Source: a virus. From it: a stretch of DNA of 64,000 bases. A program made the translations under genes and the position numbers. The notes under the pieces are model-generated. The model searched no databases. It had not been told where the DNA came from and saw nothing but the letters and a program-made list of their open reading frames with translations. Location: the IMG/VR virus record IMGVR_UViG_3300005338_000001, positions 14,527-78,526 of that record; one strand, 5' to 3'. Positions within the stretch are counted from its first letter, which is position 1, and each line of letters opens with the position of its first letter. Below are positions 1-64,000 of this stretch, in pieces.

Positions 1-3000
1 GATCAAAAACCTTCTGCTTTCGGAACGATTGCCGGCCAAGCAGCGGTGTCTTGGTGAGGTATCCGAGCGCGTCCTTGTCGGATGCTGTGCCGTTTTTCAG
101 TGCCTCGTCCACGCGCGACTTCACCCATGCGCGCTGTTCTGGCAGCGTGTCGTTGACGCCCATTCCTTCCGGAATGATGCCTTCGGTGCGAGCTTGTTCC
201 ATCGCGAAATTGAAGGCTTTGCGGCTCTGCTCCGTCCAGATGCCCTTCATGTAGTTTTCCCGAAGGCTCAGGATCGGAGCATCCGCCTCATCCAACAGAT
301 CGATGCGTTTCCGGTCTTCACGCTCCTTGATGTCGGCCAGTTCCTTGAGCTTGCCGGTCTGCTCCTTGCCGGTGCTCATGTCCGACATGAACTGCACGCC
401 TGGATTACTTTCCTGCGGCATGTTCTCGCGATTCACGCCCTTGCGCTCAAACAGTCGCCAGAATGGGTTGACCTGATCGTTCAGGCTTTCCTGTCGGTGG
501 TGCATCTCCCCGAGTCGTGCTCCGATCAGTTCTGCCGCGGCCAGATGCTCAGGACTTTTAGTTGTCGGCGCGACCAGCGAGGCGATGCCGTCCTTCATGT
601 CGCGCAGGATGTCGAGTCCCGGCGCGGCCAGTTCTTTCGCCTTCTCGTAACCTTCACGCAACACGTCTCCTGAAACCGCCCCCGCCTCGCTGCTGTTCAG
701 CGGACGCAGCCTGCCGGGCGACGGTTCGGAACTGTTGCTCGGCATCGGCCTGTCCTGTGGTGTGGCGGCGCTGGGCAGCAGATGCGACTCCAGCGCCTCC
801 TTGGCGGCAGCCTCGTCGAACTGGTGGCCGGTGCTGCGGAAGTGCTCCAAAGCGGCAGCAATCGCACGGGCGACGCTGCGGGTGGCCTTCAGGACGCCGA
901 TGGCGATGTCGATGCCGGTGTTCCAGATGGCGCGGAAGCTCGCCGGACTCATCAATGGAAAGATTTCGAGTTGTGCGGTTCCGTTCGGTTTCTTGCGGGC
1001 AGCTTCGAGGCGAGCGATAGCGCGGTCGATTGCGCCGGACTGAAGCTCATCCGTCAAAAGTTGGTGCGCTTCGTCAGTGTCGGTCGCTGAACCGTTCTTC
1101 ACCACGTTGCTCCGAATCTTCTTCGCAAGTTCACTCTCCTGTCCGTTCTTGGCGACTTCGCCACGGTACGTCTCGCGCAACGCTGGCGTGATGGCGCTCT
1201 TGAGCGGCTTCTCCGAAGCGGGCGCAGGCGTCTCCACCACAGCCTCAGCTTTTGTTTCTGGCTGCTCTGATTTCAGCCTTGCGATTAGTTTTTCAACCGC
1301 AGCCTGAGAACGCTTATCTCCTCCGTACATCGCGTTGTTGTCGATGGCAACCGCGTCGGTGATTTTTCCGGTGTTGTTGTATGCACTGACCGCCGCCTTC
1401 TGCGCCGCTGTAAGCCCTTTTGTGGGCAGCGATGGCCCAGCCGCCGGAGCCTCAGCCTTCGGTGCTGGCGGCCTCTCTTCCGCCGCGAGTGGCTTCGGCT
1501 CTGGCTGCTCGTTCGCGCGCAGGTCTGAACTGTGTAAATCTTCCTTTGACTCAGATTGACCGGAAATTCTTGCGATCTGTCCTGAAAGATATCGCCCTTC
1601 AAATACTTTTGATCCGCCCATTTCCACAATGAAACCGCGCTGATCCTCTGGCGGTCGTTGTAAACCGTGTTCCTTCGCAATTTCATCGTGTCCCTGATTC
1701 CATTTGCTGCCAACCTTTAGGCCATTCGCTGTCTTGATCGCTGTGCTGATCACGCGCATTCCGGTTCCCGGAGACTCAGGAGGCAATCCGTCATTTGGGG
1801 CATCTACTTTCAAATCTTGCTTATCCGGTTGCCGCGCCGCGACCGGCGCTGTCGGCTGGGTGGAAACGGGTTCGCGATACGCCTCTGGAACGAACGCCAT
1901 GATCTTCGCCTTCTCGGATGGCGCGATGCTTGGGTCGTTTCGGATTGCTTCCACGAAATCCTTGTTCTGCAAATCAGCGGGCACGAACGGCCATTTATCG
2001 TCCCATCCTTTCGCGCGCCGTTCAGCCAATGCTTCGTCCATCCATGTCGGTTTAGGCGCTACTTTCGGTGTTTCCTGCCGCACTTGCACTCCGACATCTT
2101 GCGGCGACACTTCTTGCAAACTTTTTCCTTCGTCTTCAACTGGCTTCACCTCCTTGGGTGTTTCGGTTTCTGTCTTCTTCGCAGATTCCTCATCCTGCTT
2201 CTTCAGCACGGCATCCGTCTCGGACTGCACGCGCCGCATCTCCGCATCGTAGGCTGCAAACGCTGCCGCCTCATGCGTATCGGCCAACGACCGCTCGGCA
2301 GCGGCGGTCTGTGGCATCCCTGTAGCTTCAGCCTGCGCGGCAGCGGCGCGCGACGCCTCAGCGGCATCCAAGTGCGGCTTGGCGGCTTCAGCGGCCCGTG
2401 CGCCGTGCGCGACGAGCCGCTGCGCGCCGTGCATGATGGCGTTCTGGAGCACGAAGGCGGGGATGCTGCCGCCGAGGTCTTCAGAGAACTTCTTCCAACT
2501 CATCGGCTTGCCGTGAACTGTGGCGTCATAGAGATGATCCGCCAGCGTCATGGCAAGCGCGTCGGTAGTGCCGCGGATGCCAGCCTGTGCGAGAATCTGC
2601 TTGGATGCCGGCAGGAAGCCAGCCGCGTCCACGGGCGGTTTCCAAGGAATCAATCCTGTTGCAGCGAATCCGAGTGCCGATCGGACGGCGGAATCGATCA
2701 CGCTCACATCATCACGACCCTGCACGTACTTGGCGGTCGCGCCCTGCTCGGCTCCGGTGCGTGCGCCCTTAACTAGCAACGGCGCGACCCGCTCAACCAG
2801 CGAAGGAATGGCACGCTTGCCAGCCTGAGCGGCTGCCAGCAGGGCTTTCTCGCCCGCTTCCGTAGTGGCGCGACCAAGCACGCGGCCAGCGGCGTCCTTG
2901 ACGATTCTGGACTGTGTGCCGCCGCCTGCCGCTGATACGAGGAAGTTCACCATTGAGGCAGCACCGGAAGCAACCGGATGCTGTTGGCGGTTCACCTCGC

Positions 3001-3529
3001 GCTGCAACTGTTCGCGAGCGTAGCCAACCGGATCGGCGTTCTGGTTGATCGCCTCGACTCCTGCACCTGCTGCCGCACCTGCTGCGATGTCGGCGGCAGC
3101 CATTCCTATTGGGCCTGATGGGATCGCGAGCGTCGCGGCACCAGCACCCGCAACGCCTGTCGCCAAGGCTGCTGGAAATCCGGCAGAAAGTTCGGTGCCG
3201 AATGATCCAAGCGCGCCTTCGGGAGACGGTGGTTTCGGCGTAAGCTCTGCGCGATTGATGCTCCGGTGAATGTCGTTGAATCGTCCGGTGATGGTATGAA
3301 CCAAGCCGTCGAATTGATCGGGCGGCATCACGTCCTGATACTTCGGAAGTTCTGATTCGATGACGTTCTGCGCGTTGGTCGCCACTTCTCTCTGCCGTTC
3401 CGGTGTCAGTGTATCCCAAATCGGATTGCTCGCCACGTCCACCTCAGACAGAAACTCTGGCAGCGCCTTTCGGTAATCGAACGAAGGCGCTTGAACTGGT
3501 TCCTCGGTTGCTGATCCGTAGAGCGGCAT
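1..3529 (-). CDS. Very large virion/DNA-ejection-type protein, >1176 aa, runs off the window start (absent from the ORF track)
   Basis: Translated by hand from ATG at 3529 (MPLYGSATEEPVQAPSFDYRKALPEFL...). No stop down to position 1. Has an Ala/Gly-rich segment and a PEAK-rich linker, and lies 9 nt downstream of the 611-aa gene. Function inferred from position and composition. Confidence 0.75.
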   Translation of the reverse strand, partial: MPLYGSATEEPVQAPSFDYRKALPEFLSEVDVASNPIWDTLTPERQREVATNAQNVIESELPKYQDVMPPDQFDGLVHTITGRFNDIHRSINRAELTPKPPSPEGALGSFGTELSAGFPAALATGVAGAGAATLAIPSGPIGMAAADIAAGAAAGAGVEAINQNADPVGYAREQLQREVNRQQHPVASGAASMVNFLVSAAGGGTQSRIVKDAAGRVLGRATTEAGEKALLAAAQAGKRAIPSLVERVAPLLVKGARTGAEQGATAKYVQGRDDVSVIDSAVRSALGFAATGLIPWKPPVDAAGFLPASKQILAQAGIRGTTDALAMTLADHLYDATVHGKPMSWKKFSEDLGGSIPAFVLQNAIMHGAQRLVAHGARAAEAAKPHLDAAEASRAAAAQAEATGMPQTAAAERSLADTHEAAAFAAYDAEMRRVQSETDAVLKKQDEESAKKTETETPKEVKPVEDEGKSLQEVSPQDVGVQVRQETPKVAPKPTWMDEALAERRAKGWDDKWPFVPADLQNKDFVEAIRNDPSIAPSEKAKIMAFVPEAYREPVSTQPTAPVAARQPDKQDLKVDAPNDGLPPESPGTGMRVISTAIKTANGLKVGSKWNQGHDEIAKEHGLQRPPEDQRGFIVEMGGSKVFEGRYLSGQIARISGQSESKEDLHSSDLRANEQPEPKPLAAEERPPAPKAEAPAAGPSLPTKGLTAAQKAAVSAYNNTGKITDAVAIDNNAMYGGDKRSQAAVEKLIARLKSEQPETKAEAVVETPAPASEKPLKSAITPALRETYRGEVAKNGQESELAKKIRSNVVKNGSATDTDEAHQLLTDELQSGAIDRAIARLEAARKKPNGTAQLEIFPLMSPASFRAIWNTGIDIAIGVLKATRSVARAIAAALEHFRSTGHQFDEAAAKEALESHLLPSAATPQDRPMPSNSSEPSPGRLRPLNSSEAGAVSGDVLREGYEKAKELAAPGLDILRDMKDGIASLVAPTTKSPEHLAAAELIGARLGEMHHRQESLNDQVNPFWRLFERKGVNRENMPQESNPGVQFMSDMSTGKEQTGKLKELADIKEREDRKRIDLLDEADAPILSLRENYMKGIWTEQSRKAFNFAMEQARTEGIIPEGMGVNDTLPEQRAWVKSRVDEALKNGTASDKDALGYLTKTPLLGRQSFRKQKVFD

Positions 3530-3538
3530 GGCGAGGAG

Positions 3539-5374
3539 TTACTGTACGTCCGCCGCCGATTCAACGATCTTCGGCGATTCGGTCGGTGGCAGAATCGGCA
3601 CTGTCACGCCGTCCGTAGTGACGTGCGGAGTCGGCACGCCGTTCAAGTCCTGCAAAGTCACGTCGTTTCCTTCGGTCAGATGTTGCGCGACCTGATCGGC
3701 AACGTCGGGATGCAGCCCTGCCGATGAAGCGGCGTCATGGAAGTTCGCCAGCGCGGAGTTGTAGCGTGCCAACGCATCGCTCTTGATAGTCTGCTTCACG
3801 GTTTCCTTCGCCTTTGCAATATCAGGTCCGAAGTCAACCCCCATGAATCCAGCAAGCCTGCCAAGACTTTCTGGCGTCTCAGTTTCGCCAATGATGGAAG
3901 CGTAGGCTTTCTCGGGATCAAAGCTCGCGTGCTTTTTAAGCGCGCTGATGGATTCGGCCAGATTGATCGTCTTCGCGCCTTCCTTGGCCTTTTTTGTAAC
4001 GTCACTCTCAGTGCTGGGTTGTGCCCATTTCGGCATGAGCTTCGGAGCCTTGGACTTCACCGGCAACGCGACCTTCCGAGCTTCCGTCGCCTTCGGTGCA
4101 TCCGAACCCCAAATGGCTGAGGTTGTGTCAGGCTTCGCGATCTCGGTTGCGGGCGCATCCGGCAGCACGATGCCGCTCTGGTGCGCGTTGTCGTCGGTGC
4201 CGTGATTTTCTAGATGGGTTTGGATTTGCTGCCGTTGCGCCTCAATCTCGTTCTGTTTTTCCGAGACGTAATCTGCCGTGGACTTCCCGGCCTTCTTGGC
4301 AGCCGCATCAAAATCGGCGCTCAGGCTGGAGTATTTCTTGTCCAGCTTGTCGAGGTTGGAAAGCTGGGCCTTGAGTCGCGAGGTCTGCTGCGGAGCCTTG
4401 CGGATGTCCTGCGTCTGCTGGCTTCTTGCGTTCGTCAACTCCTGCTGCATAGCCTGATGCGCGAAGCCGTCAAGCTGTTGCTCAATCTCCTCTGGCGTCA
4501 TCGAACGCATGGCCTTGATTCGCCCCGCCGAATCTTCGTATCCCGGAAGAATCGGAAGGCTCGGATTGGCGATCATCGAAAGGACATCTGTGCGGGCCTT
4601 TTTACCGGCAGCGCTCACCCTGCCTTGAATGGCTGGCGTCATGGCAATGCCGCTCACGTCGAGTTCCTTTTGCGCCTTCTCTGTGGCGGTCATCTGACCC
4701 TTCGCATTCCACGCCAAGGCTGAGTTTGGATTGAGGCGAATCTGCTCCTTCTGTTCCGCAACTTTCGCGTCGTGCTTCATCATCATCATGTTGGATGAGA
4801 CGAAGTTTCCATTCGCGTCCCTCACGACGTACGGAGCCTTTCGGATCGCGTCGTATCCGAGCACGCTTCCAAAATGTTCAAAGTCCTTGATGGATTCCTG
4901 CGCATCCTTCAACGCGGTATCAATCGCAGCCTTCCCAGCATTTGTCGCGGCCCCGTACTGATACTTCGTGCGAAGAAGGTTTACCTTCATGGCGTAGTCC
5001 GGATCGTCCGCACGTAGGTGCAGAAGTTCGATCCCGATGTTCGGGACATCAATTTCCGCCTGCCGTTCCTTGGCCCTCGCGACCAGCGCCTTCATGTAAT
5101 TGGCACGCTCTTTCTCGTAGTCCAAGTCCATCTTCGATCCGTCCAAGAGCGCGCGGTGAGCCGCTATCTTGGTCCGCACTTCTTCCAGTTCCAGCTTACG
5201 CTTTTCAATCGGCTGCTTGGCGGCCTGTTCGGCGGCGATTCGCGCCTCGCGTTGCTGTGCCATCTCGGCAGCCCGATCCTTGTCCGCTTGATTGATGTCC
5301 TGAAAGCGCAACCTTGCCGCAAGTTCTCGCTGCTTTTGCGGATTGGCGGCGTCGGTGCTGTATCGAACTCCCAT
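3539..5374 (-). CDS. Coiled-coil-rich putative internal virion/ejection protein (611 aa)
   Basis: Helical, A/K/E/Q-rich; tightly packed in the virion operon. Confidence 0.55.
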   Translation of the reverse strand: MGVRYSTDAANPQKQRELAARLRFQDINQADKDRAAEMAQQREARIAAEQAAKQPIEKRKLELEEVRTKIAAHRALLDGSKMDLDYEKERANYMKALVARAKERQAEIDVPNIGIELLHLRADDPDYAMKVNLLRTKYQYGAATNAGKAAIDTALKDAQESIKDFEHFGSVLGYDAIRKAPYVVRDANGNFVSSNMMMMKHDAKVAEQKEQIRLNPNSALAWNAKGQMTATEKAQKELDVSGIAMTPAIQGRVSAAGKKARTDVLSMIANPSLPILPGYEDSAGRIKAMRSMTPEEIEQQLDGFAHQAMQQELTNARSQQTQDIRKAPQQTSRLKAQLSNLDKLDKKYSSLSADFDAAAKKAGKSTADYVSEKQNEIEAQRQQIQTHLENHGTDDNAHQSGIVLPDAPATEIAKPDTTSAIWGSDAPKATEARKVALPVKSKAPKLMPKWAQPSTESDVTKKAKEGAKTINLAESISALKKHASFDPEKAYASIIGETETPESLGRLAGFMGVDFGPDIAKAKETVKQTIKSDALARYNSALANFHDAASSAGLHPDVADQVAQHLTEGNDVTLQDLNGVPTPHVTTDGVTVPILPPTESPKIVESAADVQ

Positions 5375-5377
5375 AAA

Positions 5378-6796
5378 TTAAGAAGTCGGGATTCCGGTCA
5401 TGTCTGGAGCCGGATAGCCGGGTGGAAGCGAAACTCGTTCTCCCGTCGCCTTGCGCTCTACTGGCACCGCAGACGGCAGCGGCATGTTTGATGTCGGCGG
5501 CGCAACTGGCGTCGCCGCTGGCAACGGCATTCCCGTGGCGAATCCTCCGCCTCCGTACTGTGGGGCCGACACAGTTCTCATGCCGCCTGAAACTCCCGCT
5601 CCAACTTCCGCTGCTGTATCGCTCGGCAGCACCCATCCGCCCTTTGGCGGGAATACGCTGCGCAAAATGTCCGCGCGGGCGGCAGGGTCGTTTTGCGCAG
5701 CCTGCCATTTCGCGCCGAGATCGGGACTCGCGCCTGCAAGATGCGCGCCCAACGCCTGATCAAGCGGCCTGCCCATCTCAACCAGTGTTCCGTTCGCGGC
5801 TGGTGCGGCGTACTGGCCGCTGGCGTTTGTGTAACCTTTGCTCGCATCGTTCGGATCAACCACGTTCCATTGCGTGACCTCATGGCTTTGTGGAGCGAAC
5901 AATGAGTCCCAGTCCTTCGTGGGAGTCATCCCCGGCGCTGGAGCGGCGTTCAGATCGCGGTACTTTCCGGGAATGTTGTTTCCTTCGGCGTCTTTGTTCG
6001 CACCGTCGCGATCCTTTTTTGGAATGGCGCTCTGATCTCCGGGTACGTTTGTCGGCTGCGCAAGGGTGATTCCAACGTCCTCTGGAAAGTATCCATGCTT
6101 GTCGGCGAATTCCTGACGCGCCTGATCGCGCTGCGAGAAGATCGGTCTTTTGTCGGCATCGCGCCCGGCCTTTTTGAGTGCGTAGCCCCTTGCGGATTCG
6201 GCGCGATCTTGTCGCTTTAGATCGGCATCTATGCGCTTGTCGCCCGCAGATTGAGCAGGCTTGTTCGCAGCGGGCTGTGGATTTGCAGCAGGTGCAGGAG
6301 GATTCGCAGCAGGCGGCGCAACTTCATTTCCAGCATCTGGCACAACCGGCCTTTTGGGCACGGGCATTTCCGATTTCAGTTTGTTCCACACCGCATCGGA
6401 AACTCCGGGGGGTCGTTCCTTGTCGCGAGCATCGAATGCCGTAAGTGGCTTTGTGATGTCACCGCGCGGCTCAGAGATAAATGGCGATACGCTCGCGGTC
6501 GATGCAGTATTCTGTGCTTGAGCAGGTGCTTTCGGCACCGGTTGCGTTAAGGTTTTAGGGGAATCGGCAGCATCAATCGGCCCGTCGTGAATTGGCTCGT
6601 TTAGCGCCGCGATGGTTTCGCTGTCGAGATCGCCAGTCGCCCTCTGTTGATTTGCACCCCTTGCTTTCTGAAGTCTGATGATGGCGCTTCTGGTTGCTGC
6701 ATCGAGCTTCCCGTGAATCGCGCCTGTGTACCATCCATAGGATTTCAGCTTCTCTTGAGCGTCCTTGATGGCTGCTGTTGATGCTTCTTTCGCCAT
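5378..6796 (-). CDS. Putative virion protein with an N-terminal peptidoglycan-binding (PGBD-like) domain and a Pro/Ala-rich disordered body
   Basis: IKDAQEKLKSYGWYTGAIHGKLDAATRSAIIRLQKARG...ATGDLDSETIAAL fits the PG_binding_1 pattern. Start set at ATG 6796, behind GGAGG. Confidence 0.7.
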   Translation of the reverse strand: MAKEASTAAIKDAQEKLKSYGWYTGAIHGKLDAATRSAIIRLQKARGANQQRATGDLDSETIAALNEPIHDGPIDAADSPKTLTQPVPKAPAQAQNTASTASVSPFISEPRGDITKPLTAFDARDKERPPGVSDAVWNKLKSEMPVPKRPVVPDAGNEVAPPAANPPAPAANPQPAANKPAQSAGDKRIDADLKRQDRAESARGYALKKAGRDADKRPIFSQRDQARQEFADKHGYFPEDVGITLAQPTNVPGDQSAIPKKDRDGANKDAEGNNIPGKYRDLNAAPAPGMTPTKDWDSLFAPQSHEVTQWNVVDPNDASKGYTNASGQYAAPAANGTLVEMGRPLDQALGAHLAGASPDLGAKWQAAQNDPAARADILRSVFPPKGGWVLPSDTAAEVGAGVSGGMRTVSAPQYGGGGFATGMPLPAATPVAPPTSNMPLPSAVPVERKATGERVSLPPGYPAPDMTGIPTS

Positions 6797-6888
6797 GTCA
6801 GTATCCTCCAATTATCGGATCGGCCACCGCATCCGCGATGCTGGGAAGCTTGGTTTTTAGTCTGGGTCCGGCCATGTCAGTATCCTCC
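6792..6888. repeat. 18-bp direct repeat GCCATGTCAGTATCCTCC (6792-6809, 6871-6888)
   Basis: Exact copies. On the minus strand each reads SD + stop + start. Confidence 0.95.
6798..6875 (-). CDS. 25-aa micro-ORF (MAGPRLKTKLPSIADAVADPIIGGY)
   Basis: GGAGG-ATAC-TGA-C-ATG at both its start and its end; fills the gap between two virion genes exactly. Confidence 0.6.
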   Translation of the reverse strand: MAGPRLKTKLPSIADAVADPIIGGY

Positions 6889-7878
6889 CAGCGTCGGATC
6901 GTTCAGTTCATCCGCGTTCAGGATGCGCGGGATTCTCGTATTCGCGGGACGAAAATTGCTGGCCTGCCGACTCAAGCGGCCCAGTGCTCGGTTCAGCGCC
7001 CTGTCGGCCCGCTCGTCATCGGTGCCGCGATACTGCAAGTGCAGCAGTGCGTCCTCCAGAGCCACAAAATTGTCCACGAAAATGAAGTCGTTATCGAGTT
7101 CCGCCTCCACGAAGCGCAACCGCAGCAGGCACGAAGCCGTGTAGGTGTCGGTGTTGTCGGGAGCGACCGGAGCCTTGTAGCGGCGGTAGTTCGGGTTTTT
7201 CTCGCTCGGCTGGTACGCGGCGACCAGATGCTCGTTGGTGGCCGGATTTGGATCGCCTGGGTCAATGGCGTAAACCGTGATGACGCCATTGGTATTCGGC
7301 TTCACCACCTGAGTGATTTTAGTGAACGCATTCGTCGTCGTGACGCTTCCGGTCGCGGCCAGCAAGTCCACCGCCTCCCCTGTTCGGATGTTGGTTCCTG
7401 TGGTTGTGCGGATCACCCTGCCGTCACCGTCGAGTCCGTAAATCTGAAGGATCGATTCGTAGATTTCCGTCGTCGGACTGGCGTCAGTGTAGAACTTCAG
7501 CAGGCATCCTGCCGCGTTGATGTCGCGCGGTTCACGGATGCAGCAGTAGCCGTCCCCCAAGTCCACGATCTGCCCCACAACATTCGGGTCCGTGGCCCCA
7601 GTCATTGATCCCGGCCCAGCGGGGCTGTACTGGAGCCACGGATCGCGAATCAGCAGCGGGTTGGATGACCGAAGGATGCCGAGACAGGTCTGGTAGTAGC
7701 GAGGAAGCGTGAGGATGCCGCCGTAAATCGGCAAGTCGTCCTGTAACAGTGCGTCCTTGAGCTTCGTGTCGGTGATGAGGACTTCGCAGGCGGCGTTAAT
7801 TTGGTCGGCCACCAGATCCGGATCGAGATGCGACTGCTTACGAAGGATCTTTTGTTTGGCTTGTCCGAGGGTGAGCAT
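6877..7878 (-). CDS. Putative head-tail adaptor / tail tubular-type virion protein (333 aa)
   Basis: Helical N-terminus (MLTLGQAKQKI...INAACEVL), beta-rich middle, helical C-terminus; located in the virion operon. Confidence 0.5.
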   Translation of the reverse strand: MLTLGQAKQKILRKQSHLDPDLVADQINAACEVLITDTKLKDALLQDDLPIYGGILTLPRYYQTCLGILRSSNPLLIRDPWLQYSPAGPGSMTGATDPNVVGQIVDLGDGYCCIREPRDINAAGCLLKFYTDASPTTEIYESILQIYGLDGDGRVIRTTTGTNIRTGEAVDLLAATGSVTTTNAFTKITQVVKPNTNGVITVYAIDPGDPNPATNEHLVAAYQPSEKNPNYRRYKAPVAPDNTDTYTASCLLRLRFVEAELDNDFIFVDNFVALEDALLHLQYRGTDDERADRALNRALGRLSRQASNFRPANTRIPRILNADELNDPTLGGY

Positions 7879-7960
7879 TCGTCGATGAATAATTCATGGC
7901 GACGCGCGGGCCGTGTAGCTGCGTACTTGGTGACGAGATTACGGAACCGGCGCAGGAGTG

Positions 7961-9355
7961 TCAAGCGGTCAGTTTCAGCTTCACGTCCCACGGCCTCGGC
8001 TTCCCGAAAAAGCAAACAACCTTCACCTTCTTTTTGTTGAGCGGTTTGTCGTAGTCGAGTCCCTTCAGCCAGTTGAACCGATAGCTCGTCACCTCTCCGG
8101 GATGCAAGTCTTGCCATGTCGCGACGGGCGGCATGTAGGTGTTCCAAAAATCATCGTCGCCAGCGAATTCCTCAATGTGCTGTTCTGGATTCTGTGTCCA
8201 CCGCTCCCAAGCGAGTTGCCGTTCCGTTGGATGCAGAAGCATCATGCCGCACTGTCTCGGCTTGTGATCTGCGACTCCTTTTCGGAACTGTTTCAGCACG
8301 ACCGTCTCGGGATGCGCGAAGTAACCATCCGGAAGTTCCCGAATCGTTGTGTCGAGATCGATGTAAAGGAATGGGCTGTCTGGAAACACTGTCGGGCGGA
8401 ACATTTCCATTTTGCTCCACCATCCCGGCCAGCCGTGCAGCAACGGAACCACGTTCAGTTTCGGAAACAGCTTCGCATCGAAGTCAGTCATCAGTGTGAC
8501 GTTCGCTTTTCCGATCTGCTTCACCATGCGGTGAACGTGCTCTGGCTTTAAGTCGCCTCCGCTGCGGAGAACCAGAACGACGTTGCGTTCACCGATCTTA
8601 CTTTGTTTCTGCGCGAGCGTTTTCTTTGCCGAACCGCGCATGTTGTGCAGCTTCTGTCGCCAATGTGGGATGTCGCGCTCGCACGCGGCGATCACATCCT
8701 CAATGGAACGATGCGGCATGATGCCGGCGAGTCTTGATTCCGGGTTGCTGACAGTGAAGCGCACGCCCTGTGTGGCAGCCTGTGGCACGAAGTCGGCGAA
8801 GAACTTCACTGTCTCATCATGAAGGAATTTGTTCTCTGCGCGCTCCTGCTCAGTGAGGTAGTTTCCGTCAGCGTAGTCGCCTTTCGCGTGACTCAGATCC
8901 ACCCCCACCAACGCAATGTCGCGGATGCCGAGCCAGAGGGTGAACTGCAAGGCTGACAGCAGGGAGTTCTTACTCTCGTAGAAGGTGCTGCGCTCACTCC
9001 AGTCCCACACGTTGCCGATCTTTCTCAAGTCGAGGAAGCAGGTGTTAATCAGGTTTACCAGCTTCACGCCTGCCACCTCACAGTCACCGATTCCGGCGCG
9101 CATGATTTTCGGGAACGGCTCGAAAAACAACGCCTGATTGAAGTTTTCCGGCGTGTCAACGCCATGCCAGTAATCCGGCTTCAGGCGCGGGTAGGTATTG
9201 TTCACACCGATCACGATCCGTCCAATTCCTCGCAACCTTTCCACTGGTTCGTGCGCGAAGCTCGGGCCGTTACACGCGATGATGCCCTGCACGCCAAGAT
9301 GCGCGTTGTGTAGGTTGAACGGGCGCAGCCGAGATCCGTTGTATCGCCAGAGCAT
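7961..9355 (-). CDS. Two-domain glycosyltransferase-like fusion (Maf/DUF115 or sialyltransferase-like N-domain plus GT-A domain), 464 aa
   Basis: N-domain: IIACNGPS, GVNN, PDYWHGVD, ALQFTLWLGIRDIALVGVD. C-domain: VLRSGG, GWWSKMEMF, LYIDLD (DxD), CFFGKPRPW. Start overlaps the upstream stop (TAATG). Confidence 0.75.
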   Translation of the reverse strand: MLWRYNGSRLRPFNLHNAHLGVQGIIACNGPSFAHEPVERLRGIGRIVIGVNNTYPRLKPDYWHGVDTPENFNQALFFEPFPKIMRAGIGDCEVAGVKLVNLINTCFLDLRKIGNVWDWSERSTFYESKNSLLSALQFTLWLGIRDIALVGVDLSHAKGDYADGNYLTEQERAENKFLHDETVKFFADFVPQAATQGVRFTVSNPESRLAGIMPHRSIEDVIAACERDIPHWRQKLHNMRGSAKKTLAQKQSKIGERNVVLVLRSGGDLKPEHVHRMVKQIGKANVTLMTDFDAKLFPKLNVVPLLHGWPGWWSKMEMFRPTVFPDSPFLYIDLDTTIRELPDGYFAHPETVVLKQFRKGVADHKPRQCGMMLLHPTERQLAWERWTQNPEQHIEEFAGDDDFWNTYMPPVATWQDLHPGEVTSYRFNWLKGLDYDKPLNKKKVKVVCFFGKPRPWDVKLKLTA

Positions 9356-9924
9356 TACGGGCCGTAAACGGTAGCGGACTGAGATACCCCATCCCAATCA
9401 ATGTAGAAGATCGTGAATCCTACTCCCGGCGATGAACCGCGCGAACCTTTTGATCCTTTGGAGCCTGTTTTTCCGGTGTAACCGCTGTAGCCTGAATACC
9501 CAGAATAGGCCGATCCTCTTGAACCTCGCGAGCCGCGTGATCCGCGCGATCCGCTGAATCCAGAATACCCTGAGTAACCAGAACCGGTCGCGCCTTGCTG
9601 CCCATCATTACCGTTGCCGGGCACAGGGCCGAGCGGCCATACCTCGTACAGCGGCTTCGGCGCAAGCGGCACGATGGGTCCGCCGAGCGGTTTGCTCGGA
9701 GGCGGCTGCATCTTCCATGACGGATTGATTCCTCGAACCGCCTCAGCCAGCCCGTCCATCGTGATGGCGGGCGGGTTCTTGCTCGGCTTCGGATTCGGAG
9801 CGCGCTGCATGTCCCTGAGCTTGTCCAGCGCAGATCGCTGATCCAGCTTGTCGAGCGCCTTCTGCGCGTCACGTGCGTTCTTGCGGATCGCCGCCTTCTC
9901 AGGTGTCCATTGAGCGTCTGGCAT
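9355..9924 (-). CDS. Protein with a Ser/Tyr-rich collagen-like Gly-X-Y repeat (189 aa)
   Basis: GQQGATGSGYSGYSGFSGSRGSRGSRGSRGSAYSGYSGYSGYTGKTGSKGSKGSRG. Confidence 0.7.
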   Translation of the reverse strand: MPDAQWTPEKAAIRKNARDAQKALDKLDQRSALDKLRDMQRAPNPKPSKNPPAITMDGLAEAVRGINPSWKMQPPPSKPLGGPIVPLAPKPLYEVWPLGPVPGNGNDGQQGATGSGYSGYSGFSGSRGSRGSRGSRGSAYSGYSGYSGYTGKTGSKGSKGSRGSSPGVGFTIFYIDWDGVSQSATVYGP

Positions 9925-9927
9925 CGG

Positions 9928-11712
9928 TTAAGGCGGAACGGGTTTCGGATACGCGACGTAGATGATCGTGAATTTCCACAGCCGATGATTGTAGCGTTCG
10001 TGCTTCACCGCCGCCACAATGTAGGTGTCGCCATCGGTCGGCACGACAGGCGGCACGGTAGCTGAAATGGATGGCGTGTAGTAAATCCACTCAGCCGCAC
10101 TGGCCGGAATCGCCACGTTAATGGAAGCTGCGGGATGGATGGTGGCGGGAATCGTGAAGGTACGCTCATTCGCGATGGCGCGGCCACCACCAGCCTTCGC
10201 CAGAATGGCAATCGCGGTAATGGCCTGCGGCGAGAACAGCGTTACCTTCGGAAGCGCTGCAAGGAACGCCGTGTCTGTCGGATTGGAGGTGTAGCGCTCG
10301 AAGAAGGAAGCCGGACATGGCCCTCGGTATCCCTGCTCGATCTGCGCTTCCAGCGCCACGTCTGCCGCAATGGAGTCCCCGTCTGCCACGTAAGCGTGAT
10401 ACCATGTCAGGTCGCGAAGGCTGTCCGGCCAGCTATACTCGTATGTTCCCAGCGTGTGGATGTCCTTGCTGCCGTCTTGGTGCAGCATCCAGTCCAAGTC
10501 AGCAACATCAGCGGATGAAACGATCCGCACACTCCGCAGCCCGTCCATGCCCATCGGCTTGTACTCGATGGAAACGCCATCACCAGCCGCGATCATCTCA
10601 GCGGTCAGTAACGCAGCGGTGGCCGGCACGGCTGACTGCGCGACGATCTGTTTCGTGATGCGTACTGCCGTGAAGGTCTGCTGATCGAGGTCGCTCTCGG
10701 GAATCAGCGGCCCATAGACCGGCTCGTAGATGCGGGTCAGCGCAACGATCTGGCCCTTCTCATTCTCGTAACTCTGATCCAGCAACTTGACGAAGTAGCC
10801 GACCGTCATGGTCAGTCCCGAATGCGATCCGGTGGCCGCTTGGCTGAGCGTCAGCGTCGTGGTGCTGTCGATGCTGACAATCGTGGTGCCTGCCGGGATG
10901 TCGGTGCCGGTCACGAGTCCGCCCGCGTACCGGCCTCCGGTGCTCGCGACCGTGAGGCTGGTGGTGCCGTGGGTGGAGACGCCTGTCAGCGTTGAGGTGA
11001 GGCCAAAGGTGCCGGCAGTGAAGCCGATAATCGGGCAGATGTCGGACAGCGGAGTTCCGAATGCCTGTGACGTATTGGGGATGCGCCATGTAATTCTTGG
11101 CCATGCAGTCAACCCAAATGGCGTTTCGATCCGGTAGCCGAATCCATGCGCTTCCGCAGCGTCGTCCTCGTCGGACAAATCCGGGATGTGCTCGAACACG
11201 CGCTTCACTCGAACGTAAATCGAATCGATCCTCGGGTCGCCAGTCTGCTCGGTCAACTGGTCCGATTCAATCAGCGTGGAATCAGGAAATACAGGGTTGC
11301 CTTCAACATCCAGTTGCGGATCGGCAGTCCCAAGTGCCAGCGGCCCGTCTCGCAGCCAGTCGTCTCGCCGCATGATGTAGGTGCGTTCAATGCGAGGGAA
11401 TCGCGCGGGTCCGTAAGGCGCGGAAACCTCAAAATTATACGAGTCCTGATCCGTAAGGTCTTTGGTGTAAACCAACAGCATCCAGCCCACGCCCACCGAG
11501 TCGTCAGGCTTGATCAGCGACAGGATGTGCTCGGGAAACTTGACGGTATCGGGATGAGCCTCGCCGTACTCGGGCGGCTTCGGCCTGCTCGTGATCGTGT
11601 CGGAGTTCAGGTACCGATAAACGAAGAAGTCCGCGAGATTCTTCGTGCCGTATCCCGCCACGTAGCTGACGCCTGGAATCGGCCATTGCTGTTGCGTCGG
11701 AGGTGTCGGCAT
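9928..11712 (-). CDS. Putative tail/virion structural protein (594 aa from MPTPPTQQQW)
   Basis: Beta-rich, with an inserted Thr/Gly module (VTGTDIPAGTTIVSIDSTTTLTLSQAAT) of the kind seen in tail proteins. Confidence 0.55.
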   Translation of the reverse strand: MPTPPTQQQWPIPGVSYVAGYGTKNLADFFVYRYLNSDTITSRPKPPEYGEAHPDTVKFPEHILSLIKPDDSVGVGWMLLVYTKDLTDQDSYNFEVSAPYGPARFPRIERTYIMRRDDWLRDGPLALGTADPQLDVEGNPVFPDSTLIESDQLTEQTGDPRIDSIYVRVKRVFEHIPDLSDEDDAAEAHGFGYRIETPFGLTAWPRITWRIPNTSQAFGTPLSDICPIIGFTAGTFGLTSTLTGVSTHGTTSLTVASTGGRYAGGLVTGTDIPAGTTIVSIDSTTTLTLSQAATGSHSGLTMTVGYFVKLLDQSYENEKGQIVALTRIYEPVYGPLIPESDLDQQTFTAVRITKQIVAQSAVPATAALLTAEMIAAGDGVSIEYKPMGMDGLRSVRIVSSADVADLDWMLHQDGSKDIHTLGTYEYSWPDSLRDLTWYHAYVADGDSIAADVALEAQIEQGYRGPCPASFFERYTSNPTDTAFLAALPKVTLFSPQAITAIAILAKAGGGRAIANERTFTIPATIHPAASINVAIPASAAEWIYYTPSISATVPPVVPTDGDTYIVAAVKHERYNHRLWKFTIIYVAYPKPVPP

Positions 11713-11744
11713 CGCCGTGCCTGTAGCCGAGATGCAAGGCTGCG

Positions 11745-11951
11745 TCAATCCACGAATTCGCGACGCAGCGCGACAGTCGGCTTCACGCGGCCCGGAAACC
11801 GAACAGCAATCGACTCCGATGCATCGTTTCGTCTGATGCCCGGCCACTGTTCCTGCACTTCGGAATCGTCAGGGCGCAGGACTTCGACTTCCGTTCCTGC
11901 CGGATACATCACTCCGCCAAGCTTGCCGCCATATTTTGTCCTGAGTGTCAT
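11745..11951 (-). CDS. Small hypothetical protein (68 aa)
   Basis: MTLRTKYGGKLGGVMYPAGTEVEVL...; first gene of the minus-strand virion operon. Confidence 0.5.
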   Translation of the reverse strand: MTLRTKYGGKLGGVMYPAGTEVEVLRPDDSEVQEQWPGIRRNDASESIAVRFPGRVKPTVALRREFVD

Positions 11952-12206
11952 GATGAGGAAATTGGACTGGCGCAGGAATTGGAGTCCCGTGCACCAGCAT
12001 GGCCGCAAAGCCACAGCGTCCCGTTACCAGATGCGTGCCGCCGCGTCAACGCCTCAGTTTCAGGTTGACGCGGTTGCGGTGGCTGTGCAGAGTTGCGACA
12101 GGTGGACCTGCAAGTGGCCATCGGGATAAAATCCGAGACACGGGCAGGCGTTAAGGCTTACGGTGAAACGCCGTTATTGAGCCGAGCCGCAAGCCGCCTC
12201 CCTAAT

Positions 12207-12278
12207 CGCGGGTTAATTCATCGGCAGAAATCTGGCCTCATAATCCGGAAGTAGTGGGTTCAATTCCCACACCCGCAA
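12207..12278 (+). tRNA. tRNA(CAU), initiator (fMet)-like with atypical pairs
   Basis: Acceptor CGCGGGT/ACCCGCA with C1xA72 mismatch; loop CTCATAA; T-arm GTGGG-TTCAATT-CCCAC; A73. C31xU39 and A10xA25 mismatches. No encoded CCA. Confidence 0.85.
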
Positions 12279-12328
12279 CCCCTCTGCGAACTTCCTTGCA
12301 TCCGCCGCCGTTGCGACGAAGATACGGA

Positions 12329-12538
12329 ATGATTACTTCGCTGCTGTTCATTTTGCTCTACGCACTCGTCGCGCTGCTCTGCCTCCTGCTCGTCTTCTAC
12401 ATCGTCGAGCTTTTCATCGCCATCCCGCCGCAGATCAAGAAAATCATCTACGCCATTGTCGGCGTCCTGCTGCTCATCCAGATCGTCCAGCTTTTCGTGG
12501 GCGGGTCGCTCTGGTTTCCGCTGCCGATGCGCAGGTAG
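12329..12538 (+). CDS. Small two-TM membrane protein (69 aa)
   Basis: Two hydrophobic helices joined by IPPQIKKII. Confidence 0.7.
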   Translation: MITSLLFILLYALVALLCLLLVFYIVELFIAIPPQIKKIIYAIVGVLLLIQIVQLFVGGSLWFPLPMRR

Positions 12539-12588
12539 CGCTGCTGGTGTTCCTGTTTGCGGCGCTCGGCATCAGGCTGCCGTGACGG

Positions 12589-13083
12589 TCAGTAGTGGAT
12601 TTTAGGCGTCATCTGAGGTCCGATTGAAAAACTCGGATAGGCGCGGAGGAATTCTTGCGGGTTCTGTGCGCGCTGCATTGCTCGCCACTGTTTCCTCGGC
12701 ATTCCTTTTGGTCGTCCTGCTGAATTTCCGTTTTTCATCTTCGCCCTAGCCTGATCGCGAAGCTCCTGCCATCGATCCTTTTTCCGGATCTTGTTTTGTC
12801 GCGGCTTGGACATGAAGTTGTTGGCGTAACGGTCGCGCAGCTCAGCAGCATCCAGTGTGTCTGTTTTGTGCCGATGAACCATTCGGTGACAAGCGTGGCA
12901 CAGCAGCACCAAGTCCTTCAGGATCGTGTCGTACGGTGTTGCGCGATACTTCCAATGGTGACACTCCAGTTGCCTGTCTGTGCGGCAGATCACACAGGCG
13001 CGTTTGTACCGCGACAGGCATTGGATGCGAAGCTGTTGCCAGTGGTCGGTGGTGAGGTATTGCTGGTACTGCTGGGCGTTCAT
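12589..13083 (-). CDS. HNH endonuclease
   Basis: YQQYLTTDHWQQLR...CVIC...LECHH...DLVLLCHACHRMVH. Confidence 0.85.
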   Translation of the reverse strand: MNAQQYQQYLTTDHWQQLRIQCLSRYKRACVICRTDRQLECHHWKYRATPYDTILKDLVLLCHACHRMVHRHKTDTLDAAELRDRYANNFMSKPRQNKIRKKDRWQELRDQARAKMKNGNSAGRPKGMPRKQWRAMQRAQNPQEFLRAYPSFSIGPQMTPKIHY

Positions 13084-13381
13084 GGGATCACTTAAAACGA
13101 AGAAAGGAAAGAACAGGAAAAGCAAAAGCCCCCCCGAAAAGCTGAGCCGCTACCATGCGGAAAAGGAAAGAAAAAAAGAAGGAAAACCAGAACACCGCCA
13201 CAGCGATGCTCGACGTTTTCGCTCTTGCTGGTACGCCAGTCCTGCCGATCCCGTTCCTGCCAGCGAACATCATCGCATTCAGGGCGGGGTAGAACTTAGT
13301 TACCCTCTACGCTTGGGCTGGCTGTAGCGACGCCCTTTCGCCGGGATTTACATGACCGGCAACGTGGTTCGTGCCGTTCCC

Positions 13382-13499
13382 TGAATTGTGATCTGAACGC
13401 GGCCTCAACGCCAAGCCATTGCCCTAGCCCGGCCACTGAGCGCTCAGTGTAGGCATCGGATCGCCGTGGGAATTATACCCACCGCCAGATCACAATTCA
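13382..13499. promoter_or_regulatory. Symmetric element: 14-bp inverted repeats around a 16-bp palindrome (probable divergent promoter pair)
   Basis: TGAATTGTGATCTG at 13382-13395 and its reverse complement at 13486-13499; CACTGAGCGCTCAGTG at 13434-13449. Confidence 0.6.
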
Positions 13500-13564
13500 A
13501 AGAACGGATTTGCATTGGCGTCATCCAAGTCGTGCCCCAAAAAGAGGGAGTGCCGTACAAAGAG

Positions 13565-13600
13565 AAAGCCGCAGCGCGATTAGGGCGGGCTGCGGCTTTT
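13565..13600. terminator. Intrinsic terminator, possibly bidirectional
   Basis: AAAGCCGCAGC...GCTGCGGCTTTT. Confidence 0.7.
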
Positions 13601-13767
13601 CTACAGGATACTCGTCCTGCTAAGCATCTGGCTCGGGCCTTGCGGCAGTTGCCAAAGTTAAGAAAGTCTTGTGTTCGCGCCCTAATCGCGATGCTGCAAA
13701 GAACTGCCGTCACTCTGCCTCACGCACCGCACCGGCGCAAGCATTTTCTCAGAAAAGTTTCGGCGCG

Positions 13768-13968
13768 CTATTCTTCGTCCCCGTAATCACCGCCCCAGCG
13801 GTCTGTGTCATCGCTGTCGTCGTCCAGCACCGCCTTGATGAGCCGATGCTGCTCCACCTGCAAGACTCCGATGGCCGACGCCAATGAAAGCTGGAACTCA
13901 TGGCAGTAGCGCGTCACGAGTTTTGAAAGGTCCGCCTCGAAGGCGATGATTTGTTCGCGCTCAGTCAT
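13768..13968 (-). CDS. Hypothetical acidic protein (66 aa)
   Basis: ATGA overlap with the upstream gene. Confidence 0.6.
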   Translation of the reverse strand: MTEREQIIAFEADLSKLVTRYCHEFQLSLASAIGVLQVEQHRLIKAVLDDDSDDTDRWGGDYGDEE

Positions 13969-14841
13969 GCGGTTGCCGTTTCTAGTCTCTTTGCGCCGAT
14001 GAGCTGCCGCTGAATCCAGATCACCTTGATGACGGTCTTGCCGTTACCGCTGCGCTGGTGGCGAAAGTGTCCGCGACGCCAATGAATGCGGCGGTGCCCG
14101 TGCTCGTTGTCGCCTGCGTCGCCGATAACCGCTTCTGGCTTCCGATACGCGCGGCCAATGAAGTTCGGACTCCACAGTTCGCACTGCTTTTTCTTTTTGT
14201 GCTCCTTTGCTTCGCGGACCTGAACGCCGGTTTCAATGAACTCAGGGCACGCCAGCATCCCAAGGATCAGTTGCAGCGCCGACTTCGGAATGCTCTTGCT
14301 CGCGAACAATTCCTCCTCGGGATTCATCGCCTCTCCATCGTTCTGTCCGTAATCCAATCCGAACCCGTGAACGGTTGCGTTTGAAGCTTCGGAAATTGCG
14401 GTGCTGTCGAGCGGACTTTCCCAAGTGAAAATCTTCCCGCTGGATGCGAGGGCTACGATGATCATCGTTTCGCGTCTCTCGTGAACGGGCCAGTTTGTGA
14501 TGATGGATTTTTGCAGGAACGGATTACTCCACAGCGGTTGTTCAAACGCATACGTGCGACCCGGTTCAGTCTTGATGACCGCCATCAGGTTGATGTGCCC
14601 GCATGGGCAGAGAAGCATTCCATGAGGCAGCGCAAACAGCATCGCCGGAAACGGCCACGGCATTTCTTCCATCGAGAAGTCAGCCGGAAGGTCTGTGTTG
14701 ATGAGCGATTGAAACAGGTCTGCCGCCACAAAGAATGTAGGCACCTCAAAATCATTGAGCGCCCGGATCGCCTTCAGGACGGTGCCTCCCGTGTCGCGAC
14801 TGAACGCAGTGCGATCAACAGCGTGTTCATCGGTGAACTCC
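13965..14841 (-). pseudogene. Uncharacterised MGE protein with a C-terminal HWRRGHFR motif, 5'-truncated by the IS1-like element
   Basis: HWRRGHFRHQRSG...KVIWI. The reading frame runs into the IR at 14842 and the predicted start lies inside the element. Confidence 0.6.
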
Positions 14842-14907
14842 GGTCGTGTATCATTTTGAAAGATTTGCGGACTCGCCACGGTGCGGCGTCTGTGTCAGAC
14901 GTGAGGG

Positions 14908-15024
14908 ATGAACACGAAGCTCAAGGGTAAGAAATTCGATCTCGCACAGCTCGGAAAAGCGATTGTGGATGCGGCGACCAAGCCCGCGAAGAAGCGTGCC
15001 GCGCGGAAAGTTGCAAAGCGCTGA
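14908..15024 (+). CDS. 38-aa basic peptide (MNTKLKGKKFDLAQLGKAIVDAATKPAKKRAARKVAKR)
   Basis: Hand-translated; GAGG upstream; lies just inside the left IR. Confidence 0.5.
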   Translation: MNTKLKGKKFDLAQLGKAIVDAATKPAKKRAARKVAKR

Positions 15025-15125
15025 TTCGATTCGATCTCAGCGATCCCACTTGTTCGGCTTCATGACCGATAGGAACGGCAGCCACAGCAGCACCAGAGGC
15101 GCTACAAGGATGGTGACGAGGGTTT

Positions 15126-15428
15126 TCACTTGTTCGGAGACTGCTGCGCCGTCAGCCGCTTGGCGAGCAGGAACAGTCCGATGGCGACTGCGGCGCCGAT
15201 CGCAACGACGATGCCTTGGACGAGTTCGGTGAAGTAGCCGGTTGAGTGGTACGGATGGAAGATGGATTGCGGGACAAACTTCTGGCCGTGTCCGTCCGCG
15301 ACCGCTGTGCCGTCTGGCGTGACGGTAAAGACCAGAAAGGCCAAGCACGCGTACCACGCTGTCCACAGGCCGGCCACGGCGGACACGATGTAGCAGCAGA
15401 CTGCGAGAATCAGGCGGAGCGGTTTCAT
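15126..15428 (-). CDS. Cargo membrane protein (100 aa, 2 TM)
   Basis: Two hydrophobic segments; 7 nt downstream of the protease gene. Confidence 0.6.
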   Translation of the reverse strand: MKPLRLILAVCCYIVSAVAGLWTAWYACLAFLVFTVTPDGTAVADGHGQKFVPQSIFHPYHSTGYFTELVQGIVVAIGAAVAIGLFLLAKRLTAQQSPNK

Positions 15429-15435
15429 GCGGCAA

Positions 15436-16257
15436 CTACCTCGCGAGCGTCAGCGGCATCAGGGTTGATCCGGATTTGCGCCAAAGCCAGAGTGGCACAT
15501 CTGCCGGCACCGCAAAGTTGAGCATCTGGCCTCGGATGAAATGAGACCTGACAACTGCCACAACCTTGCCACTGGCATCAATCACCGGGCCGCCGCTTGA
15601 ACCGGGAGAGATGGCAGCGGTGATTTGCAGCATCTCATGCTCATCCTCATCCGTCCGTGTTCCGGAAACGATCCCTTCCGTGATTGAGAATTCAAAGCCC
15701 AGGGGATTGCCGATCACTGCAATGCGGGTGCCCGGAGCAACGCGGGTTGCATCGCTCAACTCTAAAAACGAGTGGTTTCTTCCGCCAGTGGAAAGCACCG
15801 CGATGTCGTAGTCCTTGTGCAGAGCGATTGCACCAGCCACGTTGTACACATCGCCGTTGATCGTCTTCACTGTGGCTGTGTGCGCGCCCTCCACCACGTG
15901 AAAGTTGGTCACCAGCAATCCGTCCTCGGAAATGAAGAAACCGGATCCGGTAGCGGTCTTTCTTCCAAATACGTCAAAGACAGAAATCCGCACAACCGCT
16001 CTGCTCGCGTCTTCAAAAATGCGCGCAGTGTCGAACGGTCGCGACGGCTTCTCAGCGCGGACAGGCGCAGGCGTCTCGGCAGCCGAAGCGGTTTCCTTGA
16101 CTGGCGTTGCGTTGTTCCCCGAGTCCTGCCGCAGCGCTCCGATGACCAGCACTAGGGCAATCAGTCCGCCAGCAACCCAGCAAGCAATCTGCACCCGCTG
16201 ATTCAAGCGTTCTGCGGGAGGAGTCTTTCGCAAAATTACCTTCGGTACTCTTCTCAT
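15436..16257 (-). CDS. Membrane-anchored trypsin-like serine protease (S1C/HtrA-like, no PDZ)
   Basis: Catalytic triad motifs TNFHVV, DIAVL and AISPGSSGGP, plus GSGFF; N-terminal TM helix. Confidence 0.9.
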   Translation of the reverse strand: MRRVPKVILRKTPPAERLNQRVQIACWVAGGLIALVLVIGALRQDSGNNATPVKETASAAETPAPVRAEKPSRPFDTARIFEDASRAVVRISVFDVFGRKTATGSGFFISEDGLLVTNFHVVEGAHTATVKTINGDVYNVAGAIALHKDYDIAVLSTGGRNHSFLELSDATRVAPGTRIAVIGNPLGFEFSITEGIVSGTRTDEDEHEMLQITAAISPGSSGGPVIDASGKVVAVVRSHFIRGQMLNFAVPADVPLWLWRKSGSTLMPLTLAR

Positions 16258-16595
16258 GGCATCTGTGGTGCTCTGAAAACGAGCGGCGCGGTCACCGCAT
16301 CCCGCCGAGGCACCTGAGAGAGCCAGCACGGTAATGACAGCGACCGCGCCTATCCGGCGCGATGGCTGCAAAGGACCGTGCGTGAAAATTCTCAGGTTTT
16401 CGGCGGGCCGTTCGCAGAACGCGAAATTGAATGTTGTTGTCCGCTGAAATCAGCCAACGCAAGCGGTTGCGTCAACACAAGAATCACTGGAAGCGCTTGG
16501 AGAGATTCGTTCGGCTTTTAGCGTCACGTTTTTGGGTTGCGAAAAGAGTTGCAAAAAAGAGTTGCGTAGGTCCGCAACACCTGTATCATGCCCTC

Positions 16596-17027
16596 ATGAA
16601 CGAAGACGATTTTGACTCTCAGATTCAACGCGACATCACTGCGATGGAAACGGAATTACGCGACCTTCAGCGCGCACTCGATGCAGCACGAACGTATCGT
16701 GCGCTCCGTCGCAAAAAGGGCGGCGTGAAATCGCCGACCATGACCCCCGATCCGATGCTGCCGCTGACTGCAAATCACACAGCGAAGAACGGCAGCAACA
16801 AGAAACAGACCGCCGCGAAGGCGATCCGCGAAGCCATTGCATCGTGTGCGACCGACTACACGGTTTACGATCTGGGGCGCATCCTCGCGGCGCGCGGCAC
16901 GCCAGTTGGCCGGCCTGCACTCTCACAGTTCCTGTCCCGGCTTTTGAAGGACAAGGAAATCACCCTCAAGACTCCGGGCAAAGGTCCGAAACCAAACGTC
17001 TTCACCAAGGAGGTAACAACCACGTAG
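16596..17027 (+). CDS. Coiled-coil plus winged-HTH DNA-binding protein (143 aa)
   Basis: N-terminal heptads; C-terminal RPALSQFLSRLLKDKEITLKTPGKGPKPNVF. Confidence 0.65.
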   Translation: MNEDDFDSQIQRDITAMETELRDLQRALDAARTYRALRRKKGGVKSPTMTPDPMLPLTANHTAKNGSNKKQTAAKAIREAIASCATDYTVYDLGRILAARGTPVGRPALSQFLSRLLKDKEITLKTPGKGPKPNVFTKEVTTT

Positions 17028-17034
17028 AAAAAGC

Positions 17035-17068
17035 GAACCCGGCGAGCGCTGAAACGCCTGCCGGGTTC
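17035..17068. promoter_or_regulatory. GC-rich hairpin directly upstream of the tRNA
   Basis: GAACCCGGC...GCCGGGTTC. Confidence 0.55.
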
Positions 17069-17073
17069 TAATT

Positions 17074-17146
17074 GTCGTAGTAGCTCAATGGATAGAGCAC
17101 CTGTCTGCTAAACGGGAGGTTGCTGGTTCGAGACCAGCCTACGACG
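17074..17146 (+). tRNA. Class I tRNA with GCU (Ser) anticodon and Arg-type identity elements
   Basis: Acceptor GTCGTAG/CTACGAC; D-arm GCTC-AATGGATA-GAGC; anticodon arm CCTGT-CTGCTAA-ACGGG; 5-nt variable loop AGGTT; T-arm GCTGG-TTCGAGA-CCAGC; G73; followed by CAA. Confidence 0.9.
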
Positions 17147-17235
17147 CAACTAACAAACCAGCGGTTGCCCGCCAGCCTGCACATTGACACGCGCAAGGTA
17201 ACGACGGGACCGCTTAAAAGCAAGCACAAAATCCC

Positions 17236-18087
17236 ATGAACAAACTCGACCGTTCCAAGCGCGCGCAAATCCTGCGCTGTCTCACTGAAGGCACTTCCAT
17301 TCGTGCCGCTGCACGCCTCACCGACTGCGCGATCAACAGCGTGGTGAAACTCCTGATTCAAGCGGGCCGCGCCTGCACGGAGTATCAGGATCGCACACTC
17401 CGAAAACTCAACTGCCAGAGGCTGCAACTCGATGAGGTTTGGAGCTTCGTTTATTGCAAGGAAAAGAACGCCACTGCGGAAGAAAAAGCCGCTGGCGCTG
17501 GCGACGCGTGGACGTGGACGGCACTCGACGCGGACTCAAAGGCAATCGTCGGCTGGTTTGTCGGCCCGCGCAACGCGCGCTCGGCATTCCATTTCATCGG
17601 CGACCTTGTTGATCGGATGGCTTCGCGCAAAGTGCAGATCACAACCGATGGATTGAGTCTCTACGTCAACCCCGTGCATTCGATGTTCTGTGGCGAGGCC
17701 GATTACGCGCAGTTGCAGAAAATCTACGGCACAGAGCCGATGCCGTCTGGCCGATACAGTCCCGCGCAATGCATGGGGAGTCGTCGCGCTGTGCTCAACG
17801 GCAACCCCGATCCCGCACATGTTTCAACGTCCTACGTGGAACGCCAGCATTTGACGCTGCGCATGAACAACCGCCGCTTTACGCGCCTCACGAACGCCTT
17901 TTCAAAGAAGCTGCAAAACCTTGAGCACTCCGTTGCGCTCTACACGATGAGCTACAACTTCTGCAAGATTCACAGTTCGCACCGCGTCACTCCCGCAATG
18001 CAGCTTGGAATTGCGGATCACGTGTGGGAGACAGAAGAGATCGTTGACCTGATTGACGCTCTCGAAATGGCTGGAAATTCAAAATGA
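17236..18087 (+). CDS. IS1-family DDE transposase (283 aa)
   Basis: N-terminal HTH; QLDEVWSFV, ITTDG, STSYVERQHLTLRM, RRFTRLTNAFSKK, TPAM. The stop lies within the right IR. Confidence 0.9.
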   Translation: MNKLDRSKRAQILRCLTEGTSIRAAARLTDCAINSVVKLLIQAGRACTEYQDRTLRKLNCQRLQLDEVWSFVYCKEKNATAEEKAAGAGDAWTWTALDADSKAIVGWFVGPRNARSAFHFIGDLVDRMASRKVQITTDGLSLYVNPVHSMFCGEADYAQLQKIYGTEPMPSGRYSPAQCMGSRRAVLNGNPDPAHVSTSYVERQHLTLRMNNRRFTRLTNAFSKKLQNLEHSVALYTMSYNFCKIHSSHRVTPAMQLGIADHVWETEEIVDLIDALEMAGNSK

Positions 18088-18095
18088 TACACGAC

Positions 18096-18599
18096 CTAGA
18101 AATCAATGATGTTGTGAGAGGACAGGATGCTGACAGGAGGAAGATCGCAATCAACCAGAGCCATCCCCACATCTTCGGCATGTGCTTGCAGCAATGGCAG
18201 GCGCGTCGTAACCAGCATCTGGCAGTTCATGTAGGCCGCCTCCACCAGCACACGGACATCTTGGCGAGATCCACCAGGCAGGACATTTCTTGCGAGGATT
18301 TTGCTCACGTGCATTTTGGTGACTGCTTTTTGAGTGTCCGTAAATGCCGGGCAATCGCAATCACTGTCCTCAATTTCTTGCCGCACCAATCTGGCTCGTT
18401 CGCGTTGTTCCCTGTCTGCTGATTCCGTTTCTGTGGCTGCAATCTCCACAAGAACGGATGGACAGATGATGAGATCGAGCCGGAGTTTTTTCCGGAGAAC
18501 TTGGATTGCTTTCGTGTGATGCGAAATTCCAAACCGCTCCGCAAACAACACTTTCGTGTCAAGAGCAGCCCTACGCGGCTGTTCTTGGGCAAGAGCCAT
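18096..18599 (-). CDS. PIN-domain (VapC-like) protein with a degenerate active site
   Basis: ALDTKVL, PSVLVEI, DVRVLVEAA, LVTTR (canonical DTN...E...D...T-x-D). The stop codon uses the last base of the IS1-like IR. Confidence 0.65.
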   Translation of the reverse strand: MALAQEQPRRAALDTKVLFAERFGISHHTKAIQVLRKKLRLDLIICPSVLVEIAATETESADREQRERARLVRQEIEDSDCDCPAFTDTQKAVTKMHVSKILARNVLPGGSRQDVRVLVEAAYMNCQMLVTTRLPLLQAHAEDVGMALVDCDLPPVSILSSHNIIDF

Positions 18600-18729
18600 T
18601 TTCGGAACGAGCGTAGTTTTCCAACTGCGTCAACTGCTCATCGGTGTAGTCGCTGAGCCGCTCACGAACTTCGTCCAATTCGGCTCCGATGGCGCTCTCA
18701 AAAGCTTCTTCTGTTGGTGTCGTGTTCAT
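18571..18729 (-). CDS. Small acidic protein overlapping the PIN start (antitoxin-like, 52 aa)
   Basis: Hand-translated: MNTTPTEEAFESAIGAELDEVRERLSDYTDEQLTQLENYARSENGSCPRTAA. Confidence 0.5.
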   Translation of the reverse strand: MNTTPTEEAFESAIGAELDEVRERLSDYTDEQLTQLENYARSENGSCPRTAA

Positions 18730-18973
18730 GGTGTCGTGTTCTTAGCGAACAGTTCGCAAATCCTGCGAACTGGCGCAAGTAGAATGTAACATTTTTGTTT
18801 AAAAAAACTTTAAATTACCTCTGAAACAGTCCGAAAACGTCCCACAAAAGGTCCAAAAATGTTCCAGAAAAACTCCACTCTGTGAGAGCGGTTTTTTCCA
18901 GCGAAGAGAGATAGAATTTTGAGGCACGGCAACCCTCCATTCAAGCAGAGCCCGTTCCAAACGCCAGCACGTT

Positions 18974-19957
18974 TTACAGTCCACCCGTCGTGTCGTGCAT
19001 CGTGAGCCGCTTTCCCTGTGCCTGTTTCAGTCCGGCAACCGTGCGTTCGCCGTCCGTTTCCTTCCGGCTGTTCCAGCGGAAATCGAACTCCGCGACGTAG
19101 CGCCCAAGGTGCTTGCGCGAGATGTGATGGAAGTTTCCGATCACGCCACGGCGCAAAAGCGAGAACGAGCTTTCCGCGTAGTTCGTGGAAACAACTTCGC
19201 CGTCCGGCTCGGTGCGCTGGTATTCGCGTTTCCCGCCAGCCTTTCCGTGCGTCACGAATTTGTGGCGGAAGTCCGCGCCGAGTTTCTTGTATCCGGGATG
19301 CTCGTCCGTGTGAATGGTGGAACCCGCCGCCACGTGCTCACACACGGCTTCGCGCAGGTTCTTGCCCGTCACGATCTCGGAAAGCACAACGGAGCGGCGC
19401 TTGCCCGTCTGGCGCTCTACTAACGCCACGACGGCAGACTTTGATCCACGGCGGAATCCCTTGCCCTTCGTTTTCGGACCGTAGTAACACTCGTCAACCT
19501 CTACCATACCGTTCAGTTTTCCATCGGGAGTGACATCGGCCAGAGAGTGGCGGATGCGATGGCAGAGAAACCACGCGGACTTGTAGGAGCCGAGTCCAAG
19601 GTGACGCTGCATCTGCTTTGCGCTCATTCCCTTTTTCGCACCGCTCATGAGATACCAAGCGATCAACCACTTATCGAGGGTGATGTGCGAGTCTTCAAAA
19701 ATCGTTCCCACCGTGACGCGGAAAGACTTTTTGCACTCTGCGCACTGGCGCAAGCCGACACGGATTTTCTTTTCTTTGTTCGCCGTGAGCTTCCAAATTT
19801 TCTCCGCGTCCGCGTTTCCGCAGTGCGGGCAAACGGGACCGTTTTTCCAGAGGATCGTTTCCATGTATTCGATGGCTTTCTCCTCTGTGGAGAAGCGCGC
19901 CATGATTTCGGGAAGCGTCAAATCTTCCGGCGTGAGAAACGTGTTGCTCTTGTTCAT
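18974..19957 (-). CDS. IS1595-family transposase (327 aa)
   Basis: Zn ribbon CPHC...CAEC, GTIFEDS, VEVDECY, IHTDE, TNYAESSFSLLRR, YVAEFDFRWN. Confidence 0.92.
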   Translation of the reverse strand: MNKSNTFLTPEDLTLPEIMARFSTEEKAIEYMETILWKNGPVCPHCGNADAEKIWKLTANKEKKIRVGLRQCAECKKSFRVTVGTIFEDSHITLDKWLIAWYLMSGAKKGMSAKQMQRHLGLGSYKSAWFLCHRIRHSLADVTPDGKLNGMVEVDECYYGPKTKGKGFRRGSKSAVVALVERQTGKRRSVVLSEIVTGKNLREAVCEHVAAGSTIHTDEHPGYKKLGADFRHKFVTHGKAGGKREYQRTEPDGEVVSTNYAESSFSLLRRGVIGNFHHISRKHLGRYVAEFDFRWNSRKETDGERTVAGLKQAQGKRLTMHDTTGGL

Positions 19958-20004
19958 GCGCGAAGAATCTCACCGCGTAGAACAATTGTCAAGGGGATAA
20001 TCCC

Positions 20005-20798
20005 GAAATGTTGTCGTAACGGTTGACGTAACCGCGAGCGACTTTTTGCAAATAGTCCTTTCGCTGATTCGCGACCCGCTCATGGATTCTCGCCGCACGA
20101 CTCGCTGCTTTCTTGCGACGGTTACTGCCTTTTGTTCGGCGGGCAATCATACGCTGCGCGATGCGCAGTGCCCTCAGTGTGTGTTTGAGGTGCCGTGGAT
20201 TCTCAACCTTGTTGCCTTCACTGTCCGCGACCAGATGCTTGAGTCCGAAGTCCAATCCTACGCTCAGTCCTGTTTTTGGAAGTTCTTCGGTCTCAGTTGC
20301 GCACACGGCCTGCAAATACCAACCACTCGGCTTGTGAAGGATTCGGCAGAATTTGAGCACGCCATTGATGTCCCGATGCCGATTGAACCGGATGCGTCCC
20401 CCGAGCATCTTTCCGGCCTTGAAATAGCTTTCGGAAATCCCATTGCTTACGGCATCTCGGAACTGGATGGAATGCCATCGGTTCGCACCCTTGAAGCGCG
20501 GGAAGCCTTTCTTGTTCGCGCCCTCCTTGCAGCGCCGAAAGAAGTTCGCAAAAGAAACATGCAAACGCTTGAGTGTGGTATCCACAACCACGGCGGGAAT
20601 CTCAGGATGCTCTTTGCTGCCGTGCTTTTTGTCCTGCGCGAAAAGGTTCATGTGCTTTCCGGTCGCCTTGTAGTGGGAAACCAGTTCCACCAGCGCGGAA
20701 TTGTAGAGTTCCCGCGACAATCGCAGCGTCTTCCACAGCGCAGTTTCCTGCGACGGATTCGGCCTGAGACGAAATTCGTAGGTGAGCATCTTCGGCAT
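20005..20798 (-). pseudogene. tnpB: IS200/IS605-type TnpB, truncated before RuvC II
   Basis: YEFRLRPN, RELYNSAL, GFPRFK, VGLDFGLK (RuvC I), KGSNRRKK, NQRKDY. Ends at YDNIS, where the IS1595 end begins. Confidence 0.88.
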
Positions 20799-20870
20799 GA
20801 TGGCGCGCGCAAAAAGAAAGTGCAAGAAATATCTTGACCGTTTTTGGACCACCGTGGTAGATGTAGTCCC

Positions 20871-21032
20871 ATGCCGAAGAAAACTGCACGCAATTACGAC
20901 GAGGATTACCGCGCCAGAATCCCCGCAACATTACTTCCGCCGCTGACGAAGCTCGCGCAAAAAGGCAGCCGCAAAGTTCCGCAGGAAGTGATTCTCGCGG
21001 TGTCCAACCACATCAAGCGTTCTGGAAAATGA
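20871..21032 (+). CDS. Arc/ribbon-helix-helix-like regulator (53 aa)
   Basis: YRARIPATLLPPLTKLAQKGSRKVPQEVILAV; first gene of the plus-strand operon. Confidence 0.6.
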   Translation: MPKKTARNYDEDYRARIPATLLPPLTKLAQKGSRKVPQEVILAVSNHIKRSGK

Positions 21033-21283
21033 GCACCCCCACGACTCACGAACTGAAAACTTGGCCCGAGTTTTTCGAGCGCATTCTGGACGGCTCGAAA
21101 CCGTTTGAGATTCGGCGCGGTGATCGCAACTTCAAAGTCGGCGACACGCTGCTGCTCAAGGAATGGAAGCCGATGGCGCGCGAGTACACGGGCCGAGAGG
21201 TTCGCAAGGTCATCACCTACACACTGACCGGCATGGGCCTTGAAGCTGGCTTCATCGCGCTCGGACTCGCAACTGCACCATGA
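21029..21283 (+). CDS. ASCH/DUF3850-like protein
   Basis: HELKTWPEFFERILDGSKPFEIRRGDRNFKVGDTLLLKEW. Confidence 0.85.
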   Translation: MSTPTTHELKTWPEFFERILDGSKPFEIRRGDRNFKVGDTLLLKEWKPMAREYTGREVRKVITYTLTGMGLEAGFIALGLATAP

Positions 21284-21720
21284 CCCCGCATCCTGACCCC
21301 TTGTCGCAGGAGACGAAGCGCATCCGGCTGGCGGAGGCGGCGGGCTGGCGATTTGTCAGAGCTACGTATCGCGGCAGATCCGTCTGCCCCAAAGAAGGAC
21401 TGTCGCTACTGTGGTTTATCGACAAGGTTGAATCGAGTCGCGACTGGCTTGTCGAAGAAACAAGCGAGCGGCGTGATTTGGAGCCTCACGAAATCGACTG
21501 CCTTCCAGACTTCTTTGTCGATCTCAACGCGACGCACGCGCTGGAGAAGCTGCTGACGCCAGCGCAAGCGCAGAGCTACTTCCAGACCATTCGAAAAATC
21601 ATTAGTGAACCGCCAGAAGGATCAGAAGTAACCATTTCCTGTTTCTACATCCACGCCAACGCCGCAACCCGCGGCGAAGCGCTAGGTTCGGCGCTCGGCC
21701 TCTGGCAGACGGGGCAGTAG
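21280..21720 (+). CDS. Hypothetical phage protein
   Basis: ATGA-coupled; contains LPDFFVDLNATHALEK. Confidence 0.6.
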   Translation: MTPHPDPLSQETKRIRLAEAAGWRFVRATYRGRSVCPKEGLSLLWFIDKVESSRDWLVEETSERRDLEPHEIDCLPDFFVDLNATHALEKLLTPAQAQSYFQTIRKIISEPPEGSEVTISCFYIHANAATRGEALGSALGLWQTGQ

Positions 21721-21898
21721 CGACACTCACCACTATGACTAAAACACAAAAACTCATCACTGGATGGTTGATGCTACTCGCTGCCGCTATTCTCATCGCA
21801 ACTGGATTCGGACTCGTTTTTGGAGTGTCTGGAGTCTGCATTTCGCTTGGAGTCACATTGGTGTTTTACGCCATCGGATTCTTCGCAGGAGCCGACGT

Positions 21899-22489
21899 AT
21901 GAACAAGGACACCGAGCACCAGATCCAGCGCAACGAAGCCGAGCGCAAGCTGCGGGACGCCGATGCGCTGATCCTCGCAGCGCGGTTTCCGAACATGAGC
22001 CGCAGTTGCCGCGCGGCGAACATCTCTCACGAAATTCCATCAGGCGCATCAGTAGCGGGCAACCGCGAAGGCAAAGCGAGCGCCGCCACAGCCAGCAGTG
22101 CCGCTCCGGGTAATCGGGCCGGGGGCGGCGGCAAGCTGGTGTTGCGACTCGTCGGGCAGGTTCGCGGGGGCAAGAACGCGATGGGTGTTACGAAGACAGG
22201 TAAGCACTACGCACGTACTGCGTTCAAGAAATGGCGCGCTGACATGGCCTCGCAAATTCGTGCGCAGTTACCACCTTACGCGCCGATTGTCGAGCCGTGC
22301 AAACTTCGGATCGACTACGTTGCCGGTGACGGTAAACGGCGCGATCAGACCGGAATTTTCGATGCGCTGTTCCATCTGCTTGAACACACCCGCGTCATAC
22401 TCGACGACAGTCTTTTGTGGGTCACAGAATCCACTAAATCGTACGATAAGAAAAGCCCCGGCGTCACCATCACGTTTTTGAATCCATGA
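21899..22489 (+). CDS. RusA-like Holliday junction resolvase
   Basis: GGKN, FKKWR, RRDQTGIFDALFH, ILDDS, SPGVTITF; the DxDN motif is altered. Confidence 0.7.
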   Translation: MNKDTEHQIQRNEAERKLRDADALILAARFPNMSRSCRAANISHEIPSGASVAGNREGKASAATASSAAPGNRAGGGGKLVLRLVGQVRGGKNAMGVTKTGKHYARTAFKKWRADMASQIRAQLPPYAPIVEPCKLRIDYVAGDGKRRDQTGIFDALFHLLEHTRVILDDSLLWVTESTKSYDKKSPGVTITFLNP

Positions 22490-25469
22490 ACACCGACCCC
22501 GACCCCGACCCCGCCTCCGCCACCAGCGCCAGCACTGAAGCCGCGCCTCGCAACCGCTGCAACTGCCCGCAGTGCCAGACCGACGACTGCCCGGCTGGAA
22601 TCGAGTTGGCCGCGGCGGTTGCTGAACTGTGTACCGTGGCACACGAACACGACAAACTGCGCGACAAATTCTTCTCGCATCCTGCCGTGCTCGATCTGAA
22701 CCAGCGCCTCGTCTCAGCAGAACTGGATGCGTGGCGCGTCCTGATGCTGTACGGCGCTACGCCCGAGATCGTCCACGCCTTCATCCGCGGCCAGCAGGAT
22801 CGCATCTGTTGCTGTGAGGGCATCGAATCCGCACTGGAGCGCGTCCTTGCGGCCCTGCGGCTGTGCCGTGACGCGCTGAACCAGACAGTGTGGGGCGGCG
22901 AGGTATCCGATGATGCTGTGTCGGCGGCGAACATCTGCGCCGTCACCGCAGCGGACGCCGTGCTGGACGGCGCGAAGGAGGAGGCGTGAAGCGCAGGAAA
23001 TCGAAACTGGAAATCGGGTGGCAGATACTGGCTGCGTGCTTCATTACTGAAGCTGCGCTCGTCGTAATCAGTACCGTTCGTACTATTTGGATGAAACTTA
23101 ACTTATGACCACCACCCCCTTCGACCCCACGCTGCCGTACTGCACCAGCATCGCCTCCCCAAGCAACGGCCCGCGCCTCAGCACCAGCTACACGGTGCCG
23201 CGCTTCACGCTGCCGCCGTGGCGGCTGCCGGAACCGCCACCGGGACGGCAGTGGCACAAGGCGGGATTCACCCAAGAGATGCTGCCTGCTGGTTACAGAC
23301 CGTTACTGGAAGATGAGCACACTGTTGAAGGCGATGAGTGGCTGAACTACCAAGGTATTTGGGAGTCGCGTTTTTGGCGTGGCGTTATCACACACGGACA
23401 CGCCTTTACCAGAACGCGCCGCCCGCTACCTGTTTCCGGCTGGCGCGAGCACCACGGCGGCGAGTGTCCGGTGCCGCCGGAGACGGTGGTGGAGGTGATT
23501 GCGAACGAAATTATTCATCTGCCGAAAAAGGCTTTCTACTGGCAAAGCGGATTGGATTCATGGGTCAAGAATAGCGGCAGCTTTCACACGATCACCGCCT
23601 ACCGCATCGTCACCCCCGCATCCGATAGGCTCGCTGAAGTGAAGGCAGCGCACGCGGCAGGCAAGACGGTGCAGTTCCGTGCCAAAGAATGGCAGCCGAA
23701 CGACTGGAAGGATCTTCGCGGAAACGCGGATATCAATGAGCATCTATCTGTCCTCGGATACGAGTGGCGCGTGAAGCCGGAACCCCGCTACGTGGCATGG
23801 GACTTCAACTCGCGGCCCCGTGAAGTGACATGGGTTTATCGCAAAGGCTTCCTCACCGACTCCATGATCACCGCATGGGGCGACGATGTGGTGATCATTG
23901 CCACCAAGCACGGACCGGTTCCGCAGAGCTACGGGGCGCTGCTGAACGACTGGCTGCAAAGAGACGGAAGCCCGTGCGGTCGCCAAGTCACTGACTGACA
24001 TGAGCAACACCTTGCGACCCGACAATCTGAAGTCCATGATGCCGTACATTCGGCGCTATGTGGATGGAGAGTCTAGCACTTTGCTGAGTGCGGAATTGGG
24101 GACATATCCGGCGGCGTTTCTGTCGATAGTCAGAAGATCCGGTCAGGCAGTCCGGAGCCGCGGGAGACCGATTGGATCGCGAAGCGTTTCAGACGTTCGG
24201 AGCGCGCTGTGCAAGGTGACGCTTGACGATGAGAAGGAAATTCTTCGGCAGTTTGACGAGGGATTGCCGCTTCATGTGATAGGCGGCCTGCACAACATCA
24301 CACGGGAGCGCGTGCGGCAGATCGTCAAGCGAGAAGGCCGGCAGCCGCGTGGTTGGCGGTTCAATACGCGACGCATCGAACTACCGATGGATAGGCTGCG
24401 AATGGACTGCAATGCGGGACTAAGCGCATCCGAAATGGCTTCCAAATACGGATGTGGATATGAGACACTCAAGCGTAGGCTTGCCGAGATTGGAATTAAA
24501 GCCATTCACGCACGGCGGTTGAGGCTCGACTTGGAAACCGTCAAGAATCAGTATCGCACGATGGGGTGTTACCGTGTCGGTAAGCTGAATGGCTGCTCGG
24601 GACCGACAGTGCTGCGATTCCTGCATCGTCACGGCATCAAGACACGCAAATCGGGCCACCGTCCATGACCGTCATCGGCCAGCACAACCTCGCGCCCACC
24701 AGTCCGGCAGAGCGGCTGCACGACATCATCGACCGCTACTGGCAGACGCACGGAAAGCCGCCGGCGGAAGTGCTGGCCAACTACGGCTTCCGTCACGAGT
24801 TCGCGCAGCACGTGATGCTGACAGAGCCGTGGCTGTTTGGAACCGCCTACGCGCCAGTGCCGTTCAGCAATGAGTTCCTGTTCCGCGACGTGCCGGTGCG
24901 CTGCGTCCTCCAGGGCGGCGTCAGCGTGCTGGTGATACGATGAGGACTCGCTACAAACAGCGCTACGACGGCGACCGCTTCCGTATCCCGTGGAAGAACT
25001 GGATCATGCGGTGTTGTGACTGTGGACTCGTGCATCGGATGACTTTCGAGCTTCGCGGCAAGCAACTGTGGCTGCGGCCAGTCACCGATCACCCGAGAAC
25101 AAAAGCGGCGAGAAAGCGCAAGGAATTCAAACGACCATGAACGACCAAGAAGCTAACATGCAGGAAACCCGAGTCGCCAAGTACCGCGCCTTGGATCATA
25201 CCCGAAACGAAATCTACGCCGCCATCAAGGCCGTCACGGAAGACGATCCGAGCGGTCCATGCGGACAAGGACCGTTCACCGGAAACATGCGCGAGTCACG
25301 GCAGGTTGCGAGCATGATGCTGCACTTCAGCCCCACCCGCGGAGGAGCGCCAGCGGTTGACATGAGTGTCGCGCACCTGAACATCGAGGCGAGTGAGCTT
25401 GGCCGCTTCATTGAAGCCCGACTTCGCGCCAAGCTGGAACTCGTGAACGCCGAGATCGAGAAGCTGTAG
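22486..25469 (+). CDS. Run of hypothetical genes (22486-22989, 23105-23998, 24000-24668 multi-HTH, 24665-24943, 24940-25140, 25137-25469)
   Basis: Overlapping start/stop codons. 24000-24668 contains ITRERVRQI (sigma region 4-type HTH). Confidence 0.6.
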
Positions 25470-25493
25470 CCTCCCCGCCGCGGCATCCGCCGC

Positions 25494-25634
25494 TTGACAC
25501 GGCGGCGGGGCGCGCTACGGTGCGGGTGCCGGGCATCTGTCGGCGGCTGATTCAGACCAGTCCATCACAAACTTCCGCCTCTCCTGCGCCGTTCACTCGA
25601 ACGGGTCTGACGCAGGAGAGGCATTTTGTTGAAC
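25494..25634 (+). promoter_or_regulatory. Promoter plus structured leader with a terminator-like hairpin
   Basis: TTGACA-N16-TACGGT; stem GCCTCTCCTGCG/CGCAGGAGAGGC followed by ATTTT. Confidence 0.65.
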
Positions 25635-26660
25635 ATGAGCCTCACGATCCTTACCGGCAATAACCGCACCACACTGAAGACGCTGCCAGACGAGAGCGTG
25701 AACTGTTGCATCACCTCACCGCCGTACTGGGGGCTTCGGGACTACGGCCACTCAGACCAGATCGGCCAAGAGCCGACGCCAGAGCAATACGTTGCGAGTC
25801 TTGTGGCGGTGTTCACGGAAGTGCGCCGAGTGCTGCGCGCAGATGGGACGCTGTGGCTGAACCTTGGGGACAGTTACGCCGGCGGCGGGCGAGGTGGCGG
25901 ATCTCCGGACTGTAAGCAACGAACGAATGTCGGCAGCCTTGTCGCGCCATCACCAAAGATTCCAGGACTGAAGCCCAAAGACCTGATCGGCATCCCGTGG
26001 ATGGTGGCGTTCGCGCTCCGCAGTGCGGGCTGGTGGCTGCGTTCGGAGATCATCTGGCACAAGCCCAACCCGATGCCCGAGAGCGTCACCGATAGGCCAA
26101 CCTGCGCGCACGAGAAACTGTTCCTGCTGGCCAAGAGCGCCGACTACTACTGCGATATGGCGGCGATTCGGGAACCTGCATCACCTTCGCTCATCAAACA
26201 GGTCGAGGAAGGATACAACGGCGAGGCGCTGAAGGACTACCTGAGCGCCAGCGTGCAGGACGCCAGCGCCACCAAGGCCCGGATCATAGGGAACGCCAGA
26301 AAACGAATCGACAAGCAGCGCGGACACGGCAGGCGTCACGAAGGATTCAACGAGCGGTACGACAACCTCACGCCCGCCGAGCAGAACTTGCTCGGATCAA
26401 ACAAGCGCAACGTCTGGACGGTCGCGCCGGCCAATTTCCGCGAAGCCCACTTCGCCACCTACCCGCCAGCCCTCATCGCGCCCTGTGTGCTCGCCGGATG
26501 CCCTGTAGGCGGGGTTGTGCTTGATCCGTTCGGCGGAAGCGGAACAACCGGCATGGTGGCGCTGGAATACGGTCGCAGGGCTGTTCTGTGTGAGCTGAAT
26601 CCCGATTACGTCGCCCTCATCCACCAGAGAACCAACGTGACTGTAGGGCTGGGGATATAG
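25635..26660 (+). CDS. Orphan amino-DNA methyltransferase (N4C/N6A, beta class)
   Basis: TSPPY, LWLNLGD, EIIWHKPNPMPESV, HFATYP, LDPFGGSGTT. Confidence 0.93.
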   Translation: MSLTILTGNNRTTLKTLPDESVNCCITSPPYWGLRDYGHSDQIGQEPTPEQYVASLVAVFTEVRRVLRADGTLWLNLGDSYAGGGRGGGSPDCKQRTNVGSLVAPSPKIPGLKPKDLIGIPWMVAFALRSAGWWLRSEIIWHKPNPMPESVTDRPTCAHEKLFLLAKSADYYCDMAAIREPASPSLIKQVEEGYNGEALKDYLSASVQDASATKARIIGNARKRIDKQRGHGRRHEGFNERYDNLTPAEQNLLGSNKRNVWTVAPANFREAHFATYPPALIAPCVLAGCPVGGVVLDPFGGSGTTGMVALEYGRRAVLCELNPDYVALIHQRTNVTVGLGI

Positions 26661-26666
26661 CGCACC

Positions 26667-26807
26667 TTGACAAGAACGCGCGGTGATGTAGCGTGCGGGT
26701 GCCGTGTGAAAGCGGCACTCAGATGCGCAACCATTTCCAGCCCGCCTTGGGCCACTCACGTCTCCGCGCAGGAACTTTCACCGTGAATCCGAGGCGGGCC
26801 TTTTCTT
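26667..26807 (+). promoter_or_regulatory. Promoter plus structured leader with a terminator-like hairpin
   Basis: TTGACA-N16-TAGCGT; stem GCCCGCCTTGG/CCGAGGCGGGC followed by CTTTT. Confidence 0.65.
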
Positions 26808-27737
26808 ATGCCTGACCCAATTCACATCATCTCGCTCGGCGCGGGCGTGCAAAGCTCCACAATGGCCCTCATGGCTGCGCATGGCGAGATAACACCGATG
26901 CCAGTCTCGGCGGTGTTCGCGGACACGCAGGCTGAGCCGCAGAGCGTTTACCGATGGCTGGAGTGGCTGGAGCCGCGACTTCCGTTTCCAGTGCTGCGAG
27001 TGACGAAAGGCGACATGACGCACGCGAGTCTGGAGTCACGAACAAAGCGCGACGGCTCGGGGACGTGGACGAAAAGCCTCATCCCTGCATTTGTGAAGAA
27101 CCGAAACGGGACGCGCGGCATCATGGGGCGGGCTTGCACGTGGGATTACAAGGTCTGCCAGTTGGAGAAAGCGGCCCGCAAGCTTGGCCTTGAGGCCATC
27201 AAGGAACGTGCAAAGGAGATGCGCGCCCGACTGAAGGACTGGAAGGCTCTGGAACTTCTCGCCGATCTCGGGCAATGCGATCATCGACCAAAGCCGAAAG
27301 AGAAGGAACTGCCCACCGTGGTTGTTCAATGGATCGGCATCAGCATCGACGAGGCGCACCGCATGAAGCCCGCGCGACTGCCGTGGTCGGAACATCGCTG
27401 GCCGCTGATCGACGCCGGCATGAAACGGTACGATTGCCTGCGGTGGATGGAAGCGAAGGGCTACCCGACTCCACCGCGTAGCGCGTGCGTTTATTGCCCG
27501 TTCCACAGCGATGCGGAGTGGCGTCGCCTCCGAGACTCCGAGCCGAAGGAATTCGAGCGCGCTGTCCAATTCGAGCGCGACCTTCAGCGCACAAAAGCCA
27601 AGAGCGACAACATGGACGGCATCCCGTTCCTGCACTCGTCCCTGAAGATGCTGGACGAAGTGGACTTCTCCACCGACATCGAACGTGGGCAGGGCGAGCT
27701 ATTCGGAAACGACTGCACGGGGCTTTGTGGTGTATGA
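26808..27737 (+). CDS. PAPS-reductase-like PP-loop (adenine nucleotide alpha-hydrolase) protein
   Basis: ISLGAGVQSS, FADT, RACTWDYK, WIGISIDE, SACVYCPF, C-terminal CTGLC. Confidence 0.8.
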   Translation: MPDPIHIISLGAGVQSSTMALMAAHGEITPMPVSAVFADTQAEPQSVYRWLEWLEPRLPFPVLRVTKGDMTHASLESRTKRDGSGTWTKSLIPAFVKNRNGTRGIMGRACTWDYKVCQLEKAARKLGLEAIKERAKEMRARLKDWKALELLADLGQCDHRPKPKEKELPTVVVQWIGISIDEAHRMKPARLPWSEHRWPLIDAGMKRYDCLRWMEAKGYPTPPRSACVYCPFHSDAEWRRLRDSEPKEFERAVQFERDLQRTKAKSDNMDGIPFLHSSLKMLDEVDFSTDIERGQGELFGNDCTGLCGV

Positions 27738-28066
27738 AGCTGGGCCACTGGTTCCGCCTGCCGCACGAGATTTTCCTTGAGGACATGCCCGACTCGCCGC
27801 GACGGGTCATCATCTACCTGTTCAGCCTTTCGCTGTATGGCGGGGAGTGCTCGCCCGGATACGCAGCCATCGAGCGCCACACATTCCTGAAGGAGAATGC
27901 CATCCGGAGCGCAATTGCATGGCTGCAAAAGAAGCACTGGATCAGCCACACGATTCGCGGCCAGTCCGGCAAGAACATGCGCATCTACATCCGAATCCCG
28001 CCAAGGCTTCAGTCCACCAAGGCATCGAACGTCATCGACGGCGAGGCTCAGTTCAAGGTGGTTTAG
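27734..28066 (+). CDS. Winged-HTH protein (110 aa)
   Basis: CSPGYAAIERHTFLKENAIRSAIAWLQKKHWI. Confidence 0.7.
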   Translation: MKLGHWFRLPHEIFLEDMPDSPRRVIIYLFSLSLYGGECSPGYAAIERHTFLKENAIRSAIAWLQKKHWISHTIRGQSGKNMRIYIRIPPRLQSTKASNVIDGEAQFKVV

Positions 28067-28089
28067 AGCAATTCCAGACCCTCATCACG

Positions 28090-28560
28090 GTACGGGTCTA
28101 GACCCACAGCCCTTCTCTGTAGAGCCGAACTTCTCAAATTGGCCCCAACAGGGTAAACCACGGCTCGCCTTAGAGGAAAGCCCCTCGCGCGTCTCCTCAG
28201 CCGTCCCTCGCGCGCGGGACTGTGCTGTACGGACACGGAGCTGCTCAGCACGGCTGCCAGTGCGGTGACGGCTACGGGGCTATGCGGGAACAGCGTCTGG
28301 GCAGTACGGCGTACGATTCGCGCACGTTAAGGACAAGTCGGGATCAGGAGATAATTTTTTACGGGCTTGCCTACCTTAGAAGAACGCTGAGCGGATTGGC
28401 CCCGGCAGGGGGTGTCTCCTCCCCTTCACTTCTCACAGCCCAAGCCCGCGCACGCCAGCCCCGCTACGTCGCGTCGTAACGGTACGGCTGAGGTGCTGGC
28501 AGCCCAGGAGCGGTACGGATGCGGGTACGGGGCTGCTGCGAGGTGATGCGGTACTGTAGC
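28090..28560 (+). repeat. Strand-biased GTACGG hexamer cluster in a non-coding region
   Basis: Exact copies at 28090, 28227, 28304, 28482, 28513 and 28525, plus one-mismatch variants. Confidence 0.7.
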
Positions 28561-29155
28561 GGCTAGAACGAGGGAGCGGTGTAGCTGTATGGCCGATATG
28601 GCGACAGGTTACGACCGTTGAGGCTGAGGCACTTGTGAGTCAATTCCATATGACTACGATTGTGCGGCAGTTAAGCGGATCGGCTGAATGTGGGACAGGA
28701 TGGCATCACGTAAAAGATCGGGCCGTGGACCGCGTGGTTGCCTGAATATGCGCCAGATCTGCGCAGTCTGGTGTGATGTCAGATGATGGCTAGATTCTAT
28801 CCATATGGACAGTTTCTATCCACTCACTCCGCAACAGGCTTGTGCTGTTACCGTTACTGCCGCTTCCTGTCACGACCTCTGCCGCCTTTCCATTTGTCGC
28901 CCCTTACCGTAGCGAGTTTCCGCGCTCCTGCAAGCTCCTGTGAGCCTCGCCAGCGCGCTTGAGCTGCTCTGCGCGCCTCAGTTCCGCGGTGTCCTGGGCT
29001 GGCGGTGTGGCTGGGCTTCCCTGTTGGCGTTGCGGCGGATGCGCGGATCGGTGGCTGTGCTGCCCTTACATTGCCGTTGACCTTCACGGCACGACACAGC
29101 CTCGGTTCCTCCACGTGAGGTTGCCGAGGCTGCGCGGTGAAAGGCTGCTTGTGGG

Positions 29156-29701
29156 TTAGGCGGCGACTTGTTGCGGTGGCTGGGTGGCGATTCTGCGCAG
29201 CCACTTGAGAGTGGAGGCGCGGCCCGAGGCCCCGCAATGCTGCGCGTACCAGTTCACCTCGTCAAGCAGCGTCAGGAGTGCGCCAGTCTTGCGATCCTTG
29301 AATCCGCGCGAGTGCGGTTGCGTGCTCCATGCTCCTTTGTTCGCCATGATCAATTCCGCGATCTCTGCCGTCACCTTCGCGTCCTTGGCGGCGGCGAGCT
29401 TGCGCTTGTGGGCGCGCAGTTCGGGGCTGTTCTTGTAGGCTCGCAGCAAGCCTTCGTCACCGACCTTCGCGATGCAGTCGCAGCCGACCTTGAAGCGCCT
29501 GCCGTCGCTGCTCTGGCAATGGCACTCGTAGCGGATGCCGGTGAAGCAGTAGTCACAGCATCCGCCGGCCTGCGATGAACCGTCCGCGTGGGTGATTACG
29601 TTCTCGCTCATGCCGGTGAAGGTGAAGGGAGCCTTGCCGAGTCCGGCCAGCTCGAAACGATGCTTGCCGACGTGCTCGGGGTTATCAGTCTTCGCGCTCA
29701 T
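29156..29701 (-). CDS. Cys-rich (Zn-binding) hypothetical protein
   Basis: CCDYCFTGIRY...FKVGCDC. Confidence 0.65.
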   Translation of the reverse strand: MSAKTDNPEHVGKHRFELAGLGKAPFTFTGMSENVITHADGSSQAGGCCDYCFTGIRYECHCQSSDGRRFKVGCDCIAKVGDEGLLRAYKNSPELRAHKRKLAAAKDAKVTAEIAELIMANKGAWSTQPHSRGFKDRKTGALLTLLDEVNWYAQHCGASGRASTLKWLRRIATQPPQQVAA

Positions 29702-29702
29702 G

Positions 29703-30695
29703 TCAGTTGCCCTCCTTGCTCGACAGGGCCGCGCCTGCGATCTTGCGGATGTGGCCCTCGATGTTTGCGGGCCGGTTACGCGGCGGCGTGTTGCACAGAT
29801 CCGCGATGCCCTGTAGCGCCGCCTCGCAGCGCCTGAGCCGAGCCAGTTCTGCCGCCGGATCGGCGAGGCCGGCCAGTGCGTTGACACAGGCGACGATGCG
29901 GCGGGCGTTTGCTTCGCCGTCAATCTCGGCAACGCCGGAGTCGTCAGCGCCGGAAATAACGCTGACATAGCCGATCTGGTTTTCGTTCTTGTACGCAGTC
30001 CGCTTCCACGGTTCTGCCGTGTGTCGCGGTTCTGTTGCTGGCGCGGGCGTGGCGGACTCGGCTTCCCGGTTCACCCACTCGATCTGCTGCTCACCGGGCA
30101 CCAAGGGCTGCTTGGCGGGTTGCGGTGCGGGCGCAGGGGCGGCGGGCGTGCGACCAATGGCAATGTTGTAGTCGGCCCAAACGCTTGCCGGATCGGAAAT
30201 GCTTGGGCGCTTCGGCTCAGGGGATGCGTGCGCGGCGGGCACCTTCCTGCGGACGGCCAGCATCGCGGACCCGTCATCATACTTGCCGACCGTGGCGATC
30301 TCAAGGTCTGGGTGCGTGATCTCCAGCGTGGTGTCCGCGCAGCGCAGCCAGTCGCGCACACCTCCGAAGCTCTGGGTTTGCAGGTGCGCCACGGCAGGCT
30401 CGCCGATCTTCACCATGTAGGTGCGGGTTGTGCCCGTCAGGATACCGACGAACTGCGCGCATAGCCAGTAATCGTCCCCATGCTGCATCACGTCCACCGT
30501 CTGCGGCTCGCACGTCACGTAATCGGTATCCGCGGCGTTGCTGCCGTATTGGATGAACTCCTTTTTCACGTTCAGCGTCAGCGTCCCGACCTTGCGGGAG
30601 TTGCGCCCGTTGTAGCCATTCGGTTTCCAGTCGTGGGCGTTTGCAAGACTCGGCGCGCTTGCGGGCGTTTGGGATGTGGGATGTAGTGATTTCAC
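29703..30695 (-). CDS. Hypothetical phage protein (330 aa)
   Basis: Contains the common phage motif HTAEPW...ANARRIVACVNALAG. Confidence 0.6.
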   Translation of the reverse strand: MKSLHPTSQTPASAPSLANAHDWKPNGYNGRNSRKVGTLTLNVKKEFIQYGSNAADTDYVTCEPQTVDVMQHGDDYWLCAQFVGILTGTTRTYMVKIGEPAVAHLQTQSFGGVRDWLRCADTTLEITHPDLEIATVGKYDDGSAMLAVRRKVPAAHASPEPKRPSISDPASVWADYNIAIGRTPAAPAPAPQPAKQPLVPGEQQIEWVNREAESATPAPATEPRHTAEPWKRTAYKNENQIGYVSVISGADDSGVAEIDGEANARRIVACVNALAGLADPAAELARLRRCEAALQGIADLCNTPPRNRPANIEGHIRKIAGAALSSKEGN

Positions 30696-30707
30696 GCTGC
30701 TGATTTA

Positions 30708-31120
30708 ACCTTACCGGAAAGGATGTGCAACAACTTTAATTTCATCTCTTTTCTGTCCTTGGCGCTAAGTGGCACGATGCTTGCTTTTCACAAACCATGC
30801 CAGTAAGGACGTTTATTTACTGTAAGGTGATTCTGGCTTGTGTGTGGCGCGAGCGTGGCGGTAAGGTGTCGCCATGAGTGAACAAGAAAAGAAGAATCAG
30901 CACGCCGTTGCGCTTGGTCGTCGCGGTGGCAACGCCAGGGCTGCGAAGTTGACGCCCGAACGCATGAAAGAGATTGCGGAAATTGCGTCCTTGGCGGCAA
31001 AGAAAGCGCGTGAATCGAAAAAAGATGCTGTTGTAGTCGCCCCGTAACTCAACCACTTACAAACAATCGTATCATCGGAATCACTTTTCTTTTGACACCT
31101 TACCGCAAAGGCTCTTTACT
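30708..31120. promoter_or_regulatory. Divergent promoter region with a repeated operator-like motif ACCTTACCG
   Basis: ACCTTACCGGAAAGG at 30708; GCGGTAAGGTGTC at 30858; GACACCTTACCGCAAAGG at 31094 overlapping TTGACA (31092). Confidence 0.7.
30874..31047 (+). CDS. Small basic protein with a KGG-like motif (57 aa)
   Basis: Hand-translated: MSEQEKKNQHAVALGRRGGNARAAKLTPERMKEIAEIASLAAKKARESKKDAVVVAP. Confidence 0.7.
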   Translation: MSEQEKKNQHAVALGRRGGNARAAKLTPERMKEIAEIASLAAKKARESKKDAVVVAP

Positions 31121-31765
31121 CCCCATCGTGAAACAGAACAACACCCCATCCGCCGCAACGCTGTCTGTCAGCGACGCCCGCAACGTGAATTGCGCTTACA
31201 AATGGATCGCCACGAAGGGTCCGCGCTTTCAAGCCACGGTCGGCGTGGGATTCTTCACGAAGGCCGACGCGCAGGCGTTCGCCAGTCGCGAGAACCGCCG
31301 CCACGACAGCGGCTACTACGTTGCTCGCGTCTCCGAAGTCATCAATCCTCGCTTCAACTAACCGCCATGCCTCGCCTGCCACAAACGCCAGCCGCCACGC
31401 TGGCAGCCGTTCTCGAAAAACTCAAAGTCGCCAGCGGAGCGAGGGTGGCCGACATCAAACTCGTCTTGAAGGGCCTTCAACGCAAAGAACGGTCCGGCGC
31501 GCTGCCGCCGAACAAGGGATGGGTCTTCGCGGCACAAGAAGCGAAGACGGCGCTCGGCATGGCGAGGCTCGCTGGCTTCCCGTGCCGATCTGAATTTGCG
31601 GAAAAACAAATGGAAGCGGCCACAAAACGCGCCGCAACTTGGCTCAAAAAAGCTGCCGCCTGATTCGTCCTTCGCATCCCGCTTCCCGGCCAGTCTGGGG
31701 GGCGGTCGCGAGGGCCGCGAGGCACTCGGAACAACAACAAACCAAACCTTCAACACATCATCACT

Positions 31766-32416
31766 ATGGGCGAATACACACAATACAACGAACGCCGGAT
31801 CAAGATCGGCACCTGCGAGGATATGCTCTATCTTCGCGCAGACCAAGCCGTCCTTGTGATGGCAGAACGCGGATCGGTCGATCCGTTCAACCAAACTGAC
31901 GGCATCCGCTTCCGCTTCCCGTTTCCCGACGAGGACAGCGTGGAGCCGGGCGCGTTTCAAGACCCGTTCCGCCGGCTCTATGTCTTCGGCGCGAAGCTGC
32001 CGGACGGCATCGATCACCACTCGATCCAGTTCAGCAACCAGAAGGGCCTGCTGGTCTCGCTGCCGTGCCCTGAGTCACCGGAAGGCAAGGCTGCGACCTA
32101 CAAGGTCCATAAGAACGGTTACGGCGGCGAAGTGGCGATCAGCCAGCAACGGCTGATTGACGGTAAGCTGGTGCTAATCTGCGAGTGCGGATCGTGCGGC
32201 GCAAAGTACCGCTGTCCGACGCTTGTTGAATCAGAGCCGGTGATCGAGGCGTTGCTGACTCAGTGCGAGGTGTGGGATCAACGGGTCAAGAACGGCCTCG
32301 ACAAGCATCCCGACGCGCGGCTCGAATCGTTCCGCGAGATCGCCAAACGAATCTTGGACGGCTACACCCAGCCAAATCACTGGACGGCATCACCGCGCGA
32401 ACTCGCCACAGCCTAA
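31766..32416 (+). CDS. Hypothetical early protein
   Basis: IKIGTCEDMLYLR, RFRFPFPDED, CECGSCG. Confidence 0.6.
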   Translation: MGEYTQYNERRIKIGTCEDMLYLRADQAVLVMAERGSVDPFNQTDGIRFRFPFPDEDSVEPGAFQDPFRRLYVFGAKLPDGIDHHSIQFSNQKGLLVSLPCPESPEGKAATYKVHKNGYGGEVAISQQRLIDGKLVLICECGSCGAKYRCPTLVESEPVIEALLTQCEVWDQRVKNGLDKHPDARLESFREIAKRILDGYTQPNHWTASPRELATA

Positions 32417-32419
32417 ACC

Positions 32420-33202
32420 ATGAAACACATCCAAGTCACCGAACCCGTGTCCGCAACCCTGCGCGCCTCCACTGTCACCGCAAACACCCTAACGCTTCCA
32501 GGCCAGCTTGACCGGCCCGCATACGTCGCCGTGATGAAGGTCATCGAGGCAGCGGGCGGGAAGTGGGACAAGCGCGCCAAGTGCCACACCTTCACCACTG
32601 ACCCGCGCGAAACCTTCAAGGAAGCGCTCGGCAACGGCAAGATCGCCGACCGTAGCGAAAAGGCTGTCCGCACTGAGAAACAGGCGTTTTACACGCCCGC
32701 CGCCGTGGCCGACATCATGATCGAACACGCCTGCATTCAGCCGGGGCACAAAGTCCTTGAGCCGAGCGCCGGCAATGGGGCGCTTATCCGCGCAATTCCG
32801 AAACATCTCACACATGTCGAGGTTGTCGCCATCGAATCGGACGAAAAGGGCTGCTGGGGCGCGCTCACTGATTCTGATCTGGCTCTCAGGGTGCGGGCGA
32901 TCTTCGCCGACTTCCTCACATCCGATCCGTCGCAAGAAAAGTTTGACCGCGTGCTGATGAATCCTCCTTTCACGAAAGGACAGGACGTGGATCACGTCAC
33001 CCACGCGCGCAAGTTTCTCAAGCCTGACGGATGGCTGCTCGCCATCATGTCGCCGTCATTCGAGCATCATAGCGGCAAAAAGTTCGAGGTGTTCCGGCAA
33101 CTGATGGCCGAGCGCGGCGAAGTGCTGGAACGGTTCAGCAATGGCGAGTTCAAGGAAAGCGGCACCGCGATCAACACCGTTCTCGTAAAGCTTCGCGCCT
33201 AG
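32420..33202 (+). CDS. SAM-dependent amino-methyltransferase (gamma order, probably m6A DNA MTase)
   Basis: FYTP, VLEPSAGNG, MNPPF, FKESGT. Confidence 0.85.
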   Translation: MKHIQVTEPVSATLRASTVTANTLTLPGQLDRPAYVAVMKVIEAAGGKWDKRAKCHTFTTDPRETFKEALGNGKIADRSEKAVRTEKQAFYTPAAVADIMIEHACIQPGHKVLEPSAGNGALIRAIPKHLTHVEVVAIESDEKGCWGALTDSDLALRVRAIFADFLTSDPSQEKFDRVLMNPPFTKGQDVDHVTHARKFLKPDGWLLAIMSPSFEHHSGKKFEVFRQLMAERGEVLERFSNGEFKESGTAINTVLVKLRA

Positions 33203-33291
33203 CCGCCCGCCTCCCGTGTCCGCGCTTCGGCCACAGTGCTGGAGCGCGGCGGCGGGATGCTGGAAGCAGCGTTGCCGAACACACAAACCAC

Positions 33292-34863
33292 ATGAAAAAA
33301 CAGATCACCGAACCGCAATATCCAGCAATCCTCCATTTCATCGAACCAAAGGGCGACCGCGAATACATCGTGGTTGCAACTGAGGGGCCGATCTCGGATC
33401 ATCTCATCTCGGGCTACGAAATCTACAGTACTATGGAAATTGACGAGGAAGGCTCACTGCCGACCGACACGCCGCTCCATAAATGACCTCCCCGCGCCTC
33501 ACCTTCCGCCTGTCGCTAGCCCTGCTGCTCGCAGCGATCTGCTCAGCCCTCTGCATCGCAATCCAGTAACCACACCATGAACACCATCTGGAAATTCCCA
33601 TTGGCCGTGACCGACGAGCAGTCCGTCATCATGCCGGAAGGCGCGGAGATCCTTTGCGCCGAAGTGCAGCACGAACAGCTTTGCCTTTGGGCGCTCGTCA
33701 ACCCCGATGCGCCCAAGCAGCGCCGTATCATCGAAGTCTTCGGCACCGGCCACGACATGCCGGACGGCTGCCGCAAGTACATCGGCACCGTGCAGATGAT
33801 GCACGGCTCACTGGTCTGGCATGTCTTCGAGAACGTCTAACCCCAAGCCGAACCATGAACACCATCCTTGACTTGTCACCTGTCGAAAAAGACAGCCTCA
33901 TCATCTGCCTGAACTGCGAGCTTCGCCAGCACACCGGCGAAAGCGCGAGGCACCTGAATCGTATCTTTCGCGCGCTCGTAGGCCGCGATCACGACGTTTT
34001 CGAGCGCCACTGGCCAAAGCACTGCTCGCCACCTGAAAAGTGGTACAAGGAGGCCGAATGAACGCCTCGCACTACCGCTGCCGCGCCTGCGGCACTGTCT
34101 GGCCCGCTTCCGAGGCCGTTACTGAACATGTAGCCCTTGACGTGAGGACGTGCGCTGATGCGACTTGCGGCGGCACCTGCGATCCGGTGGCCGAGCCCGC
34201 TGCCGTCTCGGATGCGCCTTTCCTGTCAGCAGCCGAGGCCAGGGTTGCGCTCTGCGTCACGAGTCATGAGCCTTGGTTTCACCGTCACCCGATGGGCGGG
34301 CTGGAAATCTACCAAGATGCCGAGACAAACGAACCGCTGGCGACGTTCGGCAGCGAGGCCGATTGCGACAAGGCCATTGCGGCCCACAACATGACATATG
34401 CGCTCGGAATCGCGCCCGCTGCGGTGCCGTTGCTGCTGGAGGCGCTGAAGGCTTACGAGGAGGCGCTTTCGGACGGTCCCGAGAATTGCAGCTTTGCGCG
34501 TTACGAGGCTGTATCGGCACAGGCCCGTGTCGCCATCTCTGTCGCCATCTCTGTTGCTCAACTCAAGCCATGAACCTCGACATCGACCCCATGCCCGACA
34601 CCGCTGCCGTCCCCGTCGCCGAAGTGTCGGGCCTCGCCGAGCAGCTTTTGCGGCAGGCCCGGCTGCTGAACGAGAACGGAGACACCATTGACGCGCTGCA
34701 CTTCGATCTGATGCGCGCGAAGCTGGCCATCGCTGAGCTTCTGGCGCTGATGAACGAGCGCATATTGGTGCTGTCGGATGCCGGACGTTGCGGATCTGAG
34801 GCGTTGCGGGTCGTGCGCTGCGTCACGGCGGCGAAGGATGCACTTGAGGATTCGAGACGATGA
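33292..34863 (+). CDS. Run of small hypothetical early genes (33292-33486, 33577-33840 and following coupled ORFs)
   Basis: Short ORFs with ATGA overlaps. Confidence 0.5.
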
Positions 34864-35696
34864 ACACTATCCCACAAGCCAAGGAATCAGAAGTCATTCG
34901 GCTTCTGCAAAAAGGCTACTCGCTTCGCACGGTTGCGCGACTGACTGAAGTGGACAAGAACACTGTGCATCGCGTGAAGATTGGAAAATTGCCGTTCGTT
35001 CCGAAACAGAAGCCGACTCGCCCCGATCCTGATGGCTTTTGCCAGTGTGGTTGCGGCTGCCGCACCACTCGGCTTCAGTACGACGATCCGGTTCGCGGCT
35101 TGAAGGCCGGCCAGTTCGCGCGATTCAAGCACGCGCACTACCACAACTTGAAGCGGGCGCTCGATCCGTCTTGGGGCGAACACTCGCGCCGGACTCAGCT
35201 TCAATGGGAGCGAAAGGAAGCGCTGGTTGTGGCGGTCCTAAGCTCTGGCGGGATCAAGAGCCTTGATGAAATCCGACAGGAAGTAGCGCCCGAGTTTCGC
35301 CTTGAGGGCGCTTCCAAGATGATCAACAACGCCCGCAGGCTTGGTCTGTGGGGTCCGATTCCGTCGATCCTTGTTCGCAGGCCCCGCAAGGCATTCGTAC
35401 CGTATGTGAGGATGGAGATTCCCTACGAGCGAGAAACCGAGATTCCGTTGCTGGTAAATCGTCGCTCCATTCAGGCGCTTGACGCCCCGCATCCTGAGTT
35501 TGAGACTTCTTACTACGACTACCTCGCCAGCACTGCCGAGAGTCCGCTTGAGTTGCTGATGCTAAAAGAGGAAATGGAGTCGGAGGAATACCAAGACAGA
35601 CAGAGACGAATCCGCGAATGGCAGCTTTGGAACGAGCGCCAGAAGCCGTTCAATATCGGCGAACTTGTCCACAAAGCCTTCGAATCCGCATCGTGA
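34860..35696 (+). CDS. HTH plus CxCGCG-motif protein
   Basis: GYSLRTVARLTEVDKNTV; FCQCGCG. Confidence 0.6.
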   Translation: MNTIPQAKESEVIRLLQKGYSLRTVARLTEVDKNTVHRVKIGKLPFVPKQKPTRPDPDGFCQCGCGCRTTRLQYDDPVRGLKAGQFARFKHAHYHNLKRALDPSWGEHSRRTQLQWERKEALVVAVLSSGGIKSLDEIRQEVAPEFRLEGASKMINNARRLGLWGPIPSILVRRPRKAFVPYVRMEIPYERETEIPLLVNRRSIQALDAPHPEFETSYYDYLASTAESPLELLMLKEEMESEEYQDRQRRIREWQLWNERQKPFNIGELVHKAFESAS

Positions 35697-36071
35697 ACAT
35701 CACCACTCTATGACCGCCGACCTAACCGCCAAGCTGGCCGCGATCCGCGCAGCACTGAACCGCACCATTGATCTGGACGCCAAAAGGACGCCGGGAGAGT
35801 GGCGAGCCGACGCCGACGAGGTGCTGTATGGCGACGGCTGCCTGATCGCTGATTGCATGGTCGGCCTCTACGACGATATTGACGACCGTGCGAACGCCGC
35901 CTTCATCGCCACCGCCGCCAACACCTGCGCCACGACCGCCAAGGCGCTGTTGCGGGCGCTAGACGGGCTGGAGGCAGCGCAGGAGGACTACCAGACCGAG
36001 GAACAGTTCAAGGCTACTTTTGGGGCGCTGGTGGCGATCTGCGCGATGTGGCCGGACATGGAGGCCAAGGC

Positions 36072-36656
36072 GTGAACATTCCTTGCGTTGATATTCCAGA
36101 GGGTGTTTCTGGTAACTGGCGCGTTGAGCGCTTCACGGTCTCAGAGAAGGACGTTGCGCTGCACAACATCCGCTGCATGTTCAAGGCTGGATTTGGAAAC
36201 CGAACCATGCGGGCCGGAACCTATACGCGGATTGTGCGCGGAACCCTGTGCGTCATGTCCGACACTGATGCCGAGAAGCGCGATCACTGGCAACCCGTCC
36301 ATCACGCGAAAGGCAATGTGCTGATCAACGGACTCGGGATCGGCATGGTGCTAAACGCCTGCCTGATCAAACCAGAGGTCGCACACTGCACTGTGATCGA
36401 GCGAAGTCCCGACGTGATCGCGCTGGTGGCCCCGCACTGGCGGCAACGGTTCGGAGACCGGCTCACCATCATCGAAGCCGACGCTTTCGAGTACGCGCCG
36501 CCGAAGGGCATCCGGTTCGGCGCGGTTTGGCATGACGTATGGAACGACATCAATCCTGACAATCTCGACGGCATGAAGCGCCTGCATCGTCGCTACGGTC
36601 GCCGCACCGACTGGCAAGGATCGTGGTGCCGCAGCCTGTGCGAGCTGTATCGGTAG
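36072..36656 (+). CDS. Class I SAM-dependent, spermidine-synthase-like protein
   Basis: VMSDT, VLINGLGIG, VIERSPDVIALV, ADAF, WHDVW. Confidence 0.75.
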   Translation: MNIPCVDIPEGVSGNWRVERFTVSEKDVALHNIRCMFKAGFGNRTMRAGTYTRIVRGTLCVMSDTDAEKRDHWQPVHHAKGNVLINGLGIGMVLNACLIKPEVAHCTVIERSPDVIALVAPHWRQRFGDRLTIIEADAFEYAPPKGIRFGAVWHDVWNDINPDNLDGMKRLHRRYGRRTDWQGSWCRSLCELYR

Positions 36657-36677
36657 CAGCCGCAACAGCCGTCCCCG

Positions 36678-37382
36678 CTACAGCTTCAGTTCGGCGGTTT
36701 CCATCGGCGGCTCGGTCGGCCTAAAGAGTAGCTGTTGCGCGCACTCACGGCGCAGGCGCGTGCAGGCCGATTCGTAATGCAGCGGATCAACTTCACAACC
36801 AACAAAGTTTCTCCCGCTGCGGAGACAGGCAACTGCGGTTGTGCCAGAACCGAAGAACGGATCACAGATAACGAAGTGCAGCGGCAGCTTGCTTAGGATT
36901 TGCTCGATGATGCCGACTGGCTTCTGGTGTGGATGCGTTCTGCCGCGCGACTCCCAACTGACTTGCACCTCGCTGCGTAAAACGCCTTCGTCGCGACGCC
37001 CGATCCAAGCGTTACCGCGAATGTAGATCATCTCCCATGACGGCTTCCACGGAAACGACAAGTCACCCATACCGAACGCTGGCCCCTTGTCCCAAACCAG
37101 AACCGCCTTTGTGTCCCGAATCGGCGGCGTCTTCCAAGTGCCAAAGGCCGCGACGTTCTCGAATCCTTCTAGGGCCGCATCGCGCACACTCGTATCTGAG
37201 TCGCCCGCAATCTGCGTCCGTTGCCATGATGCGCCGTGGTTCGACGAGTGCGAGATCCCGTACGGCGGATCTGTAACAGCAACGTCCGCCCTGATGCCCG
37301 GCAGCAGCTCCAGCGCGTCGCCGCACAGCAGCGAGGCGGTGCAGCCGTTCAGGGAGAAGGTCTCGGTGCGGAGAGGCGTCAT
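36678..37382 (-). CDS. Orphan DNA methyltransferase (beta class, DPPY)
   Basis: TDPPYG, LVWDK, HPHQKP, DPFFGSGTT. Confidence 0.9.
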   Translation of the reverse strand: MTPLRTETFSLNGCTASLLCGDALELLPGIRADVAVTDPPYGISHSSNHGASWQRTQIAGDSDTSVRDAALEGFENVAAFGTWKTPPIRDTKAVLVWDKGPAFGMGDLSFPWKPSWEMIYIRGNAWIGRRDEGVLRSEVQVSWESRGRTHPHQKPVGIIEQILSKLPLHFVICDPFFGSGTTAVACLRSGRNFVGCEVDPLHYESACTRLRRECAQQLLFRPTEPPMETAELKL

Positions 37383-38052
37383 GGCAGAACTTCTCGCACG
37401 GTGGTTACGACTACGATCCTGAATCCGCTCCAGCCGGGACAGTTTCCGGATGACTTCCAATCGCGATACTCCTCCATCGCCTTGTCAGCCGATGCCTTGT
37501 CCGTGAAGGCATCGATCACATCCCATCGCGAAGGTTGTTGTGATCGCTGAGCCTGGAACTCGTAGAGTATGTCTTTCATGGCCACTCCCACCCGTTCCGT
37601 TCCGCCAGCCGCACACACGGTTGTCGGGGCGCTGGCGGCCTTGCGCGTGGCTTTAGGGGAGTGTGTCATGACCTATGCTTGTCGTAGAGTGCCATCCATC
37701 CACCAATCACGGGAATGATGTAGCGCCACTTCTTGAAGCGCTGTTGGCCGCTCTTGAGCCATGCCATCATGTCGGCAACGCCCACCACAATGCCAATGAT
37801 CGCCAAGACTTGAAGCGCGCTCATTCTTCCTCCGTTTCTTCGACCGCGCCGCAATGCTCGTGGCATATTGAGCAAATGTCGTTGTCTGGCCATCCTGGGC
37901 ACAGGAAACGGGCGTGACAGCACGAACTGACCGGCATCTCGAAGCTGGTTTCCAGTTTCGGCAACGGTGCGGCCCGTCTCGCACCTTCCAGCCAGTCGTG
38001 GCGGATCGGCTGCTCTGGATTTTCGCGGCTGTATTGACTCATGGTTGGTCTC

Positions 38053-38631
38053 CTATTGTTTCACAAATTCTCCATGCAGCCGATTTGCGGCTTCTCGGTA
38101 TGCGGATGATGCCGCTTCAGGGGATTCAAAAAATCCTAGGCAATTACATTTCCCGCTTATCCATATTCTCGCGCGGAATTTCTTCTTTTGATTCTCCCAT
38201 GAAACGCCCTTGAATCCGCTCGTGTTGTTGGAATTTTCACCTCGGTTGTAAGCATTCTGTTGATTTGTCGCTGTCCGCAGGTTGGACCGGCGGTTATCTA
38301 GTTTGTTGCCGTTGATATGATCGGTAAAAAATCCCTCTGGCGTATGGTTGACTTCGCGGTGCATCAGGATTGTCCTCCGTTTTCCATTAGAAGTGGCACT
38401 GTTACGACACGCATATCCCTTAACATCAAGGTACCACTTCCATTGCGTGAGAAAATCGTAGTCATCCTTATCCACCAGCACGAATTTTCCTTTGGTGATC
38501 TGGATTCTGCGGCCTTCCTCCGAGTTTTCCATTTGCCTTGCTGGCGCGTTGCTTGGCGGCAGACTTGCTCTTTCCTCCGACTCTCCCGCCAAGTTTCCCA
38601 AGAGCAACGGCGTGTTTGTTTTTTTGTTCAT
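38053..38631 (-). CDS. HNH-AP2 homing endonuclease
   Basis: MHREV, TDHINGNKLDNRRSNLR, SGFKGV, LGFFESPEAASSAY...LHGEF. Confidence 0.9.
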   Translation of the reverse strand: MNKKTNTPLLLGNLAGESEERASLPPSNAPARQMENSEEGRRIQITKGKFVLVDKDDYDFLTQWKWYLDVKGYACRNSATSNGKRRTILMHREVNHTPEGFFTDHINGNKLDNRRSNLRTATNQQNAYNRGENSNNTSGFKGVSWENQKKKFRARIWISGKCNCLGFFESPEAASSAYREAANRLHGEFVKQ

Positions 38632-38690
38632 TCATGCAGTAAACCAAAAGCGGTTTGGGTTGTCAACGGTTTTCTCTCGGTAGTATGGAC

Positions 38691-41600
38691 TCATTGCGGA
38701 AACTCCAGTTCGTATTCAAAAACAGGATACGGCGTTTCCTCTTCGGTCGTGCGCCAAATCTTGCCGCGCGTTGTCCCGCTGTTGCCGTCGAACCAGTCTT
38801 TTCCGATCCACTCTCGCTCGGCGAACTTCGGCTTGGCTCTGGTTTCGTCAAAGGGTTGCTTGGCGAAGATGTGCTCATACTCGAACTGAAGCACCTCCTG
38901 CCAGTCTGGAACTCGCGCGATGACAATGGACATCATCGTTCCGTCTTCGCTTGTCCAAAACGCCGCCCCTCTGTTGAATGCTGCGTTGAATAATTTCTGC
39001 TCGCGTGTCGTTTTCATGAGATTATTGTCGTGAATGGATGAAGTCTCTTGGCTGCTGCACGATGACCCGAACCAGCGCCAGCTTCGCGAGCGTGGCCTTG
39101 TCGTCCTGCGCCTCTCGGAGCTTCGCCAGTGTGGTGTTGGGTGAGTGCATACAGTAGTTCCGCAGATGTCCGGCGATGTCGTGGACCGCATCGGGATCTT
39201 GTGCGATGCCGGACTCCGCGATGGTGTCGAGCAGATCGGCTGCCGCGCATAGGTTGCGCAGGTAGCGGGCGTCCAGCAGGGCGGCGTTGCGACTCTCAGT
39301 TTTCGTCATCGGTTTCGGATTCTAGGCTGGCTTCTTTGGAATACTTGTCGTCGTGATCAGCGTAGAACTCCTCAGCGGTGTAGTGCGCCTTGCAGCGGCT
39401 ACAGTTGAACGCGACGGCGGGAAGTCCCATGACGAACGGTGCGCCCCAGTTCTCATACTTCGGCGCATCCTCGATCTCAACGATCAATCCGCAGTCGGGA
39501 CAGGACAGGTGCCTGCGCATCCATTTTGGTTTCATCGGAATCGGTAGCTGGGCCAGATTTCTTTCCAGAACTGGCTGAACGGCGTGTGTCCGCAAGCATC
39601 GCAAAAGACTTCCCACGACTCGAAGGCGCGGCTCTTGCGACGCTGCGGGATGGCTGGCTTCGGCTGTGCGGCGCGCCACTCGCGCAGTGCTGCTCGGCCC
39701 GAAGCCGTCATGCTGAAGTATTCGTCGGGCACGAACGATTTTCGACCGGCGCTCTGCATCAGTCCCAGGGCAATGAGTTGCTGCATCACGGGGCTGTCGC
39801 CGCAGTAGAAGCCTCCTGCTGCTCGGTTGCTGGTGTGGTCGAGGATATCGGCTTGTTGGTTGGTAATCATGGGTCAGTCTTCTTCGTCAATGATTTCGTC
39901 GCACATTCCGCCCGCAAGGACGCCATCGCAGATCGAGTGCGTGCAGCGGCAGTGCTTCGCGCACTCGGCAAGGAACGCATGATACTCTGGCGTGTCGTGG
40001 TCGTCCTGTGGCTGCTGCTTCGCCTCCCGCTTCTCGCGTCTCCGCGCCTTGTCCCGAGCGGCCTTGCGCTGGAACGTACAGGGGTTGCAGAACTCGCGGA
40101 ACTTCGCAAAGATGACCGTGCCGCATCCGCCCTTGCACGGGTGCTGCTCCACGATGGTCTGGCCGGCGGTGTTCATGGCTGTTTGTCCGATTTTCGCTTT
40201 GGCATCTCGTCATTCCCAAGACATGACTCCAGATGCGTCCAAGTCATCACGGTTCTGCCGCAATTCGGACAAGTGAACACGCGCGGAGTGTATTTGTGGC
40301 GACTGTTGCCGATGATCTGCACCGGCGTGTCAGAGGTGGTGTCGAGTGGGTATGATTTCATGACTTGAGTAGTTCCGGCATCCCTCCGCGGATCGCAGCC
40401 TCGCGGCACGCCTGATTCAGCCGCTCTGGGTGGCGCTCGTCGTAGAGCCATCCGAGCCGTCGCGCTTCGTTCGGGTTTCCGTGAATCCGATCATGCGCCT
40501 CGCGCGACACCACGATGAAGCACATGATGCGTTGACCAATCCTGCCGGCGAAGTGATGCCCGTCAGTGGCCGGCACGGTCAGGAACGCCTCGCACATCGG
40601 ATGCTCTTGCAGCCTCTTGGCCAGCGCGCGGCGGTATTTGGCCTGCCACGTGGCTTTCGCGGGGCTGACACGACGTAACGGCGACTGGCGCAGGCGTCCA
40701 GTGCGGGCGAGCGGCGTATTGCGGCGGATGGGTGAGCGGTTCATGGCGTGAGAGAAGCTAGCAGCGCCTCCAATGAAGTGAATTTGTGCATGTCGTCGTG
40801 TCCAGGCCATCGCTGTGCTCTACCGCAAAAACTTCCATCCGCGCAAAGATGGAAACACGGTACGCCTTGGTGCATCACGATCTGCATCCAGTCCATGTCC
40901 TTTGCGGCCAGCAGCAGCGATTTGAAGCGTCGTTTGGTGATCATAGGTTACGGCTTCGGCTTCTGTGCCGCGTCAGTCGCGAACGGCAGCGCAGGTTGTG
41001 TGGGTGTGGTCATGGTATTAGCAGGTCATGCAGTAGGCCATGCGGCCAAGTTCAGTCAGTTCGTAGCCCTCAATGTGGACTGGAAACATACCTCCAAAAG
41101 ACAGTACCATTGTCCGCTTCCTGACATACCCTTCCGTCGTGAGCGCGTCTGCGATTTTGCTCTTGGTTTGGAACAGGTGGCAGCCGCCAGACAGCGCGCC
41201 GTTAATCTCGGCAGCGTATATCTTTTCCAGCATCTTCAGTTCTTGCTTTTTCATAGTATCAGCAGGTTCTCCTCAGTGCCGTCCAGTGCCCGCAGCAGCA
41301 CCTTGCCGCCGGCGCGACGGTGACGCACAAGGATCGCCATGAGGGCACAGGATCGGCGCGTCGCTTCCGTGATGCTGATGTCGTCCAGCAGCCGGCACAG
41401 TTCGCCGAGCTGCTTGCGGTGCTGCTTGCTGATGTCCAGCGAGAGGCGGTGGAGGCGGGGTTTCATGATTCCTGAATCTCCCAAATTTCTTCCGCAATTG
41501 TTTCGACCTTTTTCATGAACTCTGCCACATAGCGATCACGCCATTGCGGCGACAGGTATGCGAACAGCATCTCTTTGTGAGCGGTCGCGATGTCGTGTAT

Positions 41601-41810
41601 CCACGGCACTTGCGTCGGCTCCACATAGGTCGCGCCAAGTCGGATTTGCTTCAGTGCATTATCCAGCCTTTTGCTTTGTCCAATCTCGGGGCGGGCGTTG
41701 TTGTGCGGATTCGCCTCGTCCATCCAAGGCTTAAATGCCGCGTCGAGCTTGTTGCGCAGATCGGTGTCTGCCTTGGCGTGTAGTTTGGCTGTCAGGGTTT
41801 CGGTGTTCAT
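38691..41810 (-). CDS. Run of small hypothetical genes, including a His/Cys nuclease-like ORF at 40358-40744
   Basis: ATGA-coupled ORFs; 40358-40744 has CEA...DGHH...HDRIH. Confidence 0.55.
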
Positions 41811-41813
41811 TGG

Positions 41814-42686
41814 TTAGATCGTGTAGCTGGATGCCATTGCGCGAAGTCTGCGGGTCAGCGATGCGCCGGTCGTGTCCTCGGTGCCGCGTCGCGTGGCCTC
41901 GGCGCGCAGCCGCTCCTCAAGCTGCTTGCCGGTGGCATTGCTGGTGAAGCACGTAGGTCGCTCGAAAGCTTTCCGATCCTCAAGTAAACCGTAGAAATCT
42001 GTGAGCGTGGATTCGGTGAACCGCGACTTGTCCACGTCGTCGAGGAACAGGATCGGCACCGCTGCCCATTCGGCCAGCCATGCCTCGGCAGCCCGCGCGC
42101 CGTCCTCGTACGCGGCTGACATCGCTCGGCTGAGCTTCGCGCCGTGGATGGCGCGGACCTGTCGCCCGGCGAGGACGTGTGGCTTCAGCATCGCGAACAT
42201 GAGGCGAGTCTTGCAGTGTCCGGCGGGACCGACAAGCCCGAGTCCCTTGCGCCATACTTCCCAAGCGAGGATTTCTGCCACAGCCTGCGCGATCTCGATA
42301 GTCTCTAAACCGCCCGCGCCGATGCGCGACGGCTTGCTGCCGACTCGGTTCAGTTCCGCCACCATGCGGGCGGTGTCGCTGTCCCGGTATTCGGGCGGGC
42401 AGATAGCGTCAAACGCAGCATGGCGGGCATCCTGCGCGCACGGCACTGGCGTCTGTGCGGACTTCTCGGCTTCGTGCTTCGCGATGCAGTCCGGGCACCG
42501 CAGTACGCCGAACAGCGGGCGCTCGCCGCAATACATGACGCTGCCCTCGAACAACGTCTCACAGTCGCGGCACGTTCGCGTTTCGGTGCGGGTAGTGAGG
42601 TCGCCCTGCATGATCGGCACGCGCGGGCGGTGAGCCTCCTGAGCCTTTAAGCCAGCGAGTCGGTCGGCTTCGCGTTCGTCGTGCAT
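41814..42686 (-). CDS. DnaC/IstB-like AAA+ helicase loader
   Basis: Zn finger, Walker A GPAGHCKT, Walker B LFLDDVDK, FTSN, RRLR. Confidence 0.88.
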   Translation of the reverse strand: MHDEREADRLAGLKAQEAHRPRVPIMQGDLTTRTETRTCRDCETLFEGSVMYCGERPLFGVLRCPDCIAKHEAEKSAQTPVPCAQDARHAAFDAICPPEYRDSDTARMVAELNRVGSKPSRIGAGGLETIEIAQAVAEILAWEVWRKGLGLVGPAGHCKTRLMFAMLKPHVLAGRQVRAIHGAKLSRAMSAAYEDGARAAEAWLAEWAAVPILFLDDVDKSRFTESTLTDFYGLLEDRKAFERPTCFTSNATGKQLEERLRAEATRRGTEDTTGASLTRRLRAMASSYTI

Positions 42687-42689
42687 GGA

Positions 42690-43433
42690 TCAAAACCCCC
42701 CCGGTTCAAACTCGCGTTTAGGAACTGTCGCGATGGTTTGTGCATTTCCAACTGCTCGGTTGAGCCAGTTTGTAAAAAAGATTCGTGTGCATTGGCGATT
42801 CTTGTTCTTACACCAAAGCTGCGCTCGTTCGAGTTCGTGTCGGACGTTCAGGCTTTTGTATGCCTGCATCGCTTCAATGCCGACGATCCATTCCTCATCC
42901 GTCTGGTTTGGCTTCTTCGCTCTCGCTTCCCCTTTCGGCTTTGCCGATGGGGTATGCTGCGGAGCAGCTAAACCGGAATCGGGTACTTCTTTGTTTGCTT
43001 CAGAGTTTGCTTTTGCTTCTGCTTTCAGGGTGTCGGGCGTTACTGTCCCGTTACTGTCCGTCACATCGGCGTTACGGTCACGCCACCGTTTTTGCCTCCG
43101 TGCGTTCGCGTTTAGCGTGTCCGCCGTAGAGGCTAACTCCCTGTATTTTCGGAAATTGAGCAGTTCCCAACCTCCGTCAATCTTTACGATCCTCCGCCCC
43201 TCGTTGTCAGGCGTGCGTGAGTACTGATCCGGCGACAGAAATGCCGTGACGGCCTTCTCGCAGTCTTCGAGCGGCACGCCCGCCAATCGGGCGAGTCCCG
43301 GCAGGCTGGCGTGAACCTCGCCGTTCTTATCCGCCAGTGCCAGCATGGTGATCCACACGATGCGCGTGCGGTCGGACTCAGCCCAAATCGTAGAGGTCAC
43401 GATGGTCGAAAAGAGCTTCGTGTAGTTGGGCAT
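42690..43433 (-). CDS. Phage replication initiator/replisome organiser
   Basis: YTKLFSTIVTSTIW, WITMLALAD, LLNFRKYR, FFTNWLNRA; directly upstream of the DnaC-like gene. Confidence 0.78.
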   Translation of the reverse strand: MPNYTKLFSTIVTSTIWAESDRTRIVWITMLALADKNGEVHASLPGLARLAGVPLEDCEKAVTAFLSPDQYSRTPDNEGRRIVKIDGGWELLNFRKYRELASTADTLNANARRQKRWRDRNADVTDSNGTVTPDTLKAEAKANSEANKEVPDSGLAAPQHTPSAKPKGEARAKKPNQTDEEWIVGIEAMQAYKSLNVRHELERAQLWCKNKNRQCTRIFFTNWLNRAVGNAQTIATVPKREFEPGGF

Positions 43434-43854
43434 ACCGTTACGCATAACGCCTCACCGTTACGGAGTCAACAGCAATCTTTTCCTCATCTTCCTGCTCACG
43501 TGCATCCGACAGCAGCCTGAACCGGCACGCGCGGTAAAAGTCATCTGGGTTTCCGCCGACGAGTGAGATGGCCAGTACAGAGCCGAACAACTCCACCGCC
43601 ATCACAACGTACACTTGGCCCTTGCGCGGCGCCAGATGTTCGTATCCGGGATCGGGAATCAGCCATCCCGAGTCGTCGATGCACAGCACTTTGGCGTTAG
43701 GAGTCATGGCGTCTTTTTCAACGGCTCGCGCACCTGCCCGCACCGCCGGCAACGGAACAGCGTCCAGTCGTGATGCAGCCACACCGAGCGGATGCTTTGG
43801 AAGCACATGCGTGACGACAGGCGGATGCGGGCGAAGGTCGAGGGCGTCATGGTG

Positions 43855-44463
43855 TTAATTGTCGAACCAGAACACGAGACGCGACTCACAGCCTTGTGCC
43901 TCGAAGCAGCGCATTGCCACAAGGATCGGCCAGTACTCCGTGATGTGTCGAAGTGAGGTTAGCTGCTCGTCATGCTCGGCACACAGCAGCGCGTCTGCCA
44001 TCGCGGCGGGTGCAGTCAGTTGCTTGACGTTCACGGCGAATCCGCACCGATTGAGGTAGCCAGCAATCGCCAACTCGAATTCATCAGCGGTCAGCCACGA
44101 GTGCGTGTGGTGATCGGAGTTCGTCACCCACGACTTACGCTCGTTCCGAATCACGTATTCGCAGTAGCCTTTGGCGACGCATTCCGCCGCGTGCTTTGGA
44201 GAGTAGTAGGACGATCCATCTTCGTGCTTATAGTCTTCGACCTGATTTTCCATGATGTAGATCGTGTTGTCGGAGAACGCCGCGAGGGCTGCATCCTTTG
44301 GCCACCCGCGCGGTTCTATGTGCGGCACATCGTCCAGTCGAACGCCAGCCATGAAGCCGAACATCCAGTAGTTGCGACCCGGGTTGATTCTTCCACCGAA
44401 GTCACTCCAGCCAGAGTTGCCCTTCTGTTTGTATTCAATGTAGCAGTGTATGTCGCATCCCAT
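43855..44463 (-). CDS. Hypothetical phage protein
   Basis: MGCDIH...RNYWMFGFMAGVR...HTHSWLT...RLVFWFDN. Confidence 0.7.
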   Translation of the reverse strand: MGCDIHCYIEYKQKGNSGWSDFGGRINPGRNYWMFGFMAGVRLDDVPHIEPRGWPKDAALAAFSDNTIYIMENQVEDYKHEDGSSYYSPKHAAECVAKGYCEYVIRNERKSWVTNSDHHTHSWLTADEFELAIAGYLNRCGFAVNVKQLTAPAAMADALLCAEHDEQLTSLRHITEYWPILVAMRCFEAQGCESRLVFWFDN

Positions 44464-44705
44464 AGGTTACGTCGTCGGCTTGGGTTTCAGTTCCTCGGCG
44501 CTGAGGCGGTCGCGCAGTTGCCGAATGTGCTGCTCGCAGAACTCCAGCGTTGCGCGGTCGCCGCCTCGGACTCCGTGCAGGTGCTCAGCCGCCAGCGTCA
44601 TGCCGTGGCGCACGGCTTCGAGTTGCACGGCCCGCAGCGTCACGGTGTCGGCAACGACCCAGTTGTTGTGACCGAACATCTCGTCCATCCATTCTTCGGC
44701 CTGCT

Positions 44706-46052
44706 TCATAGTTTTCCAGCCTCAAAGGCGATCCATGCGGCGAACTTTGCGATCTGTTCTCGCAGCTTTTGCGACAGCGCTTCTCTGGATGCGTCGAGGA
44801 CCGGCAGTTCCATGTCGCGGATGGTTGCGGCCAGCACGATCAACTTCTGTTTGTCCGGCGCGGCAGCCGCAGCCCGTTCCGCGGCCAGCTTGGCGGCAGT
44901 GGCGTCGGCCTCGCGCTTCCGCTGTGCCGCCAGTTCGGATTCGGCGCGGTCACGGGCTTCAGCATCGGCCAGCATACGGGCTTTCAGCGCTGCCTCTTTC
45001 TCGGCAGCTTCGTCGCGTATCCGCTTCGCCTCCGCGTCGGCTCTGTCCTGTGCCGCCCTGGCCGCGGCTGCCGCTTCGGCGCGCTCCTTGGCCAGCTTGC
45101 GCTCGTTCTCGGCCCGTTCGGCTGCAAGGGCTTGTTCCTGTGCGAGCATCGCTCCGAGTCTCACCAGCGCATCTGTCTGGATGGACTGGGCCTCAGCCAA
45201 CCGCTCTTGAAAACAATCGGGATTCATCCGAATGGACTCGACTGTTTTGATCACTGATGCCACCCCATCGTGTTCACAGCACGAAACAAGATCAGCTATG
45301 TGTTTTCCCATGTCGGACAGGGCCTTTTCGATCTTGAGGAGTCGCGCCGTTTCCTTGGCCTCTGCCTCCGCCTTGGCGAGACGTTCGGCTTCCTGCTTCG
45401 CCTTCTCGGCAGCCTCAGCGGCTTCCTTGGCCTCGCGGGCCAGCCGGTCCTCGTGCGCCACCTTCATGTCGGCGATGAAGACGTTGCGCTCCGCTTCCGG
45501 CAGCAGGTGCAAGTTGAAGCTGGCGGGGTCGATGCCGGGCCGCAAGTACGGACGCGCAGCATCCTCACACTCTTGCTTCAGAGCCGCGAGCCGGGCGGCT
45601 TGTGCGCGTTCGGCGAACTTCTCCCGTTCCTCAAGATGTGCCTCAATGGGCTTGACCATGAACTCCAGCAGGTTGTAAACCCCTTGGATGGCCTTTCCGC
45701 GCATGATTGAATCGGCCTTGAGGCGGTCCTTCAGCTTTTCACCAGTCGTCCGCTGCTTGACGAGCGCGAGGCGCAGCTTGCGGTTCGCCTCCATTTCCTT
45801 GAGTTGCGTGGCGTCTTGCACATTCGGAGCGGACTTGGCCTTTTCGAGCAGGTCGTGAACCGTTCGGAAGATTGGCGCGAAGGATTCGATCAGCCCTTGG
45901 GCGGTCGCGAGTTCCACACCGCTGTCTTTGACGGTGGTTTCGAGTTGCACGATTTCGGCAGGCTGTGGTTCGCACGCGCCTGCACCTGTGATCTGTTTCG
46001 CGGCTGCGAGGGATGCGTCTGTGACTGGTTCGGTGTCAGTTTGAGTTGGCAT
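44706..46052 (-). CDS. Long coiled-coil protein (448 aa)
   Basis: A/E/K/R-rich heptads; ends AAAAPDKQKL. Confidence 0.7.
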   Translation of the reverse strand: MPTQTDTEPVTDASLAAAKQITGAGACEPQPAEIVQLETTVKDSGVELATAQGLIESFAPIFRTVHDLLEKAKSAPNVQDATQLKEMEANRKLRLALVKQRTTGEKLKDRLKADSIMRGKAIQGVYNLLEFMVKPIEAHLEEREKFAERAQAARLAALKQECEDAARPYLRPGIDPASFNLHLLPEAERNVFIADMKVAHEDRLAREAKEAAEAAEKAKQEAERLAKAEAEAKETARLLKIEKALSDMGKHIADLVSCCEHDGVASVIKTVESIRMNPDCFQERLAEAQSIQTDALVRLGAMLAQEQALAAERAENERKLAKERAEAAAAARAAQDRADAEAKRIRDEAAEKEAALKARMLADAEARDRAESELAAQRKREADATAAKLAAERAAAAAPDKQKLIVLAATIRDMELPVLDASREALSQKLREQIAKFAAWIAFEAGKL

Positions 46053-48209
46053 GGGTCAGGGTTGTTGGTTTCAAAGATTCTTTTCGTTTCTCGCGCAGCC
46101 ACATGGCGCGAAGGTGCGGCGTCATCAGTCCGGTGCCCTCGCACCAGTCGCATTCAATGAACGGACCTTCGCCGAAGTCCAGCACTGCCTCGACCTCGCC
46201 ACCTGCGCCACCGCAGTCCTGACACACGAGCTTGTGCGGCAGCGACGCAACGAAGCGTTTGTAGCGCAGATGATGCTGCCAGTGCCGCCAGTCCAGTTGC
46301 GCGTAGTCCGTCACGGCGCTCATACATGATCCTCCAGCGCTTCCTTGAACGTGATGCCGGGCTTGTCGGCCTCCGCGACCGGAACGGCGTTGCAGATGGC
46401 CTTAAGGCGTGCGACTTCGGCGCGAAGGTCGTCGTTCTGGTTGCAGGCGTCCGCCAGTTGTGCCGCAAGGCCCACCGCCGCCTGCTCCATCGCGTCCCGC
46501 TCCTGCTCGGCTTTCCTCAGCGCGGCCAGGGCTTCGTCGCGTTCGCAGACCGGGCACTTTCCAACTGTGAAGTAATGGGCTTTAGGACAGGGCGTGTTCA
46601 TATTGAAGATACCATTTCCGCTACGGCTACAACACTGCGCTTCTCTGGTTTGACGAAGCGACTCGCTACTAGGCCATGCTCGCATTGCCACCACTCACTA
46701 AAGAGACCTGTGATTCCAACTACCCACACGCCCCATCCGAATCCAGAAATGAACAACATGTCGCGGACACAGTAGGTGCGCCCTTTCACTGGAAGTTCAC
46801 TGAGATACTTACTCGCCTGTGGAGGAAGTTTATCGTCCACACACACCACCTTGTCGCCAACAGTGTAGTTCGGTTGAATCATGCTTCAGTCTCCAGTTTC
46901 GGCGGCTCGGTCCTGAACGCCAGCGACAGCAGCCTCGGATCGCCCAGCACGTTCAATTGCTCGACCTTCACCCACTCCGGAGACCACCCAAAGCGCGGCA
47001 CAGTCCAGCACCACACGTCTCGGCCCTCAGCGAGCGCTGTCACGAACGGCAGTATACCAAGCGCCTGCTCCGGTTCCATGTAGGCTGCCGCCAGCTCAAT
47101 CGCCGCGAAGTCCCGCACGTCCACATCGCCGAACCGTTCGCGGCGCTCGCGCTCGGCGTCCAGCTTCGCGGCAGCGGCGTCGCGCTGTAGCTGGAAGGCG
47201 TCTCCGGTGCTGTGGCAGTGCTGGGGCATTGGCTACTTTTGGTCAGCAGGCTTCTCGCACGGGATGCCGAAAGGATTGGCTTCATCAAAGTGCATCCACC
47301 GAGTCTTGCGCGTGATGTTGGCGGTCATTTCTGAATCGAATGGAATCATGCGATCTTCAAAGAATTGGAATCCCTTCTGCTTCCAAGTTGCAACAAATTG
47401 CTCGAAATCTATGCGACTGCCAATGACTTCAACTCGGAAGCGTCCACCGCCAAGCAGTCCATCCCAATAAACACCCTGAGTGATAAACTCCCGCACGAAC
47501 TCGCCATGCTTTGTCTTGAAGGCAACAGTCAAATCATGAAGCTCCATTTCCCACGGTTTCTGTGGTTCCTCTGGGTGATGCTCACGCGCAGTAAATTGAG
47601 GCGCTGGTTCTGGTTGTCCGAATAGCATTCTAAAAAAGGCGTTCATAGTGTCAGTCCTCCACAATCGGCACTTCGCGCCAGCCCTGCTCGGTGCGGAACT
47701 CCAGCACATACGTGCCGTCGTCGCGTTCCCGCCACCGCAACGGAAGCTGAGTGTCGGTCGCCACAAGGGCCGTGATGCGGACGCCGTTGTTGCGGTCCTC
47801 GCCTACGGTCTTGCGCTGTGGGGTCTTGGGCGGAAGCAGGGAGGTCACGTCAGATTGGCTTTGATGCTTTCGATGATCTGCTCCATCCGCGTCTCGTAGA
47901 AGTGCTCGGCCAGCCCTTGCTCGCCTTGCTGCTTCCACAGCAGGAACAGCACGGCCCTGAGCCTCTGTGCCTGCGTCTTGCGGTCGCGCTCAGTCGTGAC
48001 CTTCAGCGGCTCGGCCTCGCTGCCGTCGTGCGGCTTCACCGTCACGCAACAGGATCGCCCGTGCAACTGCATGAGTGCGCCGGCCTCGCTGGGGCGAAGC
48101 TCGGGAGTGATGACCTTGAAGGCGACGCTGTGATCAGCCCGCGAGGTGATGCTGCCCATCTCGCAGTGCAGGATTTCCAGCGTGGTCAGGAGCGGAGGAT
48201 TCACAGGTA

Positions 48210-48947
48210 CTAGAAAGGTACGGAAAGATCGTCCAGTTCGGTGGTTTGCTTGTTCTCGTAGTCAATCGGAGGCTCCTCCAATGGCGGTTCATCAGAGTGC
48301 GCCGCCGTCTGCATCGTGACCTGTTCAGCCTTGGTCTTACCGAGGTACTTGGTCAGGTATTCCTGCAAGCCTTTGTCCAACTCGGTCGCGGCAGCGTCAG
48401 TCTCGGGCGTGGTGTCCTGAATGACGAACTTCGGGAAACGGAACGTGACCTTCCCCTTCTTGCCTTCGCCGAAGCCCGCGATGCGGATCGCCTTCTTCAG
48501 CACCTCTGAGGAATGTGCCTTTCGGAACTCGATCCAGGCGTTCAATGCAGCCCCGCGGAACGAAATGTTTCCGAGCGTCAGCGGCCCGCCTGCGTCCTTG
48601 TAGGCGCAGTAGAGGCTCGCGGTGAAGTTTCCACCGGCAGCGTTCACCCTGTCGCGGATGTTGGCGTAGAATCCCTGCGCGATCACGCCGCCCTTGAAGG
48701 ACTTCACCACCATCACGTCAGCCTTTGTGTCCTTCACCTCGTTGGCGTAGATACCGCTGTCGCTGGCGTCGGACCAGCCTTTGACTGTCGCGAGTTCGTC
48801 GAGCAGCAACCAGACAAACGGGAGCGCTACGGGGATGTTCTTTTTCTGCGCCCGGTCATAATAGGACAGGGTGCCGTGTTCGCCATTCCACTCAAAAAAC
48901 TTGGCGGCTGGGTTCGAGGTGCGTTCGGTTGGGTTGGATCGTGACAT
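48210..48947 (-). CDS. Putative single-stranded DNA-binding protein
   Basis: Beta-rich core and acidic C-terminal tail ELDDLSVPF. Confidence 0.55.
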   Translation of the reverse strand: MSRSNPTERTSNPAAKFFEWNGEHGTLSYYDRAQKKNIPVALPFVWLLLDELATVKGWSDASDSGIYANEVKDTKADVMVVKSFKGGVIAQGFYANIRDRVNAAGGNFTASLYCAYKDAGGPLTLGNISFRGAALNAWIEFRKAHSSEVLKKAIRIAGFGEGKKGKVTFRFPKFVIQDTTPETDAAATELDKGLQEYLTKYLGKTKAEQVTMQTAAHSDEPPLEEPPIDYENKQTTELDDLSVPF

Positions 48948-49310
48948 TGTATTTTTGGTTTGGTTGTTGAGAGATTACTTTTCTTCGCCGCGCGTCGCCA
49001 TCGCGACGCACTCGCCGAACGTGCTGCCGTAGGCCAGCAGCTTGAAGAACGGTGCGGAACCTTGGTAGTGTTGAACGTAACCGTCGTTGTCGCGGACTCG
49101 GGTTTGCCACGGCTGCGTCACGACCGTGCCGAGCTGGCAGCGAAAGCCGTTGCCGCGGTTCTCCTGCTCGTTCAGTGGCGCGACGTAGCGGGCCGTGAGG
49201 CCGGTCAGCTTCTCGGCATCGACGGCACCGAGGCGCTGTTCGTGCGATGCGCCGTTCATGCTGACGAGCGGGGTGATGGTGTCGTGGTTTGTGTTCATGT
49301 TTGGAATAGT

Positions 49311-49673
49311 CTAGACAGATTTGTGCTTCATAAGCAACAGCAACGCCGCGCCAGCCAACGACACTCCAATGAGCGCGATTGGAAAAATATACCACTTATC
49401 GTCTGTGGTGGCCTTGGGTGCGGTTGCGTTTCTTTCAGCGATTATTGCGGCAGCATTGTGATTGTTGTTGATCGCGATCCACCACCACCAAGGAAACATC
49501 GGTTGCACAGGCACGTAATGGACGGTATTGATACGCGGCACCGACTGTATTACTCGCGTCGCGGGAACAATCCTTGTGACCGGCGCTGTCCTTGGCGCTA
49601 CAATCGGCGCACGCGGAGCTATCGCTGGACGCACAGTTACCGCCAAGCCAAGGATGAGAATTAGAATGTTCAT
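49311..49673 (-). CDS. Membrane protein with a Pro/Arg-rich linker
   Basis: Hydrophobic ends; PWWWW motif. Confidence 0.5.
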   Translation of the reverse strand: MNILILILGLAVTVRPAIAPRAPIVAPRTAPVTRIVPATRVIQSVPRINTVHYVPVQPMFPWWWWIAINNNHNAAAIIAERNATAPKATTDDKWYIFPIALIGVSLAGAALLLLMKHKSV

Positions 49674-50842
49674 AGAGTTATTGTTACTTCTTGGCTTTGC
49701 GCGGCAGCAGCGATTCGAGGAACCGCAGCATCACGGCGGCGGCGCGAAGGGTTGCGGCGGGCATGGGCGGCTTCATTGGACTAGTGCTTGTAGAGACATC
49801 CGAGCACGTAGGCGACAGCGAACGCTATGGCGGCGATGGCGAGTGCGCCGGGCCATGATATATTGTCGAATGGAGTTTCAGCGAGGATGTTCATGAGATT
49901 CGTGGTTGCCGTTACCTGCGCCAGCACACCGCGACCGCGACGGCCAGCGCGGCCAGCGACAGCCACGTGGTGACGCGGCGCTGACGCCATGTGGCGGGAC
50001 GGGACGGTTCGGCGAGGTGACGGAAGTCGAGGGCGCGGTTCATGGGGCTAGGTCTTCGATTCTGCGGATCATCTGAGCAGTGCGGTACAATTCCTTGAGC
50101 AGCGCGATTCGTTCCGAGTCTGTCATTGGCCACTTTTCGGGGTCGGTGAATACCACGATGATTTTCTCAACGAGGCCATTCTTCTGTGCTTCCGGTTCAC
50201 CGTGATCGGCAACCAAAATGGCGCGCTTTACTCTGTCTTGCTCGCTCATTTGCCCCTCGCCTTCTGTGCCAGCGCCTTGGTGGCCGATGGGGTGCGCTTG
50301 CGCTTCTTGGCTGCGTGCATTTTTCGCGAATGGGCACTGCGCTGCTTCTGCGTGGTGCCGAGCCAGCGTTTCGTGGCACCGAGTTTTCCGGCTGCGGAGC
50401 AAGTAGTCATTTCGCGGCGTCCTTGGCGATTTCTTGCATGAGCGCCCTCTTCATGCTTCCGTCCGCGAGTTTGCGCAGCCAATTGCACAAGCGAAGCACG
50501 ACGAGCGCACACAATCCAAACACAAGCAGGAATTTCCCGGCATTGATCGCAAGCCACCATCCGATGAGCGATGCTGCACTTTCCGTCGCTCCATTCAAGG
50601 ACTCGACGATGAGTTTGATTTCGTCGAGATTCATTTGCCGGATCGGTATGTTTCGAGTTGCGCGGCGATGAGTTCTTTTAGGAACTGGATGAGGTGTTTC
50701 ATTTCCCGCACTAAAGCGTTCTGCTTAGCGCCATGCAACAACTTTCTGCAACTCCAGTTAGATCATTTCAGCATCACAGTGATGCCGAGACAGCCTCAAG
50801 TTTCCGCTTGCCTCCCGTGCCGCACTGTGCTACTCGCGCCAC

Positions 50843-51010
50843 ATGCACGTCACTGTTGAATCCGAAGCAGCGCGCCTCTTTGCCGCCGAGGCCGAGGCTG
50901 CACGCCGTGAAGCGCAGGAGCGGTACGAGCAGCAGCTTCGCCAGGCGACGGCGGAGTTCTTCCGGCAGGAAGAGGCGCGGCGCGAGACGGAGTTGGAGTT
51001 CGCGATCTGA
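50843..51010 (+). CDS. Small helical acidic protein (55 aa) on the opposite strand
   Basis: Hand-translated: MHVTVESEAARLFAAEAEAARREAQERYEQQLRQATAEFFRQEEARRETELEFAI. Confidence 0.5.
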   Translation: MHVTVESEAARLFAAEAEAARREAQERYEQQLRQATAEFFRQEEARRETELEFAI

Positions 51011-51166
51011 GCGAAGAAAGTTCTTGCGCGGTCACGGCGACTTTGCCATCAGTGCAGCCTCGCCAATAAAACAACTCAGGGAGGACACTACCATGCACTA
51101 ACTCAAACCCACTCCACTTGTGTTTTCACACCGCCGCCTCGCAGCAATGCCTGGCGGCGGTTTTGT

Positions 51167-51265
51167 TTACTTCGACTTCACCAACGCGACGATGCCCAGC
51201 GCGAACAGTGCGGCGACGCTGAAAAAGTAAGCGGCTACCGCTGTTGCTGGCGAGACGGCGATCAT
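51167..51265 (-). CDS. 32-aa hydrophobic peptide after the endolysin
   Basis: MIAVSPATAVAAYFFSVAALFALGIVALVKSK; ATGA overlap. Confidence 0.5.
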   Translation of the reverse strand: MIAVSPATAVAAYFFSVAALFALGIVALVKSK

Positions 51266-51819
51266 GCCGACAGAAACGCGAGGAGATCGCTGACTCGCGC
51301 CAACCAGCCTTTTCCGTACCGCGGAAACTGTCGCAGATGCCGGTAGTATTGCTCGCGTGCATCCAGCATCCGGTTTGGCGCGTCGGCGTCGGCTGACTGT
51401 GCCGCCGCGAGAGTCGCGGGACCAACGCTTCCGTCGGGCATCGCCAGTACTGCTGATTGCAACATCTTGGCGCTCGGTTGCTCGCCCATGTTCACCACGC
51501 CGTCGAAGTGACAGATCGCCAGCTTCTCCGGCAGTGCATCGCCATGCGCCCGCATCCATTCGTCGGCATGATAACTCGCCACCGCCTGTTCCAGTGTCAG
51601 GTTTTCGATGTCGAGATTTGGATGCGCAGCTTTGTCGATTCCGTATTTTGTCGTGCCTCCTGGATCGTTCGGGTCGTGCTCAGTCTTTACAGTTCCGTCC
51701 GCATGATACTCGTTCTCATGTGCGAGGCAGAAGAGGATGGCTTTCTGGAAGGCCGGCGAGAATGGCACGATGGATTCTGCCCATCCCGGCAGCGATTGGA
51801 CGCGCTGGTAATCGTTCAC
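51262..51819 (-). CDS. Endolysin, GH108 lysozyme with PG-binding domain
   Basis: HENEY, DPNDPGGTTKYGI, FDGVVNMG, DGSVGPATL, KGWLARV. Confidence 0.9.
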   Translation of the reverse strand: MNDYQRVQSLPGWAESIVPFSPAFQKAILFCLAHENEYHADGTVKTEHDPNDPGGTTKYGIDKAAHPNLDIENLTLEQAVASYHADEWMRAHGDALPEKLAICHFDGVVNMGEQPSAKMLQSAVLAMPDGSVGPATLAAAQSADADAPNRMLDAREQYYRHLRQFPRYGKGWLARVSDLLAFLSA

Positions 51820-51980
51820 AGCCCCGCCTTTCTCTCAGCCTTGGTGAGTTCAGCATCAAGGATGCGCTTGCCGTCCGCCAGCGCGCGGTTTTCCAGTGAG
51901 GTCAGGGCTTGGCTGCCGGTCGTGCAAAGCGCGAGACAGCATGGGGTGATGGCGAGGAGGAGAATGCGCAGGATTTTCAT
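51816..51980 (-). CDS. Small secreted/lipoprotein-like lysis accessory (54 aa)
   Basis: MKILRILLLAITPCCLALC...; signal peptide with Cys. Confidence 0.5.
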   Translation of the reverse strand: MKILRILLLAITPCCLALCTTGSQALTSLENRALADGKRILDAELTKAERKAGL

Positions 51981-51992
51981 GGGTAGAGTGTG

Positions 51993-52271
51993 TCACTTCC
52001 GGTCGGCCCTGTAAAGCTCATCCACATCCGGCACCGGCAGATTCGGATTCAGCTTCTGAAACGTCCGCCACGACGCGCGCTCGGCATTCAGCGACCACAT
52101 TTCCCGGCGCATGGTCGCGAAGTCGCTCTTCAGATCCCACCACGCGAACGCAATCGACACGATCAATCCGATGAACATGAAGACCTGCACGATGCTGAGG
52201 CTGATGCGCGTGCTGGGACTCAGGCTCGCGGGCCGAAACACGCCGTCGCCGACTGGTCGCTTAGGAGGCAC
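51993..52271 (-). CDS. Single-TM holin-like protein
   Basis: TM segment SIVQVFMFIGLIVSIAFAWW; upstream of the endolysin. Confidence 0.5.
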   Translation of the reverse strand: MPPKRPVGDGVFRPASLSPSTRISLSIVQVFMFIGLIVSIAFAWWDLKSDFATMRREMWSLNAERASWRTFQKLNPNLPVPDVDELYRADRK

Positions 52272-52680
52272 GGCTGCTCCTCAGGTACGCGGCGCGGTCG
52301 CACGCCTTGCGGATCGCGAACATGGCTGTAGCGGGATCTTCGATGAGGTCGTGGTAGAAAAGGTAGTCTTGCGCACCGCATTCCCGCATCGCCCGTGACC
52401 GAAGCACATCGGAGTCCGCCAGCGTGACGATCAGCACCGGGGGCCATTCGTTGGCGTTGGCCTTGAGGGTCGCCAGCGTCTTGAGATTGTCGGAGTCTGG
52501 CAACGTGAGGTCCAGCAGCACGGCATCGAAACGGCTCATGTCGGCTGCCAGCAGTTCCGCCAGTGTCCGCGCCCGCTCGATCTCCAGCGTCATCTTGGTG
52601 CGGTGCTGCGCGCCACAGAGCCGCATGGCTGCGCTGTCGGCCTGCTGATCGGAGTCTTCGACGTGGAGGAGGCGGCACAT
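52261..52680 (-). CDS. Stand-alone response-regulator receiver (REC) protein, atypical
   Basis: LLHVED, FDAVLLDLTLPDS, PVLIVT, GAQDYLFY (conserved Lys replaced by Tyr). Confidence 0.88.
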   Translation of the reverse strand: MCRLLHVEDSDQQADSAAMRLCGAQHRTKMTLEIERARTLAELLAADMSRFDAVLLDLTLPDSDNLKTLATLKANANEWPPVLIVTLADSDVLRSRAMRECGAQDYLFYHDLIEDPATAMFAIRKACDRAAYLRSSRAS

Positions 52681-52682
52681 GG

Positions 52683-53156
52683 TCAGTGTTTGTAGAACGC
52701 GATGGCCAGCGCCGCAATGGCGAGGATGTATCCGATGAGTTCGCGGATGCCGTTGCCGCTGCCGTCCTTCACCGATACCCGAACCGTCAGGGCGGCGATC
52801 TTGTCGTCGCTGGTCTTGGCGTGGCTTTCCATTAGAGCGCGCATCGCATCGATCTGCTTGGTAAAACTCTCCTCACTCTTGGCCGCAGCTTCCTTTTGCG
52901 CCATCAGCGCGGCGTCCACCTTCTCCTTGGTGTCGGCCTTTTGCTCAAGCCTCACACGCTCGGTAATTGCGAAATGCTCTCTTATCCTGTCAAACTTTTC
53001 TTCCTTGAGTTTGTTGATCGCATTGATCTGGCAGGTGAACTCCGCCTTCACGCCGTTGATTTCTTGCACGCACAACTCACGCAATGCCGCAATCTCCCGA
53101 TGCAGCGCCTCAGTGGTCAGGATCGTCGGGTCGGGGACTGGCGTGTTGCTGCTCAT
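52683..53156 (-). CDS. Coiled-coil protein with a C-terminal TM helix (holin/lysis-associated)
   Basis: Heptad region followed by LIGYILAIAALAIAFY. Confidence 0.6.
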   Translation of the reverse strand: MSSNTPVPDPTILTTEALHREIAALRELCVQEINGVKAEFTCQINAINKLKEEKFDRIREHFAITERVRLEQKADTKEKVDAALMAQKEAAAKSEESFTKQIDAMRALMESHAKTSDDKIAALTVRVSVKDGSGNGIRELIGYILAIAALAIAFYKH

Positions 53157-53716
53157 GCAAGTCCTGCGGCTTTCTTTCGCTCGACGAGCGCCGCTTCCTC
53201 AGCCGCCAACTGCGCGGCAAGCTGCTCCTTGCGGCCCTGGTTGGCGGTTGCGACGAGCGACTGGCGCTTTGCCCGAAGTTCGTCCCATTGGGCGTTCAGC
53301 AGAGACTCGGCAACCTCCAGATCAAAGGCAGCAACGGCGATCTGCTGCGTGCGGGCAATCTGCGCGTCGCGCTCGGCGTTGGCGGCGGTGACTGCTTGCA
53401 CGGCTTCGGCGAGTTGCGATTCGAGTTGAGTGATGCGCTCTCGGTTCGTGGTGTTGATGAGTGCGGCGTCGGCCTTGATCGTTTCAAGCGCATTGTCGGT
53501 CTTCTCTTTTTCTGCCAGCGCGGCCTGTTGCGCCGCCGCATCCTTCGCTGCCAGCACTTCCGCAATGGCGGCATCGGCAGCATCAAAGATCGCGACGCGC
53601 TTGGCGGCGTCTTCCTCGCCACAGAACAGGTCGATGAGCCGCATGTCGGTGCCGCCATCGTCCGCGGTGAGGTGTGAGATGGACGGGTTGGTTGGATTGA
53701 TGAACTGGATTTTCAT
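53153..53716 (-). CDS. Coiled-coil hypothetical protein
   Basis: Ala/Glu/Gln-rich; ATGA-coupled. Confidence 0.6.
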   Translation of the reverse strand: MKIQFINPTNPSISHLTADDGGTDMRLIDLFCGEEDAAKRVAIFDAADAAIAEVLAAKDAAAQQAALAEKEKTDNALETIKADAALINTTNRERITQLESQLAEAVQAVTAANAERDAQIARTQQIAVAAFDLEVAESLLNAQWDELRAKRQSLVATANQGRKEQLAAQLAAEEAALVERKKAAGLA

Positions 53717-53723
53717 GGATGTT

Positions 53724-53933
53724 TTACGTTTGGATTCCTGCGGATTGCAAATTGCTGATAAGCTGTTCGAGCCGGTCCTGCAATGTCTGAACCGTCACGA
53801 GAGATACGGCGGCAGTCAGAAGCGCCGGCACTGCGAGTGTCGGGGCCGCGACGCTCAGTGAAGCTGATTTCTTCGCCGTGCCTGCAATGGAGGTTGTGGA
53901 GGCGGATGGGACTTGGGAGGGGAGGTAGCTCAT
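53724..53933 (-). CDS. Small virion-associated protein (69 aa)
   Basis: Follows the tail fibre; C-terminal LEQLISNLQSAGI. Confidence 0.5.
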   Translation of the reverse strand: MSYLPSQVPSASTTSIAGTAKKSASLSVAAPTLAVPALLTAAVSLVTVQTLQDRLEQLISNLQSAGIQT

Positions 53934-53938
53934 AGGTT

Positions 53939-56900
53939 TTAGATTACATTCCAGATCGCGCCGTCGTTGACGACAGTGATGGAGTCGCCTGCGTTCAGTG
54001 TGACGGACGCCACTGCCGAGGACGTAAAGATGTTCGAGCCGCCGCCCGTCACATCCACCGTCACGGCAGCAGCACCCTTGTTCTTGATGGTCTGACGGAC
54101 GCCAGTGTTGCCCGAAACTGCGAGCAACGAGATCGTGAACGCGACAGTTGCGTGGTTCCCCACCACGACATCATCTGTCGCCAACATGCTGTAGGTCGTA
54201 GTCTTAACCGATACCGAAACTTTGCGCCCACCGCTCGTGGCGAACACGCCGCCAGCGCTACCGTCCCCGAGACAAGCCGTGATGGTCGTAGTACTGATAG
54301 CGAACGCCGCACCACTGGACGTGTTGACTCCAAAGGCTAGCCGCGTGAAGGCCGTGGAGGCGTTGTTGCTGAGAACCAGCAGCCCGTCCACCGTGGGGCA
54401 CATGAGACGGACGTTCACGTTCCCGCCACCATCGGAAATGTAGAGCGTTCCGTTGACGTAGAAGTTAGTGCTGTCCACGCCGATTCCGGTAGAAACCCCA
54501 GCCGGTGCCCAGTAGCGCATCACCTTGTCGCGGAATCCTACACCGTCCGTCCAGAGGCGCAGGAACCGCACTGAGGCTGTGCCGACGCTGGAACTGAAGT
54601 CTCCATCCGTGGAGGTGAGGTCGCCAGAAACCGTGAGGTTGCCGCCCGACACAGCGAATCCACCAGTCGCCGACGCCACTGTGATGTTGGCCGATCCGTT
54701 AAACGACACACCGCCAATCGTGCGGGCATTCGCCAGAACTGTAGCGGCACCTGCGGTCAGACCGGATGCCGTGCCGGTCAGGTTCGTGGCAACGCCGCTT
54801 GAAGGTGTGCCGAGCGCGCCGCCGTTCACCACGAACGCGCCAGCGCTTCCGACAGCCACCTGAAGTGCCGTGGCGACACTGGTACCGAGTCCGCTGACGT
54901 TCGTGATGGCCGGCGTGATGGTGACGTTAGCGGCTGCCGTCACCAGCCCTTTGGCGTTCACCGTCCAGATGGTCGATTCGGTCGCGCTGCCGAAGCTGCC
55001 AACATTGCTGTTGACCGTCGCGAGCGTGGTGGCCCGGTTGGAGCTTGTCACGTCGCCAGTCAAGCTGCCGATGGTTGTGACGGTCGCGGCGTTTCCGCTA
55101 ATGTCTCCTGGGAACGTCGCGGACGGCCATTCAAAGTTCACCGTGCCGCTTGTGGTGAAGTTGCCGTTGCTGCCGGTGCCCCAGCCGCCGCTCACGTTTA
55201 CCGTAGCGGTGCTGGACTGCGCGATGTCCTTGTTCGCTGCGTTTGTAGTGATGCGACAGTTCTCGATGTTCACCGTTCCTTTGCTCGCTGTGATGCCGTC
55301 GATTGTCGCGGCAGACAGGTTCAAGTTGCAGCCTGAAAGCAGCAATGTCGCCGTGCTGCCAATACCAGTCGAGGGAATGGTCGTAGTGCCAGAGTTGCCG
55401 ACAAACTGCGCGCCGAAGATACGGATCGTCGCGCTGCCGCCCGTCACACTAAAGGGAGTGCCAGTGAAGCCTGCCGCGTCCAATTCACCGAGATAGAGAA
55501 ACGCGCTGGCGTTTCCGCCAAGTGGCGCGTCAACGAACAGCGCGGTATCGTTGGCAGTCGCCTCCATTTTGGGATGCCCAAGGACATAGAGCTTTCCGCC
55601 GCCTGCCTTGATACGCCCAAAGAGCTTCTGTGCGGTGACGTAAATTTTGTTCCCGCTGCCGCTGTTGGTTTCGATGCAGATCGTTGAAGTGGAACGAAAT
55701 ATTTTGCCCGAGAGCCACACAGCCCCAGAGGTGTCGGTACCGTGTCCATACACCACACCTTCTGTCGAATCTCCATTCGCCCATTCCTCGGCTGTAAACT
55801 CAGCATCTCCGGTTGCTGTCGTGTTGACATCCGAGTAGAAGGCGGACGACTTGCCGTAAACGTATTGTGCCTGTCCGCGCAGCTTTCCATTGCTCCACCA
55901 GATCGCATACACAATATCCGCTCCGGTCGCGGAGATATTACGCGCCTTGAGTGTCAGTTGCCCTCCTGCGACATTCACGGCTTCCATCGCCAAAGCCGGC
56001 GATCCAGAGTGCGTGAGCGTGATGTCCAGCGCCTCAATATTCACGACACTGGACGCATGGGTGACGTTCACGACGCCGAAGTTCGCCAGTCCGGTTGCTG
56101 AACTGGTAAGCACGAACGTGCCCTGTCCCGTCACGTTGCACGTTACCGACGCTCCCTTGTCGTCCAGAATGCCGACTGCCGATGCGTTCTGCGTCATCGT
56201 CACAGTCGCGCCTGCCTCGAAATGCCAGTTGACGCCGTTCTTGAGGATCGAATCCGTGACGGCGTAGCTACCGGGCCGCACAAAGATCGTGGTGCCGCTG
56301 ACCGCCGCCGCCTTCGCAGCCGCGAGCGTCAGGAACGAGGCATTGAAGGTGCCGGCATTCGTGTCGTTGCCGTTCACTGAATCCACCCACAGCATCTTAC
56401 CGGTTGCGATGCTGGTGATGCCGCCACTGCCGCCGTTCAACCACGCCCTGCGGTCGCTGTTGCTCGTAATGACGCCACCGGAAGCAACGACAAGGGCCAA
56501 CGGATAGTAGTTGCTGGTCCAGCCGCTCGTGTTCACCACAGCGACGCCACTGCCGTCCAGTTCGATGTAGTTGGTCGCGTTGGTGATTACGACACCGGGC
56601 TGTGCGGCGATCTCGCTGCCGCCGAGCTTGCCGCCGTTGATGTCCACCGTCAGGGCGGTGCCGGACGAAACAAAGAAGTCGTTCTGGGCTGCCAACGGGA
56701 CGGGCGTGACGCTGTCGCTGAGGATCGCTGTAGCGTCAACTGTCAGCTTTTTGCGCCGCGTCTTGTCGTAGGTTCCGCTGCCGACTGACTTCTCCCATTC
56801 CACTTCTATCGAAGCGTCGTAGCTGGTGATGCCTGCCGTGAACTTGGCCTTGAGTTCAGCCGTGTCCAGACTCAACGAATACGTGTATGGCGAGCCGTCT

Positions 56901-57112
56901 GCTGCGGGTCGCACCGGGATCGCTGAAGCGAGAATCGTCGTAGTGGGATTTTGCCAACTGTTGACGCCGATCAGGATGCCGGTGCCAGCAGGAAATCGAA
57001 ACGGAACCCTCTTGCGCATGAACGTAACCGTGCCAGTCAGCGTCGCGCACAGCGCGGGGGGCTGCTGCCCAAGGCTCAGCACAAACGATTCAACGTCAAT
57101 TTCCAAATTCAT
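53939..57112 (-). CDS. Tail fibre/spike with a beta-helix region (1057 aa)
   Basis: WVDSVNGNDTNAGTF, IFVRPGSY, G/S/T/A-rich repeats, ARTIGGVSFNGSANI. Confidence 0.85.
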   Translation of the reverse strand: MNLEIDVESFVLSLGQQPPALCATLTGTVTFMRKRVPFRFPAGTGILIGVNSWQNPTTTILASAIPVRPAADGSPYTYSLSLDTAELKAKFTAGITSYDASIEVEWEKSVGSGTYDKTRRKKLTVDATAILSDSVTPVPLAAQNDFFVSSGTALTVDINGGKLGGSEIAAQPGVVITNATNYIELDGSGVAVVNTSGWTSNYYPLALVVASGGVITSNSDRRAWLNGGSGGITSIATGKMLWVDSVNGNDTNAGTFNASFLTLAAAKAAAVSGTTIFVRPGSYAVTDSILKNGVNWHFEAGATVTMTQNASAVGILDDKGASVTCNVTGQGTFVLTSSATGLANFGVVNVTHASSVVNIEALDITLTHSGSPALAMEAVNVAGGQLTLKARNISATGADIVYAIWWSNGKLRGQAQYVYGKSSAFYSDVNTTATGDAEFTAEEWANGDSTEGVVYGHGTDTSGAVWLSGKIFRSTSTICIETNSGSGNKIYVTAQKLFGRIKAGGGKLYVLGHPKMEATANDTALFVDAPLGGNASAFLYLGELDAAGFTGTPFSVTGGSATIRIFGAQFVGNSGTTTIPSTGIGSTATLLLSGCNLNLSAATIDGITASKGTVNIENCRITTNAANKDIAQSSTATVNVSGGWGTGSNGNFTTSGTVNFEWPSATFPGDISGNAATVTTIGSLTGDVTSSNRATTLATVNSNVGSFGSATESTIWTVNAKGLVTAAANVTITPAITNVSGLGTSVATALQVAVGSAGAFVVNGGALGTPSSGVATNLTGTASGLTAGAATVLANARTIGGVSFNGSANITVASATGGFAVSGGNLTVSGDLTSTDGDFSSSVGTASVRFLRLWTDGVGFRDKVMRYWAPAGVSTGIGVDSTNFYVNGTLYISDGGGNVNVRLMCPTVDGLLVLSNNASTAFTRLAFGVNTSSGAAFAISTTTITACLGDGSAGGVFATSGGRKVSVSVKTTTYSMLATDDVVVGNHATVAFTISLLAVSGNTGVRQTIKNKGAAAVTVDVTGGGSNIFTSSAVASVTLNAGDSITVVNDGAIWNVI

Positions 57113-57160
57113 TCAGGGAAGGCTGTCCGAAATTGCGTCAGGACCAACATGAAAAGGTTC

Positions 57161-57189
57161 GGCGCGGCCACCCTGACGATGGCCGCGCC
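57161..57189 (-). terminator. Terminator after the capsid gene
   Basis: GGCGCGGCCA/TGGCCGCGCC stem with a T-run downstream on the minus strand. Confidence 0.55.
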
Positions 57190-57230
57190 TCCCCATTGTG
57201 AAGTGACCAGCCGGAGCTAGTCACAATGCT

Positions 57231-58511
57231 TTAGGCATATTGACAAATGCTGTACGGGGCCGAACCATTGCATCGGCTGTGGCGAATTACCGCGCCGTAC
57301 GCGGTGTAGCGGGGGATCGCACCGAGTTCAAAGATGCCGCGGAAAAATCCCATCCGACCGTCCTTGTTCAGATCGGTCAGGTAGCCACGCCAGCCCCATT
57401 CACCGCGGAATCCCACGGGCTTGAAGTCGGTGCCACCAGTGTTGCCGACAGCGCCGGGGAACGTCTCCTTGATGAGCGCCTTGTTGAAGATGATGCTGTC
57501 TTCTGCGGTGGCTTGTTCGTAGTCATCATTCTCGGTGGCCTCGAAGCCCACGTCGGTCGCGACGATCTTGTACGGCTCAACCTTGACCCACACGCTGCCG
57601 TTGTGGTTCCAGCGCGGCACCGTCATGTCGATCACGTGCTGAAAGCCGCGGATCGGGGCTTCCGTCACATTGATCGCCTTGAGGAGATCATCCACGCGAT
57701 CCCGGTTCCACCGCATGTCGTTGCGGGTCTCGGTCTCGCTCTTGATGCCCCAGCTTGTCTCGGGGCTGCACAGGAGCGCGTAAACCGAACTGCCGTTTTC
57801 TTGCGTCAGCGCGGTCGGGCCAGCCCCGGCTAGATCCAGCTTGACCTTCCATCGGTCGAGCAGTCCTTGCGTGAGGCGTCCCAGCACATTGGCCCCGGCG
57901 GTCTTGAGGGCCGCGTTGGCACCAGACATGTTGAATGTCTCGGCACCAGCAGCCCCGCCGGCATTGGTGCGGGTGATATTGCCGACCGGCGGGATGCAGA
58001 CCACGACCTTGTTGGCGCACCAGTAAACGAAGTCCCGGCGGAACTTCTCCGTCATGGTGAAGGTGGTGTTGAACTTCAGGTTGTTGACGATGGCCTCGAT
58101 CTGCATCGGGCCTTCAAACGCCGTGAAGAGGTCGGTCGCGCAGAGACGCTGGCTTTCCAGCGCGAACTGCTGCATCGTGAACGGCACCTTCTTGGTTCCC
58201 ATCTGGAGCATGATGACCGGAGGATCGCAGTTGTTCTGGTCGGTGCTTCCGAGGCCGGCAGAGCCGATGTCAGCGAAGCCTGCGGCGTCATATGCGGGGT
58301 TGGTGATGGTGCCGCCGTCCGTGTAGGTGACAGCCGGCAGGGTGCGGCCAAATGTGGTTATGGACGGGCTGTAGCCGATGCCGCCTGGGAATGCGCCCTC
58401 TTCGATGAGGGTGAGCCACGGCGAGGCGTAGAGGGTGCGCTGGAGGATTTCGTTCTGGAGATAGCGCCCCGACTCGCGGAGCATGAAGTCTGGAATGTTT
58501 GTGACGGCCAT
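57231..58511 (-). CDS. Major capsid protein (426 aa)
   Basis: Size, strongly biased codon usage, own leader and terminator, and position ahead of the tail fibre. No diagnostic motif checked. Confidence 0.75.
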   Translation of the reverse strand: MAVTNIPDFMLRESGRYLQNEILQRTLYASPWLTLIEEGAFPGGIGYSPSITTFGRTLPAVTYTDGGTITNPAYDAAGFADIGSAGLGSTDQNNCDPPVIMLQMGTKKVPFTMQQFALESQRLCATDLFTAFEGPMQIEAIVNNLKFNTTFTMTEKFRRDFVYWCANKVVVCIPPVGNITRTNAGGAAGAETFNMSGANAALKTAGANVLGRLTQGLLDRWKVKLDLAGAGPTALTQENGSSVYALLCSPETSWGIKSETETRNDMRWNRDRVDDLLKAINVTEAPIRGFQHVIDMTVPRWNHNGSVWVKVEPYKIVATDVGFEATENDDYEQATAEDSIIFNKALIKETFPGAVGNTGGTDFKPVGFRGEWGWRGYLTDLNKDGRMGFFRGIFELGAIPRYTAYGAVIRHSRCNGSAPYSICQYA

Positions 58512-58519
58512 TGAAGTGT

Positions 58520-58720
58520 GTGGAAATGGCAGTGCGGGCAGCTAGATACCGTCCCTCACCGCCGGGTGAGTTGATGTGGACTGTAGCTTCCAAAGGCCAC
58601 CGCGATGCGGTCCCCTTGGAGCAGATTTCTAGCTGCGAGTTCTCGGCCTCGCGCGAGCCGTTGCCAGTTAAACAGACTGTCGACGTGGGATGCTGTTACC
58701 TCAGCCTTGAGGAAGCGTCA
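58520..58720 (-). promoter_or_regulatory. Promoter and multi-branched structured leader of the capsid gene
   Basis: TTGACG-N17-TAACAG; stems GCAGCTAGA/TCTAGCTGC, ACCGC/GCGGT, CTCACC/GGTGAG. Confidence 0.55.
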
Positions 58721-58933
58721 AGGAATTATTTTCAGCCGTTCAAACTCGTTCCAATCACGCTGGAACTTTTGTTGAATCGCCCACTGCGTCACTTGCTCCA
58801 AGTGGGCTTTGTACACCTGGAATTCAGCTTCGCCGGATAGCGCGAACTGGAATCCTTCGCCGCGCACTGTCTCGCGCAGCCCCATCACGAATCCGGTGAG
58901 TGCGCCAAGGAATGTACGGCGCGTGAGGTTCAT
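58718..58933 (-). CDS. Small protein with a twin-arginine-like N-terminus
   Basis: MNLTRRTFLGALTG. Confidence 0.55.
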   Translation of the reverse strand: MNLTRRTFLGALTGFVMGLRETVRGEGFQFALSGEAEFQVYKAHLEQVTQWAIQQKFQRDWNEFERLKIIP

Positions 58934-59787
58934 GCGATGAAATACTTCATCCGAGCCCGTCCCTCAATGATGCTGTTCTGTTGCTCCCGAATCGGACACG
59001 TCTCCTGCACCGTGGGGGCACCGACGCCGGCAGCGCACCAGAACGGCGCTGACTGATTGCAAAGCACCTGTGGCGATCCCGCCATCATGCGCGTCAGCAC
59101 CAGCAAGTCCGATGTCTGCGCGTGCTCGATGCGGCGACCGATGGCGATTTGAAAAACCTCGTGCTCAGATGGTAGGCCGACGAACACCGCGCCCGTGTAG
59201 TGCCGCGAATAGTCCGGCCACGGAAATCTCGGGTTGTGATACCGCGGCGACCGCGCAAAGATCACCGGCGACGGAATCGCTTCCACCGTCAGCCAAGGCT
59301 CCAAGCTGACGCCGCTGATGCCGAGGTGTCGCGCCTGCCAGTTCGCGATGTTCTCTCCGACTATCGGTTTCGTGTGCCGAAAAGTGCTGAAGTCGATGCA
59401 ACCTTTCGGCCTCTCACCCCAACTGACACTCGCGACGTACGGCTGCGCGGCCAACAGCGGACGGATCGCCTCGTAGCGCGCCCCCTGCATGGACTCGCGG
59501 CAGAAACCGGGCTGTCCGGTGCCGACTTCCGTTGGTGCGCCGATGACAATGTGGCCGCCGCCGAGGTGTCGGATGACGGGCAGAGCGGCCACTAGATCCC
59601 CGAGATCGCCTGTGTGGTAAAAGACCGCTTCTACCGCGCGCTTCACTGGAGTCTCCATGACCGGCAGCTCTGCCGCGGTGACGGGGCGCTGTTTCGCGGC
59701 TCGTGCGGCGCGTGCCTTCGCGAGTCCGGCCAGCACTGCGGGCGTGACGGCGTGGGTGCGTTTCTTGGCTTGCGTCGGGGTGCTCAT
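58930..59787 (-). CDS. GT9 (heptosyltransferase-like, GT-B) glycosyltransferase
   Basis: HTGDLGDLVAALPVI, LLAAQPYV, FVGLPSE, CNQSAP. Confidence 0.7.
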   Translation of the reverse strand: MSTPTQAKKRTHAVTPAVLAGLAKARAARAAKQRPVTAAELPVMETPVKRAVEAVFYHTGDLGDLVAALPVIRHLGGGHIVIGAPTEVGTGQPGFCRESMQGARYEAIRPLLAAQPYVASVSWGERPKGCIDFSTFRHTKPIVGENIANWQARHLGISGVSLEPWLTVEAIPSPVIFARSPRYHNPRFPWPDYSRHYTGAVFVGLPSEHEVFQIAIGRRIEHAQTSDLLVLTRMMAGSPQVLCNQSAPFWCAAGVGAPTVQETCPIREQQNSIIEGRARMKYFIA

Positions 59788-59858
59788 GTGGTAGAAAAGA
59801 GCGCACCGGCAATCCGTAGAAGCGGCGTGCCGGTGCTAACAATCCACATGAAGAACCC

Positions 59859-60782
59859 ATGCAAATCGCTGATCAAAATACTACCGTAACCCACCCGCTC
59901 GTCAAAAACATTGCGGGCCAAACATTCGGATACCTCACCGCCATTCGGCGCGTCGGAACAGACATCCACAGAAACGCAGTTTGGGAATGCCGATGCGTCT
60001 GCGGCGCGCTCAAGAGCTTGAACGGCCTCGTTCTCCGACAAGGCAAAACGAAGTCTTGCGGATGCAAAATGGGAGAGATGTGCAGTGAGTCGAAGATCAC
60101 CGTTGACTTGATCGGCCAGAAATTCAATCGCCTGCTTGTGGTGCGCCGAGTTGGTCGAACGAATGCGAAAAACCGCGCCACCGTGTGGAATTGTCTCTGC
60201 GATTGTGGCGGCTTCGCTCTGGTAACGAGCACGAATCTGACAAGTGGAAACAGCCAAAGTTGCGGATGTCTTCAACGGGAACTTCTTTCCGCACGTCAAA
60301 CGGTTCACGGCCTCAATAGGCCGGGACGCCGCACCAGAATTTACAACATCTGGTGTGGAATTAAATCCCGTTGCGATTGTCCGACCAACGCTGCTTACCA
60401 TCACTACGGAGGGCGCGGGATCAAGCTGTGCCAAGGCTGGCGCGATGTGGTGCAATTTCGGGCCGACATGGGCGATCCCCCTGACTCTCTTTCGATTGAC
60501 AGGATCGACAACAACGGAAGCTATTCGTGCGGACATTGCTCGCAATGTCGATTCATGAGATGGACTGCAAATTGCCGATGGGCAACCGTTGCTGAACAGG
60601 CACGCAACAAGCGCACAAACCGTTTTTACACGCACAACGGACAGACGTGGTGTGTCCTTGATTGGGCGACCATCACTGGACTGTCCGCCAGTGCCATCGT
60701 CCACCGCATTGAGCGGCGAGGATGGACTGTTGAACAAGCGTTGTTTACTCCAGCACGACCGGGGAATCATGGGACTAAATGA
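59859..60782 (+). CDS. HNH homing endonuclease, antisense within the glycosylation operon
   Basis: Two GQxF...WxCxCxCG...SCGC repeats; YGGRGI, SIDRIDNNG, NCRWAT. Confidence 0.88.
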   Translation: MQIADQNTTVTHPLVKNIAGQTFGYLTAIRRVGTDIHRNAVWECRCVCGALKSLNGLVLRQGKTKSCGCKMGEMCSESKITVDLIGQKFNRLLVVRRVGRTNAKNRATVWNCLCDCGGFALVTSTNLTSGNSQSCGCLQRELLSARQTVHGLNRPGRRTRIYNIWCGIKSRCDCPTNAAYHHYGGRGIKLCQGWRDVVQFRADMGDPPDSLSIDRIDNNGSYSCGHCSQCRFMRWTANCRWATVAEQARNKRTNRFYTHNGQTWCVLDWATITGLSASAIVHRIERRGWTVEQALFTPARPGNHGTK

Positions 60783-61905
60783 AATTCTGATGTTCGACTG
60801 ATTCTGCTGGCAACGCGGGCGCGTAACCGTCTTCCACAACGGCACCAAGCGCCTCGACGGCGGGGGCGAATACGCAACCGGGGCAAATGTCCCGCGGAAT
60901 CACTTCGCGAATCGGCTTCTGTAGCAGATCGCCGATCTCGTCCCAATGGCACACGCGCCACGCACTTCCGAACTTATGTCCAGCAGTTCGGTGCAAGACT
61001 ACGCTATCACAATTATATATCCACCCATCTGCGTTTAGGCATGGACGAACATATACCTTATAGCAAGCCTTAGATGGTTGAAAAGGAGGTTTGTGTTGCG
61101 AGAAGCAGATCGCTCCGTTAATTCTATTCGCCATTTCGGTAAGCGTCCTGTGTCGCTCTGGAATCAGATCGGGTTGCAAGCAGTTGCTCAAAAGGCGGCA
61201 GTACGCCGGATTGTGCTTCTCGACGTATTGGCGGATCTGATCCTCGATCCACGGCAGCCGGTCCGCGGCCATCACCACCTTTCGGTTCTCCATTGGAGTG
61301 CGAATGTCTTCCGGAGTAGAAACCCATCCATGCTTGTGTGAAGGTTCCTCGTAGCTGTCGCTCAAAATCCAAGAGAATCCTAGACTCGTCTTTTCCGAAT
61401 CGAAGTCAGGCACGTAAACCTGCTGCTCCTTGTGGTTGTGATCCAGTCCAGCCATGCTGATCCGGCACCATGTGAGCTTGTCGAGGTTTTCAGGCGAAAG
61501 CGTTTTCCATGATACGCGCCCGTCCGGATATTGCTTCATCGGAAGCCCATTCGTAATCATCCCGATTTGGAGTCCCTGCGCGTGAGTGTAGGCGATCAGG
61601 TCGTTACAGTCCGCGCCAGTCTCCTTGCATTTCCACATCAGGACATTGCCGCCGCCACTGAACGTAATGCTCTTGAGCCCGAGTGGAACAAGCTGAGCGA
61701 GGAATCCCTTGATCACACTGAACGGAAGCGAATCACCCGCCCGTTCGCCGACGCTACAAAACGAACATTTTGCGGAACAGAGATCGGTTGGAGCGCACCA
61801 CGCGCTGATAGGATGGCCCTTTCCGTTTCTCAAATCCAGAAGCGCCTCTTGGTGGTGCCAGAGCTTCTCCCCCGTGCTCGTGAAGCTGTCCTTGAGTTCA
61901 GTCAT
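60775..61905 (-). CDS. Radical SAM enzyme with a SPASM/twitch-like C-terminus
   Basis: CSAKCSFC, ITFSGGG, GMITNG, CY...ADGWIYNC...CPGC. Confidence 0.9.
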   Translation of the reverse strand: MTELKDSFTSTGEKLWHHQEALLDLRNGKGHPISAWCAPTDLCSAKCSFCSVGERAGDSLPFSVIKGFLAQLVPLGLKSITFSGGGNVLMWKCKETGADCNDLIAYTHAQGLQIGMITNGLPMKQYPDGRVSWKTLSPENLDKLTWCRISMAGLDHNHKEQQVYVPDFDSEKTSLGFSWILSDSYEEPSHKHGWVSTPEDIRTPMENRKVVMAADRLPWIEDQIRQYVEKHNPAYCRLLSNCLQPDLIPERHRTLTEMANRINGAICFSQHKPPFQPSKACYKVYVRPCLNADGWIYNCDSVVLHRTAGHKFGSAWRVCHWDEIGDLLQKPIREVIPRDICPGCVFAPAVEALGAVVEDGYAPALPAESVEHQNFI

Positions 61906-62165
61906 AAATTGGAATCGTTCTTGTTTACGCTACCACGCCACCTCCAGCGCGTCACCGTTCGCGCTGCACGCGTAGCCGAGCTTCCTAAGTTGTTCGATCA
62001 CCTTCTCGGAAATGTCCAATTCAACGCCCGTGACAAGCCTGCTCTCGCCTCGCTCTGACTCGCCGTGAATGCTGCCCATGATGCTGCCAATTCTGGATTC
62101 AATCCTGAAGTTCCCAGCTTTCGCCCACGCGGTTCGTTTCTTGGCTTCTTCGGCGGTGATGTTGT

Positions 62166-63413
62166 TCATGTGTTGCGCGGTGTCAGGATGGTGTCGAAGA
62201 TGTGCCCCAGCAGGTTGGTGGAGATCGCGTAGGCGTCGGGGCGAATCCATTTATGCCACAGATCGTAGGCGTTCTGCGAAATCTTTTCAAAGACTTCCTG
62301 CTGAATGTTCCCCTCGGGCATGGAGAGGTCATCTCCAAACGTCACGTAATGCTCGCCCGGCTTCATCGCTGGAAAGTAATCCTGATCCGCAGCTCGCAGC
62401 GGCAGCAGGTTAATCGTCCCCACGCTCGCCGCCTCCCAGAACCTCTGCGCGGCGTAGATGCTGAACTCCCATTTGCAGTCCGCAAAGAAACAACACTCGC
62501 CAATGGAGGCACGATGCCGCTCCTCCGGCTCGGAGACAAAATTCATCGCCTGCTCCAAAATCCCCATGTCAATCGGCCCATGCCGTTTGGCGAACTGTTC
62601 TGCCAGCCAGTAAAAGGATCGCGGACATTTGTTGTTCCAAACGCCGGGACTCGACAGGTCCAATTCGTCGCCCCATCGGGCAATCGACGTACACTGATCG
62701 CCCGTGCCTTGGCCGACCGGGAAACGTCCGTGCCTTCGGAAGATGTCGCGGCACTCGTCGCAATAACGGAACTGCGGGTTCATCTCCTCCTTGAAATAGT
62801 CGCGCAGCAGAAAGCCGCTTGCCGAATCTGCGCACTTGTTTCGTAGTGCCATCAGGAACGTCACCACGCGCAGGAAATGCGCCCCTCCGCGGAACAGCAC
62901 GGTTGGCCGGCGCGCTCCGAATGTTTTTCGTTCTGGAATCATCACCCGGTTCCAAATGGGATAGGGGAGTGATTGGATCGCTCCACGCTCGCGCATGAAG
63001 TCGAACCGCTCCCATGCGTCGTCTGGAAGGTATTTGCGCCGCTCTGCGGTGATGTTGAATTCAGAATCAATGGCCGTCGCGTGGCTGAAATTTCGGTTCG
63101 GCACTCCCGACAGCATGAAGACCCGGTTGACCAGTAGCAGTTCCGGCGCGTATCGCAGCACTTCTGGCAGATAGGCTGAATCCACCGAAGCAAATCCGAA
63201 AATCTCGCAATCGTTCTCTTTGAAGTGCCGCACCTTTTCTGGCGTGAGATAGTCGGCATCGCAGATGACCGCGTTGCCCCTTGATGGCGTGAGTTCGCCG
63301 ATGCGCGAACAGGCAATGCCGTGTTCCTGCGCGTAGGCCAGCATTGGGGCGAAATACATGCGGGACAGGAAATCATGTCGGGCTGGCTCGGGGTCGTAGA
63401 ATTGCAGGCTCAT
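62166..63413 (-). CDS. GT-B-like glycosyltransferase (415 aa)
   Basis: VLFRGG; C-terminal RFWEAASVGTI...MKPGEHYV...KISQNAY. Confidence 0.65.
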   Translation of the reverse strand: MSLQFYDPEPARHDFLSRMYFAPMLAYAQEHGIACSRIGELTPSRGNAVICDADYLTPEKVRHFKENDCEIFGFASVDSAYLPEVLRYAPELLLVNRVFMLSGVPNRNFSHATAIDSEFNITAERRKYLPDDAWERFDFMRERGAIQSLPYPIWNRVMIPERKTFGARRPTVLFRGGAHFLRVVTFLMALRNKCADSASGFLLRDYFKEEMNPQFRYCDECRDIFRRHGRFPVGQGTGDQCTSIARWGDELDLSSPGVWNNKCPRSFYWLAEQFAKRHGPIDMGILEQAMNFVSEPEERHRASIGECCFFADCKWEFSIYAAQRFWEAASVGTINLLPLRAADQDYFPAMKPGEHYVTFGDDLSMPEGNIQQEVFEKISQNAYDLWHKWIRPDAYAISTNLLGHIFDTILTPRNT

Positions 63414-63943
63414 TTCACGGCCTCAAGATTGAGCGAGACAAGGACGGCTTCCGGATTGTCCTTTTGCATGTGTGGCAAGTAGGCTGAGGCGAAATCGTCG
63501 AACTGTGCGTGCTCCGTGGCGCGCCAGTCCCATCGGCTTATCTTGCAGAACCCAACACTGCGCAGCGCTTGGGTGAGTGTTCTTTCGTCGAAGGCGATGA
63601 AGTGGTTGTTCTTCGGATGATTCTGCCCGCCGTAGAGCAATCCAGTGATCTCGTTCAGATCCACAGTCTGACAATACCGTTGCACGCACGCCGCGAAGTC
63701 CGGCACGGCGATTCGCAGGATGCCTCCTTCCTTCAGGAGATCGCGCCAGTGCGTGAGTGTGGCGAGGATCATGTGCCGGTGCGCATGTTCAAGCACATGA
63801 CAAACATAGATCGTATCTACGCTTCCACGGTCGAACGGTAGTGCCGCCATGTCGGCGTAAACGTCGGCGCGCACCGAATTGAAGATGTCGATGTTGGTCC
63901 ATCCAGGAAGGTAGTTGCGACCGGCTCCGATGTGAAGTTTCAT
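63410..63943 (-). CDS. SAM-dependent methyltransferase (type 11-like)
   Basis: KLHIGAG, GWTNID, HVLEH, LKEGGILRIAVPD. Confidence 0.88.
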   Translation of the reverse strand: MKLHIGAGRNYLPGWTNIDIFNSVRADVYADMAALPFDRGSVDTIYVCHVLEHAHRHMILATLTHWRDLLKEGGILRIAVPDFAACVQRYCQTVDLNEITGLLYGGQNHPKNNHFIAFDERTLTQALRSVGFCKISRWDWRATEHAQFDDFASAYLPHMQKDNPEAVLVSLNLEAVK

Positions 63944-64000
63944 ACGATTTGCGCCAGCCCCAGTTCCTTCATTTTCAGCACCGCTCTGTCGCGGATCATC

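Follow-up and report, generated by a model that had tools for sequence, protein, structure and literature searches.

Adjacent deletions are a classic behaviour of IS1, the namesake of a family of insertion sequences to which the element described here belongs. Within this family, the single-ORF or ISMhu11-type subgroup of ISfinder is presumably the nearest known group, and a GGnnnTG terminus is what we take, also from ISfinder, to be the family signature. A second line of comparison is provided by natural mistranslating and suppressor tRNAs, such as the Streptomyces tRNA-ProA type and the suppressor tRNAs of phages, in which the anticodon and the identity elements are mismatched. The carriage of genes by a single insertion sequence has been formulated as the transporter IS (tIS) concept (Siguier, Gagnevin and Chandler 2009, cited in PMC3129680). 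As in that concept, the element reported here carries passengers unrelated to transposition within its own inverted repeats (IRs), whereas the concept rests mainly on the IS1595 family. A literature search found no account of tRNAs at a conserved position or of partner genes for a coiled-coil/winged-helix protein.

An IS1-family element with passenger genes

Here, we describe a 3255-bp IS1-family element (positions 14842-18096) within a complete 78.5-kb phage genome, from which a stretch of 64,000 nucleotides, referred to as the window, was analysed. The element has one transposase gene, one left IR (IRL), and one right IR (IRR), and the cargo is bracketed by a basic-gene remnant and the transposase gene (Table 1). 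The passengers are thus enclosed by the IRs of a single IS and not by a two-copy compound, as in the definition of a tIS. All parts named by the earlier note (a protease, a protein with two transmembrane helices, a 38-aa basic peptide, a wHTH gene, a hairpin, a tRNA, and a transposase) were located, and the perfect 19-bp IRs that it described as enclosing 3255 bp are real, with 100% complementarity across 19 nt. A search of the whole phage genome returned these two copies of the IR sequence and 0 matches to a reversed control pattern, and the estimated chance expectation of such perfect repeats in a 5-kb region is about 5e-5. IRL agrees with the family consensus GGTAGTGNNTCAGTTTGAA derived from 57 relatives; the ends of the window element begin with GGTCGTG and those of the relatives with GGTAGTG, and the former fit the presumed family signature.

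Table 1. Features of the element and its flanks (window coordinates)
Feature	Position	Strand	Basis
Left-flank gene, 5′-truncated precisely at IRL, with the loss of about 157 codons from the N terminus	13965..14841	-	Homologue alignment
IRL, GGTCGTGTATCATTTTGAA	14842..14860	+	Perfect 19-nt IR
Basic ORF of 38 aa, left over from the N-terminal part of the small basic protein of the family (about 80 aa)	14908..15024	+	Profile match
Putative 30-aa mini-ORF, single transmembrane helix; GTG start overlaps TGA of the 100-aa gene (GTGA)	15037..15129	-	Sequence and hydropathy
100-aa membrane protein, about two transmembrane helices; hydrophobic segments near residues 5-36 and 65-90	15126..15428	-	Hydropathy
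Trypsin-like serine protease (S1C, HtrA-like core), membrane-anchored, no PDZ; start TTG 16371 or ATG 16257	15436..16371	-	Pfam and motifs
Divergent intergenic region, 50% GC	16372..16595		Read from sequence
143-aa protein, N-terminal coiled-coil helix and probable C-terminal winged helix	16596..17027	+	AF2, Atlas
GC-rich hairpin, 5 nt upstream of tRNA, no clear T-run	17035..17068	+	Sequence
Class-I tRNA, anticodon GCU (Ser AGY codons), Arg-type D-arm (A20), G73	17074..17147	+	ARAGORN; Rfam tRNA, 66 bits
Spacer with degenerate transposase promoter	17148..17235	+	Comparison with family promoter
IS1-family DDE transposase, single ORF, 283 aa, intact	17236..18087	+	Homologues, NCBIfam, alignment
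IRR, TTCAAAATGATACACGACC; overlaps transposase stop codon and ends 9 nt past it, as in relatives	18078..18096	-	Perfect 19-nt IR
167-aa right-flank ORF, TAG stop shares last IRR base; unrelated to left-flank gene	18096..18599	-	

The transposase, which has its own N-terminal HTH region, has more than 8000 homologues (best identity 71%, P0002 and P0003), and most of the best 120 contain PF03400 and have been annotated as IS1 family transposase. It matches the NCBIfam model transpos_IS1 with an E-value of 8.6e-15, under the equivalog cut-off, and Pfam DDE_Tnp_IS1 (PF03400) with 22.9 bits, slightly under the 24.1-bit cut-off, and it retains all invariant columns of alignment A1, including D66, D138, and E202. 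This homology, together with the ends common to 57 relatives, bears out the previous assignment to an IS1-family cargo transposon. Features shared with Escherichia coli IS1 are a DDE transposase with an IS1-type ER-N...R..R.T..FSK region, GGnnnTG ends, 8-bp target duplications (in relatives), a small protein gene at the left end, which is the position of insA in IS1, and a probable adjacent deletion. In contrast to IS1, the left-end protein is basic, comprises about 80 aa, and lacks a zinc finger, its gene is separated from the transposase gene by a slot for cargo (0.5-3.9 kb), the transposase promoter abuts the ATG, and some members carry a tRNA. With one transposase ORF and no programmed -1 insA-insB′ frameshift, the transposase fits the single-ORF subgroup rather than classical IS1.

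The relatives form a large, environmental, IS1-family clade. Among 161 loci, 57 have the shared IR consensus at their ends, IRR extending 9 nt beyond the stop codon, and 48 of these 57 have a perfect 8-bp target duplication, which the window copy lacks. Elements of the clade run from IRL through the gene of the small basic protein, a cargo slot of variable content, and the transposase gene to IRR. Cargo usually occupies this slot and varies among relatives (HTH_3 with Peptidase_M78, P63C, HigB-like, and PIN). As a separate observation on target sites, some clade insertions fall 7 bp upstream of a TTGAC box: the motif occurs exactly at +16 in eight of 48 right flanks, and at any other position at most once.

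The window copy is damaged in several respects. Its flanks, GTGAACTCC on the left and TAGAAATCA on the right, contain no target-site duplication, and searches of the phage genome, IMG/VR, and JGI metagenomes revealed neither a second copy nor an empty site. The peptide of 38 aa previously noticed at the left IR is present and can be recognized as the remnant of a family-wide gene: an ORF of 72-117 aa lies at IRL in 54 of the 57 IR-bounded relatives, and in a three-sequence search the profile of the small basic protein matched the window ORF at profile positions 6-33 only (E 8e-4), while the C-terminal GGLKGGKARA...RW half was found in none of the three frames there. The transposase promoter is degenerate, and the left-flank gene is truncated. 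Homologues of that gene have 412-452 aa, and the alignment begins only at about residue 160 (51% identity over residues 166-441 of homologue P0123). Since the missing N-terminal residues are encoded nowhere in the phage genome, an adjacent deletion fits, and removal of the 5′ part of the flanking gene would account for the loss of the target duplication. The ends of the element are perfect and its transposase ORF is intact, but it has no promoter of the family type; it is probably poorly mobile or stranded, and its mobility as a 3255-bp unit is suggested by the relatives, the window copy having no target duplication.

The tRNA and its position upstream of the transposase

The tRNA comprises 73 nt to position 73 and has a variable loop of 5 nt. 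Without the long variable arm that is recognized by SerRS, it would not be of the bacterial tRNA-Ser type. Its D-arm, GTAGCTCAATGGATAGAGCAC, is identical to that of a canonical tRNA-Arg(CCG), the D-loop, AATGGATA, supplies A20, the anticodon is G34-C35-U36, and position 73 is G, so that the tRNA-Arg identity set (A20, C35, U36 or G36, A73 or G73) is complete. Judging from these identity rules, the tRNA would be charged with arginine; its best overall BLAST match is tRNA-Asn(GUU) (81%). The same combination of A20 with A or G at position 73 is present in all five IS-borne GCU tRNAs, and the cloverleaf has been maintained via compensatory changes in 20 of 21 pairs. We consider it most likely that the molecule is a genuine tRNA, predicted to be charged by ArgRS and to read the Ser AGY codons. 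Speaking against this, the phage uses AGC more often than any other Ser codon, so that efficient Ser-to-Arg decoding should be harmful. In natural mistranslating tRNAs, the identity elements are likewise independent of the changed anticodon base (here, A20, C35, U36, and G73 for ArgRS, with G34). The window tRNA differs from them in its fixed place in a DNA transposon, in the variation of anticodons among related elements, and in that its charging is predicted.

Homologous elements show that this placement is recurrent, which was the check proposed in the earlier note. In 19 of 161 loci, representing 16 distinct elements, the transposase start is preceded, at a distance of 81-287 nt, by a tRNA on the same strand, and such a tRNA is also present in L245, the closest relative with genomic context (62% transposase identity), compared with about one such structure expected by chance. 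At least 10 gains or losses of the tRNA are forced by well-supported branches of the tree. A basic ORF is found upstream of the tRNA in 14 of the 16 tRNA-bearing loci, which places the tRNA inside the element. The anticodons in this slot are often odd, including GCU on class-I tRNAs whose D-arm is of the Arg type, UUA, and anticodons with A34.

The winged-helix gene is part of the same pattern. The 143-aa protein has a single homologue (91% identical, likewise 143 aa) and no Pfam match. A single-sequence AF2 model (pLDDT 57) shows a confident helix at residues 3-41 and three low-confidence helices at 72-119, and an Atlas model of residues 63-143 resembles the winged helices of Fur, PadR, and ArsR (TM about 0.5), so the C-terminal domain is probably a winged helix according to these models. 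A protein of this probable coiled-coil/winged-helix architecture is also encoded upstream of the tRNA in L245, L023, L055, L106, L114, L155, and L070; the tRNA-adjacent proteins share the architecture, but significant sequence similarity is almost nil. A hairpin similar to that of the window precedes the tRNA in most tRNA-bearing relatives. L245 begins with a basic ORF, followed in turn by a coiled-coil/winged-helix ORF, a hairpin, a tRNA, a promoter, and the transposase, and the previously described series of winged-helix (wHTH) gene, hairpin, tRNA, and transposase thus recurs there. The winged-helix gene, the hairpin, and the tRNA are a recurrent accessory module. Upstream of the module, the divergent intergenic region contains GTTGC direct repeats starting at 16536, 16548, and 16561 and an inverted GCAAC at 16574-16578, and is a candidate operator.

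What the tRNA does may be seen in different ways. That it is cargo altering decoding, and not a switch on the transposase mRNA, has in our estimate slightly less than an even chance. It could instead be a non-decoding, tRNA-shaped insulator, terminator, or processing site, which would shield the transposase promoter against transcripts leaving the cargo slot and set the 3′ end of the upstream mRNA. Consistent with such a role, position and orientation beside the transposase promoter are constant in at least 16 distinct elements, anticodon and tRNA class vary widely (GCU, ACU, AGU, AGG, CGG, CGU, GUU, UCC, UUA, UAU, UAG, and GUA), and the anticodon loop of L023 seems non-canonical by eye. However, the complete tRNA signature is retained (G18G19, T-loop, Rfam 44-66 bits), which goes beyond the needs of a terminator, GCU is accompanied by A20 and A/G73 in five diverged elements, which are spread over four parts of the tree of transposases, and approximately 88% of the family has no tRNA, so insulation does not require one. 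We regard the insulator as unlikely on balance.

The protease cassette and the history of this copy

The leftward unit had been described as a membrane-anchored trypsin-like protease with a two-transmembrane protein, which is confirmed by a match of the protease to Pfam Trypsin_2 (E 4e-31), a transmembrane helix at its N-terminal residues 62-80, and the hydropathy of the 100-aa product. The motifs NFHVV, DYDIAVL, and GSSGGP supply His, Asp, and Ser, and the protease also matches phrog_11383 (E 8e-39). It shares a trypsin-fold core, the His-Asp-Ser triad, and a DegS-like N-terminal membrane anchor with HtrA/DegP/DegS (S1C) proteases; in contrast to them, it has no PDZ domain detectable in Pfam, is encoded with two small membrane proteins, and matches the NCBIfam Do/HtrA models in the core only (residues 138-292), with scores of at most about 107 that are far under the cut-offs of every HtrA-type model (250-800). 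As a core without a C-terminal PDZ domain, it would not belong to the HtrA/DegP family proper. The 100-aa membrane protein belongs to no family in Pfam, NCBIfam, PHROG, or PADLOC. The 30-aa mini-ORF, which was missing from the earlier note, may be a true gene.

The protease and membrane-protein cassette was found in none of approximately 290 related loci and therefore appears to be a one-off cargo, that is, passenger DNA of this copy. The co-occurrence of these genes in homologous elements thus failed to appear, and the suggested meaningful pairing of an HtrA-like protease with a mistranslating tRNA is not supported, as no related locus has the protease, the transmembrane protein, or a clear wHTH orthologue. 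A role of the pair in defence gained no support either: PADLOC returned domain-level matches of the protease to the protease parts of RT-Protease_XI and LmuA, and no model for the transmembrane protein, the wHTH protein, or the transposase.

A probable history starts from an L245-like core that consisted of the basic gene, the coiled-coil/winged-helix gene, the hairpin, the tRNA, and the transposase and would have gained the leftward operon of protease, two-transmembrane protein, and 30-aa transmembrane peptide, with the basic gene cut to 38 aa. Transposition in the clade is of the DDE type and generates 8-bp target duplications. The element would then have inserted into a phage gene of about 450 codons, after which a deletion next to it, or another intramolecular event of the same effect, would have removed the 5′ third of the target gene and one copy of the duplication. 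Alternatively, the cassette might be phage DNA trapped in situ, when a rearrangement moved IRL and about 180 bp off an L245-like element of 2 kb. The basic gene is cut precisely at the start of the cassette, the region has at least one deletion, the cassette has a GC content (57-62%) close to the 58.5% of the phage, the protease has matches in a PHROG family and, at approximately 30% identity, among trypsin-like peptidases of phages, and no related element has the cassette. On the other hand, elements of this clade as a rule have their cargo between the basic gene and the transposase, the basic gene is truncated in other elements as well (for example, L010), and there is no related phage in which the cassette could be seen at a native locus. 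Trapping of phage DNA therefore seems doubtful to us, and the acquisition of the operon as cargo is the history that we prefer.

Transcription of the transposase and implications of the module

According to the earlier note, the wHTH gene, the tRNA, and the transposase are read as one transcript, and tRNA processing would cut this mRNA and might control transposase expression; the enzymes would be RNase P and RNase Z. The three genes are closely spaced on the same strand, and no T-run accompanies the hairpin, which is only 5 nt from the tRNA, so that transcription through the hairpin is probable. Moreover, the promoter is degenerate only in the window copy (TTGACA at 17184-17189, a -10-like CACAAA approximately 31 nt away, and no Shine-Dalgarno sequence), where read-through could be the sole source of transposase mRNA. 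However, a sigma-70-type promoter lies between the tRNA slot and the transposase ATG in 102 of the 161 relatives, and its -10 box ends 0-9 nt ahead of the ATG in 77 of these, implying a leaderless transposase mRNA. The family promoter, TTGAC-N16-18-TAnnnT, abuts the ATG in L012, L093, and L245, among others, the promoter-after-tRNA arrangement is shared by L245 and most other tRNA-bearing loci, and T-runs follow several tRNAs. With its own promoter downstream of the tRNA, the transposase forms a transcription unit separate from the tRNA in the family. As is established for leaderless mRNAs, poor translation would be expected for an AUG that lies within a read-through RNA and lacks a Shine-Dalgarno sequence. 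Control of the transposase by tRNA processing is thus not supported, and we consider it quite improbable. Most likely, the winged-helix/hairpin/tRNA module would be transcribed from the promoter region at 16372-16595, apart from the transposase.

It is extremely improbable that the IRs agree by coincidence and that the segment is no mobile element at all, since, although target duplication and second copy are both missing, the 19-bp repeat corresponds to the conserved ends of 57 relatives at an equal distance from the transposase stop codon and the homology of the flanking gene ends precisely at the IR.

Taken as a whole, it is likely that the window segment is one tIS copy of a single-ORF IS1 branch, with the history and the reading of the tRNA module proposed above. 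A broader reading, which we offer tentatively as possible rather than probable, is that this IS1-family clade keeps a dedicated slot for decoding-altering tRNAs directly ahead of the transposase promoter, usually with a fast-evolving coiled-coil/winged-helix partner; these tRNAs would include ochre suppressors on Leu- or Ser-type bodies, Arg-type bodies reading Ser AGY, and A34 anticodons. If so, such elements would be mobile editors of decoding in any cell or phage that they enter.

The element and its family

The element lies in a phage genome whose source record (78,526 bp, with direct terminal repeats; the window spans its bases 14527-78526) is rated 100% complete in IMG/VR, and its GC content (57.2%) is not distinct from that of the phage (58.5%). 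Its terminal inverted repeats are perfect over 19 nt, and no copies of the 19-nt repeat beyond these two were found in the whole phage genome, where a reversed control pattern also gave no match. What the earlier note describes of the repeats and the parts between them is correct throughout, and all parts are listed below with the neighbouring features. The phage has two tRNA genes in all, the second of which is a tRNA-Met(CAU) gene.

Features of the element and its surroundings (positions in the window)
Feature	Position	Strand	Size	Remarks
tRNA-Met(CAU) gene	12206-12281			outside the element
Left-flank ORF	13965-14879	-		first 13 codons come from within the left repeat
Left inverted repeat	14842-14860		19 nt
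Basic ORF		+	38 aa	first after the left repeat
Trypsin_2 protease		leftward	311 aa	leftward operon; His/Asp/Ser triad, N-terminal TM helix
Membrane protein		leftward	100 aa	leftward operon
One-TM ORF		leftward	30 aa	leftward operon; GTG start overlaps TGA stop of preceding gene
Intergenic region			224 bp	50% GC; GTTGC three times in direct and once in inverted orientation (16536-16578)
143-aa ORF	16596-17027	+	143 aa	after the intergenic region
Hairpin				GC-rich; between 143-aa ORF and tRNA
tRNA	17074-17147	+	74 nt	anticodon GCU, 5-nt variable loop
Spacer			88 nt	tRNA to transposase
TTGACA	17184-17189			~31 nt from -10-like CACAAA
Transposase	17236-18087	+	283 aa	stop codon inside the right repeat
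Right inverted repeat	18078-18096		19 nt
ORF pair	18096-18729	-	52 aa, then 167 aa	29-nt overlap
IS1595-family transposase gene	18974-19957	-		abuts the cut tnpB
tnpB	19989-20852	-		cut after 287 aa

More than 8000 proteins are homologous to the transposase (best identity 71%), many of them named IS1-family transposase, with PF03400, and the transposase itself matches the NCBIfam IS1 model with an E-value of 9e-15. Relatives were collected from IMG/VR (80 loci) and GTDB genomes (80 loci), all with transposase homologues of 47-59% identity, which makes 161 loci when the window is counted. The ends fit the consensus GGTAGTGNNTCAGTTTGAA in 57 of the 161 (window counted), the right end of the relatives finishes 9 nt past the transposase stop, as it does in the window, and the elements bounded by inverted repeats are 1.3-5.6 kb long. 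Since perfect 8-bp direct repeats flank 48 of these 57 elements, they represent real transposable units. An ORF for a small basic protein of ~80 aa, with the motifs KRPRD-NQLAK-IVDIATGE and GGLKGGKARA...RW, adjoins the left repeat in 54 of the 57, and the cargo between it and the transposase varies (HTH_3 plus Peptidase_M78; P63C; a HigB-like toxin plus an HTH protein; PIN). The 38-aa ORF of the window matches the profile of this small protein over positions 6-33 only, and the conserved C-terminal half is absent from the window in all frames. The element is an IS1-family transporter IS; the concept of such an insertion sequence with passenger genes is found in PMC3129680, which cites Siguier et al. 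2009. A single-protein search of IMG/VR recovered no close relatives of the transposase, and 126 loci were recovered from IMG/VR and JGI metagenomes with the exact inverted repeat; their most similar transposase is 62% identical, and none of them has the cargo. In the relative L055, a family-type end (GGTAGTG...TTTGAA, 6829-6860) stands in left-repeat orientation directly 3' of the transposase stop, where a right repeat is expected, and possibly opens a second element in tandem.

With regard to target choice, TTGAC is found exactly 7 nt past the right-side 8-bp duplication (position +16) in 8 of the 48 relatives with duplications and TTG at the same position in 13, compared with at most 1 and 4 occurrences, respectively, at all other right-flank positions. 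This suggests that a subset of elements inserts just upstream of a -35 box. The right flank of the window element has a weak TTGTGA at the equivalent place.

The leftward cassette was described in the earlier note as a possible stress or defence module and as a suggestive partner for the tRNA. Homologues of the protease, the 100-aa protein, and the 143-aa protein are all missing from ~290 related loci, so the pairing of protease and tRNA is a one-off. A role in defence or stress is unsupported, as the protease matches PADLOC models at the domain level only; the trypsin-like peptidases of cultured phages are only ~30% identical to it. The cassette could have been trapped in the phage by rearrangement instead of having travelled inside the element, which we consider rather unlikely.

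Damage to the phage copy and its neighbourhood

No target duplication surrounds the window element. The left-flank ORF has 1095 homologues in a full-library search, the closest of which are 412-452 aa long and align with it only from approximately their residue 160 on; for example, the homologue P0123 is 51% identical to it over P0123 residues 166-441. This family (13965-14841 in the window, and P0123-P0127) has a strongly conserved C-terminal HWRRGHFRHQR...IWI motif and is without a Pfam domain. Homology on the left flank reaches right to the end of the insertion sequence, and the missing ~157 N-terminal residues were found nowhere in the phage genome, which together point to insertion of the element into the left-flank gene, followed by a deletion or an equivalent intramolecular event that removed both the 5' third of the gene and one of the two duplication copies. 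IS1 classically causes such deletions of adjoining DNA. The 167-aa ORF of the right flank was considered as the lost N-terminus and rejected because it shows no similarity, and an IMG/VR search with both flank ORFs for an empty site or related phages returned none.

The surroundings form a cluster of broken mobile elements, in agreement with the nesting and adjacent deletion proposed in a separate part of the earlier reading. The truncated tnpB retains the HTH_OrfB and OrfB_IS605 domains only, and the zinc-ribbon part of TnpB is absent across the whole phage genome. For the adjoining IS1595-family gene, no inverted copy of the end near 19983-20004 that could serve as a second end was found. 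The 52-aa and 167-aa ORFs directly right of the element belong to no family in Pfam, NCBIfam, PHROGs, or PADLOC, and judging by their arrangement the pair looks like a toxin-antitoxin layout. The window copy offers a clean example of IS1-type adjacent deletion within a phage genome.

A recurrent tRNA, its partner gene, and the transposase promoter

A tRNA upstream of the transposase, which the earlier note had suggested looking for in homologous elements, recurs across the family. ARAGORN and Rfam (scores of 44-66 bits; gathering score 29) place the end of a same-strand tRNA 81-287 nt before the transposase start in 19 of the 161 loci, corresponding to 16 distinct elements, and the same is seen in 1 of the 17 full-length loci of a scan for the inverted-repeat pattern. 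A simple search for T-arm plus acceptor structures gave 18 matches in this upstream interval against ~1.4 expected. The tRNA lies within the inverted repeats in the window and in L010, L071, L111, and L151, and it follows the small basic ORF in 14 of 16 loci. The possibility that it is a host gene beside the insertion was therefore rejected, the tRNA being inside the repeats or downstream of the basic gene in 14 of 16. The tRNA-bearing members are spread over the transposase tree, whose well-supported branches require no fewer than 10 gains or losses.

Among 5.8 billion proteins, only one is homologous to the 143-aa protein encoded before the window tRNA (91% identical, also 143 aa). Single-sequence AF2 gives a confident long helix at residues 3-41 and three low-confidence helices at 72-119, and residues 63-143 of an Atlas model resemble the winged helices of Fur, PadR, and ArsR (TM ~0.5), so that on these models the winged-helix label of the earlier note is plausible but not proven. 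ORFs of the same architecture, in which a linker joins an N-terminal coiled-coil helix to a winged-helix-like domain at the C-terminus, are 120-260 aa long and stop 7-140 nt short of the tRNA in L023, L055, L106, L114, L155, and L070; they show weak HARE-HTH or DUF7669 matches, and their pairwise similarity is almost never significant. The closest transposase with context (L245, 62% identity) follows the left repeat, a 76-aa basic ORF, a 165-aa coiled-coil/winged-helix ORF, a terminator-like hairpin, a class-II tRNA(UAU), and a promoter, in that order, and its 165-aa ORF matches the 143-aa protein with a BLASTP E-value of 0.007. The window element is an L245-type core plus the protease cassette. 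Searches for IS1 with tRNA or tRNA-like genes, ISMhu11, and mistranslating tRNAs on mobile elements found nothing relevant in the searchable literature, where this recurrent feature, a fixed place for a tRNA together with a partner gene, is not described.

In 102 of the 161 loci, the 160 nt before the transposase contain a TTGAC-N16-18-TAnnnT promoter, and in 77 of them just 0-9 nt (6-7 nt in most) separate the end of the -10 box from the ATG, which implies a leaderless transposase mRNA; these loci show a family-wide transposase promoter abutting the ATG. Several loci have a TTGAC...(G)TCAAG palindrome that overlaps the promoter; a palindrome often lies over the -35 box and may be an operator. 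Because the promoter sits downstream of the tRNA in tRNA-bearing loci, the proposal that tRNA processing cuts the transposase mRNA and controls its expression is disfavoured. The layout is normal in L012 and L093, the sisters of the window element, and in L245; the window promoter is degenerate and no Shine-Dalgarno sequence precedes its transposase, which is thus probably poorly expressed. Read-through from upstream is a possible source of transposase mRNA for the window copy only. The hairpin 5 nt before the window tRNA is without a T-run, and hence the tRNA is most likely co-transcribed with the 143-aa gene, in which case RNase P cleavage would leave the hairpin at the 3' end of the mRNA of that gene.

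Anticodons and predicted decoding

Five class-I tRNAs carry the anticodon GCU (the window, L055, L088, L155, and L100, the last detected by ARAGORN only and 1461 nt upstream), all with A20 and A73 or G73. Further anticodons include ACU (L111), AGU (L051), AGG (L106), UUA on the class-II A73 bodies of L010 and L026-29, which represent two lineages, and on an opposite-strand G73 body (L090), and UAU and UAG on the class-II G73 bodies of L245 and L114, respectively. Two sister elements have tRNAs in tandem before the transposase, L069 with three (5626-5877) and L071 with two (5726-5889). These tandem sets contain one class-II tRNA with anticodon AUA whose best Rfam score is tRNA-Sec-like. Among twelve class-I members, compensatory changes occur in 20 of 21 cloverleaf pairs.

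Homology leaves the identity of the window tRNA ambiguous, as the best BLAST match is tRNA-Asn(GUU) (81%), and those matches have U20, whereas a canonical tRNA-Arg(CCG) of a Verrucomicrobiales genome has exactly the D-arm of the window tRNA. SerRS requires a long arm, and ArgRS reads A20, C35, U/G36, and A/G73. By these established identity rules, the window tRNA is predicted to be an Arg-charged reader of Ser AGY codons. Since AGC is the commonest Ser codon of the phage (17.7 per 1000), strong expression of such an Arg-charged reader would be harmful. Rescue of codons in the element's own transposase was rejected, because all invariant Arg columns are occupied by Arg in the window transposase, as was rescue of transposase stops by the UUA tRNAs, since none of the transposases in those loci has an in-frame stop.

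Insertion sequences with passengers are already known, and the surprise lies in the conserved position of the tRNA, its many gains or losses, and the frequent mismatch between anticodon and tRNA body. Should these tRNAs be charged, the transposons would spread suppressor and mistranslating tRNAs among bacteria and phages, which bears on the origin and spread of genetic-code deviations; if they are uncharged, DNA transposons would contain tRNA-shaped elements of a new kind, serving for control or insulation.

Follow-up and report, generated by a model that had tools for sequence, protein, structure and literature searches.

A class-I tRNA with arginine identity marks and a serine anticodon, carried by an IS1-like transposon in a phage genome

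In the 64,000-nt stretch of DNA analyzed here (the window), taken from a 78,526-bp IMG/VR virus record that has direct terminal repeats and is rated complete, a tRNA gene on the forward strand (17074-17146) presents the anticodon GCU (17107-17109) on a class-I body with A20 and G73. ARAGORN placed the gene at 17074-17147 (+), read gct as its anticodon, at position 34, and labelled it Ser, and the 73-nt canonical sequence matched the Rfam tRNA model RF00005 with 66 bits (gathering score 29, E = 3.9e-12) over model positions 1-71, the full model. The ARAGORN cloverleaf comprises an acceptor stem of 7 bp, a D stem of 4 bp, an anticodon stem of 5 bp including one G-U pair and a T stem of 5 bp. The D loop reads AAUGGAUA, in which the A following G18G19 is A20, the anticodon loop is CUGCUAA and the T loop UUCGAGA. 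The variable loop, AGGUU, is 5 nt long, the long variable arm of class II tRNAs not being present, and the discriminator is a G at 17146 followed by CAA, so that no CCA is encoded. The bases that form tertiary contacts are complete (U8, A14, A15/U48, G18, G19, G53-C61, U54, A58). Folded as a single strand, the sequence adopts a four-way junction at -30.1 kcal/mol (z = -3.3), a stability reached by 0 of 200 shuffles. A preliminary description of this DNA had reported paired stems, A15-U48, GCU, a 5-nt variable loop, A20, G73 and no CCA, and the sequence, ARAGORN and Rfam show all of these details to be correct. The tRNA is single-copy in the 78,526-bp genome.

The tRNA gene lies within a 3,255-bp unit (14842-18096) bounded by perfect 19-bp inverted repeats. 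The left repeat, GGTCGTGTATCATTTTGAA (14842-14860, +), is 100% complementary to the right repeat with which it pairs (18078-18096, +), and conforms to the repeat consensus of the clade to which the unit's transposase belongs, GGTAGTG(G/T)NTCAGTTTGAA. Just inside the left repeat lies a 38-aa basic peptide (14908-15024, +), a truncated version of the small basic protein that is the hallmark of the clade; its match to an HMM of that protein, made from 13 members, covers the N-terminal third of the model (17.5 bits, E = 7e-7 in a 3-sequence search). The cargo that follows consists of a trypsin-like serine peptidase of 311 aa (15436-16371, -; Pfam Trypsin_2 E = 4.4e-31, with PHROG protease families matching too) and of a gene directly upstream of the tRNA (16596-17027, +), probably encoding 143 aa within an ORF open from 16431, the C-terminal part of which is winged-helix-like. 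The sole homologue of this protein among 5.8 billion proteins (P0121, 91% identical) begins at the same Met; its structural look-alikes in the ESM Atlas are the Fur, PadR and ArsR winged-helix regulators, which are weak matches with a TM of about 0.5, and searches of Pfam, PHROG and NCBIfam gave no match. Between this ORF and the tRNA, a repeat search identified a hairpin (17035-17068, +) with 14-nt arms that are 86% complementary and a 6-nt loop; no U tract follows it, and a terminator scan gave no call.

The transposase, a single-ORF IS1-like DDE enzyme of 283 aa (17236-18087, +), starts 89 nt past the tRNA and ends with its stop codon within the right repeat. Its scores fall below the cut-offs of the family profiles (NCBIfam IS1, 55 bits against 100; Pfam DDE_Tnp_IS1, 22.9 against 24.1). 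It has thousands of homologues, at no more than 71% identity, many of them source-named 'IS1 family transposase'; the closest relatives (P0002-P0010) are 66-71% identical, and the nearest homologues carry PF03400 and owe the IS1 family transposase name to JGI and NCBI. No 8-bp target duplication flanks the window copy (left flank TGAACTCC, right flank TAGAAATC), and the element has probably been rearranged since insertion, which agrees with the accumulation of insertion sequences next to it. Just beyond the element, an IS1595-family transposase (327 aa) directly adjoins a TnpB-like gene cut short at 287 aa, where the family profile runs to 360-390 positions (18974-20852, -), so that, with the IS1-like element, three insertion sequences are crowded into 6 kb of the phage genome. 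A promoter scan of the whole element found no sigma-70-like promoter between 14800 and 18150, and a search for the empty site among viral contigs turned up relatives neither of the phage gene on the flank (13968-14840, -) nor of the cargo gene with the winged helix. The earlier characterization of the tRNA as transposon-borne is borne out by the 19-bp repeats, their fit to the clade consensus and the hallmark peptide, the clade being a real transposon type. At 17074-17146, a class-I tRNA gene of intact structure forms part of the internal cargo of an IS1-like transposon that inserted into a phage genome.

The phage itself is a very novel lineage. A PHROG scan of its ten largest tested ORFs left eight without a family at E <= 1e-5 and recognized a glycosyltransferase and a DNA methyltransferase, and its 1,057-aa protein had no tblastn match in 50,697 phage genomes. 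Examples of large phage ORFs are those at 53939-57112, 3539-5374 and 57231-58511. The only other tRNA of the phage is a Met-CAU tRNA (12206-12281, +; Rfam 43 bits), which adjoins a small HNH endonuclease gene (12589-13125, -). Outside the transposon, a phage ORF at 30865-31044 (+) matches the C-terminal half of the clade's small basic protein (HMM, E = 1e-12) and includes the motif KN..AVALGR..GG.ARA..LT.E.

The amino acid identity of the tRNA was assessed against known determinants. Bacterial tRNA-Arg is recognized mainly through A20, together with C35, U or G at position 36 and A or G at position 73 (PMC9976931), while bacterial SerRS requires the long variable arm, as listed in the identity table of the same source and otherwise established; in that table, the combination G34-C35-U36 fits the anticodon determinants of no synthetase besides ArgRS. 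The window tRNA carries the full arginine set (A20, C35, U36, G73), and the prior observation that the four arginine elements are present and the serine arm absent thus agrees, in both sequence and cloverleaf, with the PMC9976931 list. Its GCU anticodon pairs with the serine codons AGC and AGU, and is not one of the anticodons for arginine codons (NCG or YCU). In place of tRNAscan-SE-style isotype models, 61 ordinary class-I tRNAs of the sampled loci served as a small reference, and among these A20 occurs in 7/7 Arg and 4/54 non-Arg tRNAs; it occurs in 14/14 of the tRNAs, described below, that share a GCU or ACU anticodon with the short arm (RCU tRNAs). With the anticodon masked, the nearest neighbor of the window tRNA is an Arg(UCU) tRNA (76%), and the mean similarity of the RCU set is highest to Arg, by a small margin (0.61, compared with 0.45-0.58 for other isotypes). 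Plain BLAST of the tRNA against five bacterial genomes returned top matches of mixed isotype and was not discriminating, and blastn against phages, plasmids and E. coli genomes yielded only generic tRNA or distant transposase matches. Arginine charging is, as a prediction, the best for the window tRNA, because all four arginine determinants are present, the long arm required by SerRS is absent, A20 is specific to Arg tRNAs and the nearest body is that of Arg(UCU). Judged from its sequence, the molecule has a dual identity, with arginine marks joined to a serine anticodon. Derivation from a tRNA-Asn through a change of GUU to GCU was also considered, Bacillus phage tRNA-Asn genes sharing 85% identity with it across the variable loop and T arm, and was rejected, as these genes lack A20. 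AsnRS, moreover, needs U35, and C35 is wrong for it.

In order to place the element, 240 loci encoding transposase relatives of 48-60% identity were sampled, 80 each from viral, genome and metagenome collections (L numbers). Most units of this clade span 2-5 kb, of which 1-4 kb is variable cargo between the left repeat and the transposase. The small basic protein, of ~80 aa, follows the left repeat in 202/240 loci, and exact 8-bp target duplications flank 52 of the 57 units with well-defined repeats. Classical IS1 is 768 bp long, with two frames joined by a frameshift and no cargo. The IS1 family (ISfinder/TnPedia) comprises a single-ORF branch with passenger genes, has repeats beginning GGT and makes short target duplications. 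The clade resembles IS1 in its source-named DDE transposase, in terminal repeats starting with GGT and in its 8-bp duplications, and differs from classical IS1 by its one ORF, the hallmark small basic protein, the variable cargo of 1-4 kb and the occurrence of a transposase-adjacent tRNA in ~9% of elements. The cargo is very mixed across loci L004-L243, including a restriction enzyme, a methyltransferase, HTH regulators and ankyrin and TPR proteins, and many tRNA-bearing copies hold an extra 0.7-1 kb of cargo after the transposase.

The tRNAs of the clade occupy what amounts to a slot. In 19 of the ~229 loci with enough upstream sequence (~9%), 20 tRNAs lie on the same strand as the transposase, 80-290 nt upstream of it, and wherever the ends of the element could be located the tRNA falls inside them. 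Exact target duplications are present in L010, L071, L098, L179, L112, L123, L104 and L023, and because they enclose the tRNA, the slot tRNAs moved with the element; this includes the RCU-bearing L098 and L179, both with the tRNA inside. The slot anticodons are unusual, with UUA, a stop-codon reader, in two lineages and several anticodons with A34. Short-armed tRNAs with GCU or ACU occupy the slot in L055, L088, L152, L109 and L179, while that of L098 sits further upstream in the cargo. The ORFs just upstream of the slot tRNAs showed no clustering by BLAST, and hence no conserved protein partner. Pfam detected no synthetase domain in the window cargo, synthetases were absent among the 25 most frequent of the 61 heterogeneous Pfam families found in 70 cargo proteins of tRNA-bearing elements, and the cargo genes of the window element included no partner nuclease. 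A search for antisense RNA found no complement of at least 8 nt within 400 nt of the window tRNA, and antisense duplex energies over 600 nt on each side, on both strands, were no better than those of shuffled flanks.

Seven RCU tRNAs (window, L055, L088, L098, L152, L109, L179), all with GCU or ACU, A20 and a short arm, were found without a sequence bait, and UCU or CCU anticodons occur in none of the tRNAs of clade elements, the lone tRNA-Arg(UCU), at L020, lying outside its element. Eight further RCU tRNAs came from viral contigs searched with two patterns, and of these that of L268 lies 112 nt upstream of another IS1-like transposase and others are found in phage tRNA arrays. Across these 15 aligned tRNAs, there is no variation at A20, C35, U36 and A37, and every member has a purine at position 34; since eight of the 15 were retrieved with a pattern fixing the D-arm half and the anticodon loop, the invariance of A20, C35 and U36 is independent for the other seven only. 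The mean identity of the 15 is 71%, 95.5% of stem cells are paired, both sides change in 19 of 21 pairs, and 0/500 shuffles match these values. Position 73 is G, A or U across the class, and several members encode CCA. Odd features occur among slot and class tRNAs, namely a non-canonical T loop in L104, C33 in L152 and L245b, and C55 in L152 and L246, and C33 and C55 suggest decay in some members. In cellular genomes, the D-arm pattern was found with a pyrimidine at position 34 in 8/41 genomes of one phylum and with a purine in 0/401; in a second phylum, the purine-34 pattern occurred in 1/401 genomes, the one that holds the IS1-like element of L088. An exact-pattern scan of viral contigs for near-identical tRNAs, with the anticodon left open, found none.

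RCU tRNAs are a recurrent and diverged class with G or A at position 34, residing mostly on mobile DNA and with a shape held by selection. At the level of the class, the mismatch between identity and anticodon is real and under selection, and because the same arginine-body, serine-anticodon combination recurs on related transposons, this odd pairing looks maintained on purpose. The preliminary description had proposed searching homologous elements for conservation of GCU with A20, and at the level of the class the outcome is positive, with short-armed GCU/ACU tRNAs carrying A20 and no UCU or CCU. It had also raised the prospect that G34 is a private mutation or sequencing error. At class level this is excluded, because RCU tRNAs recur among bait-free finds, UCU/CCU anticodons number zero and the 15 tRNAs covary; the G34 of the window lineage, however, rests on one assembly.

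The best explanation for the locus, to which we would grant a probability just short of even, is that the gene specifies a mobile dual-identity tRNA that is charged with arginine and mistranslates serine to arginine at AGC/AGU. The tRNA would be co-transcribed with the upstream winged-helix gene and the transposase, released by RNase P and 3' processing, and completed with CCA by a host enzyme. Host ArgRS, blind to position 34, would then charge it with arginine, and competition with the host's long-armed tRNA-Ser(GCU) at AGC/AGU would lead to low-level, proteome-wide Ser-to-Arg substitution. Toxic, anti-phage, diversifying or decoy purposes for such a tRNA are speculation. Counting against the mistranslation reading are the absence of a sigma-70-like promoter from the element, the overall similarity to Arg tRNAs, which exceeds that to other isotypes only marginally, the odd features of some class members, the missing target duplication of this copy and the frequency of AGY codons in the phage (38% of serine codons). 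Moreover, because its carriers use AGY unavoided as serine, any Ser-to-Arg effect would be untargeted and would hit the carrier too, and an active mistranslator would damage its own carrier, given that transposases adjacent to RCU tRNAs use AGY at conserved serines as the others do.

The same codon data bear on the notion that AGC/AGU have been reassigned to arginine in the phage or its host, with the window tRNA as cognate, which has next to no probability. Apart from the existence of the tRNA nothing speaks for it. The AGC/AGU share of phage serine codons is typical for a GC-rich genome, AGC being the commonest serine codon, and in 229 aligned transposases AGY accounts for ~49% of codons at conserved serine columns (50% in RCU-adjacent transposases and 49% in others) and for 0/3,206 at conserved arginine columns, RCU-bearing elements included. 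Codon usage and the conserved-column analysis thus contradict reassignment and exclude it: AGY is not reassigned, and AGC/AGU stand for serine in the usual way, in the phage as well as in the transposases that travel with such tRNAs. It is also very improbable that the gene encodes an ordinary serine tRNA for AGC/AGU, charged with serine despite its short arm and supplementing or replacing the host tRNA-Ser(GCU). The GCU anticodon and the Ser label assigned by ARAGORN are in line with this, as are the prevalence of AGC among phage serine codons and the presence of G73 and C11-G24, which occur in tRNA-Ser as well. The long variable arm needed by bacterial SerRS is absent, however (PMC9976931), and A20 is an arginine mark. 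In addition, such a tRNA is the standard reader of serine codons in no lineage searched, because the pattern is missing from all of 800 cellular genomes except one, which bears an IS1-like element.

There are two further alternatives. One, possible although we consider it unlikely, holds that the gene yields a tRNA-shaped RNA that does not decode, acting as a decoy or sponge for an anticodon-loop enzyme, as a regulator, or as a built-in RNase P/Z processing site at which the transposase message is cut away from the cargo transcript. The constant placement of the tRNA, close upstream of the transposase and always in one orientation, the lack of a promoter of the tRNA's own and carriers without codon adaptation are all consistent with this, and among irregular tRNAs some are charged yet unused in translation and others inactive, near transposon or toxin-antitoxin genes (Mukai et al., PMC5389517). 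Yet the tRNA must be dispensable for transposition, because only ~9% of clade elements have one in the slot; a mere processing signal would need no conserved A20, C35, U36 or A37, nor a purine at position 34 in all members, and several members encode CCA. The other alternative, more doubtful still, is that of a redundant passenger under relaxed selection: a tRNA-Arg(CCU/UCU) captured at an insertion site, whose anticodon drifted by one base and which is now silent or decaying. GCU is indeed one substitution away from CCU/UCU, some slot tRNAs look degenerate (the T loop of L104 and the C33 and C55 cases listed above), G34 in the window lineage is known from a single assembly and the window copy has no target duplication. 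Against drift, however, stand the counts in elements, 0 YCU and 7 RCU, which cellular genomes show in reverse, and the extensive compensatory change that preserves the cloverleaf of the class, and the window tRNA has all stems paired and all tertiary-contact bases. The L088 tRNA, furthermore, is no recent copy of the Arg(UCU) tRNA of its own host genome, because the two are only about two-thirds identical, as read by eye.

Beyond the arginine-charged, serine-misreading tRNA proposed for the window, it is conceivable, though we think it improbable, that the IS1 clade as a whole keeps a slot for active identity-mismatched tRNAs (Arg-body GCU/ACU, UAA suppressors and others), spreading a heritable, tunable reading of the code between bacteria and phages. 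Such a slot-borne code change could act as a module for addiction or toxicity, or else generate diversity under stress.

Several known systems resemble the window tRNA in part. tRNAProX and tRNAProA, found with ProRSx in Streptomyces and Kitasatospora (PMC10404621, PMC11415595), are likewise natural bacterial tRNAs with the identity of one amino acid and the anticodon of another, and the tRNAProX family mistranslates, being toxic or beneficial by condition (PMC10404621; reviewed in PMC11415595). The tRNAProX molecules combine a proline body with an Ala, Asn or Thr anticodon, and are chromosomal and usually located beside a dedicated synthetase paralogue, whereas the window tRNA has an arginine-type body with a serine AGY anticodon, is borne by an IS1-like transposon with no synthetase gene nearby, and is known here from sequence. 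The allo-tRNAs and irregular tRNAs of soil Acidobacteria (Mukai et al. 2017, PMC5389517; PMC7609411) are alike in the mismatch of anticodon and identity, and in turning up in bacteria and phages from the environment, at times close to transposon or toxin-antitoxin genes. The allo-tRNAs are set apart by acceptor and T stems in an 8/4 or 9/3 arrangement, by serine identity and by their long variable arm, unlike the standard 7/5 class-I structure and arginine marks of the window tRNA, and the GCU-bearing 'E-loop tRNA1' (PMC5389517) has U73 and an extra loop, making it a different molecule. Some long-armed tRNAs of the IS1 slot, with UUA, UAG or AAA anticodons, may be of the allo-tRNA kind. Long-armed UUA tRNAs occupy the IS1-like slot of viral contigs in L010:4776-4859, an element with an 8-bp target duplication, and in L026:4781-4866 (the same gene being present in L027, L028 and L029), and these may be allo-tRNA-like ochre suppressors, which would read UAA.

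With bacterial and phage tRNA-Arg(CCU/UCU), the window tRNA shares a GGAUA-type D loop with A20, C35, U36, A37 and a purine at position 73, its nearest neighbor being a tRNA-Arg(UCU) encoded by Synechococcus phage S-WAM2, at 79% in blastn and 76% once the anticodon is masked. The difference lies in G34, which replaces C or U, and by which the arginine codons AGG/AGA become the serine codons AGC/AGU. Our literature search found no report of an arginine-type 7/5 tRNA with an AGY anticodon, nor of a tRNA slot in IS1-family elements.

To our knowledge, few natural code-misreading tRNAs have been described, namely the actinomycete tRNAProX, the allo-tRNAs and the case of CUG decoding in Candida. 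A tRNA that reads serine codons while charged with arginine, if true, would be new and would constitute a chemically drastic swap, from a small polar to a large cationic residue. With its gene on a transposon that passes among phages and bacterial phyla, it would make mistranslation a horizontally transferable trait. For annotation, it would mean that a 'tRNA-Ser(GCU)' call should not be taken for a serine tRNA where it is ~73 nt long and lies on mobile DNA. Should the tRNA instead be non-decoding, the conservation of its shape and anticodon loop would suggest that tRNA-like RNAs serve transposon biology in some way other than translation. The class lends itself to testing, as a single 73-nt gene suffices for expression in a laboratory strain.

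Other irregular tRNAs were noted in the course of the survey. A tandem trio of irregular class-I tRNAs is encoded at L245:12958-13186 (-), in a 39.7-kb viral contig with no IS1-like transposase nearby; two have GCU, one of them with C33, the third has an 8-nt anticodon loop ('cgca' according to ARAGORN), and GGAU is present in all D loops. At L255:1460-1533, in a Smithella-type MAG (G004), a chromosomal tRNA with the Arg-type D loop GGAUAGAGC and the anticodon loop CUAACGA was called Val(AAC) by ARAGORN, and its anticodon loop looks like an Arg(ACG) loop plus one extra base. Finally, the slot tRNA at L123:4741-4815, in an element with an 8-bp target duplication, has the anticodon GUU (Asn) together with C73 and a 5' G, resembling histidine identity (G-1/C73), and may represent a second kind of one-base anticodon mismatch.
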